Shown here: in pieces, positions 1 to 64,000 of the stretch
Layout: every line of letters begins with the position of its first letter
Position numbering within the stretch: position 1 is the first letter of the stretch
Assembly: GCA_041389025.1 (NCBI GenBank)
Contig: JAWKSP010000001.1
Span: 64,002-128,001, forward strand
Direction of reading: 5' to 3'
Origin: Minisyncoccota bacterium
GTDB taxonomy: Bacteria > Patescibacteriota > Minisyncoccia > Phycocordibacterales > UBA918
Length of the DNA stretch: 64,000 nucleotides
Notes under the pieces: generated by a model
Databases searched by the model: none
What the model saw: only the letters and a program-made list of their open reading frames with translations
Told to the model about the DNA's origin: nothing
Position numbers and translations under genes: made by a program

Positions 1-2
1 TA

Positions 3-563
3 ATTGCCGGTGGTGGAAAAACCGCTAGACGCTACCAAGATGCAGCTGGAGAAGTTAGTAACCTTACAAATGAGGATTTGGATTGGCTTGGTCTTCATGC
101 CACACGCCTTAACGGACAACTACTTCGCACTATATTTCATGATGTAGCCTATCCAATCATTATCACTAATCCTGATGACGTTTTAGACATACCAAAAAAC
201 GCCTCTTTGATAATTGCTGCTGGGTACCGCCCAGGATCATCAACTGACCTAAGAGCGATTCAAATTGCGGACCGAGTAAAAGCTCATAAGGTAATTAACC
301 TCTCCAATACTGATTATGTTTATACTGATAACCCAGCTACTAATCCTAATGCTAAAAAAATTGAAGATATTACTTGGGCTGATTTTCGAAAACTTATTCC
401 TGAAGATTGGGACCCTGGGCTATCTGCACCCTTTGACCCAATTGCCGCTCGTGAGGCAGAAAAGCTAGGTATTGAAGTAGCACAAATCAACGGTACCCAT
501 TTGGAATATTTAATAAACTATCTGCATGGTGAGAAATTTATTGGAACAAGAATTCACTCTTAA
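3..563 (+). CDS. pyrH: UMP kinase (amino-acid kinase family), 5'-partial at window edge
   Basis: Open in frame from nt 3. Translation ...IAGGGKTARRYQDAAG...IIAAGYRPGSSTDLRAI... matches the UMP kinase GGGxxxR / nucleotide-binding pattern. The tool's start at 78 is TTG. Confidence 0.7.
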   Translation: MAGGGKTARRYQDAAGEVSNLTNEDLDWLGLHATRLNGQLLRTIFHDVAYPIIITNPDDVLDIPKNASLIIAAGYRPGSSTDLRAIQIADRVKAHKVINLSNTDYVYTDNPATNPNAKKIEDITWADFRKLIPEDWDPGLSAPFDPIAAREAEKLGIEVAQINGTHLEYLINYLHGEKFIGTRIHS

Positions 564-581
564 GGATAGGTGCCTATGCAA

Positions 582-627
582 GGTGGTAAAAAGGGCGGTA
601 GCTTTAGCTACCGCCCTTTTTACCACC
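582..627. terminator. Bidirectional rho-independent terminator hairpin
   Basis: Perfect ~20-bp stem ggtggtaaaaagggcggtagc/gctaccgccctttttaccacc between convergent pyrH (+) and the kinase gene (-). Confidence 0.6.
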
Positions 628-724
628 TTGCTTTATTATATATGTCTCTCTACAAAACTATCGACCGCTTCATACAAATCCTCTAAAGAATCACAATTGG
701 AAATGGTATGTTCAGCCATTTTCA

Positions 725-1186
725 TTACTTGCCTTTTTGCATACCATTTGGATCTGGATCATCCATTTCCAGTTTTTCATGGTTGACAAAATCTTCAAAA
801 GAAATTTTGTCTGTACTACTACCTCTCTTCACCACCCTTCGATAACGCTCTTCAACCGGTGCGTCTACCGCCAACAACACTCCTTCAGCTTCAAGTAATG
901 TTTCAACCTCTTTGATTGCTCTAATTGATTCAATTACTGCGTTTTCTACTCTGTCTTTTTTTAGTTGCTTTAAAGCGTGAGTTACTATCACATCCGCTCC
1001 CTCTTCTGCTCGCATAGAGTTGGCTACAATCCTAATATTTTCTCTAGTTGGTTCTAGGCCACGTTTAGAAACTTCAGCCATAATTAAATTTCGACTAGAG
1101 TAATGTGAAAAACCATGTTTTTTAACTAAATGATCAACCACCGATCCTTTACCTGCTCCATCTGTTCCGGTAATACCAATAATCAT
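725..1186 (-). CDS. P-loop nucleotide/nucleoside kinase (dephospho-CoA kinase or cytidylate kinase-like)
   Basis: N-terminal Walker A motif MIIGITGTDGAGKGSV; small size of 153 aa. Confidence 0.45.
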   Translation of the reverse strand: MIIGITGTDGAGKGSVVDHLVKKHGFSHYSSRNLIMAEVSKRGLEPTRENIRIVANSMRAEEGADVIVTHALKQLKKDRVENAVIESIRAIKEVETLLEAEGVLLAVDAPVEERYRRVVKRGSSTDKISFEDFVNHEKLEMDDPDPNGMQKGK

Positions 1187-1192
1187 AGATAA

Positions 1193-2188
1193 TTAACTAT
1201 TTTTAACTTCAGTCTCTACTTTTTGTTTTTTAGCTTGCCAATCAGCGTAAGTAACCAGAAGTGGACTAGCGATACAAATAGAAGAATAGGTTCCTGCCAA
1301 AACTCCGGCAATTAATATAAGAGCAAAAGTCTCAGTTACATCACCACCGATAAAGTAGAGAGCAGTTAGAGCCAAAAGAGTAGTGATGGAAGTATTGATA
1401 GAACGAGCAATAGTTTTATTAATAGCTTCACCGACAATTTCAGCAAATGGTTTGGTTAAAGTATATTTAATTTCTTCTCTTACAATACCAACCTCATTTC
1501 GTTTAATTTTTTCTTCAGTTCTATTTGCCACTAAGTTTTCTCGCACTCGATCAAAGATTACAATTGTGTCATTAACTGAATAACCGAGAATTGCTAATAA
1601 AGCCATGACAAATAAGACATCAATCTCAATTCCCGAAACAACTCCTAAAATACTCATAAGAGCAGTTGGCACCAAAATATCGTGAATCAATACTAAAATG
1701 GTAATACCACCGTAAATCCAAGAACTGACCGGCTGTCCAATGCCAGCAAAAGCAAACGCTACATAAAGGATAATGATTAAGGCCACTCCACCAATCGCCC
1801 ACATAGCTTTATCACGAAGTTCCTTACCCATAACCGGACCAACCGAAGTAAAACGAGTAATTTCACCACCCGCACCCAAAGAGATTACCGACTCCGCTAC
1901 CTGCACTCGCTCTGACTCACTTAAGTCTCTAGTTCTTACTAAATAAGCATCACGACCAGACTCATCAACTGACTCACGAACTGAAAAACCACCGAGATTT
2001 AAACTCTCTACAACCTCTTCAACTGCTTCTTTAGCTGGTGTTGTTTCGTTGTACACCACTTCAGTTAATGATCCGCCAGAAAAATCTATACCGGCTTTAA
2101 GGCCAACTGTTCCTATAATAAGCAAACTTCCTACCATTAAAACAGCGGCAATAATCAAAAATATTTTTTTGTATTTTATAGCAAACAT
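1193..2188 (-). CDS. secF: Protein translocase subunit SecF
   Basis: MFAIKYKKIFLIIAAV...GIDFSGGS... with multiple TM segments. Typical SecF length; adjacent to secD. Confidence 0.85.
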   Translation of the reverse strand: MFAIKYKKIFLIIAAVLMVGSLLIIGTVGLKAGIDFSGGSLTEVVYNETTPAKEAVEEVVESLNLGGFSVRESVDESGRDAYLVRTRDLSESERVQVAESVISLGAGGEITRFTSVGPVMGKELRDKAMWAIGGVALIIILYVAFAFAGIGQPVSSWIYGGITILVLIHDILVPTALMSILGVVSGIEIDVLFVMALLAILGYSVNDTIVIFDRVRENLVANRTEEKIKRNEVGIVREEIKYTLTKPFAEIVGEAINKTIARSINTSITTLLALTALYFIGGDVTETFALILIAGVLAGTYSSICIASPLLVTYADWQAKKQKVETEVKNS

Positions 2189-2193
2189 AAATT

Positions 2194-3663
2194 TTATTTA
2201 GACAAACCGCTACCGAATAAAAACGCCATTATTCCCCCATCCTCACGTCGCACACTTGGTAGAGTAACCAGTAAGGTTCTGGTTACTACTAAAGCTGAAA
2301 GCATAGAAACTATCACCCCAATACCAAACACCAAAGCAAAACCTTTCACTAATGAAGAACCGAACCAAAACAAAATAACGGCTGATAAAATACTAGTTAC
2401 ATTACCGTCACGGATCGCTCCCCAAGCCCGCCTAAAACCTTCCTCAGCTGCTTCTCGACTAAACTTACCGGCTCGTAACTCTTCTTTCATTCTTTCAAAT
2501 ACTAAAACGTTTGCATCCACTGCCATACCAATTGAAATGATAAATCCGGCCAAACCGGCGGCGGTAAGAGTTACCGGTATAACCTGAAAGAGAGTTAGCA
2601 TAATCACCACATATCCTAAAAGAGCAATTCCTGCTACTAAGCCCATAGCTCGATACCAAAAAATCATAAATAAGAGAATTAAACCAAAACCAATAACTGC
2701 AGCCTTTACTCCTTTATCTAAAACTTCTTGTCCTAAAGTAGCCCCAATAGTCTGCGTACTAACAAGTTCAATTGGCACCGGCAAAGCCCCGAAGTTTAGA
2801 TTTTGAGCCAATTCTCTAGCTTCAGCTGGGTCAAAACCACCAGAAATAATAGCCGTACCCCCAGCAATTGGTTCGTTTATACGAGGTGAAGAAATAAGTT
2901 CACCATCCAAAAAAATAGCCAATTGTTCTCCAACATTACTTCTAGTAATATCAGCAAATAAATCTGCCCCTTCATCAGTAAACCTTATGGATACAACTGG
3001 CTCATTAGCTACTTGACCAGAATTTGCACCGGCAAACTCTAACTGAGCACTTTCTAGATAACGACCAGTTAGTCCGGTATCAATATAAGGTTCATTATTT
3101 ATGGCACCCGTAGAAGATGCTTTAACATTAGATATAACAGCTTTACCGCCATCTTCGTTTTCTAATTCTTTACCTTCAAACTCGGCTAGAGTTTGCTCAG
3201 CAATTAAAGCTTCTAAATCAACCAACTTAAACTCCAAAAGTGGAGTCCGGCCGATTTCAGCCACCGCCTGCGCTACATCAGTTACCCCCGGCAGTTCTAC
3301 CACCAAACGCTCACTTTTTTCACTAGCTACAATACTGCTACTCTCCACGTAAATCGCTGGCTCAGATACTCCAAAAACATTAATTCTTCTTTCAATCACA
3401 TCTTTTAAGGTGTTCATTAAGTCAGGTACCTCAATTGGATCAATCTGACTAACATCAGCTTCATACACTAAATGTGAACCACCAGCCAAGTCTAAACCGA
3501 GCTTAAACGGTTTTTCTGATTCTGGATTAATGGTATTACCATAAACAAAAAAAGCCAACCAACCTAAAATACCAACGATTACTAAAGCTTTAAAAATGCG
3601 TAAAAAAGTATTTGTTCCTGAGTTTTCTGTTTTAGTCTGATCAGACGAGGACGGATTTGTCAT
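2194..3663 (-). CDS. secD: Protein translocase subunit SecD
   Basis: LGLDLAGGSHLVYEAD periplasmic motif, C-terminal 6-TM SecDF core, immediately upstream of secF. Confidence 0.85.
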   Translation of the reverse strand: MTNPSSSDQTKTENSGTNTFLRIFKALVIVGILGWLAFFVYGNTINPESEKPFKLGLDLAGGSHLVYEADVSQIDPIEVPDLMNTLKDVIERRINVFGVSEPAIYVESSSIVASEKSERLVVELPGVTDVAQAVAEIGRTPLLEFKLVDLEALIAEQTLAEFEGKELENEDGGKAVISNVKASSTGAINNEPYIDTGLTGRYLESAQLEFAGANSGQVANEPVVSIRFTDEGADLFADITRSNVGEQLAIFLDGELISSPRINEPIAGGTAIISGGFDPAEARELAQNLNFGALPVPIELVSTQTIGATLGQEVLDKGVKAAVIGFGLILLFMIFWYRAMGLVAGIALLGYVVIMLTLFQVIPVTLTAAGLAGFIISIGMAVDANVLVFERMKEELRAGKFSREAAEEGFRRAWGAIRDGNVTSILSAVILFWFGSSLVKGFALVFGIGVIVSMLSALVVTRTLLVTLPSVRREDGGIMAFLFGSGLSK

Positions 3664-3714
3664 AAAAAATATAAAAATTATTTATGTCTTTATAACATAG
3701 AAAATGGCTATTTT

Positions 3715-4515
3715 CTATTGACGAGACTTCAATTTTAGTAGATTACGAAAGAGTAAGATGACCGTAAGCGGACCAATACCGCCAGGTACCGGCGTCAAAA
3801 GCAAAGCTTTTGACGCCACTGAAAGATTAGCATCACCCACCAAAAGACCACCGTCTTCAGAGGCTCCAGCGTCAAATACTACCACTCCCTCTTTTACCAT
3901 ATCTGCTGTTAGTAGATTTGGTCTTCCAACTCCTAATACAATAATATCCGCATTTTTAGTTTTTTCTTTTACATCCGTGCTGGTTTCATCTATGATTGTT
4001 ACCTCAGCTCCCATGGCTGTGGCGTATGCCACAACCGGCTTTCCCACCAACCTTCCTTGACCAAACACCACCACCTTCTTACCATTCCATTCTATTTTAT
4101 AAAATTTAGCCATCTCTTCAATCGCTCCCACCACCGGTGGCAAAATTTCAGTTTTTTCACCTTCGTAACCAAACGCATCAACATCTTTGTTTTTAGGAAT
4201 AGCACCCAAAACTTGATCAGTATCTATGTGTGCAGGCAACGGTAATTGCACAATTATGCCATCAGCTTTTTTAGCTTCAGTTTCAACTGTTTCAACTAAT
4301 TCACTAGTACCATTATTATTAGATAAAATAATATTTTTCATTTCTACCCCTAAAGTTTCCGCTTTAGCTTTTTTTAAAGCTAAAAATTTTTTAGTCTCGA
4401 AATTTGGTTCACAAGCAATTACAGTGATCTTAGGAACACTACTTTCATTTTTTATTAAATCAATAACCTCATCCGTTACTCGCAAAGCCAGAGATTTACC
4501 ATCAGCTAAATTCAT
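3715..4515 (-). CDS. folD: Bifunctional methylenetetrahydrofolate dehydrogenase/cyclohydrolase
   Basis: C-terminal PVPGGIGPLTVILLFRNLL and GKxVVVxGxGxLVGKP Rossmann motif, characteristic of FolD. Confidence 0.85.
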   Translation of the reverse strand: MNLADGKSLALRVTDEVIDLIKNESSVPKITVIACEPNFETKKFLALKKAKAETLGVEMKNIILSNNNGTSELVETVETEAKKADGIIVQLPLPAHIDTDQVLGAIPKNKDVDAFGYEGEKTEILPPVVGAIEEMAKFYKIEWNGKKVVVFGQGRLVGKPVVAYATAMGAEVTIIDETSTDVKEKTKNADIIVLGVGRPNLLTADMVKEGVVVFDAGASEDGGLLVGDANLSVASKALLLTPVPGGIGPLTVILLFRNLLKLKSRQ

Positions 4516-4524
4516 AATTTTAAC

Positions 4525-5622
4525 TTAATTTTTACTATCTAAATTATTTAAAACCTTCTCGGCTTCCGGTACACAATATTCATAATTACCGGCAGTAGTC
4601 GAAATCGCCTCAAGTGAGGAATACCGACAACGATAAACTACTGTTAATTTATCACCACTCATTAAAATTGGATAAGAGTAGACACGCCAAACACCTTGAC
4701 TGGTTGGTATTCTGCCTCTGGTTAAATGCCACAAACTCCAGAAAGACAACCTGACCATCCAAGATGGTACCATTAACACTTTTTTATCTACAATCTTAGC
4801 CATCTCATCTGCCAATACCGGCTTACCGTTCGGAGTTAAATTAAATACCTCGTATGACCAAGCGTTGGGTGAGAAAATCAAATGAGTCACCACTCCCAAA
4901 ACATCGTCTTCGTGTACAAATTGTCTTGCCCAACTAGTAGTAGCCGGCATATATGAAGTCATTAGTGATACTAATTTATTTAGAAAACCTCCTTTTAAAT
5001 CACCACGTAGGGCTGACTGCAATCCAAACCGCACAGTCATAAAACGGCCTTTTGGTCCGGTGATAGCCGCTGGACGCAAAACAGTAATTTGTGGATAATG
5101 CTTTTCTTCCAGCTGAGCTTTAGAGTAAGTATTGTACAATTTTTCCTCAACTACTTTCTTCTCTTTAGCATATAAATAATCGTCATCACGCAACCCTTCA
5201 GCTTCAGTAAAATAATGTTCTATGGAATTTTCCGGACGTGCACTATAAGAAGCCGCGGTTGAAAAATAAATTAGCTTTTTTACAAAACGATTAGCGAAAG
5301 CGAAGTTAAAAACCGCCTCAGACGCCTCTACATTTAAACGCCATTGTTCTTTTTCTCTTCCATATAGAGTTCGAATCTGCCAAGCTGTGTGCACTATGGT
5401 ATCCGGCATATAAGGAATGACTTTATTTTGCCAGCCGGCCTCAGCTAAATTAGCTTGTATATATAATACTTTCTCTAGTGACTTTGTGAGCTTGGTCTGC
5501 TCATCTTTATCAAGAGCGATAATTCTTTCCACATCATCACGTTTAGCCAACTGGTCACACAGCATCTCCCCCACATAACCGGCCGCGCCGGTTATCAAGA
5601 TTGTCCTCTTGTCATTATTCAT
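4525..5622 (-). CDS. NAD-dependent epimerase/dehydratase (extended SDR)
   Basis: TGAAGYVG glycine-rich NAD motif and YLYAKEKK (YxxxK) catalytic motif. Confidence 0.65.
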   Translation of the reverse strand: MNNDKRTILITGAAGYVGEMLCDQLAKRDDVERIIALDKDEQTKLTKSLEKVLYIQANLAEAGWQNKVIPYMPDTIVHTAWQIRTLYGREKEQWRLNVEASEAVFNFAFANRFVKKLIYFSTAASYSARPENSIEHYFTEAEGLRDDDYLYAKEKKVVEEKLYNTYSKAQLEEKHYPQITVLRPAAITGPKGRFMTVRFGLQSALRGDLKGGFLNKLVSLMTSYMPATTSWARQFVHEDDVLGVVTHLIFSPNAWSYEVFNLTPNGKPVLADEMAKIVDKKVLMVPSWMVRLSFWSLWHLTRGRIPTSQGVWRVYSYPILMSGDKLTVVYRCRYSSLEAISTTAGNYEYCVPEAEKVLNNLDSKN

Positions 5623-5641
5623 AGCCGCTAGTATAGCATCA

Positions 5642-7117
5642 TTACTTAAAACTAATAATTATACCAAAACGTGATAGTAGTGTTTTAAAAGTTCTAAGAG
5701 CAATATCGACATCCAATAGTAAAGAACGATTTTTTATATAGTAAAGATCATAAGATAAACGTATCCTGGTCTCCTCCATTGACTGCGGACTGATATTGTC
5801 TCCCATGTAGTATTGATGAGTTTGCGCCCAACCAGTTACCCCTGGTTTTACAAAATTACGGATATTATAATACGGTATCTCTGCGGCCGACCTTTCCCAC
5901 AAACCTTTTATATCGTTTCTAGGGCCAATTAAAGACATCTCACCTTTAAATATATTCCAAATCTGAGGTAATTCATCAATACTTAATTTACGTAATATTG
6001 CCCCTACTTTAGTAACTCGGTTCCCTTCTTTTTCGTCTTCTATCGCCCAAGTAGCACTGGCACTACGATTTTCTGTCATAGTTCTCACTTTATATACAGT
6101 AACCGGTCGATTAAATTGACCGACTCTCTCTTGAGTGATAAACAACTCTCCCTTATCTTCCATGCGGATAGCTAAATATATAAAAGGTAAAATAACTAAA
6201 AAAGCCAAACCTAAAATTATAGAACCAACAATATCAATTACCCTTTTACCAAAATCATAAATCAACACTTTTGCTTGTGGTACATTCAAGATAAACCATT
6301 CATAATTCAAAGCCGATAAAGGTACTCGATCAAAAGTATCTTCATAAACTTTATAAAAATCCAAAAAAGTTAATTCAAAACGTAAGAAAACCAAATCAAA
6401 TAGTCGTGGCAAAACCTTGGCTACATATTCATCGTTAGGATTGGCAATAATAATACTAACTCTTTCTTTTTCTACTAAATGCAGGAGTTTATCTTCAAAA
6501 TTATCAGATTTTTGAGCAGTATTTTTATCAATAATTCTTACAAATGAATAATTGTAACGATCATTATTGTTTATCTCGTCCACCAACTCAATTACCTCTG
6601 GTCCATCGGCCAAGATAATTGCCCGATGCTTAGTTTTAGGCACCACAAAACGATATAAATAAATTCGCCAAACGGTAAATAGAACAATGCTAATAAAGAT
6701 ATAAATTACTAGATTTGTCTTCGGTGTAATACCAAACGGAATAATAAAAAATAGTAAAGCGGCAATAAGACCATTAACTACCTGAGCGTTTAAAAGCCGA
6801 CTAAATAGTAATGACTTAAAAAAAACGGTTTGTTTATCATAAAGACCGGCAATATAAAATACAAACAGCCAAACTGTTGAGATCGTTAAAAATGGTCCTA
6901 AATGATCAGCAAATAACTCCGTACTTGGTAAAGACAAGTACCGTACGAAAAGCGTAAGCCATAAAGATAAGACGAATAAAAAAATATCGCCTAAAATTAA
7001 AATTATTAATTCACGTGTTCTTTCCCCCATAATCAAAATAATATAAAGTATCGATATCGTACAAAAGTCCAGAAAAATGGCAAGTCTTTGAATAGAATAT
7101 TTAAAACCCACCAACAC
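5642..7117 (-). CDS. Polyprenyl-phosphate sugar phosphotransferase (WbaP/CpsE-like bacterial sugar transferase)
   Basis: C-terminal DELPQIWNIFKGEMSLIGPR motif of bacterial sugar transferases, after N-terminal TM helices. Confidence 0.8.
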   Translation of the reverse strand: MLVGFKYSIQRLAIFLDFCTISILYIILIMGERTRELIILILGDIFLFVLSLWLTLFVRYLSLPSTELFADHLGPFLTISTVWLFVFYIAGLYDKQTVFFKSLLFSRLLNAQVVNGLIAALLFFIIPFGITPKTNLVIYIFISIVLFTVWRIYLYRFVVPKTKHRAIILADGPEVIELVDEINNNDRYNYSFVRIIDKNTAQKSDNFEDKLLHLVEKERVSIIIANPNDEYVAKVLPRLFDLVFLRFELTFLDFYKVYEDTFDRVPLSALNYEWFILNVPQAKVLIYDFGKRVIDIVGSIILGLAFLVILPFIYLAIRMEDKGELFITQERVGQFNRPVTVYKVRTMTENRSASATWAIEDEKEGNRVTKVGAILRKLSIDELPQIWNIFKGEMSLIGPRNDIKGLWERSAAEIPYYNIRNFVKPGVTGWAQTHQYYMGDNISPQSMEETRIRLSYDLYYIKNRSLLLDVDIALRTFKTLLSRFGIIISFK

Positions 7118-7342
7118 ATTAGTTGGTGGGCGAGGTTCTGACTGTAGCTATATTGAATCTAAATACTTTAAATACTCAACACCAAGAGTCATCAAAAATC
7201 CAATTAAAGCCAACAAAAATAACCACTGAATAATAGTAAAAGAAGACTTAATTTTTCTAACTATTTTAAACATTTTATTTTCCTCTCAAAAACTTTGTAC
7301 ACACTTGGCGTACTGAACAAAAATACGCTATGCTAAATATAC

Positions 7343-8500
7343 ATGAATTCTTCACTAAGTAAAAAGAAAATTTTGTATGTCATAACCAAATCTAACTTTG
7401 GTGGAGCTCAGCGTTATGTATTTGACTTAGCTAAAGCCATGCAAAAAAAGGATTATGAAGTAGTTGTAGCCTTAGGTGGACACGGTGAACTGGCTAAAAA
7501 ATTAGAGAAAATTGGTATAAAAGTTTTCTATATTGATAACTTACAACGTGATATTTCACTCTTAAAAGAAATAAAGTCCTTAATCTCTTTGTTCAAAATT
7601 ATTAATAAATTTAAACCGGATATAATTCACCTAAATAGCGCCAAAGCTGGTGGCTTGGGTTCGGTAGCGGCAAGAATTTTAAGAGTAAAAAAAATTATCT
7701 TCACCGCCCACGGTTGGTCTTTTCTTGAACCAAGAAAATGGTGGTGGAAAACAATGGTTTGGCTTAGTTCATACATCACCAGTCTTTTAGTACACCACAT
7801 CATTACTGTTAGTCACTTCGATAGCCTACAAACAAAATACATGTTTGGGATAAAGAATAAATTATCAGTTATTCATCCGGCCGCTGAAGAATTTTCTTTA
7901 TTGTCTAGAGAAGAAGCCCGAACCAAATTATTCTCTAAAGAAATTATCAATGTACATGGTTCCAATATCTGGCTCGTTACTGTAGCAGAACTAAATCACA
8001 ACAAAAACCAAACCACCGCCATTGATGCCGTAGCAGAGTTCAATAACAATAATAAAAACAAAATCTTTTATACCATAATCGGTGGCGGTGAAATGTTATC
8101 CGAACTAAAAGAACAAGTTGACTTAAGGGGTCTAAATGATTACGTCTATTTTTCTGATTATTTAAAGGACGCTCGGTCATATTTATGGGCTTTTGATATA
8201 TTTTTATTACCCTCAAAAAAAGAAGGTTTACCTTATGCAATACTTGAAGCAGGTTTAGCCGAATTACCTTGTTTAGCTAGTAATGTTGGTGGAATTCCTG
8301 AGGTAATAATAGATAGAGAAACTGGACTTTTAACTGACCCAAACAACCATACCACTATAGTTGAGGCACTGGATTTTGTATTTAGAAATGCTGACAAACG
8401 AGTGAAATATTCAAATAATCTTTATAAACATATTAAAGAAAATTTTTCTCTGCTTGAAATGATTGAAAAAACTGAAAAAGTGTATTTGAGTAAAGATTAG
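7343..8500 (+). CDS. Glycosyltransferase family 4
   Basis: GT4 C-terminal motif KKEGLPYAILEAGLAELPCLASNVGGIPEVI (E-x7-E). Confidence 0.8.
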   Translation: MNSSLSKKKILYVITKSNFGGAQRYVFDLAKAMQKKDYEVVVALGGHGELAKKLEKIGIKVFYIDNLQRDISLLKEIKSLISLFKIINKFKPDIIHLNSAKAGGLGSVAARILRVKKIIFTAHGWSFLEPRKWWWKTMVWLSSYITSLLVHHIITVSHFDSLQTKYMFGIKNKLSVIHPAAEEFSLLSREEARTKLFSKEIINVHGSNIWLVTVAELNHNKNQTTAIDAVAEFNNNNKNKIFYTIIGGGEMLSELKEQVDLRGLNDYVYFSDYLKDARSYLWAFDIFLLPSKKEGLPYAILEAGLAELPCLASNVGGIPEVIIDRETGLLTDPNNHTTIVEALDFVFRNADKRVKYSNNLYKHIKENFSLLEMIEKTEKVYLSKD

Positions 8501-8560
8501 AGATGTTTGATTGTGATAAAAGTGGGAAGACTTCGTCTTCCCACTTTTATCACGAAGATA

Positions 8561-9685
8561 TTAATCATTAAACGGCATTTCTTTAGGTACCGGCTTAACA
8601 TTACCTCTCCGACTCATACCCAATACCATCGCTATTGCTACAAATTCTGTTACAAGATGTGAACCACCATAACTTAAAAATGGTATAGTGGTTCCTGTTA
8701 CCGGCATCACCCCGATATTTATACCAACATGAATAATAAAATGAGCTAAAAGCATTATTGCAATACCGGTCGCAAACAACTTTTCAAAATTACCAATACC
8801 ATTATTAGCAAAATAAAGAAGTCGCCAGATCACTAAACCAAATAAAAAAAACAAAACCACCACCCCAACCAAACCCCACTCTTCAGCAAAAGCAGCAAAA
8901 ATGAAGTCTGTCTCATATTCTGGTAAATAGAGAAATTTAGACTGAGTACCATAGCCAATTCCTTTTCCCAGTATCTGTCCTGAACCAACTGTAACAGTTG
9001 ATTGATAAGCATTATAACCAGTACCTTGGATATCTGATAAAGGATCTAAAAAAGTCATAATACGGTCTTTCTGATAATCCTGAAATACAAATTGCCACAT
9101 ACCGACCAAAGCAACAACCCCCAAAGCCACCACCACCGCCACATGTCTAAATCTAATACCAGCCACCAAAACCATTCCAAACCAAATTAAAAAAAGAATA
9201 ATAGCTGAACCAAAGTCTGGCTGAATCAAAATAAGCCCAAAGAAAATCAAAGTATATATACCGGAAACTAAAATATGTTTAAAGTCTCCAATCAATTCAT
9301 GTCTCTTAGCAAAATATTTTGCTAAGAGTGCGATTAGTATAAGCTTAGCCGGATCAGATACCTGTAAAGAAAAGAAACCAAGATCAAACCGTTGTCTAGC
9401 CCCTAATACAGTTTCACCAAAAAATAGAACTAGTACCAAAAGAACTACTATTAATAAATATAGATAAAAAATCGTATTACCTGATTTTAAGAAACGATAA
9501 TTAGGAATTATGGCCAAAAAAAACAAACTCGTTACAATAAAAACCCAAACGATCTGACGATTGAAAAAAATATTATTTTCAGCCGGTGAATACATTGTCA
9601 CCAAACCAAAAAGAGTTAAACATAAAATTGAACTAAACAATATTCCATCAAAACCAGAAAAAAGAGTCTGCCAAAGCCTTTTCAT
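8561..9685 (-). CDS. FtsW/RodA/SpoVE family peptidoglycan polymerase (SEDS)
   Basis: PEYETDFIFAAFAEEWGLVG and a 10-TM architecture typical of SEDS proteins. Confidence 0.8.
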   Translation of the reverse strand: MKRLWQTLFSGFDGILFSSILCLTLFGLVTMYSPAENNIFFNRQIVWVFIVTSLFFLAIIPNYRFLKSGNTIFYLYLLIVVLLVLVLFFGETVLGARQRFDLGFFSLQVSDPAKLILIALLAKYFAKRHELIGDFKHILVSGIYTLIFFGLILIQPDFGSAIILFLIWFGMVLVAGIRFRHVAVVVALGVVALVGMWQFVFQDYQKDRIMTFLDPLSDIQGTGYNAYQSTVTVGSGQILGKGIGYGTQSKFLYLPEYETDFIFAAFAEEWGLVGVVVLFFLFGLVIWRLLYFANNGIGNFEKLFATGIAIMLLAHFIIHVGINIGVMPVTGTTIPFLSYGGSHLVTEFVAIAMVLGMSRRGNVKPVPKEMPFND

Positions 9686-9703
9686 GCTTACAGCATATAC
9701 AAA

Positions 9704-11140
9704 CTAACGCAAAGGTGCAAAGTTAGTGTCAGTTTTGGTTATTACATCGACTCGAGTAGGACCAGATTCACAGATATCACTGGCGATTTTCTTATACACC
9801 TCTCTTAACTCTTGAATAGTTGGCGCTTCATAGAAATTGCGGTCACTGGAAGCTAGCTTTCTTATCAAATCAACATCTCTTTCTACATCTTCGTTTACAT
9901 CACTAAAAAAATCACCGAAGCCGATAGTATAAACTATAATATCATTGTCTTTGGCCTCGTTAGATTTATCTATAGCGTAGTTAGCAGCGTATTCACGATC
10001 AGCTTTACCGGTTTCAGGGTTTATCGGACGAGTAACATCACCATCAGTTAAAAATACAATTACCTTACGTGCATTATCACGATGTCTGCTACTGATAAGT
10101 TCTTGGTAAGCTGTTACAAATGCGTCCCCAGTATTAGTGTATTGCACTCCATCATCTCCCATTACTGTCTTTTGAATTGAATTTAAAACATCATTGTGAT
10201 TATTGGTAAGTATTTGTTCCATTGGTCGACTCGGCTCAGTCGCGTAGGATAAATAACCAACCAAGTCCTCATCACGTAAAATATCTACAAAAGACTTAGC
10301 TGCTTGTTTAGCACTCTCAAGCGGCTCAGGTGGATTGCCACCATCGGCCGCCATCGATCCAGAACGATCCAAAATCAACACAATATCGGACGGAACTTCA
10401 CAACTTCTAATGGTTTTTGCAATTGGATTTGGCCAAGTAAAAGTAACCTCTTTAGAAGTTCTAGCTTCAAATTTGTCAATAAAAGTTTTAGAGGCAGTCA
10501 ATGGCGTACCAGTTCGGTCAAAAATGGTAGCCACAATCTCTACATTTCTAGCATCGGTCAATTCAGTGTTTTCAACATTTGCCACCACTCGTGGACGGCT
10601 ATCAGAATTTAAAATAGAATGATCCAGAGTACGGAACTGGTCACGTCCAATAGTAGCCGGTAACCATACCCCGTCTGATTTTATGTTGATTACAGTCTTA
10701 GTTGGCTCTCTTCCATCCTCAGTCAAAATTCTACCCTCAAAAATCGGATAGACACTATTTGGTGGAATAATTGTCTTTCCTTCTCTAACCGCAATCTCCT
10801 CATCTCCATCATACAAATGGAAAGTATATTCCAAGTCTGGGGTAGCCGCACCAATATTTTTGTTTTCAATGTAAGCAACTGCATTATATTGGCCATCGAT
10901 AATTTTAAAGCTTTCAGCCCAAACTACAGACGGTGGTTCAACCGCAAAAGCACAGATGCGAGTACACTTTCCACCACAATCCACCCCCGCTTCATCTCCG
11001 TTTAATACATTATCAAAACAACTAGCTGGTGTATAAAAAAATCCAAAATAAACTATCGTCCCTACCAACGACCAAAAAGCCCCAAACCCTATACCATACT
11101 GTACTCTTCGCCAAAAAGCCCAAGGCCTAAATATACTCAT
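9704..11140 (-). CDS. Membrane-anchored von Willebrand factor A (vWA) domain protein
   Basis: N-terminal TM helix; MIDAS-like DIVLILDRSGSMAADGG ... TNTGDA motifs. Confidence 0.7.
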   Translation of the reverse strand: MSIFRPWAFWRRVQYGIGFGAFWSLVGTIVYFGFFYTPASCFDNVLNGDEAGVDCGGKCTRICAFAVEPPSVVWAESFKIIDGQYNAVAYIENKNIGAATPDLEYTFHLYDGDEEIAVREGKTIIPPNSVYPIFEGRILTEDGREPTKTVINIKSDGVWLPATIGRDQFRTLDHSILNSDSRPRVVANVENTELTDARNVEIVATIFDRTGTPLTASKTFIDKFEARTSKEVTFTWPNPIAKTIRSCEVPSDIVLILDRSGSMAADGGNPPEPLESAKQAAKSFVDILRDEDLVGYLSYATEPSRPMEQILTNNHNDVLNSIQKTVMGDDGVQYTNTGDAFVTAYQELISSRHRDNARKVIVFLTDGDVTRPINPETGKADREYAANYAIDKSNEAKDNDIIVYTIGFGDFFSDVNEDVERDVDLIRKLASSDRNFYEAPTIQELREVYKKIASDICESGPTRVDVITKTDTNFAPLR

Positions 11141-11248
11141 AATTATCTGTAATTATAACAGATGAGCCCAAGAAACTTGGTGAAAACCATGGGCAAAATA
11201 AAACGACCTTCGGTCGTTTTATTTTGCCCATGGTTTTCACCTCCACTC

Positions 11249-20420: not shown

Positions 20421-21231
20421 GAATCCAGACAGAAAGAAAGTTCCGTCTATTGCTTTCTATTCCTACAGGTACTGAGATGTTTCACTTCCCTGCGTACGCT
20501 CTCTCATACAAGAGTTTCTACTGAAAGTAGAAGGGTTTCCCCATTCAGATATTTCCGGGTCAAAGGTTGATTGGCACCTCACCGAAACTTATCGCAGCCA
20601 TTCCACGTCTTTCATCGCTTCTTAAAACCTAGGCATCCACCATACACCCTTACATTCCTGTAAGGAACGCTATACACCGTAGTTAATACGATTATGAATA
20701 GCTTAGTAACTTTCATAAATAAAAGATACTTCCCCCACCGATGTTCGCTCACTCGGAAATGAAAATGAGCAAAGCTCGTTTTCATTTCACTCATTCGCTC
20801 CATCGACAAGTAACGCTATACACCGTTTGGCTTTACGTTCGCTTACCTTCATGCTGTGCACCGCTGCACAATTTTTGAGTGTGTGTCTGGTCAGACAAAA
20901 TACATAATCTGAACCAGACTGTGTTTGATCTGTTGTGGACGAAAAGACCCTGTCCGAAGACTTAAATCTTTACACAACAGATCAGTTTACCTGCTCCGAA
21001 CATTTTTTGATAAATCAAAAAATGTTCGGAGTGCCACGCGCGCGTCGAACACGCGTGGACTTTTCGGAACAGACCTTATCAATCTGTTCCTTTAGAATAT
21101 GCGATTGTCAAACATCGCGTACCTCCTTGAGTTTAGTTTTAAAAAAACCGCGTTACCGCGGGAAAGCCGTAAAAACGAATTTCGCGCGACTAGCTAATTT
21201 CTTTTCCTAAACTCATAAATACGTGAGCGCC

Positions 21232-21259
21232 ATTGTATACGAATGAAAAATAAAGTCAA
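21232..21259 (-). promoter_or_regulatory. Candidate sigma70-type promoter for the 23S-tRNA-5S transcript
   Basis: On the minus strand: TTGACT, then a 16-nt spacer, then TACAAT (extended TATACAAT). Lies ~570 nt upstream of the 23S 5' end. Confidence 0.35.
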
Positions 21260-21325
21260 GCGTTTATTGGGGTTAAATCTAGTCTACTTATAAACTTTTT
21301 ATCAACAGTTTTATACACAATTAAA

Positions 21326-21362
21326 AACAGCAAATACACCCAAGGTGTATTTGCTGTTTTTT
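21326..21362. terminator. Bidirectional rho-independent terminator
   Basis: acagcaaatacacc-caa-ggtgtatttgctgt hairpin with flanking A-run and T-run, immediately 3' of the minus-strand gene 21361..21975. Confidence 0.55.
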
Positions 21363-21975
21363 AAATTCTTATTCTAGAACCAGACTCATATTTACCATTA
21401 ATAACGTCTTCTACTATTTTACAAACATCTACCGCATCATGTGCGTCTAATGACTTAGCAGATTCTCTTTCCATAGCCTCTTTAACCATACTGCTATTTT
21501 TGATTGCCGGAATTTCTAAGTAATAAGCCTCCAACGCTCTGGTTTGTTTAACTATGGATTTAACTAAAGACAACATGGCATTGTTGACCATGTTGTATAT
21601 GAAAAAACCAGAATCACACGGTTCAGTATGACCACCAATTACAATCAAAGTGTTAACACCTAACTTCACAGATATATCAGCCAAAAGCAATGATCCATAA
21701 CATTTAACAAATACACTATCTTTAATGATAGAAAAATCTTTTAGTTGTCCAATTAATTCTAATCCAGTAAATACACCAGCCGCGTTTACAATAACATCTG
21801 GTTTATATTCGTTTAGTAAAGCGTAAACTTGGCGATACTCATTAATGTCACATTTTTCACCAAGACCACCACTACGACTAGCGTAAACAACTGTGTGTCC
21901 CAGCTTTTTTAAATATTCACCAACATAGAAGCCGATACTGGTTTTTGAAGACGCTCCAAATACAATTATTTTCAT
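21361..21975 (-). CDS. SDR-like NAD(P)-binding Rossmann-fold protein
   Basis: N-terminal IIVFGASSKTSIG glycine-rich motif and NAAG motif; atypical catalytic region. Confidence 0.5.
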   Translation of the reverse strand: MKIIVFGASSKTSIGFYVGEYLKKLGHTVVYASRSGGLGEKCDINEYRQVYALLNEYKPDVIVNAAGVFTGLELIGQLKDFSIIKDSVFVKCYGSLLLADISVKLGVNTLIVIGGHTEPCDSGFFIYNMVNNAMLSLVKSIVKQTRALEAYYLEIPAIKNSSMVKEAMERESAKSLDAHDAVDVCKIVEDVINGKYESGSRIRI

Positions 21976-22041
21976 TTTACTCTCCCAAAATAATTTAGAG
22001 GCTTAACTTTAATAAAATTAAGCCTCTTTACTTCATTTAAT

Positions 22042-22437
22042 TTAAGAAACGAAATCTAACTCCCCATCAATCTTACGAATACCGCCGTTAATTGACAAAA
22101 AAGTCATTCCTTCAGGACCAGCTTTGAAGCCATGCCTTCTCAATTTCTCAAAGAAAACACAGTCTCCTTTACGAACTACCGTTCCATTATTTCCATCATC
22201 AGACAAGACTGTCGCTGTTCCTGACACAATAAACATCCGAGCGTCTACCTTGTGAATATGTGGTTCAATTACGCTTTTCGGCCTCATTTCAACCAATGAT
22301 ATTTCCGGAGTGTTACTTCCGGCTAAAACTAAATGGCTGATAAGAGCATTTATTTGAGGGTATTTAGAAGATTTTACTTTACTAATAGCACTCATTTTCC
22401 TTCTCCTTTTTGTTAAAAAACAATTGCACGATTGCAA
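22042..22437 (-). CDS. Cupin-domain protein
   Basis: HIHKVDARMFIVSGTATV...GDCVFF beta-barrel cupin motifs. Confidence 0.45.
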   Translation of the reverse strand: MQSCNCFLTKRRRKMSAISKVKSSKYPQINALISHLVLAGSNTPEISLVEMRPKSVIEPHIHKVDARMFIVSGTATVLSDDGNNGTVVRKGDCVFFEKLRRHGFKAGPEGMTFLSINGGIRKIDGELDFVS

Positions 22438-22516
22438 TCTGAGCTAAATTATAAAGATATGGTGATATATGTCAAAGTGTTGACACATTTTGACAACTTT
22501 GCTAAAATAACCTCAT

Positions 22517-23248
22517 ATGAAATTAATAAACAGTAAGGAAAAGAAGGTGCTTGGCGCCTTGTATAAGCTTGGCGACTCACCGATCAGTAAAATCGCCAAA
22601 GAAACCTTGATAAACCGAACCGCTCTTTACCACGTGGTTGAAGGTCTTTTGGAGAAGGGACTGGTCACTAAGCTTAACAAAGAGAAAAGCGCTTATTTTC
22701 AACCAATCAGTCAGCAGGATTTTAGACTATGGGCTAAGCGACAAGTTGAGTCGGTAGCCAATCAAACTAACGAACTAGAGGGCTGGCTCACTAAACAAAA
22801 CCAAGACTTCCCTACCCTGCACTCCAACATAAAATATTTTGAAGGTATAGAAGGGGTAAAAAATCTATACGCTGATAGTTGGAGAAATAATAAAGAAAAA
22901 ACCATACACGCCATTACCGATTATGATAAAGCTTATGAGACTATGAATGACTTTTTTGAGGAAGAATATTTTCCCAATCGAGTAGCACACAATGTGTCAG
23001 TTAAGAGCCTACTGTCAAAAAGCCCACTAGGAAAAAGAGACGTTCCAAGAGCTAAAGATTTAATGCGCGACATGAGATTTCTAGATATCTTTAAAGATCT
23101 TGGCATTGAGATAAATGTTTATGATGACAAAGTTTCGATTGTGGCTTTTGACAAGAAAAAACCATCAGGCATAATGATTAAAAACGAAATAATAGCTAAT
23201 GCTTTTAAACAAATACTACAGTACTTGTGGCAAAATGCCGAAAAATAA
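22517..23248 (+). CDS. TrmB-like winged-helix transcriptional regulator
   Basis: N-terminal HTH KVLGALYKLGDSPISKIAKETLINRTALYHVVEGLLEKGLV. Divergent from the upstream genes, with palindromic sites in the shared intergenic region. Confidence 0.5.
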   Translation: MKLINSKEKKVLGALYKLGDSPISKIAKETLINRTALYHVVEGLLEKGLVTKLNKEKSAYFQPISQQDFRLWAKRQVESVANQTNELEGWLTKQNQDFPTLHSNIKYFEGIEGVKNLYADSWRNNKEKTIHAITDYDKAYETMNDFFEEEYFPNRVAHNVSVKSLLSKSPLGKRDVPRAKDLMRDMRFLDIFKDLGIEINVYDDKVSIVAFDKKKPSGIMIKNEIIANAFKQILQYLWQNAEK

Positions 23249-23295
23249 AAGGTGTCGCCATAGGCGACACCTTTTATTTTTCGGCATTTTTACCT

Positions 23296-23967
23296 CTACC
23301 GCCTCGTAACAGAGTCAATCACTCGAGACGCTGCGTCTTTGCCGCCAAGACCAAAAGCTAGTCCAAGCGCTAGTGAAATAGCGAACACGATTCCGGTAAA
23401 GAGTGGTTGGATAAGCTCAGTAGCAATATCTAGCTGATTTAGAGCCGCTAGCACCGCTACAGTAATAATCGCTACATAAGCCACCTTACCAAATAACTCT
23501 GGACGATTCATCCCAGCTAGCTTGGTAGAAGCGATTACCATATTACGTACAGTATTTGCAATAATAGCCGCTACCATCAAAATAAGTACTGCAATAATTA
23601 CCTTTGGTAAGTAACCAATCACTACATCACGCAAAAAGACAGTCACTTCTTCTAGATGTAGAATATCTAAAGCCACAATAAAGAATACGAGTAAAATAAA
23701 CCACTTAACCAAAGTCCCGATAAATACTCCAGCACTTAGTTTATAACCAGCCTTTTCGGTAATATCATCAACCCCAGCTGCATCTAACGCACTATCTAGA
23801 CCCACCTTTTTAGAAATACGTTCAGTCAAACGCTTCAAAGCCGAAGCTATAATAGCACCTATAATCAGCACCACTACAGCCACCGCAATCGACGGTAGAA
23901 AATTAATCACCTCACCCCACATCTCTGCAAAGGCCATTTGTAGAGAATCAAAAACTGAGTAATCCAT
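23296..23967 (-). CDS. Multi-TM membrane protein (conserved-TM-helix / mechanosensitive-channel-associated type)
   Basis: Four or five predicted TM helices with repeated helical hairpins. Confidence 0.4.
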   Translation of the reverse strand: MDYSVFDSLQMAFAEMWGEVINFLPSIAVAVVVLIIGAIIASALKRLTERISKKVGLDSALDAAGVDDITEKAGYKLSAGVFIGTLVKWFILLVFFIVALDILHLEEVTVFLRDVVIGYLPKVIIAVLILMVAAIIANTVRNMVIASTKLAGMNRPELFGKVAYVAIITVAVLAALNQLDIATELIQPLFTGIVFAISLALGLAFGLGGKDAASRVIDSVTRR

Positions 23968-24042
23968 AGTTCAATTTATTAACTACTAATAACTCTTTTA
24001 TTATAACATTATATTAAACCAAGAAATATTTAAACCACACTT

Positions 24043-24678
24043 TTAGCCACGATACGAGCCTCTGTGCAACTCATCACGAACACCGATTCTGTCAACTAAA
24101 ATCTGGTGTTTGTAGTCAAAAATATCTCGAGTTAATTTGTCATACATACCTACACGATAAAGTAAATCCTCAGAAGTCATGGCCGCAAAACGAATCTCAA
24201 TACCTATTTCAGATTCCAAAGAACGAATAGCGCTCTCTACTTTTGATTGTGATAATTTCTTCATAGCTAGAAGTACATCTAATCGTTGTTCAAACTCGCG
24301 TACAAACAACCCAGCAATCACTACAAAATCAACTACTCCTGCCTTACGCAGATGTCGAAGTAGATTCTTACCATCGATTGGTGCTGTTTCAAACAAAAAA
24401 GTTTGCAGGGCTTGTAGTTCCGGAAATTTTTTATTTAAGCTGTAATTTAAAACTTTGGTTTTTTTGGTTTTTCCGAGAAGTAGAGTTGGTACCATTCTAG
24501 AAGTTATTACCCCAGCTCTTTCAAGGGCAGATATTTCTGTACGAGCGGTGCGACGAACTAAACGAGCACGCTTACACATATCATCAAAAGTAAATTCTTT
24601 AGACGGATTAAATAGAAAAAAACGTAATAATTTTACGCGTGCCGTACTACCAAACAAGATTGAAAGTGGGTCTGCCAT
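24043..24678 (-). CDS. Winged-helix DNA-binding protein, function unknown
   Basis: N-terminal LLRFFLFNPSKEFTFDDMCKRARLVRRTARTEISALERAGVI HTH-like segment. Confidence 0.4.
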   Translation of the reverse strand: MADPLSILFGSTARVKLLRFFLFNPSKEFTFDDMCKRARLVRRTARTEISALERAGVITSRMVPTLLLGKTKKTKVLNYSLNKKFPELQALQTFLFETAPIDGKNLLRHLRKAGVVDFVVIAGLFVREFEQRLDVLLAMKKLSQSKVESAIRSLESEIGIEIRFAAMTSEDLLYRVGMYDKLTRDIFDYKHQILVDRIGVRDELHRGSYRG

Positions 24679-24771
24679 ACTAGAGTGGCAAGATTATATC
24701 ATAAAAGGTACGTGTGGAATCTGGACAAAAAAGAGTGAGTGTTCTTGAGAAAAAATCTTGTCTTTAAAGTT

Positions 24772-25878
24772 TTACTTAAACCAATACCAGTACTCTGGCA
24801 AATCTGATAAATGACCATTAAATGGCTCTATTACCTTGTCATATCTACAACTAGCAAGAACGTCATATTTACTTTGATCAGAAAATCGTTCACACCCCGT
24901 CTTCCATACAGAACTACCATGAAAATGTACCGTACAAGCCGCATGTTTTTTTATTATAAATTCATATTCAGCGATGTTGGTTTCATTTTCTGAAGTTAAC
25001 CTTTCCAAAATTCTATCACAAATCAAAGGGTTATTATTTGCTAAAGCTTCTTGGATCACAGAAACATAACTACATTCATCGTGATTTAAACTATATCCTA
25101 CCAACTTACTTTCATATATATTTTTTACCTGTGTACAATCTATTTTATCTTTTGATTTTGTTGAACCTATCCTATCCTTATAATATTCTACAACCATAGC
25201 ATCAATTGATGCCTTTTTACATCCGTTAATTTTATCAATATTTTTTTTCTTATCACAAATAGATGGATCCTTATGTAGTACAGCCATATCTGTAAACATA
25301 TGTTCTTTTTCCCAATCAAATTGAAGTGGTATAACCTCTAACAGCTCGGGACTTCCAGAATTAACCGCGATAGTTGCCAACGTTCCAAAAACATATTCCT
25401 TACCAGGAAGAACGGTAAAAAGAATCCATACGCATAAAAGAGCAATAACGGAATAAACATAGGTTACAAAATAAGCAAAAAAATTTTTCTTGTTTGTTCT
25501 TGGTAAACTCTCAACAGAACCTAATAAATTCTTTTTGAATCGCCCGTACAAAAGTAAAGAGAAAACAAAAATAAGTATTATAGTAATAACATCCCAAGAA
25601 ATTAACATGCCCCCAGCTATATATGTAGAATTTGTCGCTATTTCAAAAACAGCAACAGGAAACAGTAGCAAAATCTGACTTATACCTAGAACAGAAAGAG
25701 CAAATATAAACCTAGAATGAATAACCCCAGCCTTGATATATGACCTTCTTAGGTTCCTGTTTCCAATATAAAAAGAAGCTATTATTATAAATATAAAGAA
25801 AAAAAGTATTACAATTTTAAACATAAGAAAAATTATTAGTAAGTATATCACACTAAAATACTTAAATTTAAGTGACAA
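24772..25878 (-). CDS. Membrane protein with Cys-rich extracytoplasmic C-terminal domain
   Basis: Four N-terminal TM helices, then a ~200-aa domain with many Cys residues. Confidence 0.4.
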   Translation of the reverse strand: MSLKFKYFSVIYLLIIFLMFKIVILFFFIFIIIASFYIGNRNLRRSYIKAGVIHSRFIFALSVLGISQILLLFPVAVFEIATNSTYIAGGMLISWDVITIILIFVFSLLLYGRFKKNLLGSVESLPRTNKKNFFAYFVTYVYSVIALLCVWILFTVLPGKEYVFGTLATIAVNSGSPELLEVIPLQFDWEKEHMFTDMAVLHKDPSICDKKKNIDKINGCKKASIDAMVVEYYKDRIGSTKSKDKIDCTQVKNIYESKLVGYSLNHDECSYVSVIQEALANNNPLICDRILERLTSENETNIAEYEFIIKKHAACTVHFHGSSVWKTGCERFSDQSKYDVLASCRYDKVIEPFNGHLSDLPEYWYWFK

Positions 25879-25907
25879 AACGCGCGCCTACGGCGCGCGT
25901 TTTTTTA
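25878..25907. terminator. GC-rich bidirectional terminator hairpin
   Basis: aaacgcgcgcc-tac-ggcgcgcgttt followed by a T-run. Confidence 0.55.
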
Positions 25908-25909
25908 AT

Positions 25910-27115
25910 TTATCTAATATCTAGTTGATTTAATATGTCTATATGATCTTGATTAGTCGGGTCATATTTCCCTACCAAAAATCTCTCAACTTCCGGATCA
26001 TTTTTATCTATCAACTCTTTGATTCCTAAATAACCGGAGAAATAAGCTGTACTTCTGGTGAAGACGTTCCCTGCCTTACCACTAGTACCCCTAAATACAA
26101 CTATTCCATGCTTCCAAGCAGATTCAGATAATTTATTTTTTGATCCACCTAGCAAGACGTAATATTCTTTTGTAAGGTCATAAATCTGTCTAAATGTCCA
26201 AGGTGTGTTTTTATGTAATCCAATCATTAACGCCGGCAATACATATTTAGTAATGCCAGGAAGAAAACTTTTATCAGTCTGTACTTGCCTATATGTAGCT
26301 AAACCTTCTTCTCCATTAAGGTATCCGTTTAAACCAACCGATAATAACAAAAGCGAGCTTTTAAAACCGTTTAGATGCCTAGCCAGGTGTACGCCAACTT
26401 CATGATTGACAAGAGCCTCAGCCAAAACCTCTGTTACCATTCTAGTTTCCGGTATATAAATAGTTTTATCGCGATAACTTACAGTAACCGCCACAACGCT
26501 AGAATTAGTAGTAACCTCCCAAGCAATGCCTCTGTCAAGCAAAGCTTTTTTTAACACCTCAACCAACTGCTCTGCCGCCAACAATTTTTCTTGATTGTCT
26601 TCTATTTTATAATAATCAATGTCAGAGCCATCAGTTTTTGCATCAAAATAATCGACCAACTCACACCATTTATCACCAAGTGTAACACCGCGTTTCTCCG
26701 CCACATATAAAACTGATGACAAAGCTCGACGCATAACTTCTCTATCAGGAGCACCATAAATTCTTTTTGAAGTTTCGGTTACCGTTTTGTCATTTCGCTC
26801 AACTACTGATTCCAATAATGAGACCTTGTTTAACTGGTCTTTAATTTTCATCTGATAAGCTTTTTTGACCGCCGGATGAGCGGAGTTATCAGTTGCTACT
26901 ATTTCCTGAAATTCTAGAAGTTTAGTCTTGTGATATAAAATCGACTGAATATCAATATCATATTCCAGAGTCGGTTCATCAATAAGGCCAGCCAGAAATA
27001 ATTCCTTCTGTTTAGCCAATTTTTTCTGATCAAATTTTATATAGTCTATATCGTCAAATGCACAACCGTCTTTATATATTTCAAACCATTCTTTATCCAA
27101 AGCTTTATTGTTCAT
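25910..27115 (-). CDS. DUF1704 / QEGLA-motif family protein (putative metallopeptidase-like)
   Basis: HEVGVH (HExxH-like) and GEEGLATYRQ (QEGLA-like) motifs. Confidence 0.55.
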   Translation of the reverse strand: MNNKALDKEWFEIYKDGCAFDDIDYIKFDQKKLAKQKELFLAGLIDEPTLEYDIDIQSILYHKTKLLEFQEIVATDNSAHPAVKKAYQMKIKDQLNKVSLLESVVERNDKTVTETSKRIYGAPDREVMRRALSSVLYVAEKRGVTLGDKWCELVDYFDAKTDGSDIDYYKIEDNQEKLLAAEQLVEVLKKALLDRGIAWEVTTNSSVVAVTVSYRDKTIYIPETRMVTEVLAEALVNHEVGVHLARHLNGFKSSLLLLSVGLNGYLNGEEGLATYRQVQTDKSFLPGITKYVLPALMIGLHKNTPWTFRQIYDLTKEYYVLLGGSKNKLSESAWKHGIVVFRGTSGKAGNVFTRSTAYFSGYLGIKELIDKNDPEVERFLVGKYDPTNQDHIDILNQLDIR

Positions 27116-27136
27116 AGTGTGATTGTACCATTATGT

Positions 27137-27176
27137 CAAAAAACACAAAGGGCGCGTTCGGCGCGCCCTTTGTGTG
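27137..27176 (-). terminator. Rho-independent terminator after the rplJ-rplL operon
   Basis: cacaaagggcgcg-ttcg-gcgcgccctttgtg GC-rich hairpin, with a T-run on the minus strand. Confidence 0.55.
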
Positions 27177-27552
27177 ATTTCAAACTATTTCAAAGTTACT
27201 TTTGATCCTCGCAAGTCTTAAGAATATAAAACACGGAGATATTGAATCTCCGTGTTTTATTGCACCACCCAGCCCTACTTTTAGTTGTCATTTATTATCT
27301 TTTGTTATTTATGCCAATGATTTGCGTTTATGATGTTGCAAATAAATGATTACCAAAAGTAGGGCTGGGTTCCGCTAAAGTTACATTGAAATGTCTATTT
27401 CAATGTAACTTTAGCTCCCCCACAAGTCCTAATAAAATATATTCCTTATTCAGTCATTATTTTATTGGCTTGCAGGCCCGGCTCGACCGTCGTGCTCGCT
27501 TACGCTCCGCACGACATGTCTCCGCCTCTGGAGCCTAAGTTCACACTTAAAA

Positions 27553-28032
27553 CTATTTAAGTGTTACCTTGGCTCCAGCTTCTTCAAGCTTAGCTTTTAG
27601 AGCTTCAGCATCTTCCTTCTTCATTCCTTCTTTAAGTACCGCTGGAGCACCATCTACCATTTCTTTAGCTTCTTTAAGTCCTAGACCAAGAACTTCTTTA
27701 ACAGCTTTAATAACAGCAATCTTCTGTGCACCAGCATCAGTTAGTTCTACCGCGAATTCTGATTGCTTCCTCAGCACCAGCTGCAGCACCTGCACTCGAG
27801 CAGCTACCGCTACCGCTGCAGCTGATACTCCAAAACGCTTTTCAAGTACTTTTACTAACTCGTTTAGCTCAAGTACACTCATTTTTTCTACTTTCTCAAC
27901 TAAATCTTTAAATTCAGCTGGTACTTCTACTGATTCATCTACACCATCATTATTTGTTTCAGAAGTAGTTTCTTCTTTTGTTTCAGTTGCAGTTGTTTCC
28001 TCTGCTACTGTTGTGTCTTTTTCGTCTGACAT
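27553..28032 (-). CDS. rplL: 50S ribosomal protein L7/L12, with a ~38-aa acidic N-terminal extension and an atypical hinge
   Basis: Conserved [23 protein letters not shown]...[35 protein letters not shown]...[10 protein letters not shown]. Confidence 0.9.
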
Positions 28033-28085
28033 ATTATTTTGTTTAAGATATTTTGTAATTTAAATTTAATTTAACAAGTTCTAGG

Positions 28086-28172
28086 AATTTCACCACTAGA
28101 GTATTTCCATTTTTATACTCCCTTTCGGTCGTTAAAAATTAGGTTGCCCTAGGAAGGGGCAAATTCAGAACT
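28086..28172. repeat. Intergenic repeat family R1, full copy (rplJ-rplL spacer)
   Basis: About 85 nt, ~85-90% identical to 60329..60415. Shared core ...CACCAC.AGAGTATTTCC.TTTTTATA.TCC.TTC.GTC.TTAAAAA.TAGGTTGCCCTAGGAAGGGG... Confidence 0.7.
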
Positions 28173-28203
28173 AAATAAACAATAATCGCTTCCGCTCATT
28201 TGT

Positions 28204-28686
28204 TTATTTATTCTCTGCGATAGCATTAAGCGATATAACCAAACCTTGTATTGGTGAGTTAATAACGTTAACAAACATACCACGTAAAGTTTGCAATGGT
28301 GGAATAGAAGCAATTTCAGTCATTTCTGTCTGATCTTTGTATACTCCTTGAAATACCCCCCCTACTATTGAGACGTTATTTTTAAACTTCTCGGAAAATT
28401 CTTTAATATTCTGAGCGGGAGCAATTGCGTCTTGGCTGTATGCCACCGCAATCTCACCGTCTAAAGTCGGCATTTCACCGGTAAATTTATCGGCAAAAGC
28501 TCTCTTCATCAAAGTCTTTTTAGCTACAAAATAACCAACACCTTTCTCACGTAAATCTTTACGCATAGAAGTTGTATCAGCTACTGTTAGTCCACTATAG
28601 TGAACAAAGACAATTGATTCAGAATTGTCACGAACCTCCTCAAGCTTAGCAATAATATCTTGCTTTTTGGCTTTTGAAATGGCCAT
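28204..28686 (-). CDS. rplJ: 50S ribosomal protein L10
   Basis: MAISKAKKQDIIAKLEEV...; L10 family; immediately upstream of rplL. Confidence 0.9.
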   Translation of the reverse strand: MAISKAKKQDIIAKLEEVRDNSESIVFVHYSGLTVADTTSMRKDLREKGVGYFVAKKTLMKRAFADKFTGEMPTLDGEIAVAYSQDAIAPAQNIKEFSEKFKNNVSIVGGVFQGVYKDQTEMTEIASIPPLQTLRGMFVNVINSPIQGLVISLNAIAENK

Positions 28687-29118
28687 GATAATTAGATTTT
28701 ATAGTACTTATAAATACAGGTCATGTGATAACAAAAAAATCATCGATAATTCCTCCGACCCAATACAAAAATAGATTGGACTTCGGTCGGCTGATACCTA
28801 TGTATCAATTACCGCGCCTACACGCGACCAACTGTCATGAGCCTGATGGCAGTAAATATAACAGATATATAAAAATAGTAAAGAAAACCCCCTGACCAGA
28901 TAATCTAGTCGAGGGGGAAAGGAGCTATTACTTTGCAAGTGATCCCTATCAATGACAATGACAGAGAGCATTTACATAGTATATTTAAATAAAAAAGTAG
29001 TCAACTCTTGACCTTACCCTATTGTTTTCTTGTATAATAATTATTCTTGCCAATGTAAATAAAGACTTTTATCATTAAGACCAGTCAATTTATAATGTAT
29101 TAATTTTAATTTCTCGTT

Positions 29119-29189
29119 CGGGATGTAGCACAGTGGTAGTGTGCACGCATGGGGTGCGTGTGGCTCGAGTTCGATTCTCGGTATCCCGA
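29119..29189 (+). tRNA. tRNA-Pro (anticodon GGG)
   Basis: Acceptor CGGGAUG/UAUCCCG, D-arm GCAC-AGUGGUA-GUGU, anticodon stem CACGC/GCGUG with loop AUGGGGU, T-arm UCGAG-UUCGAUU-CUCGG. CCA not encoded. Confidence 0.75.
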
Positions 29190-29190
29190 C

Positions 29191-29236
29191 AAAACTAATA
29201 AAAGCGTGGCCAAAGGCCACGCTTTTATTAGTTTTG
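29191..29236. terminator. Long perfect hairpin terminator (bidirectional)
   Basis: aaaactaataaaagcgtggcc-aaa-ggccacgcttttattagtttt, 21-bp stem. Confidence 0.6.
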
Positions 29237-29249
29237 TCGGGGTCGTGTT

Positions 29250-29711
29250 TTAATTCGGTAAATTTACAGAGCCTTCTCTGTCACCTTTGAATTTTCCAGA
29301 CAAAGACACAGCACCAGGTCCAGCTATAAACAAAGCGATAGTTAAACCAAGCGCTAATACGTCTAGATCACCATTACCACCGATATTAAAACCTTTAACT
29401 GCCCACCAAGCCACGAAAGAAATGACCGCCAGCCAAAAAGCCCAAAATCGAGTCATCACACCAGCTAAAATTGCTAATCCGCCAAACAACTCAGCAAAAG
29501 CAACCAAGAAAGCCAGTAATCCCACCATCGGAAAACCAAGGTCGATCAACATAGTGGAAAAATCTTCCAAACCATTTTCACCAAAAAACTTTGCGTATCC
29601 ATGTGCTACAAAGAAAACACCGACCGCTACCCTTGCTACTAATAATGCATAGTCGACGTCACAATTGGCTGGTCGTACTTCATCAAAAAACGTTAAAGAT
29701 TTTTTAAACAT
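29250..29711 (-). CDS. DoxX family membrane protein
   Basis: VGVFFVAHGYAKFFG...LFGGLAILAG pattern with 4 TM helices. Confidence 0.7.
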   Translation of the reverse strand: MFKKSLTFFDEVRPANCDVDYALLVARVAVGVFFVAHGYAKFFGENGLEDFSTMLIDLGFPMVGLLAFLVAFAELFGGLAILAGVMTRFWAFWLAVISFVAWWAVKGFNIGGNGDLDVLALGLTIALFIAGPGAVSLSGKFKGDREGSVNLPN

Positions 29712-29791
29712 AAATAATTAATTGTTAACTTAGTAAAAGTAAAGTCCTCTTTACCAATTTTAGCAATATTTAAATTATTTATGGGTTAGTT

Positions 29792-30271
29792 TTAAACAGG
29801 TTCATTAGGATTAGAAACTACAATATCTTCTCGCTTAAGCTTACTAGAAAGCGATATCACCCCTGGACCAACTAACATAAGTGCTAAAGTCATTCCAATT
29901 GACAGCATAAGTTCTAAGTCACCCATATATACTGTAGTCCCAGGCAAACCTTTAACCGTAATCCAACCATAAACACTGATTAAAGTTAGCCAAAATGCTG
30001 AAAAGCGAGTCAATACACCAAGTATAATTGCCAATCCTCCAAATAACTGAGCAAAAGCTACCAGAAAAGCAAAAGTAGCTGCTGCTGGGAAACCTATTCC
30101 CGCTAAAATATCGGTAAAAGAAGATAGTCCGCCTTCACCAAAGAATTTTTTATAACCATGTACCATAAAAAAAATACCGACAGTAACTCTTATAGCAAGT
30201 AAGGCCCACGAGGTTTCAGTCACAATTGGCCTTGGCTCATCAATTATTGAACAAATCTCCTTTAAAATCAT
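29792..30271 (-). CDS. DoxX family membrane protein (paralog)
   Basis: VGIFFMVHGYKKFFG...LFGGLAIILG; tandem paralog of the preceding gene. Confidence 0.7.
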   Translation of the reverse strand: MILKEICSIIDEPRPIVTETSWALLAIRVTVGIFFMVHGYKKFFGEGGLSSFTDILAGIGFPAAATFAFLVAFAQLFGGLAIILGVLTRFSAFWLTLISVYGWITVKGLPGTTVYMGDLELMLSIGMTLALMLVGPGVISLSSKLKREDIVVSNPNEPV

Positions 30272-30384
30272 AAATAAAAAATTATTAACAAATATTGTAT
30301 CAAATATATTTATATGTTTGAGACAAAGTTAACCACACTTTTAATACTTTTATATAATCCTAATTAGAACGATGCCTTAATATT

Positions 30385-30864
30385 TTAGCTATCATTTTTC
30401 TTTGCTAAATAATCCCCTCCATTAGCGACTAATGTACCGGTATTTTGCAAAAAAGTTGCTACCGCCGATATCGCTAACAACAATACCGGAACAAAAGCAT
30501 AGGCAGTGAGTAGATAAAGAAAAACCACCAAAAGTCCACACCAAACACTGATACAAGATGGACAACCAAGCAAATCTGCCAAAGTTCGACGTGGACCAGT
30601 TTTTGGTTTTGTCAATTCATATCCTCTTCCTACCTTTTTTAAATCCCAAAATTGCTCTCGAAAAAATTTAGTTACCGTATCAAATGCAAATAGCCGTACT
30701 AAACGCCAAGTTGCTAAAGTCATTAAAATATAATCAATCGGCCTAAGGCCAACTTCTAAAAACCTTGACTCAGTCTCAAGAATAATGGTCGCCATAATTA
30801 AAAGCGCTAAAAAGAAAACAAAAAAAATAAAGTTCCAAAAGTACTGATCAGTAACTCGTATCAT
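30385..30864 (-). CDS. Small membrane protein with CPSC/WCG motif
   Basis: Three or four TM helices; LLGCPSCISVWCG. Confidence 0.35.
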   Translation of the reverse strand: MIRVTDQYFWNFIFFVFFLALLIMATIILETESRFLEVGLRPIDYILMTLATWRLVRLFAFDTVTKFFREQFWDLKKVGRGYELTKPKTGPRRTLADLLGCPSCISVWCGLLVVFLYLLTAYAFVPVLLLAISAVATFLQNTGTLVANGGDYLAKKNDS

Positions 30865-31131
30865 AATTATTATTTTAATTATACACTAGAACCCACAACC
30901 AAAATAAACAGTAGTGTAATTACTATTACCGCAACAAAACTAATAAGAAATTTATAGAAAGTTTTATTGAACATTGGTTTATTATACCATTTATTTTTTC
31001 TGCATAGTCATGCTAACCATCTCGGGCAAGTAAGAAAACGACCTTTAGACAACACAAAAAGCCCCCAAAGGGGCTTTTTGTTAGCTTAGACTTTGAACTT
31101 TTACAAAATCAATGTCTTTGGTTAGCTAAGA

Positions 31132-33201
31132 TTAGCTACCTTGAATTGTTTCGTAACCAGTTCGGAAGTCTTGAGCTGGTGTAGGTACGTATCCTTGTGG
31201 ATCAGTAACACCGTCGTCTGTAGCTGAGTAATTAACCTCAGTTAGACTTACTCGGTAATCACCAGAAGCTACAGGATCGATAGTTACACGTAGAGTAAAG
31301 GTTTCAGTTTCACCTTCACGTACGGTAAACACTCCACTAGTTTCCTCATCAGCAGTTGATGAAAGAACTCCTGATACTGTATCACCAGTTGATGAAGCAT
31401 TTGATCCGCTGTAAGTAAAGGCTACACCAGTTGTAGAAGTTGAACCTTCGGTTGCAAGTTCTTTGATGTAGAAATCACCTTCAACAGCTTGTACTTCAAA
31501 CTCAATAGTAAACTCACCTAGAGTGTCGTTATCACCTGAAGTATCAGTTGAAGTTTCAACACCATCAATAGGTAGAAGGATACCTTCTGCTACTAGAGTG
31601 TGTGACTCACCGTTAGCTGAACCTGTAAGTTGTCCAGAATCTAGATCATCAGCACCTTCGGCGTCTGTTAGATCTACTTCAGTACCTGTTACGTCAGCTT
31701 CAATAGTAGTACCGTTTTCATAACGTGGTACACCATTGCTTACTTCTTGAGCATTAAGATCAACTACAACCTTAACAGTTACCTCATCTCCCTCATCAAC
31801 TACGATGTCACCATCAATGTCGAATTCAAAAGTAGTTTCGGTACCAGTTGTACTGGCTGAGTTTTCGGCGTCAAAAGTTTGACCATCAATCTCAAGAGCA
31901 ATATCATCAATAACCTTTGATGAAGTTGTTCCGGTTGTTACCTTAACAAACAAGGTATTGATTTCGATATCACCTTCTTTAGCTTCAATGTCATATTCCA
32001 TAATGGTTACGCCATTGGTCTTTGAATCAGTATCAACTACGATATCAGTTGCATCTGGATTACTTGAAGCGGTTGAGAACTTAAGTTCTTCACCGTCACC
32101 TTCCTCAACGATTTCGAAGTCTGCTGTAGCGGTTGGAAGTTCATCAGTAGTATCATCATCTGAAGAAACACCATCAGCATCAAAGTATCGAACTTCAGTT
32201 GCTGTAAGTCTCCAATCAGCATCAGAACCAGCATCATCAACATGACTTGTTATGTTTGCTGCTACTGTTACCTTTACCTTTTCATCTTCTTCTAGAATAA
32301 GACCAAGACGTGAGAAGCGGAATTCACCGTCATCTTCATTTAGATAATTATCCTCATCGTCAGCTTCAAATTCAGCAATCTTATCACCATCTACCCATAG
32401 AGAGATTTCATCAAACACATCCCAAGGATCAGATTCAGTTGGTGTATTTTGACCAACTAGAGTGAAAGTGATGCGATCTACTTCAATATCACCATCAGTA
32501 GCTTCCATAGTGATCTCAGCGATCTCTACATCTTCAGCTCCTTCTTGGATATCAGTATCATCTGCATCATCCATCTCAAAGGTATCTAACTCACCCTCTC
32601 CTGAAAGAGTCTTGTTGTCTTCCTCCTCTTCCTCCTCTTCCTCTTCCTCATCAGGAGTTGGAGTTGGTGGAACCACTACTACTGTACATAGACCATTAGC
32701 CTTAGCACGAGTACCTGGACCAAAGTATCCAGTTGGATTTACAAGACCGGCTGGAGATAGAATCTCTGATCGGTACTTAACTTGTAATTTAGAAACTGCA
32801 GCTGCGGTTGCTGGACCGTAGTATTCAGTCTCCATTCCCATTGAACCAGCACCGGTAGCAGCTACACGAGTATCTGGGTCAGAGTTTAGAAACTGTTGTA
32901 GTTTCATTACGTCCATTCCGGTTGAACCGTTTGATAGGTCACGAGTCCAAGTGTATGGACAAACACCAGAAGTCATTCCTGTTGAACCGCTACCTTGTCC
33001 AAGTTGTCCTTGAAGGGTTGCGATCTGAGCAAGAAGGTCATTAATCATCTTTTGCAGATCTTCAGCTGATTGAGCCTGCGCTGCAGGAGCATAAGCTGAG
33101 AAGATCATTGCTAGTGCAACAAAAGCCACTGCGACTTTTGAAGCAAAATCTTTTGCAATAGTCATATATGTAATTAAATATTTTTTGCGTGGGGTTAACA
33201 C
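31132..33201 (-). CDS. Secreted surface protein: signal peptide, peptidoglycan-binding-like domain, poly-Glu tract, and a long acidic Thr/Asp/Glu-rich repeat region
   Basis: Signal peptide ...AMIFSAYAPAAQA. DVMKLQQFLNSDPDTRV...GYFGPGTRA resembles PG_binding_1. EEEEEEEEEEDNK tract. Start is probably at the internal Met near 33165. Confidence 0.5.
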   Translation of the reverse strand: MLTPRKKYLITYMTIAKDFASKVAVAFVALAMIFSAYAPAAQAQSAEDLQKMINDLLAQIATLQGQLGQGSGSTGMTSGVCPYTWTRDLSNGSTGMDVMKLQQFLNSDPDTRVAATGAGSMGMETEYYGPATAAAVSKLQVKYRSEILSPAGLVNPTGYFGPGTRAKANGLCTVVVVPPTPTPDEEEEEEEEEEDNKTLSGEGELDTFEMDDADDTDIQEGAEDVEIAEITMEATDGDIEVDRITFTLVGQNTPTESDPWDVFDEISLWVDGDKIAEFEADDEDNYLNEDDGEFRFSRLGLILEEDEKVKVTVAANITSHVDDAGSDADWRLTATEVRYFDADGVSSDDDTTDELPTATADFEIVEEGDGEELKFSTASSNPDATDIVVDTDSKTNGVTIMEYDIEAKEGDIEINTLFVKVTTGTTSSKVIDDIALEIDGQTFDAENSASTTGTETTFEFDIDGDIVVDEGDEVTVKVVVDLNAQEVSNGVPRYENGTTIEADVTGTEVDLTDAEGADDLDSGQLTGSANGESHTLVAEGILLPIDGVETSTDTSGDNDTLGEFTIEFEVQAVEGDFYIKELATEGSTSTTGVAFTYSGSNASSTGDTVSGVLSSTADEETSGVFTVREGETETFTLRVTIDPVASGDYRVSLTEVNYSATDDGVTDPQGYVPTPAQDFRTGYETIQGS

Positions 33202-34225
33202 GCGTACTTACCAAAAGGTAAGCTAAGTTAACTTGATAACGTCTAATAATATGAATTAATTCATATTCGTAAGTGGTCTATCACCTCCACTTTCGTAATA
33301 TCACTAACTCCACACATCAACTCAATAAATTTTAAATAAAAATTCATGAGGCAAGATGTGAAGGTTAGCTGCAATATCGGTCTGAATTTCTGTCATTAAG
33401 CAATCATAAGCGGAACAAAGTCATTCTGAGTATTTTGTGTTTTTTATTTGAAGGTACACAAAACCTTTAGTAATTTTACTTACCTAAAACTAAATATGTA
33501 GTTATCTTTTAGATAACATTGTCAAAGAACGTTCATACTTAACTTACAAGCTTAATCCATTAATTGAGTGAAAGTTGGACTATGGTCTTCATAGAGCAAA
33601 GTTTTCACCTTTAGAAAAAGCGCATAAGCGCGTGAGCGCAGTATAGCAGATTTTTATACTTTTGGTACAGCTTTTATCAGTATGATAATGTGGATTACAT
33701 TTCATCTAAAATAAAAGTTATAAAACAAATTTTTAGAAAAATATAAAATTAATACTGTAAAGCTGTAGTAAGCTACCTTACGTTAAAGTACAAAAAACGT
33801 CAATAATTAATACCGTTCTGTTAGTCTGCTTGTTATGACGACCAAGCAAAATAGTTCTTACCAAGCAAAATAATTAGAAAACATAAAAAGAAAAATTTCA
33901 AGTTTTCATTAGGGCATCTGTGTCAATTAATTTATATAAAGTAATTGCGAAACGACTCCGCTCTCATAAGCAAAAGTAGGGTTGTTCCGTAGTTATTTTT
34001 CTTTGCTTAGTCTAAGTGTATCTACTAGCCTACCTAATATAGTAAACAAAAATAAATTGTCTTTAAAAATTTCTGACTTTTACAAGCTAAATTAAAGACA
34101 AAAATAAATATATACTTTTTATTATATTTTAATTTTAAAGTAAGTCCTATACATAAAGTTATGCCTAAATTACTATTATTTAATTTGTTTTATAATAGAC
34201 AACAGCATTATGTCTTTTTAATACT

Positions 34226-34954
34226 TTAAGAGACGACCGAGTATTTAGACCAACGTCTTTCACCCTGTCTTATAACCTCTCCTTTTTCTATAAGACTATT
34301 TAATTCTCTTTGAATTGTCTTTTCGCTTACATCTGTTATGACTTCAGCAATGTCTTTTATAGTTGCTTCTGGTTTGGCTTCTAAGACTGTCTTTATTCTA
34401 GTTCCTCGATCAACCAACTGACTGTAGACCATGTGAGCATCTGAACTAATGTCTCCTTTTGGTATAGAAACTCTTTGTGATCTAGGTAACGATGGAGTTT
34501 TACTTACAGGTTTAGTATTCATTTCTTTTGTATCCTTAAACATATCTGAAGCTGACACAGTAGCTGGTACAATCTCTGAGAAATGGTTACGGATATATCG
34601 TTGCACTAAATCAATATCTTCTTCAAGCAACTGTAAAACATCGTCAGACAAGATTCTAGCAGAATTAGCAAACCGTAAACTTCCCTCTAAAGACAACAAT
34701 CCGTGCTGTAAAGTAAATAATTTGTCTTTGGCTTCCTGTTCAAAAAAAGACAAAGAGTCCATTATTGAGACTTGCACCTTTGAGGCATTGTCCATGATGT
34801 TTTTTATATAAAAGTCATTGTATTTTGATTCTTCTATATAAGACATTGTATAGAAAATGACTGATAAAATATTTTCTGTCTTTTTAAAAACATTGTTGTA
34901 GTATTCTTGATTGTTAGCTAGTCTTTTTGTATTTAATAGTCCTTTACTGTCCAT
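34226..34954 (-). CDS. Hypothetical protein with C-terminal winged-helix (DeoR-like) domain
   Basis: C-terminal IKDIAEVITDVSEKTIQRELNSLIEKGEVIRQGERRWSKY. Confidence 0.4.
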   Translation of the reverse strand: MDSKGLLNTKRLANNQEYYNNVFKKTENILSVIFYTMSYIEESKYNDFYIKNIMDNASKVQVSIMDSLSFFEQEAKDKLFTLQHGLLSLEGSLRFANSARILSDDVLQLLEEDIDLVQRYIRNHFSEIVPATVSASDMFKDTKEMNTKPVSKTPSLPRSQRVSIPKGDISSDAHMVYSQLVDRGTRIKTVLEAKPEATIKDIAEVITDVSEKTIQRELNSLIEKGEVIRQGERRWSKYSVVS

Positions 34955-35199
34955 AATAATACCTTTATTTGTCTTTTAATATATTAGTTTCCAAAGTCAC
35001 AGGCTTTTTCCTAGTAACATTACTAATACTTACTATAAAGACATTTTGTACTTTTGCAATATTGTATTGTTTGTCTTTAATTGTGTACTTGGGCCGATCC
35101 TAATTGATGGCTTTTAGAATTTTTTAATAATCGTTTAGCGATATTAATTTACTATTTTCTATTCAAATAATCCTATACTTACGAGCCCTTCTTCATGTT

Positions 35200-37449
35200 A
35201 TGATGTGCCTATCTTTAGGTATTTTTGATTTATTTATTATGGGTAGAAAAAAGAAAAAAACAGCTGAAATAGAGGAGAGGAATTCTATTTTTGACGACCT
35301 ATCACCACAAGCTAAGCAGGCTATTGCGGCAGTTGTTATGGCCGTGCTAGGAATTTTTTTGCTATTTTCATTACTTGGTTATGCTGGCCGAGTCGGCGGC
35401 TATACGGATGTGGCTTTGAGTAAACTTTTTGGCACCGGAGCTTGGCTTGCTCCAATCGCTTGTGCTTTTTATGTTTTTGTCATCATGAAACCACGTGAAG
35501 ATGAACGTGTTAGCGTATCAAAAATCATTGGTGTGTCTTTGGTGTTTATTTCCCTTTTAGCTGCTTTAGAACTTTACAAAGCTGGACTAGGTGGTATCAC
35601 AGGACTGTCACTCACTTACCCTCTGTCTTTCTTGGTAGGCGAAGCTATCACCGGAGTGATACTTTTTAGCTTTGTTTTAATCGGAATCTTTCTTACCTTT
35701 AACACCGGCCTTAACCTACCGAGTTTTAAACAAAATAAAGAAGAACTATCTGAGGAAGAAGATGACTTAGGTCTTGATGGGCTAGACTTACCTGAACTGG
35801 AAGAAGCGGAGGAAGTAAATGATGAGGAAGAGATTGAGGAAGAGGAAAAAGAAAACAAAAAGAAAAAAACTTCTTTGGTCGACAAGGTAGCTGACTTAAA
35901 AAATGCCACCAAAGGTGATATTACGGTTAAGCATTTTAGCGGACCATATGTTCCTCCATCACTAAATATTTTGAATAAAGACAAAGGTAGAGCGATGGCA
36001 GGAGACGTAAAGGCTAACTCTTTAACTATCAAAAGAACCTTGCGAGAGTTTGGTATCAACGTGGAGATGGACGCGGTGGAAAGCGGACCAGCCATCACCC
36101 GCTACTCACTTAAGCCAGCTCAAGGGGTACGGATTTCTCGTATTGTCGCTCTTCAACAAGAACTACAGTTGGCACTGAAAGCCAGCACTATCCGTATCGA
36201 AGCACCAATCCCTGGTAAATCACTGGTTGGTATAGAAGTACCAAATGCTGTCCGCTCCACCGTGGGATTGGCTTCACTTCTTAAAAATCCTGAGTACACG
36301 GATTCACCTCGCCCACTTTTGGTAGCGCTTGGACGTGATGTGGCTGGTGGTGTGCATTTTGCTAATATTGCTCGTATGCCTCACGCTCTTATCGCCGGTA
36401 CTACCGGCTCTGGTAAATCAGTTACTATTCATAATATTATTGTTTCTCTATTATTTAGAAATTCACCTGAACAACTACGTTTTATCCTGGTTGATCCAAA
36501 ACGAGTAGAACTTACCTTATATAATGGCATTCCACACCTTCTTACCCCAGTAATTACTGAACCAAAAAAAGCTATTCGTTCACTCGGTTGGGCAGTAAAA
36601 GAAATGGCAAGACGTTATGACATACTACAAGCTGAAGGGATACAAGGTCTAGACTCTTACCACAGCAATGTCTATCAACCGGCTAAAAAAGCTTGGGAAG
36701 AAAATGGTTCTCCAGAAGACGAGAAGGACAGTCTGCCGGAACCGTTACCTTATATAGTAATAATTCTTGATGAGTTAAACGACCTGATGCAAGCTTACCC
36801 AAGAGAGCTAGAAGCTTTAATAGTACGCTTGGCACAAATGAGTCGCGCTGTCGGTATCCATTTGATGTTGGCCACCCAAAGACCGTCGGTAAACGTAATC
36901 ACTGGTACTATTAAAGCCAATATTCCTACCCGTATCGCTTTAAACGTGGCTTCACAAGTAGACTCTCGTACTATTATCGACCAAGTAGGGGCAGAAAAAC
37001 TGTTAGGTCAAGGGGATATGCTCTACTTGTCATCAGACAGTCCACGGCTGACTCGTATCCAATCAGCCTACATATCGGGTGAAGAGATTAAAAAAGTAGT
37101 CACCTATCTTAAAGACCAAGATGCTGACACCTTAGACACAATAAACTTCGATGAACAAACAGAAGGTAACGCCAATTCTTTCATGTCTTCAATTGGTGGA
37201 GGCAATGATGACGAGGCTGAAGATGAGCTGTTTGAAGACGCTAAATACGCTGTCATGGAAGCTGGCAAAGCCTCCACTTCTTATTTACAACGAAAATTAC
37301 GTATCGGTTATTCGAGAGCTGCACGACTAATGGATATACTGGAGGAACAAGGTGTAATTGGCCCAGCTGATGGTTCAAAAGCCCGTGAAGTACTGGTTGG
37401 AAAAAACGACACAGATGATGAAGACGACTCTGATGAACAAAACCGGTAG
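35200..37449 (+). CDS. ftsK: DNA translocase FtsK/SpoIIIE
   Basis: N-terminal TM helices, acidic linker, Walker A IAGTTGSGKSV, LVDPKRVEL, and a gamma-domain-like C-terminus YLQRKLRIGYSRAARLMDILEEQGVIGP. Confidence 0.9.
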   Translation: MMCLSLGIFDLFIMGRKKKKTAEIEERNSIFDDLSPQAKQAIAAVVMAVLGIFLLFSLLGYAGRVGGYTDVALSKLFGTGAWLAPIACAFYVFVIMKPREDERVSVSKIIGVSLVFISLLAALELYKAGLGGITGLSLTYPLSFLVGEAITGVILFSFVLIGIFLTFNTGLNLPSFKQNKEELSEEEDDLGLDGLDLPELEEAEEVNDEEEIEEEEKENKKKKTSLVDKVADLKNATKGDITVKHFSGPYVPPSLNILNKDKGRAMAGDVKANSLTIKRTLREFGINVEMDAVESGPAITRYSLKPAQGVRISRIVALQQELQLALKASTIRIEAPIPGKSLVGIEVPNAVRSTVGLASLLKNPEYTDSPRPLLVALGRDVAGGVHFANIARMPHALIAGTTGSGKSVTIHNIIVSLLFRNSPEQLRFILVDPKRVELTLYNGIPHLLTPVITEPKKAIRSLGWAVKEMARRYDILQAEGIQGLDSYHSNVYQPAKKAWEENGSPEDEKDSLPEPLPYIVIILDELNDLMQAYPRELEALIVRLAQMSRAVGIHLMLATQRPSVNVITGTIKANIPTRIALNVASQVDSRTIIDQVGAEKLLGQGDMLYLSSDSPRLTRIQSAYISGEEIKKVVTYLKDQDADTLDTINFDEQTEGNANSFMSSIGGGNDDEAEDELFEDAKYAVMEAGKASTSYLQRKLRIGYSRAARLMDILEEQGVIGPADGSKAREVLVGKNDTDDEDDSDEQNR

Positions 37450-37466
37450 ATTAATATAAAAAAGTT

Positions 37467-37847
37467 ATGTTTGAAAATGAAAAACAACTGGAATTTAGAG
37501 ATGTTTTAAAAATAACAGCTTATATTGTGGTTATAGCAATATTTTCTGTCTATGTGGTATTTCAAGCTCGTTTTATTATTACCGGACCACAAATCACTAT
37601 AAATACTGAACTTCCTACGCAAAACACCTCTCGAGTGATAGAATTAAGTGGCACCACAAAAAATATTACTCATCTCTGGCTTAACGACAGACAGATTTTT
37701 ACTGATGAGAAAGGTAATTTTAAAGAGAATTTGGTATTAGAAAACGGCCACACCATAACCACCCTTAAAGCCAAGGATCGATACGGACGAGAAACCGAAC
37801 TAGTACGATCATTTGTCTATACCCCAGCTTCGCTGATTAAAAGTTGA
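37467..37847 (+). CDS. Small single-TM hypothetical protein
   Basis: One N-terminal TM helix; no recognisable motif. Confidence 0.35.
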
Positions 37848-37873
37848 TGATATTATTTAATATATTTATTTAT

Positions 37874-38941
37874 ATGGCAAAGAAAAAAACTGAAATAAAA
37901 ACCAATAAAGATGACAATAAAGAAAAAGATTTAGCTGGAATAGCTGAAACACTAAGGTCAATTAAGACAAAATTTGGTGATGAAGCTATTATGACCTTGG
38001 ATGAGAGCAAAAAGGTTGATGTCGACGCTGTCTCTACCGGATCAATCGGACTTGATGATGCTTTAGGTATTGGTGGCTTTCCCCGTGGGCGAATTGTGGA
38101 AATATTTGGTCCGGAATCATCTGGAAAAACTACTCTTTCCCTACATGCAGTAGCAGAAGCGCAGAAAGCTGGTGGTATTTGTGCTTTTATTGACGCTGAA
38201 CATGCCATGGACCCTGAATACGCTAAAAATATTGGTGTTAAATTGGACGAATTACTTATCTCTCAACCAGACAACGGTGAGCAAGCACTCGAAATAGTTG
38301 AATCATTAGTTCGATCCGGAAAACTTGATGTAATAGTGATCGATTCAGTAGCGGCTTTAACACCAAAAGATGAAATCGAAGGTGAAATGGGAGCGCACCA
38401 TGTTGGTAAACAAGCTCGTCTCATGAGTCAAGCTCTTAGAAAATTGACCGGAATTGTCGCCAAGAGTAAGACAGTAGTAATATTTATCAATCAAATCCGT
38501 ATGCAAGTAGGGGTGATGTTTGGGAATCCAGAAACTACCCCAGGTGGAAAAGCTTTAAAATTCTACACTTCAGTTCGTCTAGATATCCGTCGTATTGCCC
38601 AAATAAAAAAAGGAGATGAAGTGGTCGGCGGTCGACATCGAGTAAAAGTGGTTAAAAATAAAGTCGCTTCCCCTTTTCGTACCACTGAATTTGATCTGAT
38701 CTATGGTGAAGGTATTTCCCGTGAAGGTGAAATCCTAGCTTTAGGAGAAAAATATAGTATGATCAGAAAAGCTGGTGCCTCTTATACTTATACCCCTCCT
38801 GGTGGAGACGAGAGTGCTGAAGTAAAACTCGGTCGCGGCTACGACGCTGCACGTACTACTTTACGAGAAAATCCTAAGGTTCAAAAAGAATTATTAGGAC
38901 ATATTAGAAAAGCCTTGAAAGCAGAAGCGAATAAAGCTTGA
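37874..38941 (+). CDS. recA: Recombinase RecA
   Basis: [10 protein letters not shown] Walker A and [28 protein letters not shown]. Start set at MAKKK... because the ORF-track start at 37844 adds a hydrophobic prefix. Confidence 0.9.
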
Positions 38942-39018
38942 TGAAGATATTTTGTGAACAAAATATAGTTATAGGCCGAAAGCTTTGCTTCCGGCCTATA
39001 ACTATATAAGAATTACAA

Positions 39019-39732
39019 TTAATATCCCGAAAATTCCTCAAATCTAATCGAATCCTCATCTACAGAGGCCTCTTCCAGCATCTTTCGCATAGCTGATACC
39101 ATCGTTGGCGGTCCAGCCATATAATAAATCGCCTTTCCCGTATCAAGGACATATTTCTTCACCATAGACCAGTCTATATAACCGGTTTCACCCAACCAAT
39201 CGTCATCTTCTCTGACATCAGTCATAGTTGGTATAAATTGTAAATTAATCTCACCTGAAGACGTAATGGTATTTAATTCTTCAAAAAAAGCACTGTCCTT
39301 TAATTGTCGATTAGAGTAAAACAGGTATAATTTATGAGCTTTTCCAGCATTTATAACATCTCTTATCATACTGACGAATGGTGTAATACCAATCCCGCCC
39401 ACTAAAAAGACAGCTGGTTTTTCTTCATCATTATGTAACCGAAAAGAACCAAACGGGCCTTCTATTTCTACCAAATCACCTTCTTTAAGTGTACTTAGAG
39501 TATTTTTATAGTCAGACCCACGCATTCTGGTGGCAATTTGTAAAAATTTTTGGCTCGGTTCAGTAACTAGAGAGAAAGTATGAATATTTTTTCCTTCGAG
39601 CTGCGGTAATGTCAGATCGATTGTCTGGCCAGCTTCGTAAGTAAAACTAGGTGGTTTTTCAAAAGTAAATAAACTGGTTTTGTCAGCAACTTCTTCGCTT
39701 TTAATAAATTTAATTTGATATTTTTCAGACAT
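39019..39732 (-). CDS. FAD/NAD(P)-binding ferredoxin-reductase-type oxidoreductase
   Basis: FNR-like motifs HTFSL, LVGGIGITPF, YMAGPPTM. Confidence 0.6.
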   Translation of the reverse strand: MSEKYQIKFIKSEEVADKTSLFTFEKPPSFTYEAGQTIDLTLPQLEGKNIHTFSLVTEPSQKFLQIATRMRGSDYKNTLSTLKEGDLVEIEGPFGSFRLHNDEEKPAVFLVGGIGITPFVSMIRDVINAGKAHKLYLFYSNRQLKDSAFFEELNTITSSGEINLQFIPTMTDVREDDDWLGETGYIDWSMVKKYVLDTGKAIYYMAGPPTMVSAMRKMLEEASVDEDSIRFEEFSGY

Positions 39733-39788
39733 AAATATGTTAATTACTTATGTCTTCTATATTAACATTACTACAGAAACTAGGAAAT

Positions 39789-40178
39789 TTAAGCGTACTG
39801 TATTACACGATGATAAAAATGCCCTTGGAAGCGCCAACTGAGTAAGGAAAATATAATCAAACCGAGAGTAAGTAGTGTCATAAACTCACCATTAGCAATG
39901 GCTTGAGCAAAAGTATTATAAATAAAGTCCGGCACTGCTCCCACCTGAACCGCTAGTAAATTAGATACAACATCACCAACCGAAACTAGTTTTATAAAAA
40001 CGAAGCTACTAACTCCAAAAATAAAGCCAAATAAAGTTGAATAGCTTACAAAAATACTAAGTAAATAACTATACCAAACTCGGCGCATGACTACTCTTCT
40101 TATATTAGATGATGAATTTTTCATAATTTTAATTTTCTTATCTATTACAACAACCGATCTATAATAAAAAGTTACCAC
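39789..40178 (-). CDS. Membrane protein, possible anti-sigma factor
   Basis: Overlaps the sigma-factor gene end by 7 nt (translational coupling); 2-3 TM helices. Assignment is by context only. Confidence 0.3.
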   Translation of the reverse strand: MVTFYYRSVVVIDKKIKIMKNSSSNIRRVVMRRVWYSYLLSIFVSYSTLFGFIFGVSSFVFIKLVSVGDVVSNLLAVQVGAVPDFIYNTFAQAIANGEFMTLLTLGLIIFSLLSWRFQGHFYHRVIQYA

Positions 40179-40762
40179 AAACCTTCTAGTTCCTCTTTTT
40201 TACTCTCGCGACGAAAGGCATTTTTAGCCCGATGAATACGAACCTTTATTGTTCCGACACTTTCATTGGTATGATTAGCAATATCGGCGTGTGACCAGCG
40301 TTCTAAATAATGTAATCGCAACACTAAAACAAAATGTTCAGGTAATCGACTTAAGATACGTTCAATACCATCCCGTTTTTCTACTTTATTTTGTGTATCA
40401 GTTTTCTCACTGATAAATTGTTCAAATTCAGGATCAAGTGAAGCAAAACGTTGACCTTCTTTTAATAATTTTTGATAGCGAGTAAAAGCAGTATTCATTA
40501 ATATTTTGTAAGCCCAAGAAGAAAATTTAGCCCCTTCTTGTGGTGAAAAAGACGTTGCATTTACATATATCTTGGTAAAAGTATCCTGCACCACCTCTTC
40601 AGCATCATCTTTGTTGTGTATTATACTCATTGCCTTACGTAAAAAAGCTGTTTCATAACGATCAAGAAGTACGGCAAATAGCCACGGTTCACTTTGTGAA
40701 CGTTCAAGTATCGCTTCATCACTAAGCGTACTCCCCTTACTTGTAGTTGTCAGTCCTAGCAT
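40172..40762 (-). CDS. RNA polymerase sigma factor, sigma-70 ECF-type
   Basis: Region 2 (EEVVQDTFTKIY..SWAYKILMN) and region 4 HTH (LRLHYLERWSHADIANHTNESVGTIKVRIHRAKNAFR). Confidence 0.8.
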   Translation of the reverse strand: MLGLTTTSKGSTLSDEAILERSQSEPWLFAVLLDRYETAFLRKAMSIIHNKDDAEEVVQDTFTKIYVNATSFSPQEGAKFSSWAYKILMNTAFTRYQKLLKEGQRFASLDPEFEQFISEKTDTQNKVEKRDGIERILSRLPEHFVLVLRLHYLERWSHADIANHTNESVGTIKVRIHRAKNAFRRESKKEELEGLW

Positions 40763-40808
40763 ATATGGTAGTATCTTCTTGCTTTTACTATAGCATTTTT
40801 AAATATTT

Positions 40809-41384
40809 ATGGCAGTCTTATCTTATAACGAAATTACTCCGAAAAAAGTTATCATCTTTAATGATGAACCTTATTTGGTACTTTCTTACCATGTTTTTAG
40901 AAAACAACAAAGAAAACCGGTCAATATAACCAAGCTTAAAAGCTTAAAAAGTGGCCGAGTGGTGGAAAATACTTTCCACGTCAACGAAACTGCCGAAGAA
41001 GCTGATTTGGAAAATCGTAACATTACCTTTATTTATCGTAAGGGTGACGAATACTGGTTTCATACCACCGGCAAACCAAGTGAGAGATTTACCCTTTCGG
41101 CTGACTTAATCGGTGATCAAGGTAAATTTATCAAAGACCGTTCAGAGCTTGATGCTTTGGTCTATGAAAATGAAGTAATTGGTGTAAAAGTTCCAATTAA
41201 AATTGAATTGAAGGTAAAAGAAGCGATGGAAGCGGTTAAAGGTAACACTTCCTCAGGTGCCCAAAAAGAAGTTACTGTAGAAACCGGAGCCACTATAATG
41301 GTACCGATGTTTATTAATGAAGGTGACATTATAGCTATTAACACCGACACCGGAGAGTATTCGGAAAGAATTGAGAAAGCATAA
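40809..41384 (+). CDS. efp: Elongation factor P
   Basis: About 190 aa with three OB/KOW-like segments; GKPSERFTLSADLIGDQ...; C-terminal TDTGEYSERIEKA aligns to the EF-P family. Confidence 0.8.
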   Translation: MAVLSYNEITPKKVIIFNDEPYLVLSYHVFRKQQRKPVNITKLKSLKSGRVVENTFHVNETAEEADLENRNITFIYRKGDEYWFHTTGKPSERFTLSADLIGDQGKFIKDRSELDALVYENEVIGVKVPIKIELKVKEAMEAVKGNTSSGAQKEVTVETGATIMVPMFINEGDIIAINTDTGEYSERIEKA

Positions 41385-41442
41385 AAAAGATTAGCCTGTG
41401 ATAAAAATCACAGGCTTTTATTTTTTGAGACATTACATTACA

Positions 41443-41556
41443 GTCCCTTTGCTCTCAATTGATCATCTATTTCCCCAAATTTAGGGTCATCTGAAACGAT
41501 TTTTTCAAAGAAACGTTTCCAAAAACTTTTAATGAACTCATAAGCCTTCATGATAT
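41443..41556 (-). CDS. Putative 37-aa small protein
   Basis: AGGAGA SD 7 nt upstream of the ATG; MKAYEFIKSFWKRFFEKIVSDDPKFGEIDDQLRAKGL. Confidence 0.3.
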
Positions 41557-41683
41557 ATTCTCCTCTTAAAGACTATGTTAGTAAATTATATACCTTTTTA
41601 TAAAACTAAGGTAAATATCCACATGGTTACATTCAGCACTAAAACTATAAAGCTGCCGGCTTTGCCGGCGGGGCTTTATAGTT

Positions 41684-41891
41684 TTTAGTGCTGAATGTAC
41701 GGCATCAAAGCCATAAATCGAGCACGCTTGATTGAGCGAGCAAAATCACGCTGAGCTTTGGCTGAAAATCCGGTACGCTTACGACTAAACATACGAGCGG
41801 TGTGGATTTACTATGAGCATTTAAACGATTGACTTTGTAAATAATATACCAATTGCCGCTTTTTTATGTAGATTTGGTTGTTCCATATCAT
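41684..41891 (-). pseudogene. rpsR: Ribosomal protein S18 (rpsR) remnant. A C-terminal S18-like segment is preceded by in-frame TAG-TAA, and no recognisable N-terminal half is present.
   Basis: Canonical position after rpsF-ssb. Frame reads MIWNNQIYIKKRQLVYYLQSQSFKCS**IHTARMFSRKRTGFSAKAQRDFARSIKRARFMALMPYIQH*. The C-terminal half matches the S18 consensus ...RRxTGxSAKxQRxLxxAIKRARxLALLPY. Confidence 0.5.
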
Positions 41892-41916
41892 TATCTTAGA
41901 CTTCTAATTTATTTTT

Positions 41917-42363
41917 CTAGAATGGTATATCTTCTGGATTTATTTCTTCTTCTGGATAGTCGGGCAAAGCTGAAGCGTTAGCATCATTATTATCAGTAGC
42001 TTTAGCAGATGATCCTCCGCTTGGAGCGCCACTACCGCCACTCTTAGGCCCAAATTGTACTCGATCAGCCACTATTTCAGTTCGGTACTGCTTTTGACCA
42101 TCTTTTTCCCAACTCCTAGTCTGCATTCGTCCTTCTACAAAAGCACTATTGCCTTTATTTAGGTACTTAGCACAGTTTTCACCCTGCTTACCAAACACAA
42201 CAATATTGTGATAATCAACCGATTCTTGCTTGTTACCGTCACGGTCGTTATATACTCGGTTGGTAGCCAAGGAAAAAGTACAGACTTGCATACCACTTGG
42301 TAACGCTCGCATTTCTGGATCACGAGTTAAATTACCGTATACCATTGCTTTGTTCAGATACAT
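41917..42363 (-). CDS. ssb: Single-stranded DNA-binding protein
   Basis: OB-fold core with a Gly/Ser-rich tail ending in the acidic DIPF motif. Confidence 0.9.
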   Translation of the reverse strand: MYLNKAMVYGNLTRDPEMRALPSGMQVCTFSLATNRVYNDRDGNKQESVDYHNIVVFGKQGENCAKYLNKGNSAFVEGRMQTRSWEKDGQKQYRTEIVADRVQFGPKSGGSGAPSGGSSAKATDNNDANASALPDYPEEEINPEDIPF

Positions 42364-42413
42364 AAATGTTATAAATTAAGCCTATTATCGGCTAATTATA
42401 ACCTTTTTCTATA

Positions 42414-42959
42414 CTATTTACTATCCTCAGATACTTCTTCTGTCTTACCCTCAACTGACTCAGTCTCTTCTTTTTCATTCACCTCTTCATCAGTTTCTTC
42501 ATCATCAGTTTCACCCTCTACATCCTCATCATCAATAACTTGTACTTTTCTACTAGCAATTGAGTCATGAAAACGAAAAGGATTTTCTTCTTCCACTTTA
42601 GTTAACTTAACCAACAAGAAACGTAATAATTCTTTAGTTCCATCTAATGACTCAGTTAAACTATTTAATTTGGCTGGATCAAGACGAAAACGAACCCAAC
42701 CGAAGTAAGCACTGCCGAATTTTCGGTTTTTCCCTTCAAGATACTTAATAATTTCATAAGCCAAATCAAAACGTTTTGGTGATTCCTCATCAAATATTTC
42801 ACCCTTGGCCTTGGTAATATGGTTTTTGAGCTGATCAAAAACACTAGCTACTTCCCCTTCGGCAACTGTTGGAAGTACGTGGAAAGCAAATTCATAACTA
42901 ACAAGCTCTCGCTCATCAGCCTGACTTGCTTCAGCTGCCGGCACTTTTGTTTCTGACAT
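42414..42959 (-). CDS. rpsF: 30S ribosomal protein S6 with long acidic C-terminal tail
   Basis: YEFAFHVLP...FGWVRFRLDP S6-like core; position upstream of ssb. Confidence 0.75.
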   Translation of the reverse strand: MSETKVPAAEASQADERELVSYEFAFHVLPTVAEGEVASVFDQLKNHITKAKGEIFDEESPKRFDLAYEIIKYLEGKNRKFGSAYFGWVRFRLDPAKLNSLTESLDGTKELLRFLLVKLTKVEEENPFRFHDSIASRKVQVIDDEDVEGETDDEETDEEVNEKEETESVEGKTEEVSEDSK

Positions 42960-43050
42960 GTTGTACAGGAACTTAAACTAATAACTCGCTTACGCTACCA
43001 CAAATAATGCACAGTTTCAAGACTTTAAAAGACATGTTAAAATTCTATCT

Positions 43051-43995
43051 ATGTCATTGGAAAATCAACCTAAAAATATTGAGCGTAAAAAGATAAGGAT
43101 ATTTATTTTGGTGCTTATAATACTCTTTATAATAACGGCTTATTTAACTTATAAAGCTTATCAAAACAAACATGAAATCCTAACTCTTAACACTGAAAAA
43201 AGCCAACTAAAAACCTCACTTGATTTACTAACAAAAGAAAAAGAACTTACCGATCAAGAAAATAAAGATTTATCAGAACTTCTAATTTCCACCAAGGAAG
43301 AATTGGAGGAAGTCCTTGATGATTTAGAAAGAGAAGAAAATCGCAATGAAGAATTCGAAGATCAAATTCGTAAACTAACCGGTACAGTAAAAGATTTAGA
43401 CAAATTATCTAAAACTGATGAAGAGCTCCTACAAAAATATTCCCGTGCTTACTTTTTAAACGAGAATTATATTCCTCTAAGGCTGGAAAAAATTAATGAT
43501 CGTTATGTTTTAAAAGGTAAAAAAGATCAGTATTTCCATGCCGAAGCAATTGATTTTTTAGAAGATATGCTTGATGAAGCCAGACGTGACGATATAGATT
43601 TAAAAATTGTTTCCGCTTATCGATCATTTGACGAACAACAAGAAGTGAAGGGGCAACATACGCAAGTTTACGGTACTGGAGCCAACGCTTTTTCCGCTGA
43701 CCAAGGTTATTCTGAACATCAACTAGGCACTACTGTTGATCTAACAGACGAAGCTACCGGGGGCACTTATCAATCTTTTGCTAACACCGAATCTTACAAG
43801 TGGCTTACTGACAACGCCTATCGTTTTGGTTTTATTCTTTCCTATCCAGAAGGCAATGAATTTTATATTTATGAGCCATGGCACTGGCGCTTTGTAGGAG
43901 TAGACTTAGCGCGTGACTTACATCGCCAAAAAGACCAATTTTACGAATGGGAACAAAGACGAATTGATGAGTATTTGATCAAAATCTTTGATTAG
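43051..43995 (+). CDS. D-alanyl-D-alanine carboxypeptidase (peptidase M15B/VanY-like) with N-terminal TM anchor and coiled coil
   Basis: SAYRSFDEQ, SEHQLGTTVDL and EPWHWRFVG zinc-binding motifs. Confidence 0.75.
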   Translation: MSLENQPKNIERKKIRIFILVLIILFIITAYLTYKAYQNKHEILTLNTEKSQLKTSLDLLTKEKELTDQENKDLSELLISTKEELEEVLDDLEREENRNEEFEDQIRKLTGTVKDLDKLSKTDEELLQKYSRAYFLNENYIPLRLEKINDRYVLKGKKDQYFHAEAIDFLEDMLDEARRDDIDLKIVSAYRSFDEQQEVKGQHTQVYGTGANAFSADQGYSEHQLGTTVDLTDEATGGTYQSFANTESYKWLTDNAYRFGFILSYPEGNEFYIYEPWHWRFVGVDLARDLHRQKDQFYEWEQRRIDEYLIKIFD

Positions 43996-44013
43996 AGTGT
44001 CTTAAAAAATCAA

Positions 44014-44044
44014 AAGGCCGGAAGTATGGCTTCCGGCCTTTTGT
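44014..44044. terminator. Rho-independent terminator
   Basis: aaggccggaag-tatg-gcttccggcctt followed by a T-run. Confidence 0.6.
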
Positions 44045-44049
44045 TTACT

Positions 44050-44898
44050 TTAATAATCAGAAACATCCAAAAAAATCTTCTTGCCATCTTTATAAAATGA
44101 TAGTTTTTTCTCATCATAATCAAAAACCACGCCTATAATACCTCCATTAGCATCATAGTAAAGAACATCTGTAAATAAATCTGACTTATAAAGCATATCT
44201 ATGCCAAATATAAATACAATAACTCTCTCAAACCAAGATGGTGATTCTGTAATATGAATACTCTTTGTGGCCACTAACTCACCCTCTATCAGTTCAATTT
44301 TTACAACATTTACATACTCATAACCATCGTCCCACCCAATTGTATAATACCAATTATTTTCTGGAAGCGTCTCACTAACACCATACCGAGGTATGTTTAC
44401 AAAATTCTTAACTATACCAGTGGCATCAACATACGCGTTATGTGAAATTAAAACAATCGGATGATGTTCTGAATCTAAGTAATATCTTGTATGTATATCT
44501 GCCACATCCTTATACTTCCCATCAACCATCTGAATTAAACGAGCATTTTCAACAACATACCAAGAAGATCCTTTAATGGAATCACTAAATTCGTATGTAG
44601 ATATAAATAATCGTTTTAGATTATCACTCCAAAATAAACTATCTATCGTTGTACTTGCAGTTTCATCCCAACCCATAACTACATGCGGCTTATTATCTAT
44701 ACATTCACGCAAACCATATCGTACCGGAAAACGATCATCGCCTATTTGGTCTAAAACATATGTTTTTTCACCTATTTTTGCAGCCACAAAGTCATGATGA
44801 TAATAATCCTTCGCTTTATTTACTAACTCGTCACAATCTGCAAATGCATAAAAAGGTGTTGAAAGTAAAAATACAACAAGTAAAATGGGTCTTTTCAT
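44050..44898 (-). CDS. Secreted hypothetical protein
   Basis: Signal peptide MKRPILLVVFLLSTPFYAFA. Confidence 0.45.
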   Translation of the reverse strand: MKRPILLVVFLLSTPFYAFADCDELVNKAKDYYHHDFVAAKIGEKTYVLDQIGDDRFPVRYGLRECIDNKPHVVMGWDETASTTIDSLFWSDNLKRLFISTYEFSDSIKGSSWYVVENARLIQMVDGKYKDVADIHTRYYLDSEHHPIVLISHNAYVDATGIVKNFVNIPRYGVSETLPENNWYYTIGWDDGYEYVNVVKIELIEGELVATKSIHITESPSWFERVIVFIFGIDMLYKSDLFTDVLYYDANGGIIGVVFDYDEKKLSFYKDGKKIFLDVSDY

Positions 44899-44944
44899 TA
44901 AGTAACTTTAACTACCGCTCGAGATAAAAAGGTTACGTTTATTT

Positions 44945-45805
44945 CTATATAAGATCTATCCCATACATCTTCTCCGCATTTTTAAGCAACTGCTCTCTCA
45001 CCTCCTCCACCGGCAAACCTTTAATTTCAGCAATCTTTTCTACCACTTCTTTTACATACATCGGCTCACAGCGCTTACCTCGGTGTGGCACAGGCGCCAC
45101 GTACGGACTATCGGTCTCCGCATGCATCATGTCTAACGGTACCGCCCGCACCACTTCTTCATAAACCTTGGCAAAAGTAATTACTCCGGTAAATGAGACA
45201 GTAAAACCAAGCTCAAAGAATTTCTTTGCTTGCTCGTAAGTACCGGCATAAAAATGCACGTTCCCTGGTACTTTGGCATATTGTTTTAAAATATCATGTA
45301 CATCCTCGTAAGCACTCCTTCCAGTTGGGCTTTCTCCGCCTGGTTTTGGGTCGCGAGTATGAATCATGAGGGGTAAATTAAGCTCATTGGCCAACTCTAT
45401 CTGTGCGATAAAAGCCTTTTCCTGCACTGCATAGGTATCTGGGTCACAATGAAAATAATCAAAACCACACTCACCAATCCCAACCACCTTTTCACTCTTG
45501 GCTAGCTCACGGTAGAAATCAGTATCGAACTCCTCACCTTTGGCGGTAAAAGGCTGGCCGTTTTCCCCGACTGTTTCCTCGTCATGATGTCCGGGTGTAG
45601 TCTGGATTGGATGAAGACCAACAATCGCCCAAGCTCCGTCATTAGCTTCTGCTATCTCCACCGCTTTTTTACTGGTACTTTCCTTGGTTCCAACATTTAT
45701 ACAAGCTACCCCAGCTTCGCGGGTACGCACCAAAACCTCCTCTCGATCTTCATTAAAAGCCGAGAGGTTGAGATGAGTATGAGTATCGATGTGAGTGTAT
45801 TTCAT
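44945..45805 (-). CDS. tatD: TatD family metal-dependent hydrolase/DNase
   Basis: HIDTHTHLN, GECGFDY, and HTRD metal-binding motifs. Confidence 0.85.
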   Translation of the reverse strand: MKYTHIDTHTHLNLSAFNEDREEVLVRTREAGVACINVGTKESTSKKAVEIAEANDGAWAIVGLHPIQTTPGHHDEETVGENGQPFTAKGEEFDTDFYRELAKSEKVVGIGECGFDYFHCDPDTYAVQEKAFIAQIELANELNLPLMIHTRDPKPGGESPTGRSAYEDVHDILKQYAKVPGNVHFYAGTYEQAKKFFELGFTVSFTGVITFAKVYEEVVRAVPLDMMHAETDSPYVAPVPHRGKRCEPMYVKEVVEKIAEIKGLPVEEVREQLLKNAEKMYGIDLI

Positions 45806-45861
45806 AATTAAAGTAGGATAACATAAAATACTTAAGGTATGATAAAATTACAAAAATAAAG

Positions 45862-46248
45862 ATGAATAAAATAAAATTTTCAGCCAGCCTCTATTTATCA
45901 TTAATCACATCTGTCTGCCTGATTTTTGTGACATACATATTTTTAAATTCTGGACCTTCTTGTCATAGTACTGATTGTTATAGTTATTTTCTTCCACAAT
46001 TAGGTATTTTGACAATAACTTCTATACCAATAATGTTTTCAATAACATCTTTATATAATTTTAATAAGCATAACCTTATTAAAAAATATCAATTAGGTAC
46101 TATTGGTATTTTTGGTTTGCTTATTATATTAATTAGCTTATCTTGGATGGCTGTAGATTTAAATTTCAATATAATCAATTTTTTTGCTTTTTTTATTGGA
46201 GTAACATTTGTAACACCTTATTTATTAGTTAGATATGTAGAAAAATAG
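45862..46248 (+). CDS. Small multi-TM membrane protein
   Basis: Four TM helices; no motif. Confidence 0.35.
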   Translation: MNKIKFSASLYLSLITSVCLIFVTYIFLNSGPSCHSTDCYSYFLPQLGILTITSIPIMFSITSLYNFNKHNLIKKYQLGTIGIFGLLIILISLSWMAVDLNFNIINFFAFFIGVTFVTPYLLVRYVEK

Positions 46249-46279
46249 TATTGATAAGACTAATAAATTCTCATAATTA

Positions 46280-46540
46280 TTATTGATTGACTGATCTATC
46301 TATATATTTCTTAACCCACCACATCTTGACCACTGGCAGAGACAGGGTTGAGAGTAAATAACCACCTGTAGGCACCAGAGCACTGGTAAAAGGAACATCG
46401 TTTTCGATGATTAATAAGAAAATACTAGCAGTACTATAAGTAATTACAGCAATTATCAACTTTCTGGTCTTACTTGTCTCCCAAGCTTTATCTATCTCTA
46501 CTCGCCTATTTCTTTTTAATATATCTTCAACGCTTTGCAT
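46280..46540 (-). CDS. Small membrane protein
   Basis: Two TM helices; start codon overlaps or abuts the metG stop. Confidence 0.3.
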   Translation of the reverse strand: MQSVEDILKRNRRVEIDKAWETSKTRKLIIAVITYSTASIFLLIIENDVPFTSALVPTGGYLLSTLSLPVVKMWWVKKYIDRSVNQ

Positions 46541-46542
46541 GA

Positions 46543-47978
46543 TTAGTTTTCCAATCGTTTAAACAAATTCTCTGGTTTTTTATTTTCTTCGATAGCTTTG
46601 AGGATTATTTCTGAGGTTTCAGGCATAAATGGTTCAATTGAAAAAGCTATTCTATAAAGCTCTTTCACCAAATAGATAATCTGTAATTTCGCCTTCTCTT
46701 TATCTATCTTCACAACCTTATAAGGCTCTTGCTCCTGAATCAATTCATCGAGGTCTGCTATATAGCCCCAAATATAATCTAAAGATTTATTTAATCTAAA
46801 GCCCAAAGCCTCGTCTTTTACTAAAGGTATTTCCTTTTTTTCAGAAATAGCAACAGGGCTTTCTAAATGCGTCTCCGCCATCTTCATTACCCGAGCCACC
46901 AAGTTACCAAGGCCATTTACCAAGTTGGCGGTATACCACTCGTCCATTTTCTCCCAGGTGATATCAGAATCGTCAAACGGATGTACATGACGAAGCAAAA
47001 TATAGCGAGTGGCGTCGGTACCATAACGCTCTACCATTTCGTATGGACTGATCACATTCCCCAGCGACTTACTCATCTTTTGTCCGCCGCTATTGATAAA
47101 GCCGTGATAAAAAATCTGGTCAGTAGTTGGTAAGTCTGCTGATATCAGCATCGCCTGCCAGATAATCGACTGAAAGCGCACTTGATCCTTTCCGGCCAGC
47201 TGCAACACCTCACCCTCAGTCCAAAACTTCTTGAAATTCCCCTCTTCGTCTGGCCAACCAAGGGTCGAGATATAGTTGGTCAAAGCATCAAACCACACGT
47301 ACATCACCTGATCTTCATCGTCCGGCACCGGCACTCCCAGTCCATGCGACTTTTTTGGCGCGAAATACTCAAGTCTTCCAACCCCCCTTTCACAAAATCG
47401 AGCGCCCACTGTCTTTGCCATTCCGGTACAGTTGATTCTTTTTTGTCGAGATATTTTACCAATTTATCTTGATAATTTGATAATCTAAAGAAATAGTTTT
47501 CCTCTTCGACTTCTTCTACCGGCCTATGATGTATCAGACAACATTTGTTTTCATCGAGTTCGGTTTCTTTATAAAAAACCTCACAGCCAACACAATAAAG
47601 ACCGGTGTACTTTTTCTTATAGATATCGCCTTTTTCAGCACAGCGTCGCCAAATCTCTTGAGCGGCTTTTTTATGAGTCTCGTCACTGGTACGTATAAAA
47701 TTGTCATAAGAAAGATTGAGGGTTTGTCCCAATTTCTTAAATTCATTGGCATAATGATCGACATAAGCCTGTCTATCTTCCCCTTTTTCATCGGCTTTTT
47801 GGGCGATTTTTTGCCCATGTTCGTCAGTTCCGGTATTAAAAAACACCTCGTGCCTTAAAAGACGATAATAGCGAGCCAAAGTATCCGCTTGCACCACCTC
47901 AAGCCCAAAACCAATATGTGGATCAGCGTTTACATACGGTAAAGTGGTGGTGATATATTTAGCTGGTTTGTCTGACAT
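46543..47978 (-). CDS. metG: Methionine--tRNA ligase, interrupted by an apparent 1-nt frameshift in a G-run at ~47336-47338
   Basis: N-part (47304..47978) has PYVNADPHIGF (HIGH-like) and a CxxC zinc knuckle. C-part (46543..47421) has WFDAL..KMSKS. The expected ...DLSISRQKSRMDW|GVPVPDDEDQVMYVWFDAL join requires one extra G. Confidence 0.8.
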
Positions 47979-48004
47979 AGTATGGTTACTTTAGCATAAA
48001 CGTA

Positions 48005-48637
48005 TTAACTATCAATGCAAGATAAACTATCTGGAATTGTATTTATATACGAGGTTTTGCCTGATGAATCCACACACCAATAAACTTCATTTCTCTTTTT
48101 GAATATACTATTTTCTTCGAGTGGGATTAATTTGGCATTAATTATATAGTTATTAGGTGTTGATTTACAACTAAATGTTAAAGTGCTTCCTTCCTTAGAA
48201 AAAAACCATTTAAGAACAGGTCCCATACAATTGTTGTAAATTTTAAACGATTCAACGTAGTCTCTAATTTCAACGAATTCAGATGAATTGCATATATTTT
48301 CATAAGAAGAATTGTTGTCATAATAATAAATTTCTGCCTGCATAGTTAAATTGTTTAATTTTGTCTTTAAACTAGCGTTTACAGATGATTCAGCATTAAC
48401 TAAATATACAAAAACAAAAAATGTAAGCATTAATAAAAACATGGCAATGGTTATGTGGAAGTTATTCACCAACCTTAAATTAATTTTCCTAACTATAAGC
48501 CAAGAAATCAATACAGACAAAATAATTTTTAAAACCAAAAGTGCAGTGCCACATCTGTAGAAAAGATCTATTAAAAAAGAAATTAAAACAAAAGAAATTG
48601 GTATTAATAGAAATATACTCAACAAATACATAATCAA
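48005..48637 (-). CDS. Membrane/secreted hypothetical protein
   Basis: Two N-terminal TM helices, then a Cys-containing soluble domain. Confidence 0.4.
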   Translation of the reverse strand: MIMYLLSIFLLIPISFVLISFLIDLFYRCGTALLVLKIILSVLISWLIVRKINLRLVNNFHITIAMFLLMLTFFVFVYLVNAESSVNASLKTKLNNLTMQAEIYYYDNNSSYENICNSSEFVEIRDYVESFKIYNNCMGPVLKWFFSKEGSTLTFSCKSTPNNYIINAKLIPLEENSIFKKRNEVYWCVDSSGKTSYINTIPDSLSCIDS

Positions 48638-48660
48638 CTAATATTAGCATGTAACCACAT

Positions 48661-48695
48661 AAAAGCGGGCGGAGGCGAAGCCTCCGCCCGCTTTT
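48661..48695. terminator. GC-rich bidirectional terminator
   Basis: aaaagcgggcggaggc-gaa-gcctccgcccgctttt. Confidence 0.6.
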
Positions 48696-48710
48696 ATGTG
48701 GTCTTTCACC

Positions 48711-50102
48711 CTACTCCTCTAAATACTCCACCAACTCCTCAATCTTCACTCTCGTCTGCTCGCCAGTATCACGGTCACGCACCGTTACCGTATCTTTTAG
48801 TTCCGGTTTTTCTTCTCCTAAAGTCTCAAAGTCTATTACCACACAAGCTGGAGTACCGATCTCATCTTGGCGTCGGTAGCGCTTGCCGATGTTGCCATTG
48901 TCATCAAAAGCTACATTACCGAGGTCTTTTTTAAGCATCTTAAACACCTCTCTAGCCTTCTCCACCAACTGTGGTTTATTTTTCAGCAGTGGTGATACTG
49001 CTACTTTATACGGAGCCAAATCTTTATGTAGCTTTAAAACAGTTCGCACACTACCACCAATCTCATCTTCATGATACGCATCTGAAATAACGGCCATAAA
49101 CATTCTACCCATACCAACAGATGTTTCTAGAATCCACGGAATATACTTCTCACCTGTCTCAGGGTCAGTATAATGAAGATCCACTCCGGAAAATTTCATG
49201 TGTTGAGTAAGATCATAATCAGTACGATCGTGAATACCTTCAAGCTCATCAAAACCAAGACCTGGAAAATTATATTCTATATCCCAAGCATCGGACGCAT
49301 AAAAAACAAGGTTGTCATGTTGTTTAAAGCGAAGATTTTCTGGCTTTATACCGATAGAAAGATACCAATCCCAACGATCTTGTTTGACTTGCTCGTAAGC
49401 TTCTTTGTTTTCATGTGGTTTAACAAACAGTTGTGTGTCTGCTTGCTCCATTTCACGAGTACGAAAAAGAAAGTTGCGGGGTGAAATTTCGTTACGAAAC
49501 GCCTTACCAATTTGCACAATACCAAACGGAAGCTTTGGTGACATAGTATCGAGAATGTTTTTGTAATTTAGATAAATACCTTGGCAAGCTTCTCCTGGCA
49601 GATACACCGGATTATCTCCTTTTGAAGTAAAATCTCCAAGATTTGATTTTACAAGCAGATTGAAAGCACGAGCTGGTGTAAAATTTTTCTTACCACACTT
49701 AGGACACTGGATGTTATCACGGTTAGCATCAAAAAGTTGATTGATTTCCTCTTCCGACATTTTCTCATCTGCCGTTACACCAATAGCTCCCAGTTCTTTG
49801 TCGACTCGAATCCTCGTATTACACTCACGACACTCAGCCAAAGGATCGGAAAAACCTGACGTATGTCCACTAGCATCCCATACTTTTGGATATTTAAACA
49901 TTCCTGAATCAATCCCAAAATAATTTTCTTTATCGTAGACATTTGCCTTCCACCAAGCTCGCTTCAAATTATTCAGAAGTTCAACTCCATTTGGACCATA
50001 ATCAAAAACCCCAGCCAAACCCCCATAAATCTCACTACCCTGAAACACAAACCCTCGTCTCTTACACAATGAGACTATTTTTTCCATTTTGTCGTTTTTC
50101 AT
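48711..50102 (-). CDS. glyS: Glycine--tRNA ligase (alpha2 dimeric, archaeal/eukaryote-like type)
   Basis: N-terminal KRRGFVFQGSEIYGGLAGVFDYGPNGVELLNNLKRAWW, typical of alpha2 GlyRS. Confidence 0.85.
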   Translation of the reverse strand: MKNDKMEKIVSLCKRRGFVFQGSEIYGGLAGVFDYGPNGVELLNNLKRAWWKANVYDKENYFGIDSGMFKYPKVWDASGHTSGFSDPLAECRECNTRIRVDKELGAIGVTADEKMSEEEINQLFDANRDNIQCPKCGKKNFTPARAFNLLVKSNLGDFTSKGDNPVYLPGEACQGIYLNYKNILDTMSPKLPFGIVQIGKAFRNEISPRNFLFRTREMEQADTQLFVKPHENKEAYEQVKQDRWDWYLSIGIKPENLRFKQHDNLVFYASDAWDIEYNFPGLGFDELEGIHDRTDYDLTQHMKFSGVDLHYTDPETGEKYIPWILETSVGMGRMFMAVISDAYHEDEIGGSVRTVLKLHKDLAPYKVAVSPLLKNKPQLVEKAREVFKMLKKDLGNVAFDDNGNIGKRYRRQDEIGTPACVVIDFETLGEEKPELKDTVTVRDRDTGEQTRVKIEELVEYLEE

Positions 50103-50117
50103 AATTGTTTAACCTGT

Positions 50118-52163
50118 TTATTCTTGTACTTTCCCGTTTTCTTTTTCAAAACCTAATTCAGTGGACAATTCACTACTAATCGCGTCATTACGATCTTGCA
50201 GATTAGTGCCGGTAAAACGATCCTTGGCTAATAGATTTTGTCTTTCTACTAATGTTAATGTTCTACCAATATGTGTCACACTTGGCAAGAGTGAGACTTG
50301 AAACTTAAGCTGTTTGTCGGATTTGGCTTTTATGTCACCAATTTCCCAACGTAGCTGCTTGGATACCGGGTTAAACTCCACCTTACCTGGACCATCATAC
50401 TTATCATTCCAACTAATATATTGTGGAAGTGAAGTAGTCAAAACCGCATCACTAGCATCATTCACTCCTGCTCTAGCGCTGAGAGTAATAGTGTAATCAG
50501 TGGTTTTACCAGCTTGCGGTGGTATTGGACCTTGGTCGGAAAATATTCCTCCGCCATGACTAGCTTGTCCTAATGTTTCTATTTCAGAAGAATATTTTAT
50601 CTCAGCAATCGCCGTACCGATAAGTTCTTCACTGGCTCCCGCCTCATTTACTCTTCTGGCAAATACTTTTACCGACACATCAAAAGAAGCCGTGCTTTGT
50701 CCCGAGTCAGGATTGACACCAAAACTAAAACGTCGACTTTCATTTGGTCTAACCTCTTCCAAAGCTGGAGTTGAGGCAATTTCCCAATTGATAGTTTTGT
50801 AAGTTGAATCATAAAAACCAGAACTGACAGACAAAGCATTGTCTCTTATTACATTACCTTTTGGTGCGGCTTCTACCCGCATATCGTAGACTGTTTCGTT
50901 TAATGTATTTGTTACATCAATAGACACGCTTGTTCCTTCACCTTGTTTTAAAATAATTGAATTACCAGATTCACCGTTTACACTAACCACTACATTGGTA
51001 AACGGTTCTTCAATCTCATAGTTTATTTTAGTCTGAGTTAAAATTGAACTGATAATAAATTGATTATCTGACCTTGGATTTCCAGCAATAAACTGTATTT
51101 CTGATTCTTCGTTGGTAAAACCAGTTATTAAACCTCTTATTTTAAGTTGATAACTTTTCTCTGGTAAAACTTCTTCCAACAACCAACCATTTTGACCAGA
51201 AGAAGGAGCTGGTTCTGAACTAATAAACGAAAAGGTATTTGGGTAGTTGGTAGTAACTAAAACATTACGCAGTGGAGTTTGTGAATTTGAAGATAAATCT
51301 ACTGTTATATCCACCTCCTGACCGGAAGAAACTTTATTAACTGAATCAACTCTAAGCACCAACGGTGAAGAATTTATCCTTACCAAGATTGGCTCAATTT
51401 CTTTAAAGAAAGTACCATTGGAATTTTTAACCCGATACTCGACCGAAGCCTTTATTTCTTTATCTTGATTTTCCTCACCAAATAAAATAGCTTTAACAGG
51501 AACATTTATTGCCTCACTTGGACCAATATCATCTAATGATATTCTTTCTTCATACAAGTCTCTTCCCGACTCATCCCCTGCTTTACTACCGGACGGATAG
51601 TTAATAATTAAAGTAACCGATTCTATTGGTACGCTATTTTGGTTGGTAATGCTAAATTGTAGAGGTAAAATATCACCAGCAGCAACAGCAAAGGGTGCGT
51701 CTAATGAAATATTTATATTACCACCAGAAATTTGATTGGCTCCAAGGTAAATGTAAGCACTGGAAACAATAGCAGCAATAACAAAAACCGTTATACTAAA
51801 AGTAAGAACAATACTTCTAAAGGACCAACCTTTTTTGGTTTTAGTTTCTTCTTTATTATTTCTTACCACCGAATCAATCACTAAATCATTTTTAGGTGTT
51901 GTGTTTTCTTCTCTATCTTCTATAGAAGAAAAGTTGGACTGGAAATTATTATTTTTCGTATTTGTGTCTAGATTTGAGTTTGTATCTGGATTTTCTTTTA
52001 TTGTTGTAGTAACCACGGGTTTTGCTACATCCCCCCAACCTCTTGCTACATCAATTTTTTGATCGGTTAAAGAGTGACGCTTTATATCAGAGACAGTTTG
52101 ACCTCTGTCGTAAAGACGTTTTCTTAAGTCATCAATATTATCTTGATCTCTTATATCAGACAT
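50118..52163 (-). CDS. Large single-pass membrane protein with ~540-aa extracytoplasmic domain, function unknown
   Basis: TM helix around residues 118-140; the remainder is Ser/Thr/Asn-rich and predicted beta-rich. Confidence 0.4.
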   Translation of the reverse strand: MSDIRDQDNIDDLRKRLYDRGQTVSDIKRHSLTDQKIDVARGWGDVAKPVVTTTIKENPDTNSNLDTNTKNNNFQSNFSSIEDREENTTPKNDLVIDSVVRNNKEETKTKKGWSFRSIVLTFSITVFVIAAIVSSAYIYLGANQISGGNINISLDAPFAVAAGDILPLQFSITNQNSVPIESVTLIINYPSGSKAGDESGRDLYEERISLDDIGPSEAINVPVKAILFGEENQDKEIKASVEYRVKNSNGTFFKEIEPILVRINSSPLVLRVDSVNKVSSGQEVDITVDLSSNSQTPLRNVLVTTNYPNTFSFISSEPAPSSGQNGWLLEEVLPEKSYQLKIRGLITGFTNEESEIQFIAGNPRSDNQFIISSILTQTKINYEIEEPFTNVVVSVNGESGNSIILKQGEGTSVSIDVTNTLNETVYDMRVEAAPKGNVIRDNALSVSSGFYDSTYKTINWEIASTPALEEVRPNESRRFSFGVNPDSGQSTASFDVSVKVFARRVNEAGASEELIGTAIAEIKYSSEIETLGQASHGGGIFSDQGPIPPQAGKTTDYTITLSARAGVNDASDAVLTTSLPQYISWNDKYDGPGKVEFNPVSKQLRWEIGDIKAKSDKQLKFQVSLLPSVTHIGRTLTLVERQNLLAKDRFTGTNLQDRNDAISSELSTELGFEKENGKVQE

Positions 52164-52206
52164 AAAATAATAAATAATATACTTATGATTATAACATCAC
52201 CGCAAA

Positions 52207-52785
52207 CTAGAGGTGACTATTCTCAACTGCTTTTTTAATTAAATATTCCAACTGAGCTAAAGATAATTTTTCTTTATACAAAGACAAATTGTTAAAATCA
52301 CTTTTATCTAAACTAATTGAAAAACTCTTGCTATCAACATAACCAAGCATAGCTAAAATTTTTAGTTCGATTATTAATTCTACATATTGTCGATCTTCAC
52401 ACTCCCGACTTATTTTTTCAATAGACTCAATAAAGAAATCAAATAACTGCGGAGAAGACTCTTCACCATGAATAAATCGTCGTAAAATTTTTACCAACCG
52501 TACCACACTAGCTCGCGCTAAGCGGTCACTAGCCAACATAAAATAATTTACTTCCGGCTCAACGCTACCAATCCGCCAACCCTGCTTGCCTTTTACCAAA
52601 GAAACTTTGATGAGAGAAAATTCCTGCAGAGCTGGTCTTTGCTTAGACCTTTCCTCCCGCACGCTACGCGCAGTCGCAAACAACATACCCGCTTCTCTGG
52701 TAAAAAGCTGAAATGATTTATCTGAAGTGTTGTGGTCATACGCCCCACACACCAAAGCCTTGGTAGTGTACGTCTGATGTGACAT
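52207..52785 (-). CDS. DNA repair protein RecO-like (short form)
   Basis: N-terminal OB-fold pattern TKALVCGAYDHNTSDKSFQLFTREAGMLFATARSVR...; abuts ileS. Confidence 0.45.
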   Translation of the reverse strand: MSHQTYTTKALVCGAYDHNTSDKSFQLFTREAGMLFATARSVREERSKQRPALQEFSLIKVSLVKGKQGWRIGSVEPEVNYFMLASDRLARASVVRLVKILRRFIHGEESSPQLFDFFIESIEKISRECEDRQYVELIIELKILAMLGYVDSKSFSISLDKSDFNNLSLYKEKLSLAQLEYLIKKAVENSHL

Positions 52786-55700
52786 TTAGATTTTGTTTAT
52801 CGCAATCTTTAGTTGATTTCCGCCAATTTCTAGTACTTTTCCGTCAGTAACAGCTTCAAACTTTATTTCGCTGGCACCAACAGTCTTTTTGATAGTTTCA
52901 GACATGGTCTTTATCATGTCTTCAGTCTCTGTTTTTGCTTGAACTATAAGTACAATATCGTCCTGTGGTTTAAGTCCAGCTTCTTTTCTCGTGTCTTGAA
53001 CAGCTCGGATAAGCGCGCGCGCTTCCCCTTCCATTTTCAGTTCTGGGGTAATTTCCCAATCAAAATCAAATTTTGATTCCTCTTCCTCAACCACTTTCTT
53101 TAGTGAAACCTTCTTCACATTAAGCTCATCCGCTAAGATTGATGACACTTCTGTCCAACCACTTGACTCTACTATTTCATCTTCAATCAAAAATTCTGCT
53201 AGAGGTTGGCGGACATTTACTTTATTTTGTGTTCTTAGTTTTAGACCGATATTGGCGTAATCTCTGACTTTAATCATATTAACCAAAAGTTCACTGTTTA
53301 CCTTACCTTCCTCTGGCCACTTAGCCAAGTGCACACTTTCCGCTTCAATTTCTTCCTTAGTCTTCTGATACAAATATTCAGCGTAGAAAGGCATGGCCGG
53401 TGCCATGACCTTTGCTAGTTCACGAAGAACATAGCGCAAGGTACCAAGCGCCAACTTCTTATCTTCCACATTCTCTCCTTTCAAGCGGTCGCGTGAGCGG
53501 CGTAGATACCACACCGACAAGTCATCAATAAAATCAGTGATTGGTCGCACAGCCTTATCGAGCTCATAGGCTTTGTAGCCGGCGGTTGATTCGGTGATAA
53601 GTTGATTGAGGCGCGCCACGATCCACTTATCTAAAACATTATCTGAATCGTGGCGCGCCTCACCACCATCCGCAAACATTTCATACATCGCCAGCACATT
53701 GTGAAGTCGTCCGATGTTCTTCCGTTGTATTTCAAGCACGTCTTTTTCAGAAAAACTCAAATCTTCACCATGCACCACCGGCGAAGACAAAAGATAGTAG
53801 CGCATCGAGTCTGCCCCCAAACGCCCCACCAGCTCCATCGGGTCAGGATAGTTCTGCAGCGACTTACTCATTTTCTTTCCGTCTTCCGCCAAGACCAATC
53901 CATTTACAATCACGTTCTCATACGGCGACTTACCAAAGAGCGCTACTCCTAAGACGAGCATGGAATAAAACCACCCACGAGTCTGGTCCAGACCCTCGGC
54001 AATAAACTGCGCTGGGTAATGTTTGGTTTCAAAATCATCCTTATTTTCAAACGGATAATGAAACTGACCATACGGCACCGATCCACTCTCAAACCAACAG
54101 TCAAAGACGTCTGGCACTCGCTTCAATTCCTCCCCATCTTCATACAGCATAAAATCGTCGATATATGGGCGGTGATAGTCAAGCTCATAATCGTCATTAT
54201 GTGGAAGTGGAATAAACTTCATTTCAGATACCCTTCCCTTGTTTGGATATTGTTTTTCCCAACTAGCCACCACCTCATCTTGACTGAGACCAGTAGCTAC
54301 CGCATTCAATAAAGCTAAAGGATCGCCGTGAGATACAATCAAAATATTTTTTCCTTTATAAGTAGATTCAAGTTCATACAAGAAATCACCCATTCGTTTT
54401 TTTATATCAGTCCATGTTTCACCATTCTTGGGTGCGTTTTCAAACCGAGACAAACCGCGTGGAAAATCTGAAAAAAACTCCTTTAAAGAACATCCTTCAT
54501 ACTCACCATGATTTGTTTCTTGAATACGATTATCAACAATAATATTATCCGTATTAATACCAATTTCCTTAGCCACCAATTCTGCGGTTTGTTTGGTTCG
54601 TAACACCGGTGAAGTAAATATAAGATCAATTTTTCCTTTAAGAGATTCACCAGCTTGTTTTGATTCCTCTTCTCCTTTCTTAGTCAGCGGATAAGCGTCT
54701 ACCTTATCTGTAACAACTTCCAGTACATTTTTTTCACTTTCTCCGTGACGCATCACAAAGTATTTGTTACCACTTTTCGGCACATACTCATGTATCTCAG
54801 CCATGCTACCGAACACCTTATACTCACCAGTCTTTTCATTTTTCCAGATCGGTAGCGGCGCCCCCCAATAACGCTGCCTAGACACCGCCCAGTCACGCGC
54901 TCCCTCCAGCCACTTACCAAAGCGATTTTGTCCGACATAGTCTGGCACCCAATTCACTTTATTGTTGGCGGCCACCAGCTCATCCTTCATATCAGTCACT
55001 TTCACAAACCACGACGTGGTCGCGTAATTCAACAGCGGTGTGCTGTCACGCCAACAATGCGGATAACTATGAGTAATATTTTCTTTCTTAAAAATCTTTC
55101 CGGCCGCTTGCAAGTGACGCAAAACTTCAATATCCGCATCCAAGTGCGACACGCGTGCCTCATCGTCATCCTTTGGTTTCACTAGTTGCCCAGCAAAGTC
55201 TGTCACAAAATCCATAAACCGCCCGCCATAATCGACATGATGCGCAATTGGGATATTATTTTCCTTGGCTACGTTCATATCGTCCTCACCATAAGCCGGC
55301 GCTAAGTGCACCACACCAGTACCCTCCTCACCAATTTCTACAAAATCCGCGTGGTAGATCTTCCAGGCGTTTTCACGATCCTCTAGTTCTTCAGTCTTAA
55401 AGTAGTCAAACGGTGGCTGGTATGACAGACCTAGCAAATCTGACCCTTTCATTTCTTCCACTATTTTGTATCCATCTACAACAGTTTCTAACTGCACAAG
55501 ACGTTCTTTTGCCAGAATAACAAATTCACTTTTCTGATTTTCTAAAGTACTACTACCGTCGTTATGAACTTCAACATCTCCCTTTGTAACTTTCACCTTC
55601 ACATAATCCAACTCCTGATTAACCGCTATCGCCATATTACCCGGCAGTGTCCACGGGGTCGTCGTCCAAATCAAAATACTGGTATCAGTCACTTCTCCTT

Positions 55701-56397
55701 GATCATCCAAAAGCGGCATCCTGACTGTCACCGCGATATCCTTCACGTCTTTATAACCTTGATTCACCTCAAAGTTAGACAGAGTTGTCCCACATCGCGG
55801 ACACAAATGCATGCTCTTAAACCCTTCGTATACCAAGCCCTTTTCATGAAGTTGCTTAAACACCCACCACACGCTCTCGGTGTAGTTTGAGTCCATGGTC
55901 TTGTAATCATTTTCCATGTCCACAAAACGACCGAGCCGCGGAATGATCTGTCGCCAATCATCCGCATACTCCAAGACCGCCTCCCGAGCGGCTTCATTAA
56001 AATTCTTAATACCGTAATCTTCGATATCTTTTTTGTTGGCTAGACCGAGCTTCTTCTCAATCAGGTTTTCGAGTGGCAAACCATGACAATCCCAACCCCA
56101 CTGCCGCCTTACGCGGTAGCCATTCATCGTCCAAAAACGCGGAATTGCGTCTTTGATCGTACCAGCCAAAATATGTCCATAGTGCGGCAAACCAGTCGCA
56201 AACGGCGGTCCATCATAAAAAATATAATCTCCTTTCGGATCTTCTCCTGCCGGCTTTTCGATGCTCTTATTAAAAATTTCGTTTTCTTCCCAGAAAGTCT
56301 GAATTTCCTCTTCCCGTAAGGCCACCTCAGACTTCTCTACTTCTTTTACCACCTCAACCGAGTCGTTCTCACGACCATGTACTTTTTTATCTTTCAT
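52786..56397 (-). CDS. ileS: Isoleucine--tRNA ligase (type 2, eukaryote-like) with an in-frame ~185-aa histidine-phosphatase (PGAM-like) domain inserted in the catalytic core
   Basis: PHYGH (HIGH), WTTTPWTLPGN (editing CP1), SRQRYWGAPLP, DVFDCWFESG and KMSKS are all present and collinear. The ORF-track start at 56403 is TTG; the ATG is at 56397. Confidence 0.9.
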   Translation of the reverse strand: MKDKKVHGRENDSVEVVKEVEKSEVALREEEIQTFWEENEIFNKSIEKPAGEDPKGDYIFYDGPPFATGLPHYGHILAGTIKDAIPRFWTMNGYRVRRQWGWDCHGLPLENLIEKKLGLANKKDIEDYGIKNFNEAAREAVLEYADDWRQIIPRLGRFVDMENDYKTMDSNYTESVWWVFKQLHEKGLVYEGFKSMHLCPRCGTTLSNFEVNQGYKDVKDIAVTVRMPLLDDQGEVTDTSILIWTTTPWTLPGNMAIAVNQELDYVKVKVTKGDVEVHNDGSSTLENQKSEFVILAKERLVQLETVVDGYKIVEEMKGSDLLGLSYQPPFDYFKTEELEDRENAWKIYHADFVEIGEEGTGVVHLAPAYGEDDMNVAKENNIPIAHHVDYGGRFMDFVTDFAGQLVKPKDDDEARVSHLDADIEVLRHLQAAGKIFKKENITHSYPHCWRDSTPLLNYATTSWFVKVTDMKDELVAANNKVNWVPDYVGQNRFGKWLEGARDWAVSRQRYWGAPLPIWKNEKTGEYKVFGSMAEIHEYVPKSGNKYFVMRHGESEKNVLEVVTDKVDAYPLTKKGEEESKQAGESLKGKIDLIFTSPVLRTKQTAELVAKEIGINTDNIIVDNRIQETNHGEYEGCSLKEFFSDFPRGLSRFENAPKNGETWTDIKKRMGDFLYELESTYKGKNILIVSHGDPLALLNAVATGLSQDEVVASWEKQYPNKGRVSEMKFIPLPHNDDYELDYHRPYIDDFMLYEDGEELKRVPDVFDCWFESGSVPYGQFHYPFENKDDFETKHYPAQFIAEGLDQTRGWFYSMLVLGVALFGKSPYENVIVNGLVLAEDGKKMSKSLQNYPDPMELVGRLGADSMRYYLLSSPVVHGEDLSFSEKDVLEIQRKNIGRLHNVLAMYEMFADGGEARHDSDNVLDKWIVARLNQLITESTAGYKAYELDKAVRPITDFIDDLSVWYLRRSRDRLKGENVEDKKLALGTLRYVLRELAKVMAPAMPFYAEYLYQKTKEEIEAESVHLAKWPEEGKVNSELLVNMIKVRDYANIGLKLRTQNKVNVRQPLAEFLIEDEIVESSGWTEVSSILADELNVKKVSLKKVVEEEESKFDFDWEITPELKMEGEARALIRAVQDTRKEAGLKPQDDIVLIVQAKTETEDMIKTMSETIKKTVGASEIKFEAVTDGKVLEIGGNQLKIAINKI
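54214..54768 (-). other. Histidine phosphatase / phosphoglycerate-mutase-like domain embedded in IleRS (residues ~546-730)
   Basis: YFVMRHGESEKN (RHG catalytic His), RTKQTAELV, ETNHGEYEG and IVSHGDPL (second His). Lies between the IleRS SRQRYWGAPLPIW and DVFDCWFESG motifs. Confidence 0.7.
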
Positions 56398-56440
56398 ATT
56401 CAAATTTAGTTTTTATGTATATCAGACATATTAATAAACA

Positions 56441-56495
56441 TGTGTATCAGACATGCTTTGACATACTAACATGAGTAGTGATTTTGGCTAGCCAA
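56441..56495. repeat. Repeat family R2, copy 1 (upstream of ileS)
   Basis: ~85% identical to 57311..57362 and 58641..58694 (GTGTATCAGACATGCTTT.ACATACTA.CATGAGT.GTGATTTTGGCTAG). On the minus strand it reads as a promoter-proximal segment plus a truncated start MLVCQSMSDTHVY*. Confidence 0.6.
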
Positions 56496-56507
56496 AGTTA
56501 ATTGAAC

Positions 56508-57341
56508 TTATTTATGTATCATTCTTAATAAAACAACAGCTGAAACGATCACCAAAGAAACGAGGTATATTAAAGTTGAAAAAATTAATAGAAATAACAA
56601 TAAACCCAAAAAAGGATTTAAATTTGTCATCGGGATAAAAACAGCAAAAGCATACAAAGCCAATAACATTAGTGAGACCGAAGCGAGGCTAAATAACGTA
56701 CAGCCGGAAATAATTTTAAAATTACGTTTTATTAATTTTGCACTCTCCATAAACGCCAACAGGACTGAAGTAAAACCCTTAACGATAAGTACAGTTGCAA
56801 AGAAATAGCTTAGTACCAAATAAGAATAAGCAACCATCAGAAAACCAATTAGATATGAATTTGAAACGATAGAAGATAAGACTAAGACAGAAAAAGCTAG
56901 CGATGCGGCGACAAATATTAATGTTGCCAAGTTATATTTATTCAATTTTAATAATTTTTCTTGATCAACAGAAATATCATTATTCTCATACAGAGCATAT
57001 ATAATTATCAAGACTAGGCTGTTTAGGAAAATATATAACGGCAAGATCAGGAAAGCAAAGAATAGAAAGAAATATTTTAAAGTATAACTAGTGCTAAAAG
57101 CAGACTCTGGATAATTTCCAAAAAAGGCATTGATATACAAAATGGATAAAAAAACAACACCGATGATCACTAGTGTTTGAAAAAATAATTTAACTTTGTT
57201 TCTATGCAGAAGCTTTATTCCCTCTTTTAGCAGATGACCATATCCTAAGAACTGAAGAGTGTTTTCATAACCTGTTAGATCATTTATTTTTTCCGTAGAA
57301 AATTTAGTTTGTGTATCAGACATGCTTTTACATACTATCAT
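56508..57341 (-). CDS. Polytopic membrane protein (8+ TM), function unknown
   Basis: Start MIVCKSMSDTQ... is the intact template of repeat R2; highly hydrophobic. Confidence 0.45.
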   Translation of the reverse strand: MIVCKSMSDTQTKFSTEKINDLTGYENTLQFLGYGHLLKEGIKLLHRNKVKLFFQTLVIIGVVFLSILYINAFFGNYPESAFSTSYTLKYFFLFFAFLILPLYIFLNSLVLIIIYALYENNDISVDQEKLLKLNKYNLATLIFVAASLAFSVLVLSSIVSNSYLIGFLMVAYSYLVLSYFFATVLIVKGFTSVLLAFMESAKLIKRNFKIISGCTLFSLASVSLMLLALYAFAVFIPMTNLNPFLGLLLFLLIFSTLIYLVSLVIVSAVVLLRMIHK

Positions 57342-57362
57342 GAGTGGTGATTTTGGCTAGAT
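57311..57362. repeat. Repeat family R2, copy 2 (native 5' end of gene 56508..57341)
   Basis: See copy 1. Confidence 0.6.
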
Positions 57363-57440
57363 ATTACTAGAATTTATTGACTTATATACATATTATGATA
57401 TAGTATGAGTCGTTTTGTTCTAACTAAAAAAGGAAACTAG

Positions 57441-57731
57441 ATGAAGATATTTGCTATTTTGTTTTTATTTTTAATTAGCATTCAAGTTACCCTTGCCGAA
57501 GATTTTACCAGTCTTACAACCGTAAGAATAACCGATCTGGAAACTGGTAAAATCGAAAAATTCATTACATTAAGGAATAACATTGACGGTGATATAGCTG
57601 TGTTACAAACACAATTTCCGATAGAAAGTGTTTGTAACAACATGAGTCCTTCAAGTGAAACTTGTCAGACTTTATATGCTAAGACCCTGACAGACATCCT
57701 AATGCGTATACGCGGAAATAAAAAACAGTAA
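57441..57731 (+). CDS. Small secreted protein
   Basis: Signal peptide MKIFAILFLFLISIQVTLA; 2 Cys. Confidence 0.4.
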   Translation: MKIFAILFLFLISIQVTLAEDFTSLTTVRITDLETGKIEKFITLRNNIDGDIAVLQTQFPIESVCNNMSPSSETCQTLYAKTLTDILMRIRGNKKQ

Positions 57732-57740
57732 CAATACAAC

Positions 57741-58034
57741 ATGCTGACCCCAAGCCAAAGGCTTGGGGTTAACTTTTATAAGAATTTTGTTATAGTGAAA
57801 TTTGTCCCATATTCAAAAAAAGGAACCGGAAAAATGAATAGACGAGTAACACTTTCCTTAGCTATTGCAAATACATTATTTAGGGACTCATCTAATGACA
57901 ATGTGTTTGTAATAAGCAGATCACCTATTGAACCGCTAGATATTTTACTAGCAACAAAGGAAGAAGTCAGAAAAAGTTACCTGAATCCCTTTTTAGAAAA
58001 GAAACAAAGATCAGAAAGAGGAAAGAAGAGATGA
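57741..58034 (+). CDS. Hypothetical small basic protein
   Basis: ORF only. Followed by the hairpin terminator cccaccaaaacatcggtggg + T-run at 58045..58073. Confidence 0.3.
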   Translation: MLTPSQRLGVNFYKNFVIVKFVPYSKKGTGKMNRRVTLSLAIANTLFRDSSNDNVFVISRSPIEPLDILLATKEEVRKSYLNPFLEKKQRSERGKKR

Positions 58035-58140
58035 AATACACCACACCCACCAAAACATCGGTGGGTTGTTTTTATTTGAAATTTGACTATTTTCTGTTAT
58101 GTTAATTAGGAATAAATAGAAAACTTAAGGGGGTAAGTTT

Positions 58141-58266
58141 ATGAGAAAAAGAGATGGTTCTTTTAGTTTTTTACCTGACAAACATCTTATAAAGAAAATA
58201 CCAGTGATAGATTTTAGATACTGGATAAGAAAAATCGTACCACCTAGAATGACTGGAAGTAAGTAA
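58141..58266 (+). CDS. Putative 41-aa small protein
   Basis: AAGGGGG SD 7 nt upstream of the ATG; MRKRDGSFSFLPDKHLIKKIPVIDFRYWIRKIVPPRMTGSK. Own terminator hairpin ccccgc..gcgggg at ~58274..58315. Confidence 0.3.
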   Translation: MRKRDGSFSFLPDKHLIKKIPVIDFRYWIRKIVPPRMTGSK

Positions 58267-58640
58267 TATAAAATACCCCGCTTGACCAATGATCAGGCGG
58301 GGTGGCTTTGTTTTTAAAAACCCCTTTACAAGTCAGCCTTTATACCATATCCTCGCAAGTAGAAAATATAGAAAAAGCCATAATGGTTAAAAAGAAACCT
58401 AGAGGAAATAAACGAGAACCTGAAAATAATACCAGTGAATCTTACACAACCTAAAACTTTATCGATTTAAAAACCGCTCACATACCAAGCGGTTTTGTTT
58501 TTATTTTAGGTAAATAATGTTTTTTCTAGGGATGAAAACCGGCAACACTACAAGAGTATTTCTGTTCATATAGTCTCTGTACTCTTTATAGACTAGGTCA
58601 AATCCGCGATAGCAACACAATATGCAAAATTCTATAAACA

Positions 58641-58694
58641 CTCATAAACGTGTGCATCAGACATGTTTTTACATACTATCATGAGTGATAATTT
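58641..58694. repeat. Repeat family R2, copy 3 (divergent from the ClpP-like gene promoter)
   Basis: See copy 1. The minus strand reads MIVCKNMSDAHVYECL*, a truncated pseudo-start. Confidence 0.6.
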
Positions 58695-58709
58695 TGGCTA
58701 GATAAAATA

Positions 58710-58738
58710 TTGACATAAAAATATTTCTATTATATAAA
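58710..58738 (+). promoter_or_regulatory. Sigma70-type promoter of the ClpP-like gene
   Basis: TTGACA, then a 17-nt spacer, then TATAAA; about 60 nt upstream of AAAGGAGAAAAA-ATG. Confidence 0.45.
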
Positions 58739-58800
58739 AAAGGAGAAGTGTACTTAAACAAAAACTTTCTAACACATTAAATCTATGTAAAGGAGAAAAA

Positions 58801-59379
58801 ATGGACATAGTAAATGATTGGTTTGATACAAAAAATATCTTAACCTTAACAGGAGCAATAACCTTAGAAAAAACTAGCAACATAGCCAGCAAAATGCTAG
58901 AGTTTCAAATTAAATCTGAATTAAAAGAAACTACAAAAGAACCATTAGCATTACTTATAAACAGTGGTGGTGGCGATATTATTTCAGCTTTAAAACTTTG
59001 TGACGTAATTAAATATGTTATTAAAAAACCTGTCAAAGGTATTGTAGTTGGCAGTTGTCATTCTGCAGCTACTTTGGTTTTGCTAAGCTGTGAAATCAAA
59101 GTATGTCTACCTCATTCAGATTTTTTACTTCATTCCAATAGCGTAGCAAGAGTTACCGCCAGTACCGAAGAAGAATTAGGTCAATTACGAGAAGATTTGA
59201 TTCTTACACGCAAAACCATGCTTTCGTATTACGAAAAAACCCTGAAGCTTGATGTTGTTGAAATTGAAAAGTTGATGAATAAAGGAGATCAAACCTTTAA
59301 TCGCTATATTTCACCCACAGAGGCGTTAAGTATAGGATTGGTTGATGTAATTCAACATGAAAACATCAATATATTTTGA
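58801..59379 (+). CDS. ClpP-family (S14) serine peptidase homolog, orphan (no adjacent clpX/clpA)
   Basis: LALLINSGGGDIISALKLCDVIKYV..VGSCHSAATLVLL..LLHS..GLVDVI aligns to ClpP INSPGG / catalytic Ser / His regions. Confidence 0.65.
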   Translation: MDIVNDWFDTKNILTLTGAITLEKTSNIASKMLEFQIKSELKETTKEPLALLINSGGGDIISALKLCDVIKYVIKKPVKGIVVGSCHSAATLVLLSCEIKVCLPHSDFLLHSNSVARVTASTEEELGQLREDLILTRKTMLSYYEKTLKLDVVEIEKLMNKGDQTFNRYISPTEALSIGLVDVIQHENINIF

Positions 59380-59498
59380 TCAAGGTTATAAAAATGTATC
59401 ACACCCCACCAAAACATCGGTGGGGTTGTTTTTTATTTTAAAAACCTTTCCTTTACAAATAATTCTTTACACCCAAAGCCTTCTGCAAACTGTAAAAA

Positions 59499-64000: not shown

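Follow-up and report, generated by a model that had tools for sequence, protein, structure and literature searches.

A frame-disrupted rpsR gene in a Minisyncoccota genome assembly and its probable origin in localized consensus errors

Ribosomal protein bS18 is regarded as essential and, as far as is known, universally conserved; together with bS6 it binds the central domain of 16S rRNA. In the stretch of DNA analysed here (the window, 64,000 nucleotides of a Minisyncoccota metagenome-assembled genome, or MAG, from a Paceibacterota bacterium of the CPR, 37.6% G+C), the whole S18 domain is not contained in one uninterrupted ORF. A 35-codon ORF carries its C-terminal part, and the remainder is split across two other frames by four indels. 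In the public record the 35-residue product (MEZ4103754.1) carries the name '30S ribosomal protein S18'. The locus raises the question of whether this bacterium has lost S18, produces it by unusual means, or is represented by a faulty sequence.

The rpsR locus and the anatomy of its lesions

The disrupted gene lies at the canonical site after rpsF and ssb (Table 1), as had been proposed in an earlier note made from the sequence alone. The note's assignment of the last codons to S18 was likewise borne out by a match of the 35-codon ORF to the Pfam family Ribosomal_S18 (PF01084; 37.5-38.5 bits, cut-off 21), which covers profile positions 19/24-52 of 52 only, that is, the C-terminal two-thirds of the domain. 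The two stop codons that it had described just upstream in the same frame are present (TAG 41813-41811, TAA 41810-41808). Its interval for the gene, 41684-41891, was roughly right, with the stop codon ending at 41685, but the start is at 41886 and not at 41891, where a chance frame-0 ATG shares the frame of the C-terminal ORF. No second S18-like sequence was detected in the 64-kb window, either by tblastn with three reference S18 proteins or by a clade HMM run against all stop-to-stop segments, and no other S18 on the 622,966-bp contig carrying MEZ4103754.1 was present among approximately 120 S18 matches listed in a homology search.

Table 1. Coordinates of the rpsR locus, its neighbours and other affected genes in the window
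Feature	Coordinates	Strand	Description
rpsR (bS18), complete locus	41685..41886	-	Start ATG 41886-41884, stop TAA 41687-41685; from DNA alignments to four syntenic loci (L001-L004) and the 30 nearest intact genes
rpsR, intact 5' segment	41851..41886	-	Encodes MEQPNLHKKAAI in the frame of ATG 41886; matches relatives' MEQHNLHKKAAL/DAI
rpsR, lesion zone	41799..41850	-	Four indels (-1, -3, +1, +1) in 52 nt, net -2 nt; located against a consensus built from the 30 nearest intact genes
rpsR, 35-codon ORF (S18 C-terminal half)	41685..41792	-	Encodes MFSRKRTGFSAKAQRDFARSIKRARFMALMPYIQH; follows ssb by 25 nt plus the disrupted stretch
ssb	41917..42363	-	Intact, directly upstream of rpsR; Pfam SSB, 126.5 bits
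rpsF (bS6)	42414..42959	-	Intact, first gene of the rpsF-ssb-rpsR cluster; Pfam Ribosomal_S6
Long stem-loop	41628..41699	-	Starts in the last rpsR codons; arms of ~25 bp with one bulged A; inner GCCGGC-AAA-GCCGGC hairpin at the tip
metG, split in two overlapping ORFs	47978..47304 and 47421..46543	-	MetRS catalytic domain divided between the two, N-terminal part in the first and C-terminal part in the second
rplL (L7/L12), frame-scrambled hinge	27553..28032	-	Lesions near 27797 and 27765
tRNA with 8-nt anticodon loop	14627..14705	-	Loop TTGTTTAA; ARAGORN anticodon 'gttt'; adjoins tRNA-Asn(GTT), downstream of 23S-5S

The earlier note had interpreted the locus as a remnant interrupted by an insertion of approximately 30 nt carrying the stop codons. 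Comparison with the rpsF-ssb-rpsR loci of relatives, which it had suggested as a check, speaks against both parts of this interpretation: alignment to 30 intact orthologues reveals a full-length gene with four small indels, and at 202 nt the locus is 2 nt shorter than the 67-codon gene (204 nt) of the nearest relatives. The first lesion is a 1-nt deletion at 41850/41849 (between ATTG and GTAT). The first invariant Asp of the IDYKD motif is lost by replacement of GAY with ATT at 41842-41840, which equals the loss of a G together with a longer T run, and the second Asp codon of the motif is removed by a 3-nt deletion at 41833/41832. Two 1-nt insertions follow, one near 41812 (CAT[A]GTAAAT) and one near 41800 (CACA[C]CGCT). 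The first of them creates the TAG-TAA pair that is seen when the sequence is read in the C-terminal frame. Only one or two of these indels coincide with a homopolymer. The 25-mer of the lesion zone is unique in the window, and the idea of a repeat or mobile element inserted there was rejected.

It had also been stated that none of the frames encodes an S18 N-terminal half. This statement is not supported by the alignment, in which translation from ATG 41886 gives MEQPNLHKKAAI and continues in shifted frames as (Y)IIYK-VNRLNAH, then VNPH, which returns to the first frame, and finally ARMFSRKRTG... to the end in the third frame. Each piece in the lesion zone still encodes conserved S18 residues. 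The N-terminus that had been expected (RRGGR..KRRK) is not that of this clade, whose S18 sequence reads MEQHNLHKKAALEHIDYKDITRLSAYINPHARMLSRKRTGFSAKAQRDFARSIKRARFMALMPYIQH with the N-terminus MEQHNLHKKAALEHIDYKD. A clade-specific S18 HMM was required because the Pfam model fits this N-terminus poorly; with Pfam, the scores of the read-through product and two hand-made chimeras rose only from 38.5 to 41 bits. When the four pieces were joined with no residue added, the resulting 66-aa protein scored 118.5 bits over positions 1-67 of the clade HMM, compared with 76 bits for the 35-aa ORF alone. From the IDYKD motif onward it also aligned, as far as the C-terminus, with bS18 chains of known structure (E = 9e-10).

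Two structural features were observed around the locus. The stem-loop at the 3' end of rpsR (inverted repeats I2 and I4, the arms differing by one A, A5 vs T4) has a folding energy of -53.1 kcal/mol (z = -12 vs shuffles) and is probably a terminator or 3'-end structure. The part of the lesion zone that deviates most (41834-41850) matches, as a direct repeat, a promoter-like AT-rich stretch 256 nt away (41578-41594) at 15 of 17 positions; the match is near chance expectation and probably a chance match in AT-rich DNA. The AT-rich stretch precedes a small ORF (41551..41438) with a strong AGGAG Shine-Dalgarno sequence. This ORF was considered as a truncated homologue of the ORFs that relatives carry there, a possibility rejected for lack of homology.

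The gene in relatives and the selection acting on it

For comparison, 164 related loci were collected, including 80 from species-representative genomes (found with the S18 of an intact relative as query), 80 metagenomic loci (found with the window SSB) and four syntenic loci. An intact full-length S18 ORF (63-76 aa) is present in 155 of the 160 loci with an S18 match. The window is the sole case of an internal disruption, as the four other partial matches all abut contig ends. The gene order VanY-like protein, S6, SSB, S18, small ORF, EF-P (on the other strand) and sigma factor is common to the window and the four syntenic loci. In a separate search with the C-terminal 40 residues, nearly all of the approximately 120 Patescibacteria S18 proteins listed were 62-70 aa long and 73-97% identical over the query. 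The sole short protein among them, a 35-aa NCBI entry (P0002), is identical to the window ORF and represents the source record itself. The nearest relatives share ~72% nucleotide identity over the neighbourhood and 82% SSB amino acid identity. SSB and S18 scans found no same-species sequence among the loci from species-representative genomes and metagenomes, and the DNA encoding the lineage-specific peptide MFSRKRTGFSAKAQRDFA had no match in metagenome contigs.

The closest counterparts are the bS18 proteins of Paceibacterota and Parcubacteria MAGs, such as three 67-aa proteins (P0001, P0005 and P0018) that have the same genomic position, begin with MEQ.NLHKK, are encoded by genes within 2 nt of the length of the window locus and are 97-100% identical to it over the last 35 residues. 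In contrast to these genes, the copy in the window is interrupted by four indels over 52 nt, lacks both IDYKD Asp codons and has no single coding frame. Over the last 36 codons, 17-18 nt differ between the window and its two nearest relatives (L001 and L003), with 12-16 of the differing codons synonymous and 1-2 non-synonymous. By this ratio, rpsR was under strict purifying selection essentially up to the present. The combination of several indels (four to six) with almost no amino acid substitutions, all within 52 of the 202 nt, is the signature of indel-type error and not of neutral decay.

These comparisons bear directly on the possibility that a full-length S18 is produced by programmed recoding, through bypass, frameshifting or stop read-through. 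The frame-0 ATG at 41891 shares its frame with the C-terminal ORF, and an A AAA AAG-like run is present near the 5' end, both of which would suit such a mechanism. Programmed bypassing in phage T4 gene 60 and frameshifting in dnaX (-1) and prfB (+1) each use one conserved recoding site, and the window gene resembles them in being an essential gene with an in-frame stop and a conserved part downstream of it. Unlike them, it would need four independent frame changes (-1, -3, +1, +1) within 52 nt, and no single bypass or frameshift can restore the frame. In addition, the sequence to be bypassed encodes conserved S18 residues in other frames, the frame-0 read-through product MIWNNQIYIKKRQLVYYLQSQSFKCS has no S18 similarity, and the relatives all encode S18 in one uninterrupted frame, which leaves no conserved recoding signal. 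Translational bypass had been listed as a possibility in the earlier note; the alignment already effectively refutes it, and we consider any form of recoding scarcely conceivable here.

Another possibility is that the 35-aa C-terminal peptide functions as a split or minimal ribosomal protein, with or without a separate N-terminal peptide. Its ORF begins with ATG and is perfectly conserved, and the lesion zone contains TGgTATATT, which weakly matches an extended -10 element. This ATG, however, is the conserved internal Met codon of the ...PHARM(F/L/M)SR... segment of the full-length gene and not a newly evolved start, and it lacks a Shine-Dalgarno sequence upstream. Promoter-like matches are no more frequent than in shuffled sequence (5 found vs 4.9 expected), and a new internal promoter for the ORF was rejected on this basis. 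No 35-aa S18 from other lineages is present among the 120 listed homologues, and, judged by solved structures, such a peptide would be missing the half of the fold that contains IDYKD. A functional mini-S18 is thus highly improbable, if slightly less so than recoding.

Other defects in the window and the origin of the lesions

The metG gene carries a comparable defect. The intact MetRS of a relative matches the window in two frames across position ~47,400, and the repaired protein aligns contiguously. The break falls within 47332-47360, in a 30-nt interval that holds an A6 run (47357-47352). Because HGLGVPVP, the counterpart of EGLGVPVP in the relative, is already in the downstream frame, the break is placed at or near this run, and the alignment suggests that metG is most likely split there by a single frameshift. 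The 224-aa N-terminal MetRS fragment is annotated separately in NCBI as MEZ4103763.1. Both this fragment and the 35-aa S18 (MEZ4103754.1) are NCBI proteins from the same 622,966-bp contig (locus-tag prefix R3B60), and the two defects therefore lie in the deposited assembly and do not stem from extraction of the window.

In rplL, the hinge is frame-scrambled and deviates from the AVAVA(A/G)P(G/A)A..GGAEEQSEF sequence found in 10 of 10 relatives. In the DNA alignment to the relatives, one nucleotide is missing from a CC pair and, at a distance of 33 nt, two are missing from GAAGAG; rplL is not flagged by gene callers because its overall frame is preserved. The 8-nt anticodon loop of the tRNA in Table 1 may reflect one erroneously inserted nucleotide or a natural peculiarity. 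No counterpart of this tRNA was found in the fetched loci of relatives, and the only homologue of its neighbour gene is on a contig of 2 kb that does not carry the tRNA.

Outside these sites the assembly is of good quality. S6, SSB, EF-P, the sigma factor, VanY and other proteins agree with 27-50 orthologues at conserved columns and have no garbled runs; against 50 orthologues, ssb has 7 mismatches at 108 conserved columns and rpsF 2 at 74. Full domain coverage was found for ArgRS, IleRS, RecO, L10 and ClpP. The same-frame ORF pairs ArgRS/DUF2914 and IleRS/RecO were considered as genes interrupted by in-frame stops, but they are separate complete genes. The window contains 202 A/T homopolymers of at least 6 nt, and a frameshift was found at one only. 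The defects are rare local clusters in very conserved translation genes and not generic homopolymer noise. Because only one frameshift occurs among the 202 homopolymers in an otherwise clean assembly, a uniform homopolymer-error model fails to account for four indels in 52 nt.

Several further features of the window were recorded. The 23S rRNA gene (14949-20663, minus strand) spans 5.7 kb, compared with a 2.9-kb model, and has no adjacent 16S gene. It holds at least two LAGLIDADG homing endonuclease ORFs, 15429..16082 (PF03161) and 16854..17366 (PF00961), consistent with intron-type insertions; some CPR bacteria carry introns in their 16S and 23S rRNA genes (10.1101/2022.01.07.475337, citing Brown et al. 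2015). IleRS (52786-56403, minus strand, 1205 aa) has a His_Phos_1 histidine-phosphatase domain (PF00300) inserted in the middle of its catalytic domain, at residues 549-710. Two tandem genes for DoxX-family membrane proteins (29250-30271, minus strand) lie beside L10/L12 and tRNA-Pro, followed by a DUF1360 gene (30385..30864), and DoxX is also found beside L10/L12 in a Nomurabacteria relative (L166). A region of approximately 1 kb (33201-34226), upstream of the gene for a large Asp/Glu/Thr-rich surface-type protein, contains no ORF of at least 40 aa in any frame and no Rfam family at gathering score.

A genuine and very recent pseudogenisation of rpsR, leaving the organism with no S18 at all or with a second copy elsewhere in the genome, has to be weighed against these observations. 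The lesions are present in the deposited sequence, are far denser than anything elsewhere in the neighbourhood and remove both invariant Asp residues of IDYKD, and the loss of several ribosomal proteins is on record for CPR bacteria (10.1101/2022.01.07.475337). Those reported missing are L1, L9, L25, L28, L29, L30, L32, L33 and S21, and S18 is not among them (10.1101/2022.01.07.475337). The losses of L30, L9, L1, L28, L29, L32, L33 and S21 resemble the present case in the CPR host and in an apparently non-functional ribosomal protein gene, but they are clean clade-wide absences, whereas the window rpsR is present, syntenic, constrained and intact in every relative examined, with S18 complete in 155 of 155 informative relatives. 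A pseudogene would be expected to show relaxed selection and dispersed lesions. Here the lesions are confined to 52 of 202 nt, and since the C-terminal half shows no relaxed selection, decay would have to be extremely recent and still have produced four to six lesions in 52 nt. By our own calculation, four events placed uniformly on 204 nt would cluster in this way with P ~ 0.06. The 64-kb window offers no second S18, and MetRS would be inactivated as well, which is incompatible with a living lineage; loss of both MetRS and S18 in such a lineage is not plausible. We therefore regard pseudogenisation as unlikely, although it is the least improbable of the alternatives.

Assembly error had been named first among the possibilities in the earlier note, and it is the one favoured by the evidence. 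Very probably, the disruption of rpsR represents localized consensus or assembly errors in the deposited MAG, and the gene is otherwise an ordinary single-copy bS18 gene. It is read as such because it is not the only essential translation gene affected in the window: comparable small indels, as expected of an artefact, were found in metG, in rplL as a compensated -1/-2 pair, and possibly in a tRNA, and the damage in rpsR is dominated by indels without amino acid divergence. A tight indel cluster (-1, -3, +1, +1, plus GAY to ATT) in 52 nt would have broken up a single 67-codon ORF into four segments in different frames, which would be why only its last 35 codons are seen by gene callers. The true allele would read GA(A/G)CAT...ATTGAYTACAAAGAYRTC...CATGTAAAT...CACACGCT as one 67-codon ORF, with A7 expected in metG and CCG...GAAGAG in rplL.

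The errors may have arisen by a localized failure of consensus building or polishing where the gene is very conserved. Reads of related populations in the same sample may have cross-mapped onto it, or the patch may have been too error-dense for polishing or short-read mapping. Residual indels that fragment gene calls have been documented in long-read MAG assemblies (PMC9262707; PMC12007338). Like the indel errors of long-read and hybrid assemblies (PMC9262707; PMC12007338), the indels in the window are small and split essential conserved genes, several per assembly (metG, rplL, rpsR and possibly a tRNA); an A6 run is the site of one break, and CC or GAAGAG repeats are the sites of others. Unlike them, they are few and clustered and not spread over the many homopolymers of the window. 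Were the assembly Illumina-only, every k-mer would be real and the lesions would have to be real too. It is established how the lesions are built, that no relative shares them, that the selective signature of the gene is intact and that further essential translation genes in this assembly contain glitches of a similar kind.

Consequences for the record and for CPR ribosomes

It is very unlikely that the lesions exist in the organism and that bS18 has only just been inactivated in this Paceibacterota lineage or is replaced there by the 35-residue C-terminal peptide. If this were so, the disruption would be the first bS18 loss in a free-standing bacterial lineage and would extend CPR ribosome simplification to the small-subunit core; no earlier bacterium would have had a small subunit with a mini-S18 or without S18, and the frameshifted metG would somehow have to be rescued, for example by slippage at its A-run.

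On the favoured reading of consensus error, the 35-aa '30S ribosomal protein S18' and the split MetRS in the public record are to be treated as assembly defects. Such entries could mislead marker-gene and completeness pipelines as well as studies of ribosomal protein loss in CPR bacteria. The clustering of the glitches in highly conserved translation genes, and not in homopolymers generally, suggests a specific failure mode of metagenome consensus building or polishing. The organism itself most likely has a normal S18, which would pair with S6 on the central domain of its 16S rRNA.

Follow-up and report, generated by a model that had tools for sequence, protein, structure and literature searches.

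A branch-1 histidine phosphatase domain nested in the CP3 module of a type-2 isoleucyl-tRNA synthetase of Patescibacteria

The ileS gene in the analysed window, a 64,000-nucleotide stretch of contig JAWKSP010000001.1 from a Minisyncoccota bacterium (GCA_041389025.1), is a complete ORF on the reverse strand with a TTG start (positions 52786..56403), encoding 1205 aa in one uninterrupted frame. Its product is almost certainly a single polypeptide combining two enzymes, a complete type-2 isoleucyl-tRNA synthetase (IleRS) and an autonomous branch-1 histidine phosphatase of ~200 aa nested in it. An earlier note on this DNA had claimed that the IleRS hallmarks and the phosphatase motifs are collinear in one frame, and every motif that it quoted was located in this ORF. 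All features of ileS given below lie on the same strand.

The host synthetase and its insertion site

The host part belongs to the class Ia IleRSs by curated profile, by its HIGH and KMSKS signatures and by its CP1 editing domain. In the NCBIfam profile search, TIGR00392 (ileS) reached 877.3 bits (cutoff 621.4), its match being split in two by the insert, and in the Pfam search of the 1205-aa protein tRNA-synt_1 was likewise divided in two with His_Phos_1 nested between the stretches; the proposed insertion into the catalytic core was thereby borne out, and its site could be narrowed to CP3. The best PDB matches of the ORF were human and yeast cytosolic IleRS and P. megaterium IleRS2 (E-values of 4.5e-213, 6e-207 and 9e-198, compared to 1.4e-88 for the type-1 enzyme of S. 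aureus), the PF19302 C-terminus is present and the Foldseek ranking concurs, placing the protein in type 2, nearer to the eukaryotic/archaeal IleRSs and IleRS2 than to type 1. Motif search located the HIGH signature (PHYGH, residues 73-77, 56173..56187) and the KMSKS signature (residues 844-848, 53860..53874), and structure alignment and motif together delimited the CP1 editing domain (approximately residues 216-450, 55054..55758), with the isolated editing-domain structures 1WK8 and 1UE0 aligning to residues 216-449 and the Thr-rich CP1 motif WTTTPWTLPGN (residues 246-256, 55636-55668) being retained in 62 of 69 relatives. The anticodon-binding domain (PF08264, residues 925-1069, 53197..53631) and the DUF5915 C-terminal domain usual in type-2 IleRSs (residues 1102-1204, 52792..53100) were identified by Pfam. 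Isoleucylation and editing are the predicted activities of this host part. Directly downstream of ileS lies recO (52207..52785, reverse strand), followed by the gene of a DUF11 protein (50118-52163), and this ileS-recO-DUF11 synteny block is common to relatives with a nested or a free phosphatase.

CP3 is a small insertion module between the SRQRYWGxPxP and DxWFESG strands in the second half of the Rossmann fold; in the window protein these motifs are SRQRYWGAPLP (residues 508-518) and DVFDCWFESG (residues 765-774). The N-terminal part of the module, APLPIWKNEKTGEYKVFGSMAEIHEY (residues 515-540, 54784..54861), leads into the inserted segment of ~200 aa (residues 541-741, 54181..54783), made up of a linker, the histidine phosphatase and a second linker F-I-P-L-P-H-N-D-D-Y-E-L, after which the C-terminal part of CP3 (DYHRPYID..., residues 742-764, 54112..54180) rejoins the Rossmann fold at DVFDCWFESG. 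The junctions read ...EIHEY|VPKSGNKY... and ...PLPHNDDYEL|DYHRP. In alignments to the human and yeast IleRS structures, query residues 540 and 742 correspond to chain residues 491 and 498, with residues 541-741 standing in place of a CP3 loop of ~6 residues, and the extra segment therefore measures ~195-200 aa; the length of ~185 aa given in the earlier note (54214-54768, residues 546-730) described a real insertion but was too short. Across 69 sequences the insert ranges from 199 to 212 aa. The CxxC...CxC Zn-knuckle is retained in 17 of the 69 relatives and is lost in the window protein, the cysteines being absent from the N-terminal part of CP3. Query residue 540 also aligns to residue 498 of C. 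albicans IleRS, and since CP3 comprises residues 473-534 (PMC7191050), the insert sits in this module, the topology of which differs among IleRSs (PMC7191050).

The inserted segment matches His_Phos_1 (PF00300; envelope at residues 549-710, 54274..54759, by Pfam, AF2 and Foldseek) with E=7.1e-33 and 114.3 bits against a gathering threshold of 21.7, which answers the profile check suggested earlier, and it carries the motifs RHGESEKN (552-559), RTKQTA (602-607), HGEYEG (632-637) and IVSHGD (689-694). H553, the predicted phospho-acceptor, stands with R552 in the RHG motif (R552-H553, 54745..54750); R602 (54598..54600) is the second phosphate-pocket arginine, E629 (54517..54519) the predicted general acid and H692 (54328..54330) the second catalytic histidine, in the SHG motif. 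Conservation among 69 full-length relatives is 100% for each of these positions except E629 (98.6%). The profile score, the catalytic core residues and the alpha/beta fold thus identify the insert as a branch-1 histidine phosphatase. Its R-H-G/A-N-R-E/D-H catalytic set is intact in nearly all of 209 copies, in every context, and in a minority of relatives the domain has lost its cap or has RHA in place of RHG. Mean identity to the window protein in the 69 full-length proteins was 0.41 in the insert and 0.47, 0.49 and 0.32 in the CP1, anticodon and C-terminal domains, respectively, indicating that the insert is under purifying selection and constrained like the editing and anticodon domains.

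The domain had previously been called PGAM-like, a term that holds for the family, PF00300, but not for phosphoglycerate mutase itself. Its top NCBIfam phosphatase match, the archaeal-type dPGM (NF038349, dPGM_arch), reached 103.8 bits against a cutoff of 225, and PRK01295 (48.7 vs 316) and GpmB (48.5 vs 261) fell below theirs as well. The PspA and CobC profiles also scored below cutoff (NF045917, 66.1 vs 350; TIGR03162, 73.3 vs 162.9; PRK15004, 59.6 vs 250). Profile matching to PspA and PhoE gave an E-value of 2e-27, and on such profile relationships the insert groups with the short PhoE/PspA/CobC-type phosphatases and not with the phosphoglycerate mutases.

Structure prediction, which had been recommended as a check for an independent domain, points to autonomous folding. 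Modelled alone by AF2, the insert reached a pLDDT of 92 and a pTM of 0.89, and within a model of residues 440-1205 (pTM of 0.76 for the construct) it retained a pLDDT of 92-98. Foldseek matched the isolated insert with a probability of 1.00 and TM of 0.69-0.78 to 4QIH (Rv2419c), 4IJ5 (PspA) and 1H2E and 1EBB (PhoE), and from the larger model it recovered IleRS2 and yeast IleRS for the host part and, separately, PhoE/PspA for the insert, at a target-normalised TM of 0.74-0.76. With a mean net charge of -3.4 and a pI of ~6.2, the insert is mildly acidic and by these two measures has no obvious basic or RNA-binding surface; CP1 is acidic too, so that such a charge says little about RNA binding. 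Phosphomonoesterase activity is a prediction, and the substrate class and the coupling to IleRS function are likewise inferred.

Distribution and linkage to ileS

A search for other Patescibacteria IleRSs with the same insertion, proposed in the earlier note, found it at the same site in at least 316 species-representative genomes, and 587 cluster representatives were matched at E<=1e-30. In 68 independent genomes the gene is an intact ORF of 1100-1290 aa with the same junctions. Chance and misassembly are therefore excluded. In Paceibacteria-type Patescibacteria the nested architecture is ancient and extends across the lineage. There is next to no chance that the insert stems from chimeric assembly, is an intein or was recently acquired by horizontal transfer, despite a GC content of 0.34-0.38 in the insert compared to ~0.48 in the flanking IleRS core, and despite the short fragments that are numerous among the database homologues. 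The GC of the insert equals the genome background, its low value tracks weaker conservation as it does in the IleRS C-terminal domain, and the insert is clade-wide. No intein, Hint or homing-endonuclease family was found in the Pfam search of the protein at E<=0.01, and the junctions lack a Cys/Ser/Thr at the N-terminal side and HN at the C-terminal side, in agreement with the earlier note, which had argued against an intein, and leaving a mobile element equally without matching families or junction residues. A natural split gene was also considered, as all top matches were of at most 616 aa and several began exactly with MRHGE; it was rejected when the fragments were traced to a scaffold gap of Ns (L002) and to frameshifted pieces (L083), the loci holding intact ORFs.

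We found no description in the literature of an IleRS or other aminoacyl-tRNA synthetase with a histidine phosphatase (His_Phos_1, PGAM; Parcubacteria/Patescibacteria), and to this extent the architecture is undescribed, as had been supposed. However, hundreds of database homologues across the lineage already carry both Pfam domains as precomputed annotation, under no other name than 'class I tRNA ligase family protein'. New here are the free-gene form upstream of an insert-less ileS, and the other IleRS insertion sites and the ValRS and TsaC hosts.

The same phosphatase subfamily also exists as a free gene of ~190 aa. In all five testable cases (P0238, P0257, P0235, P0252 and P0251) this gene lies immediately upstream of an insert-less ileS, in the order argS-pho-ileS-recO, the downstream gene being confirmed as ileS by tblastn. 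The gap to ileS is 1 bp in both L086 and L089 and 8 bp in L084, and the insert-less IleRS of L086 has the loop KLSSVKVT where the window protein has residues 541-741. Free and nested copies are no less alike (mean identity 0.35, nearest neighbours 0.44-0.48) than nested copies are among themselves (0.34), and in an apparent switch from nested to adjacent the gene still stayed at ileS. Neither the window nor the flanks of 80 nested-type loci hold a free phosphatase paralogue. Judging by these arrangements, the subfamily is physically linked to ileS, being either nested in IleRS or encoded by a gene of its own that adjoins the start codon of ileS.

Insertions occur at four sites in IleRS (A-D, i.e., the CP3 site and three more), with up to two to three copies per IleRS, and at two sites in ValRS, with up to four copies, and nearly all copies at these recurrent sites retain the catalytic set. 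Among the newly retrieved top representatives with a host part, 119 hosts were IleRS, two ValRS and one TsaC. His_Phos_1 is fused to TsaC in four clusters, the fusion gene not being near ileS. TsaC/YrdC proteins of the same phylum are fused to MGMT, TruB, 2H/CPDase, MPG, Nudix, GNAT and His_Phos_1; being joined to so many unrelated small enzymes, they indicate that fusion is cheap in these streamlined genomes. We had considered the TsaC-phosphatase fusion as a sign of an 'adenylate/PPi' theme, and the many unrelated partners of TsaC, together with the distance from ileS, weakened this idea. One IleRS bears an IS200-like Y1_Tnp domain and a GNAT domain, and P0172 has His_Phos_1 in CP3 plus a GNAT domain after the HFPFEN motif.

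Possible roles of the nested phosphatase

That the insert is an accessory phosphatase functionally tied or dedicated to IleRS is the explanation that we favour, as one about as likely as not. IleRS would charge tRNA-Ile as normal, and the insert would cleave a phosphomonoester by the standard mechanism of its family, in which H553 attacks the phosphorus, R552, R602, N559 and H692 grip the phosphate, and protonation of the leaving group by E629 precedes hydrolysis of the phospho-histidine. As the domain would be working from several sites, in several copies or as a separate co-translated protein, proximity or co-stoichiometry, and not fixed geometry, seems to be what is needed. The phosphatase would remove phosphorylated species that disturb the adenylation/aminoacylation cycle, candidate targets being an inhibitor that carries a phosphate, a tRNA with a phosphorylated 3' end, or a nucleotide or reaction by-product (PPi, AMP-type). 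The earlier note had thought of a phosphorylated tRNA end, a nucleotide or a moonlighting role, and the genomic context narrows the choice among these ideas. Observations that count against such coupling are the cheapness of fusions seen with TsaC, the acidity of the insert and the action of its nearest characterised relatives on small metabolites.

The main alternative, though we lean against it, is that the domain is an ordinary small-metabolite enzyme unrelated to aminoacylation, e.g., a short mutase, or a phosphatase of phosphoserine, phosphoglycerate or nucleotides, which the gene downstream of it, ileS, captured in these streamlined genomes; the fusion would then secure co-expression only, and would have been retained because the cell requires both enzymes and the CP3 loop tolerates insertions. 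The nearest solved relatives are indeed metabolite phosphatases (PspA 4IJ5, PhoE 1H2E/1EBB, CobC 6NRU, GpgP 4QIH and HFP 9MMH), the leading NCBIfam phosphatase match is a dPGM, and the lack of a basic surface and the promiscuous fusions, both of TsaC with unrelated enzymes and of IleRS with Y1_Tnp and GNAT, fit this explanation as well. The varied insertion positions speak against geometric coupling, and since argS-ileS-recO-DUF11 is syntenic in these lineages whatever the function of the phosphatase, adjacency alone is weak evidence of coupling. On the other hand, capture by a neighbour does not readily account for free copies abutting ileS in five of five cases, for hosts that are so predominantly IleRS, for independent insertions into ValRS, the nearest IleRS paralogue, for two to four catalytically intact copies in one synthetase or for a gene that stayed at ileS in an apparent change from nested to adjacent, and the curated cutoffs of dPGM, PspA, CobC and GpmB were all missed widely. 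Very improbable is a catalytically dead expansion of CP3, in which the fold was recruited for tRNA or protein binding only: the variable topology of CP3 among IleRSs (PMC7191050) and the minority of cap-deleted or RHA versions would suit it, but the full catalytic set persists in nearly all copies, and in the 69 full-length proteins the catalytic residues are 99-100% conserved at a divergence to ~40% identity.

A further explanation, which we consider unlikely, gives the synthetase a third active site of its own in the nested phosphatase: a built-in repair or immunity module that would remove a phosphoryl group from something otherwise blocking isoleucylation. Its candidate targets would be 3'-(pyro)phosphorylated tRNA ends, arising from toxSAS-like toxins or ribotoxin cleavage, or a phosphorylated adenylate-mimicking inhibitor, and it would parallel the GNAT domains found on IleRS and TsaC. 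More doubtful still is the narrower case of coupling in which the domain is a tRNA-end repair or anti-toxin module, stripping a 3'-(pyro)phosphate or 2'/3'-phosphate from CCA ends blocked by ribotoxins or by toxSAS-type tRNA 3'-end pyrophosphorylation and so enabling charging. The tRNA 3' end of class Ia enzymes shuttles between synthetic and editing sites, which fits the tolerance of several tethering points, every host is a tRNA-related enzyme, and the TsaC fusions alternate His_Phos_1 with 2H/CPDase RNA-end-healing domains. However, we know of no branch-1 histidine phosphatase acting on RNA ends, the insert is acidic, and TsaC, an enzyme of the t6A pathway, does not handle the tRNA 3' end. 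The restriction of such a need to IleRS, and rarely ValRS, is left without explanation, and neither a toxSAS gene nor a repair partner was seen adjoining the ileS locus. Blocked, phosphorylated tRNA 3' ends are nonetheless a physiological problem, as toxSAS-type enzymes pyrophosphorylate tRNA 3' ends (bioRxiv 10.1101/2021.04.30.441581; PMC11559606).

The significance of the finding differs with its explanation. A conserved, apparently active (by prediction) phosphomonoesterase nested in the IleRS core of hundreds of species is a seemingly undescribed architecture. Aminoacyl-tRNA synthetases are among the best-studied enzymes, and the domains known to have accreted to them serve editing, RNA binding and signalling and sit for the most part at the termini or in CP1. 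If functionally coupled, the domain would represent new accessory chemistry of tRNA charging, be it to clear products, to repair tRNA ends or to detoxify inhibitors, and offer insight into the pressures that translation is under in episymbiotic bacteria of ultra-small size. If it served repair or immunity, it would add a class of synthetase accessory activity beside editing, and its repeated gain by IleRS, ValRS and TsaC would mark selection on adenylate-forming tRNA enzymes in episymbiotic Patescibacteria. If it were a captured metabolic enzyme, the locus would be a clean natural case of domain nesting, and of interconversion between nested and adjacent states, in an essential gene. The finding also bears on annotation: metabolic reconstructions of CPR genomes could mistake the embedded domain for a gene of its own, encoding a phosphatase or a phosphoglycerate mutase.

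Comparison with known systems

Type-2 IleRSs are eukaryote/archaeal-like and mupirocin-resistant. The whole host part resembles those of P. megaterium (IleRS2, 8C8V) and of S. cerevisiae and C. albicans (8WND, 6LDK), as well as T. thermophilus IleRS (1ILE), sharing with the type-2 enzymes HIGH, KMSKS, CP1 editing, CP2/CP3, the anticodon-binding domain and the DUF5915 C-terminus. Compared to eukaryotic IleRS, the window protein has ~200 aa and a second, predicted active site in the place of the short CP3 loop, and it has lost the Thermus-type Zn-knuckle cysteines of CP3. The insert is like PhoE/YhfR (1H2E, 1EBB), PspA (4IJ5), CobC (6NRU) and Rv2419c (4QIH) in fold (TM ~0.7-0.75), in its size of ~190-200 aa and in its RHG...R...E...H set; PspA is a phosphoserine phosphatase, CobC an alpha-ribazole phosphatase and Rv2419c a glucosyl-3-phosphoglycerate phosphatase. 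Identity to these short branch-1 enzymes is 21-26%, and the insert differs from them in being nested in, or genetically bound to, a class Ia synthetase.

A precedent for an IleRS with an additional small catalytic domain is provided by NF040702 (ileS_w_GNAT), to which the window protein does not belong, scoring 336.8 bits where the cutoff is 1999, with no acetyltransferase match in Pfam. The bifunctional RNase H/CobC-type acid phosphatase (Rv2228c type, NF005567) likewise unites His_Phos_1 and a nucleic-acid enzyme in one polypeptide, and the insert aligns with the phosphatase portion of it with a score of 76 bits, short of the cutoff of 326; in contrast to the nested insertion described here, the Rv2228c type is an end-to-end fusion with another partner enzyme. 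Inteins share with the insert the large in-frame insertion into a conserved essential enzyme between highly conserved host motifs, whereas the insert, with neither Hint/splicing domain nor junction nucleophile nor endonuclease, is a conserved enzyme retained across hundreds of species.

The phosphatase domain of IleRS and its place in a CP3 loop

The ileS gene (52786-56403, minus strand) is a single frame of 1205 aa, in which every motif quoted in the earlier note was located in collinear order: PHYGH (residues 73-77), WTTTPWTLPGN (246-256), SRQRYWGAPLP (508-518), RHGESEKN (552-559), RTKQTA (602-607), HGEYEG (632-637), IVSHGD (689-694), DVFDCWFESG (765-774) and KMSKS (844-848). The region flagged there (54214-54768) corresponds to residues 546-730, and Pfam places His_Phos_1 (PF00300) at residues 549-710 (E=7.1e-33, 114 bits) between two tRNA-synt_1 halves, with Anticodon_1 and DUF5915 also detected. 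No intein or endonuclease family was found in the protein by the same search, in agreement with the intein signatures having been reported as lacking. With 877 bits the protein clears the cutoff of the NCBIfam ileS equivalog (621), and among solved structures it is matched best by the cytosolic IleRSs of human and yeast and by P. megaterium IleRS2. The window protein is a complete IleRS, and its host part is an ordinary type-2 enzyme.

The structure alignments span query residues 28-540 and resume at 742, where the chain residues are 491 and 498; hence about 200 residues (541-741) stand in place of a loop of about 6 residues. The note was right about the extra length, although the segment is somewhat longer (about 195-200 aa) than the figure given there (about 185 aa). 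In C. albicans IleRS (6LDK), residue 498 is the counterpart of query residue 540. The depositors of that structure assign its residues 473-534 to the CP3 subdomain, which links CP2 with the Rossmann fold's second half (PMC7191050). The phosphatase thus lies in a CP3 loop, where it is bounded by VFGSMAEIHEY and DYHRPYID. CP3 varies among IleRSs and binds Zn in T. thermophilus (PMC7191050). A CxxC...CxC knuckle around the insert is kept in 17 of 69 full-length relatives, and 47, the window protein among them, carry no cysteines at this position.

Profile searches with the insert matched the phosphoserine phosphatase PspA (4IJ5, 2e-27) and PhoE/YhfR (1EBB and 1H2E, 5e-27), as well as CobC (6NRU) and S. 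pombe PGM (1FZT). Modelled alone with AF2, the insert reached a pLDDT of 92 and a pTM of 0.89, and Foldseek aligned this model with Rv2419c, PspA, PhoE, CobC and HFP at TM 0.69-0.78. In a model of residues 440-1205 (pLDDT 89, pTM 0.76) the insert kept a pLDDT of 92-98, and it matched PhoE/PspA separately from the host part, which matched IleRS2 and yeast IleRS. By size the guest domain falls with PhoE, PspA and CobC, and among branch-1 histidine phosphatases it is nothing out of the ordinary. It scored below the cutoffs of all curated subfamily models, among them dPGM_arch (104/225 bits), PspA (66/350) and CobC (73/163). It belongs to branch 1 but to none of its characterised subfamilies, and strictly speaking it is no dPGM.

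Occurrence and conservation in Patescibacteria

A protein search with the insert and its flanks returned many IleRS fragments from Patescibacteria with precomputed PF00133 and PF00300 matches; the domain is thus already annotated in relatives, whereas their names read only 'class I tRNA ligase family protein' or 'isoleucyl-tRNA synthetase'. The short lengths of these homologues suggested a split gene, which was ruled out by a scaffold gap in one relative (L002, with an ORF of 1103 aa running through it) and by frameshifted pieces in another (L083). When GTDB was scanned with a single genome for each species, at least 316 genomes encoded the insert plus junction, and all named matches among those listed were from Paceibacteria/Parcubacteria lineages (Kaiser-, Nomura-, Taylor-, Zambryski-, Adler- and Vogelbacteria, Paceibacterota and Minisyncoccia). 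Uninterrupted ORFs of 1100-1290 aa were present at 68 of the 80 fetched loci, and these were aligned with the window protein (69 sequences). R552, H553, R602 and H692 were invariant, E629 was conserved in 98.6% and N559 in 97%, and the insert ranged from 199 to 212 aa. The insert averages 0.41 identity to the window protein; CP1 (0.47) and the anticodon domain (0.49) lie somewhat higher and the C-terminal domain (0.32) lower. The insert is an autonomous, well-folded domain whose catalytic set is intact and strongly conserved. Its GC content is lower (0.34-0.38 versus about 0.48), but this equals the genome background and the C-terminal domain is equally low, so the dip is no evidence for recent transfer.

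The HIGH signature also differed among the 69 IleRSs: about half carry a PHYGH-like form, 22 carry G-x-H-H (PGIHH, PALHH, PGVHH), the altered motif tied to mupirocin hyper-resistance of IleRS2 (PMC10485003), and four carry PH(S/A)GS, without the final His. The two main types fall in separate clades. In a variant of the nested domain (P0008, P0011, P0025, P0082, P0119, P0239) about 35 residues of the cap region are missing (profile positions about 90-124) and RHA often replaces RHG; its substrate pocket may be altered or reduced.

Free-standing and multiple copies

Free-standing members of the subfamily are about 190-210 aa long, and all five with informative contigs (P0238, P0257, P0235, P0252, P0251) immediately precede an ileS without insert, confirmed as ileS by tblastn, in the order argS-phosphatase-ileS-(small ORF)-recO-DUF11/CLIPPER. 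Such genes were located in L084 (4001-4588), L086 (4001-4570) and L089 (2120-2707), with gaps to ileS of 8, 1 and 1 bp, and in L085, L090, L092 and L093. The same ileS-recO-DUF11 block carries the nested form in L001, L002 and the window. Free and nested CP3 copies share a mean identity of 0.35 (nearest neighbours 0.44-0.48), no less than the 0.34 among nested copies. The C-terminal linker F-x-P-L-P-H-N-x-x-Y-E-L-D, shared by the nested forms, is missing from the free proteins, as it is from the CP3 loop of L086. The insert-less IleRS of L086 is placed amid nested-type IleRSs: it is 61% identical to L013 and 60% to L015, and 199 of 200 resamplings returned these two as the closest to it. This implies repeated interconversion between the nested and adjacent states, or an ancestor that held both.

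In the window, the stretch downstream of ileS (50118-52785, minus strand) begins with recO (192 aa), which adjoins the ileS stop codon, and continues with a DUF11/CLIPPER-repeat protein of 681 aa; this ileS-recO-DUF11 order is kept in the distant relatives L001, L083 and L086. Elsewhere, the 3' part of an rRNA operon (14442-15500, minus strand; 23S 3' end, two tRNAs, 5S) holds, between the 23S and 5S genes and beside tRNA-Asn(GTT), a tRNA-like gene (14630-14705, minus strand; Rfam tRNA 51.5 bits) to which ARAGORN assigns an 8-nt anticodon loop 'gttt'; it may be a degenerate copy of the Asn tRNA or one resembling a frameshift suppressor.

Searching exhaustively with an HMM of the insert gave 587 cluster representatives at E<=1e-30, the majority being IleRSs with the CP3 insert; the architectures were confirmed with Pfam. 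Some IleRSs hold two or three copies, for example P0182 (1419 aa), P0190, P0204, P0167, P0243 and P0254 (full-length examples 1419-1468 aa). The further insertion points are inside CP3 behind DxHRPxID, behind HYPFxN, and behind KMSKS where the anticodon-binding domain starts; copies at the second site ('B') cluster apart from the others. Two ValRSs of a Gracilibacteria-like lineage carry two to four copies, on either side of ISRQIWWG, the position behind it being equivalent to CP3: P0255, a complete 1538-aa protein with two copies besides a separate insert of about 300 aa, and P0121, with up to four catalytically intact tandem copies. ValRS insertions are rare, and the Gracilibacteria-like lineage adds only four further clusters (P0259, P0277, P0282, P0288); one representative (P0245) is a TsaC/YrdC-phosphatase fusion. 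Nearly all copies retain R-H-G/A-N-R-E/D-H, whatever their context. This subfamily is persistently linked to ileS, physically and genetically, in three configurations.

One IleRS (P0172, 1066 aa) holds three foreign domains: an IS200-like Y1_Tnp in CP1, His_Phos_1 in CP3 and GNAT after HFPFEN. TsaC/YrdC, a t6A enzyme, is a promiscuous fusion hub in Patescibacteria (P0245, P0379-P0495), most commonly with MGMT (PF01035) and also with TruB, 2H/CPDase, methylpurine glycosylase (MPG), Nudix, GNAT and, in four clusters, this phosphatase.

Possible roles and comparison with known systems

The insert would be an active phosphomonoesterase that follows the established mechanism of its family, in which H553 would be the nucleophile and E629 the general acid; a catalytically dead structural domain is effectively excluded as highly improbable, and an artefact or intein even more firmly so. 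We give roughly even chances to the phosphatase being an accessory functionally coupled to IleRS. Its role appears to need co-localisation or co-stoichiometry with the synthetase and not a fixed geometry, because it occurs at multiple sites, in several copy numbers and as a co-translated separate gene. It might act on a nucleotide or by-product of the reaction, on a phosphorylated inhibitor or on a phosphorylated tRNA 3' end; toxSAS toxins pyrophosphorylate CCA ends (bioRxiv 10.1101/2021.04.30.441581; PMC11559606).

The main alternative, an unrelated housekeeping phosphatase captured by neighbouring ileS, is a less likely but serious possibility. TsaC of the phylum is fused alike to MGMT, TruB, 2H/CPDase, MPG, Nudix, GNAT and His_Phos_1, the argS-ileS-recO block is syntenic whatever its function, and the insert is mildly acidic, with metabolite phosphatases as its nearest characterised relatives. 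Such a capture is, however, harder to reconcile with a subfamily found almost exclusively with ileS or valS, with its independent acquisition by ValRS, the closest IleRS paralogue, and with multiple intact copies in some synthetases.

The phosphatase nested in IleRS is a real feature, a surprising architecture for a textbook enzyme that poses a directly testable question. A full-text literature search, whose coverage left out many subscription papers, found no description of a phosphatase embedded in IleRS. Precedents for an extra enzyme exist in ileS_w_GNAT (NCBIfam) for IleRS and in the Rv2228c-type RNase H/CobC fusion for a nucleic-acid enzyme, but the former holds no embedded phosphatase and in the latter the phosphatase is not embedded. 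Unusual here are the nesting in CP3, the conservation over hundreds of species and the fidelity of the family to class Ia synthetases.
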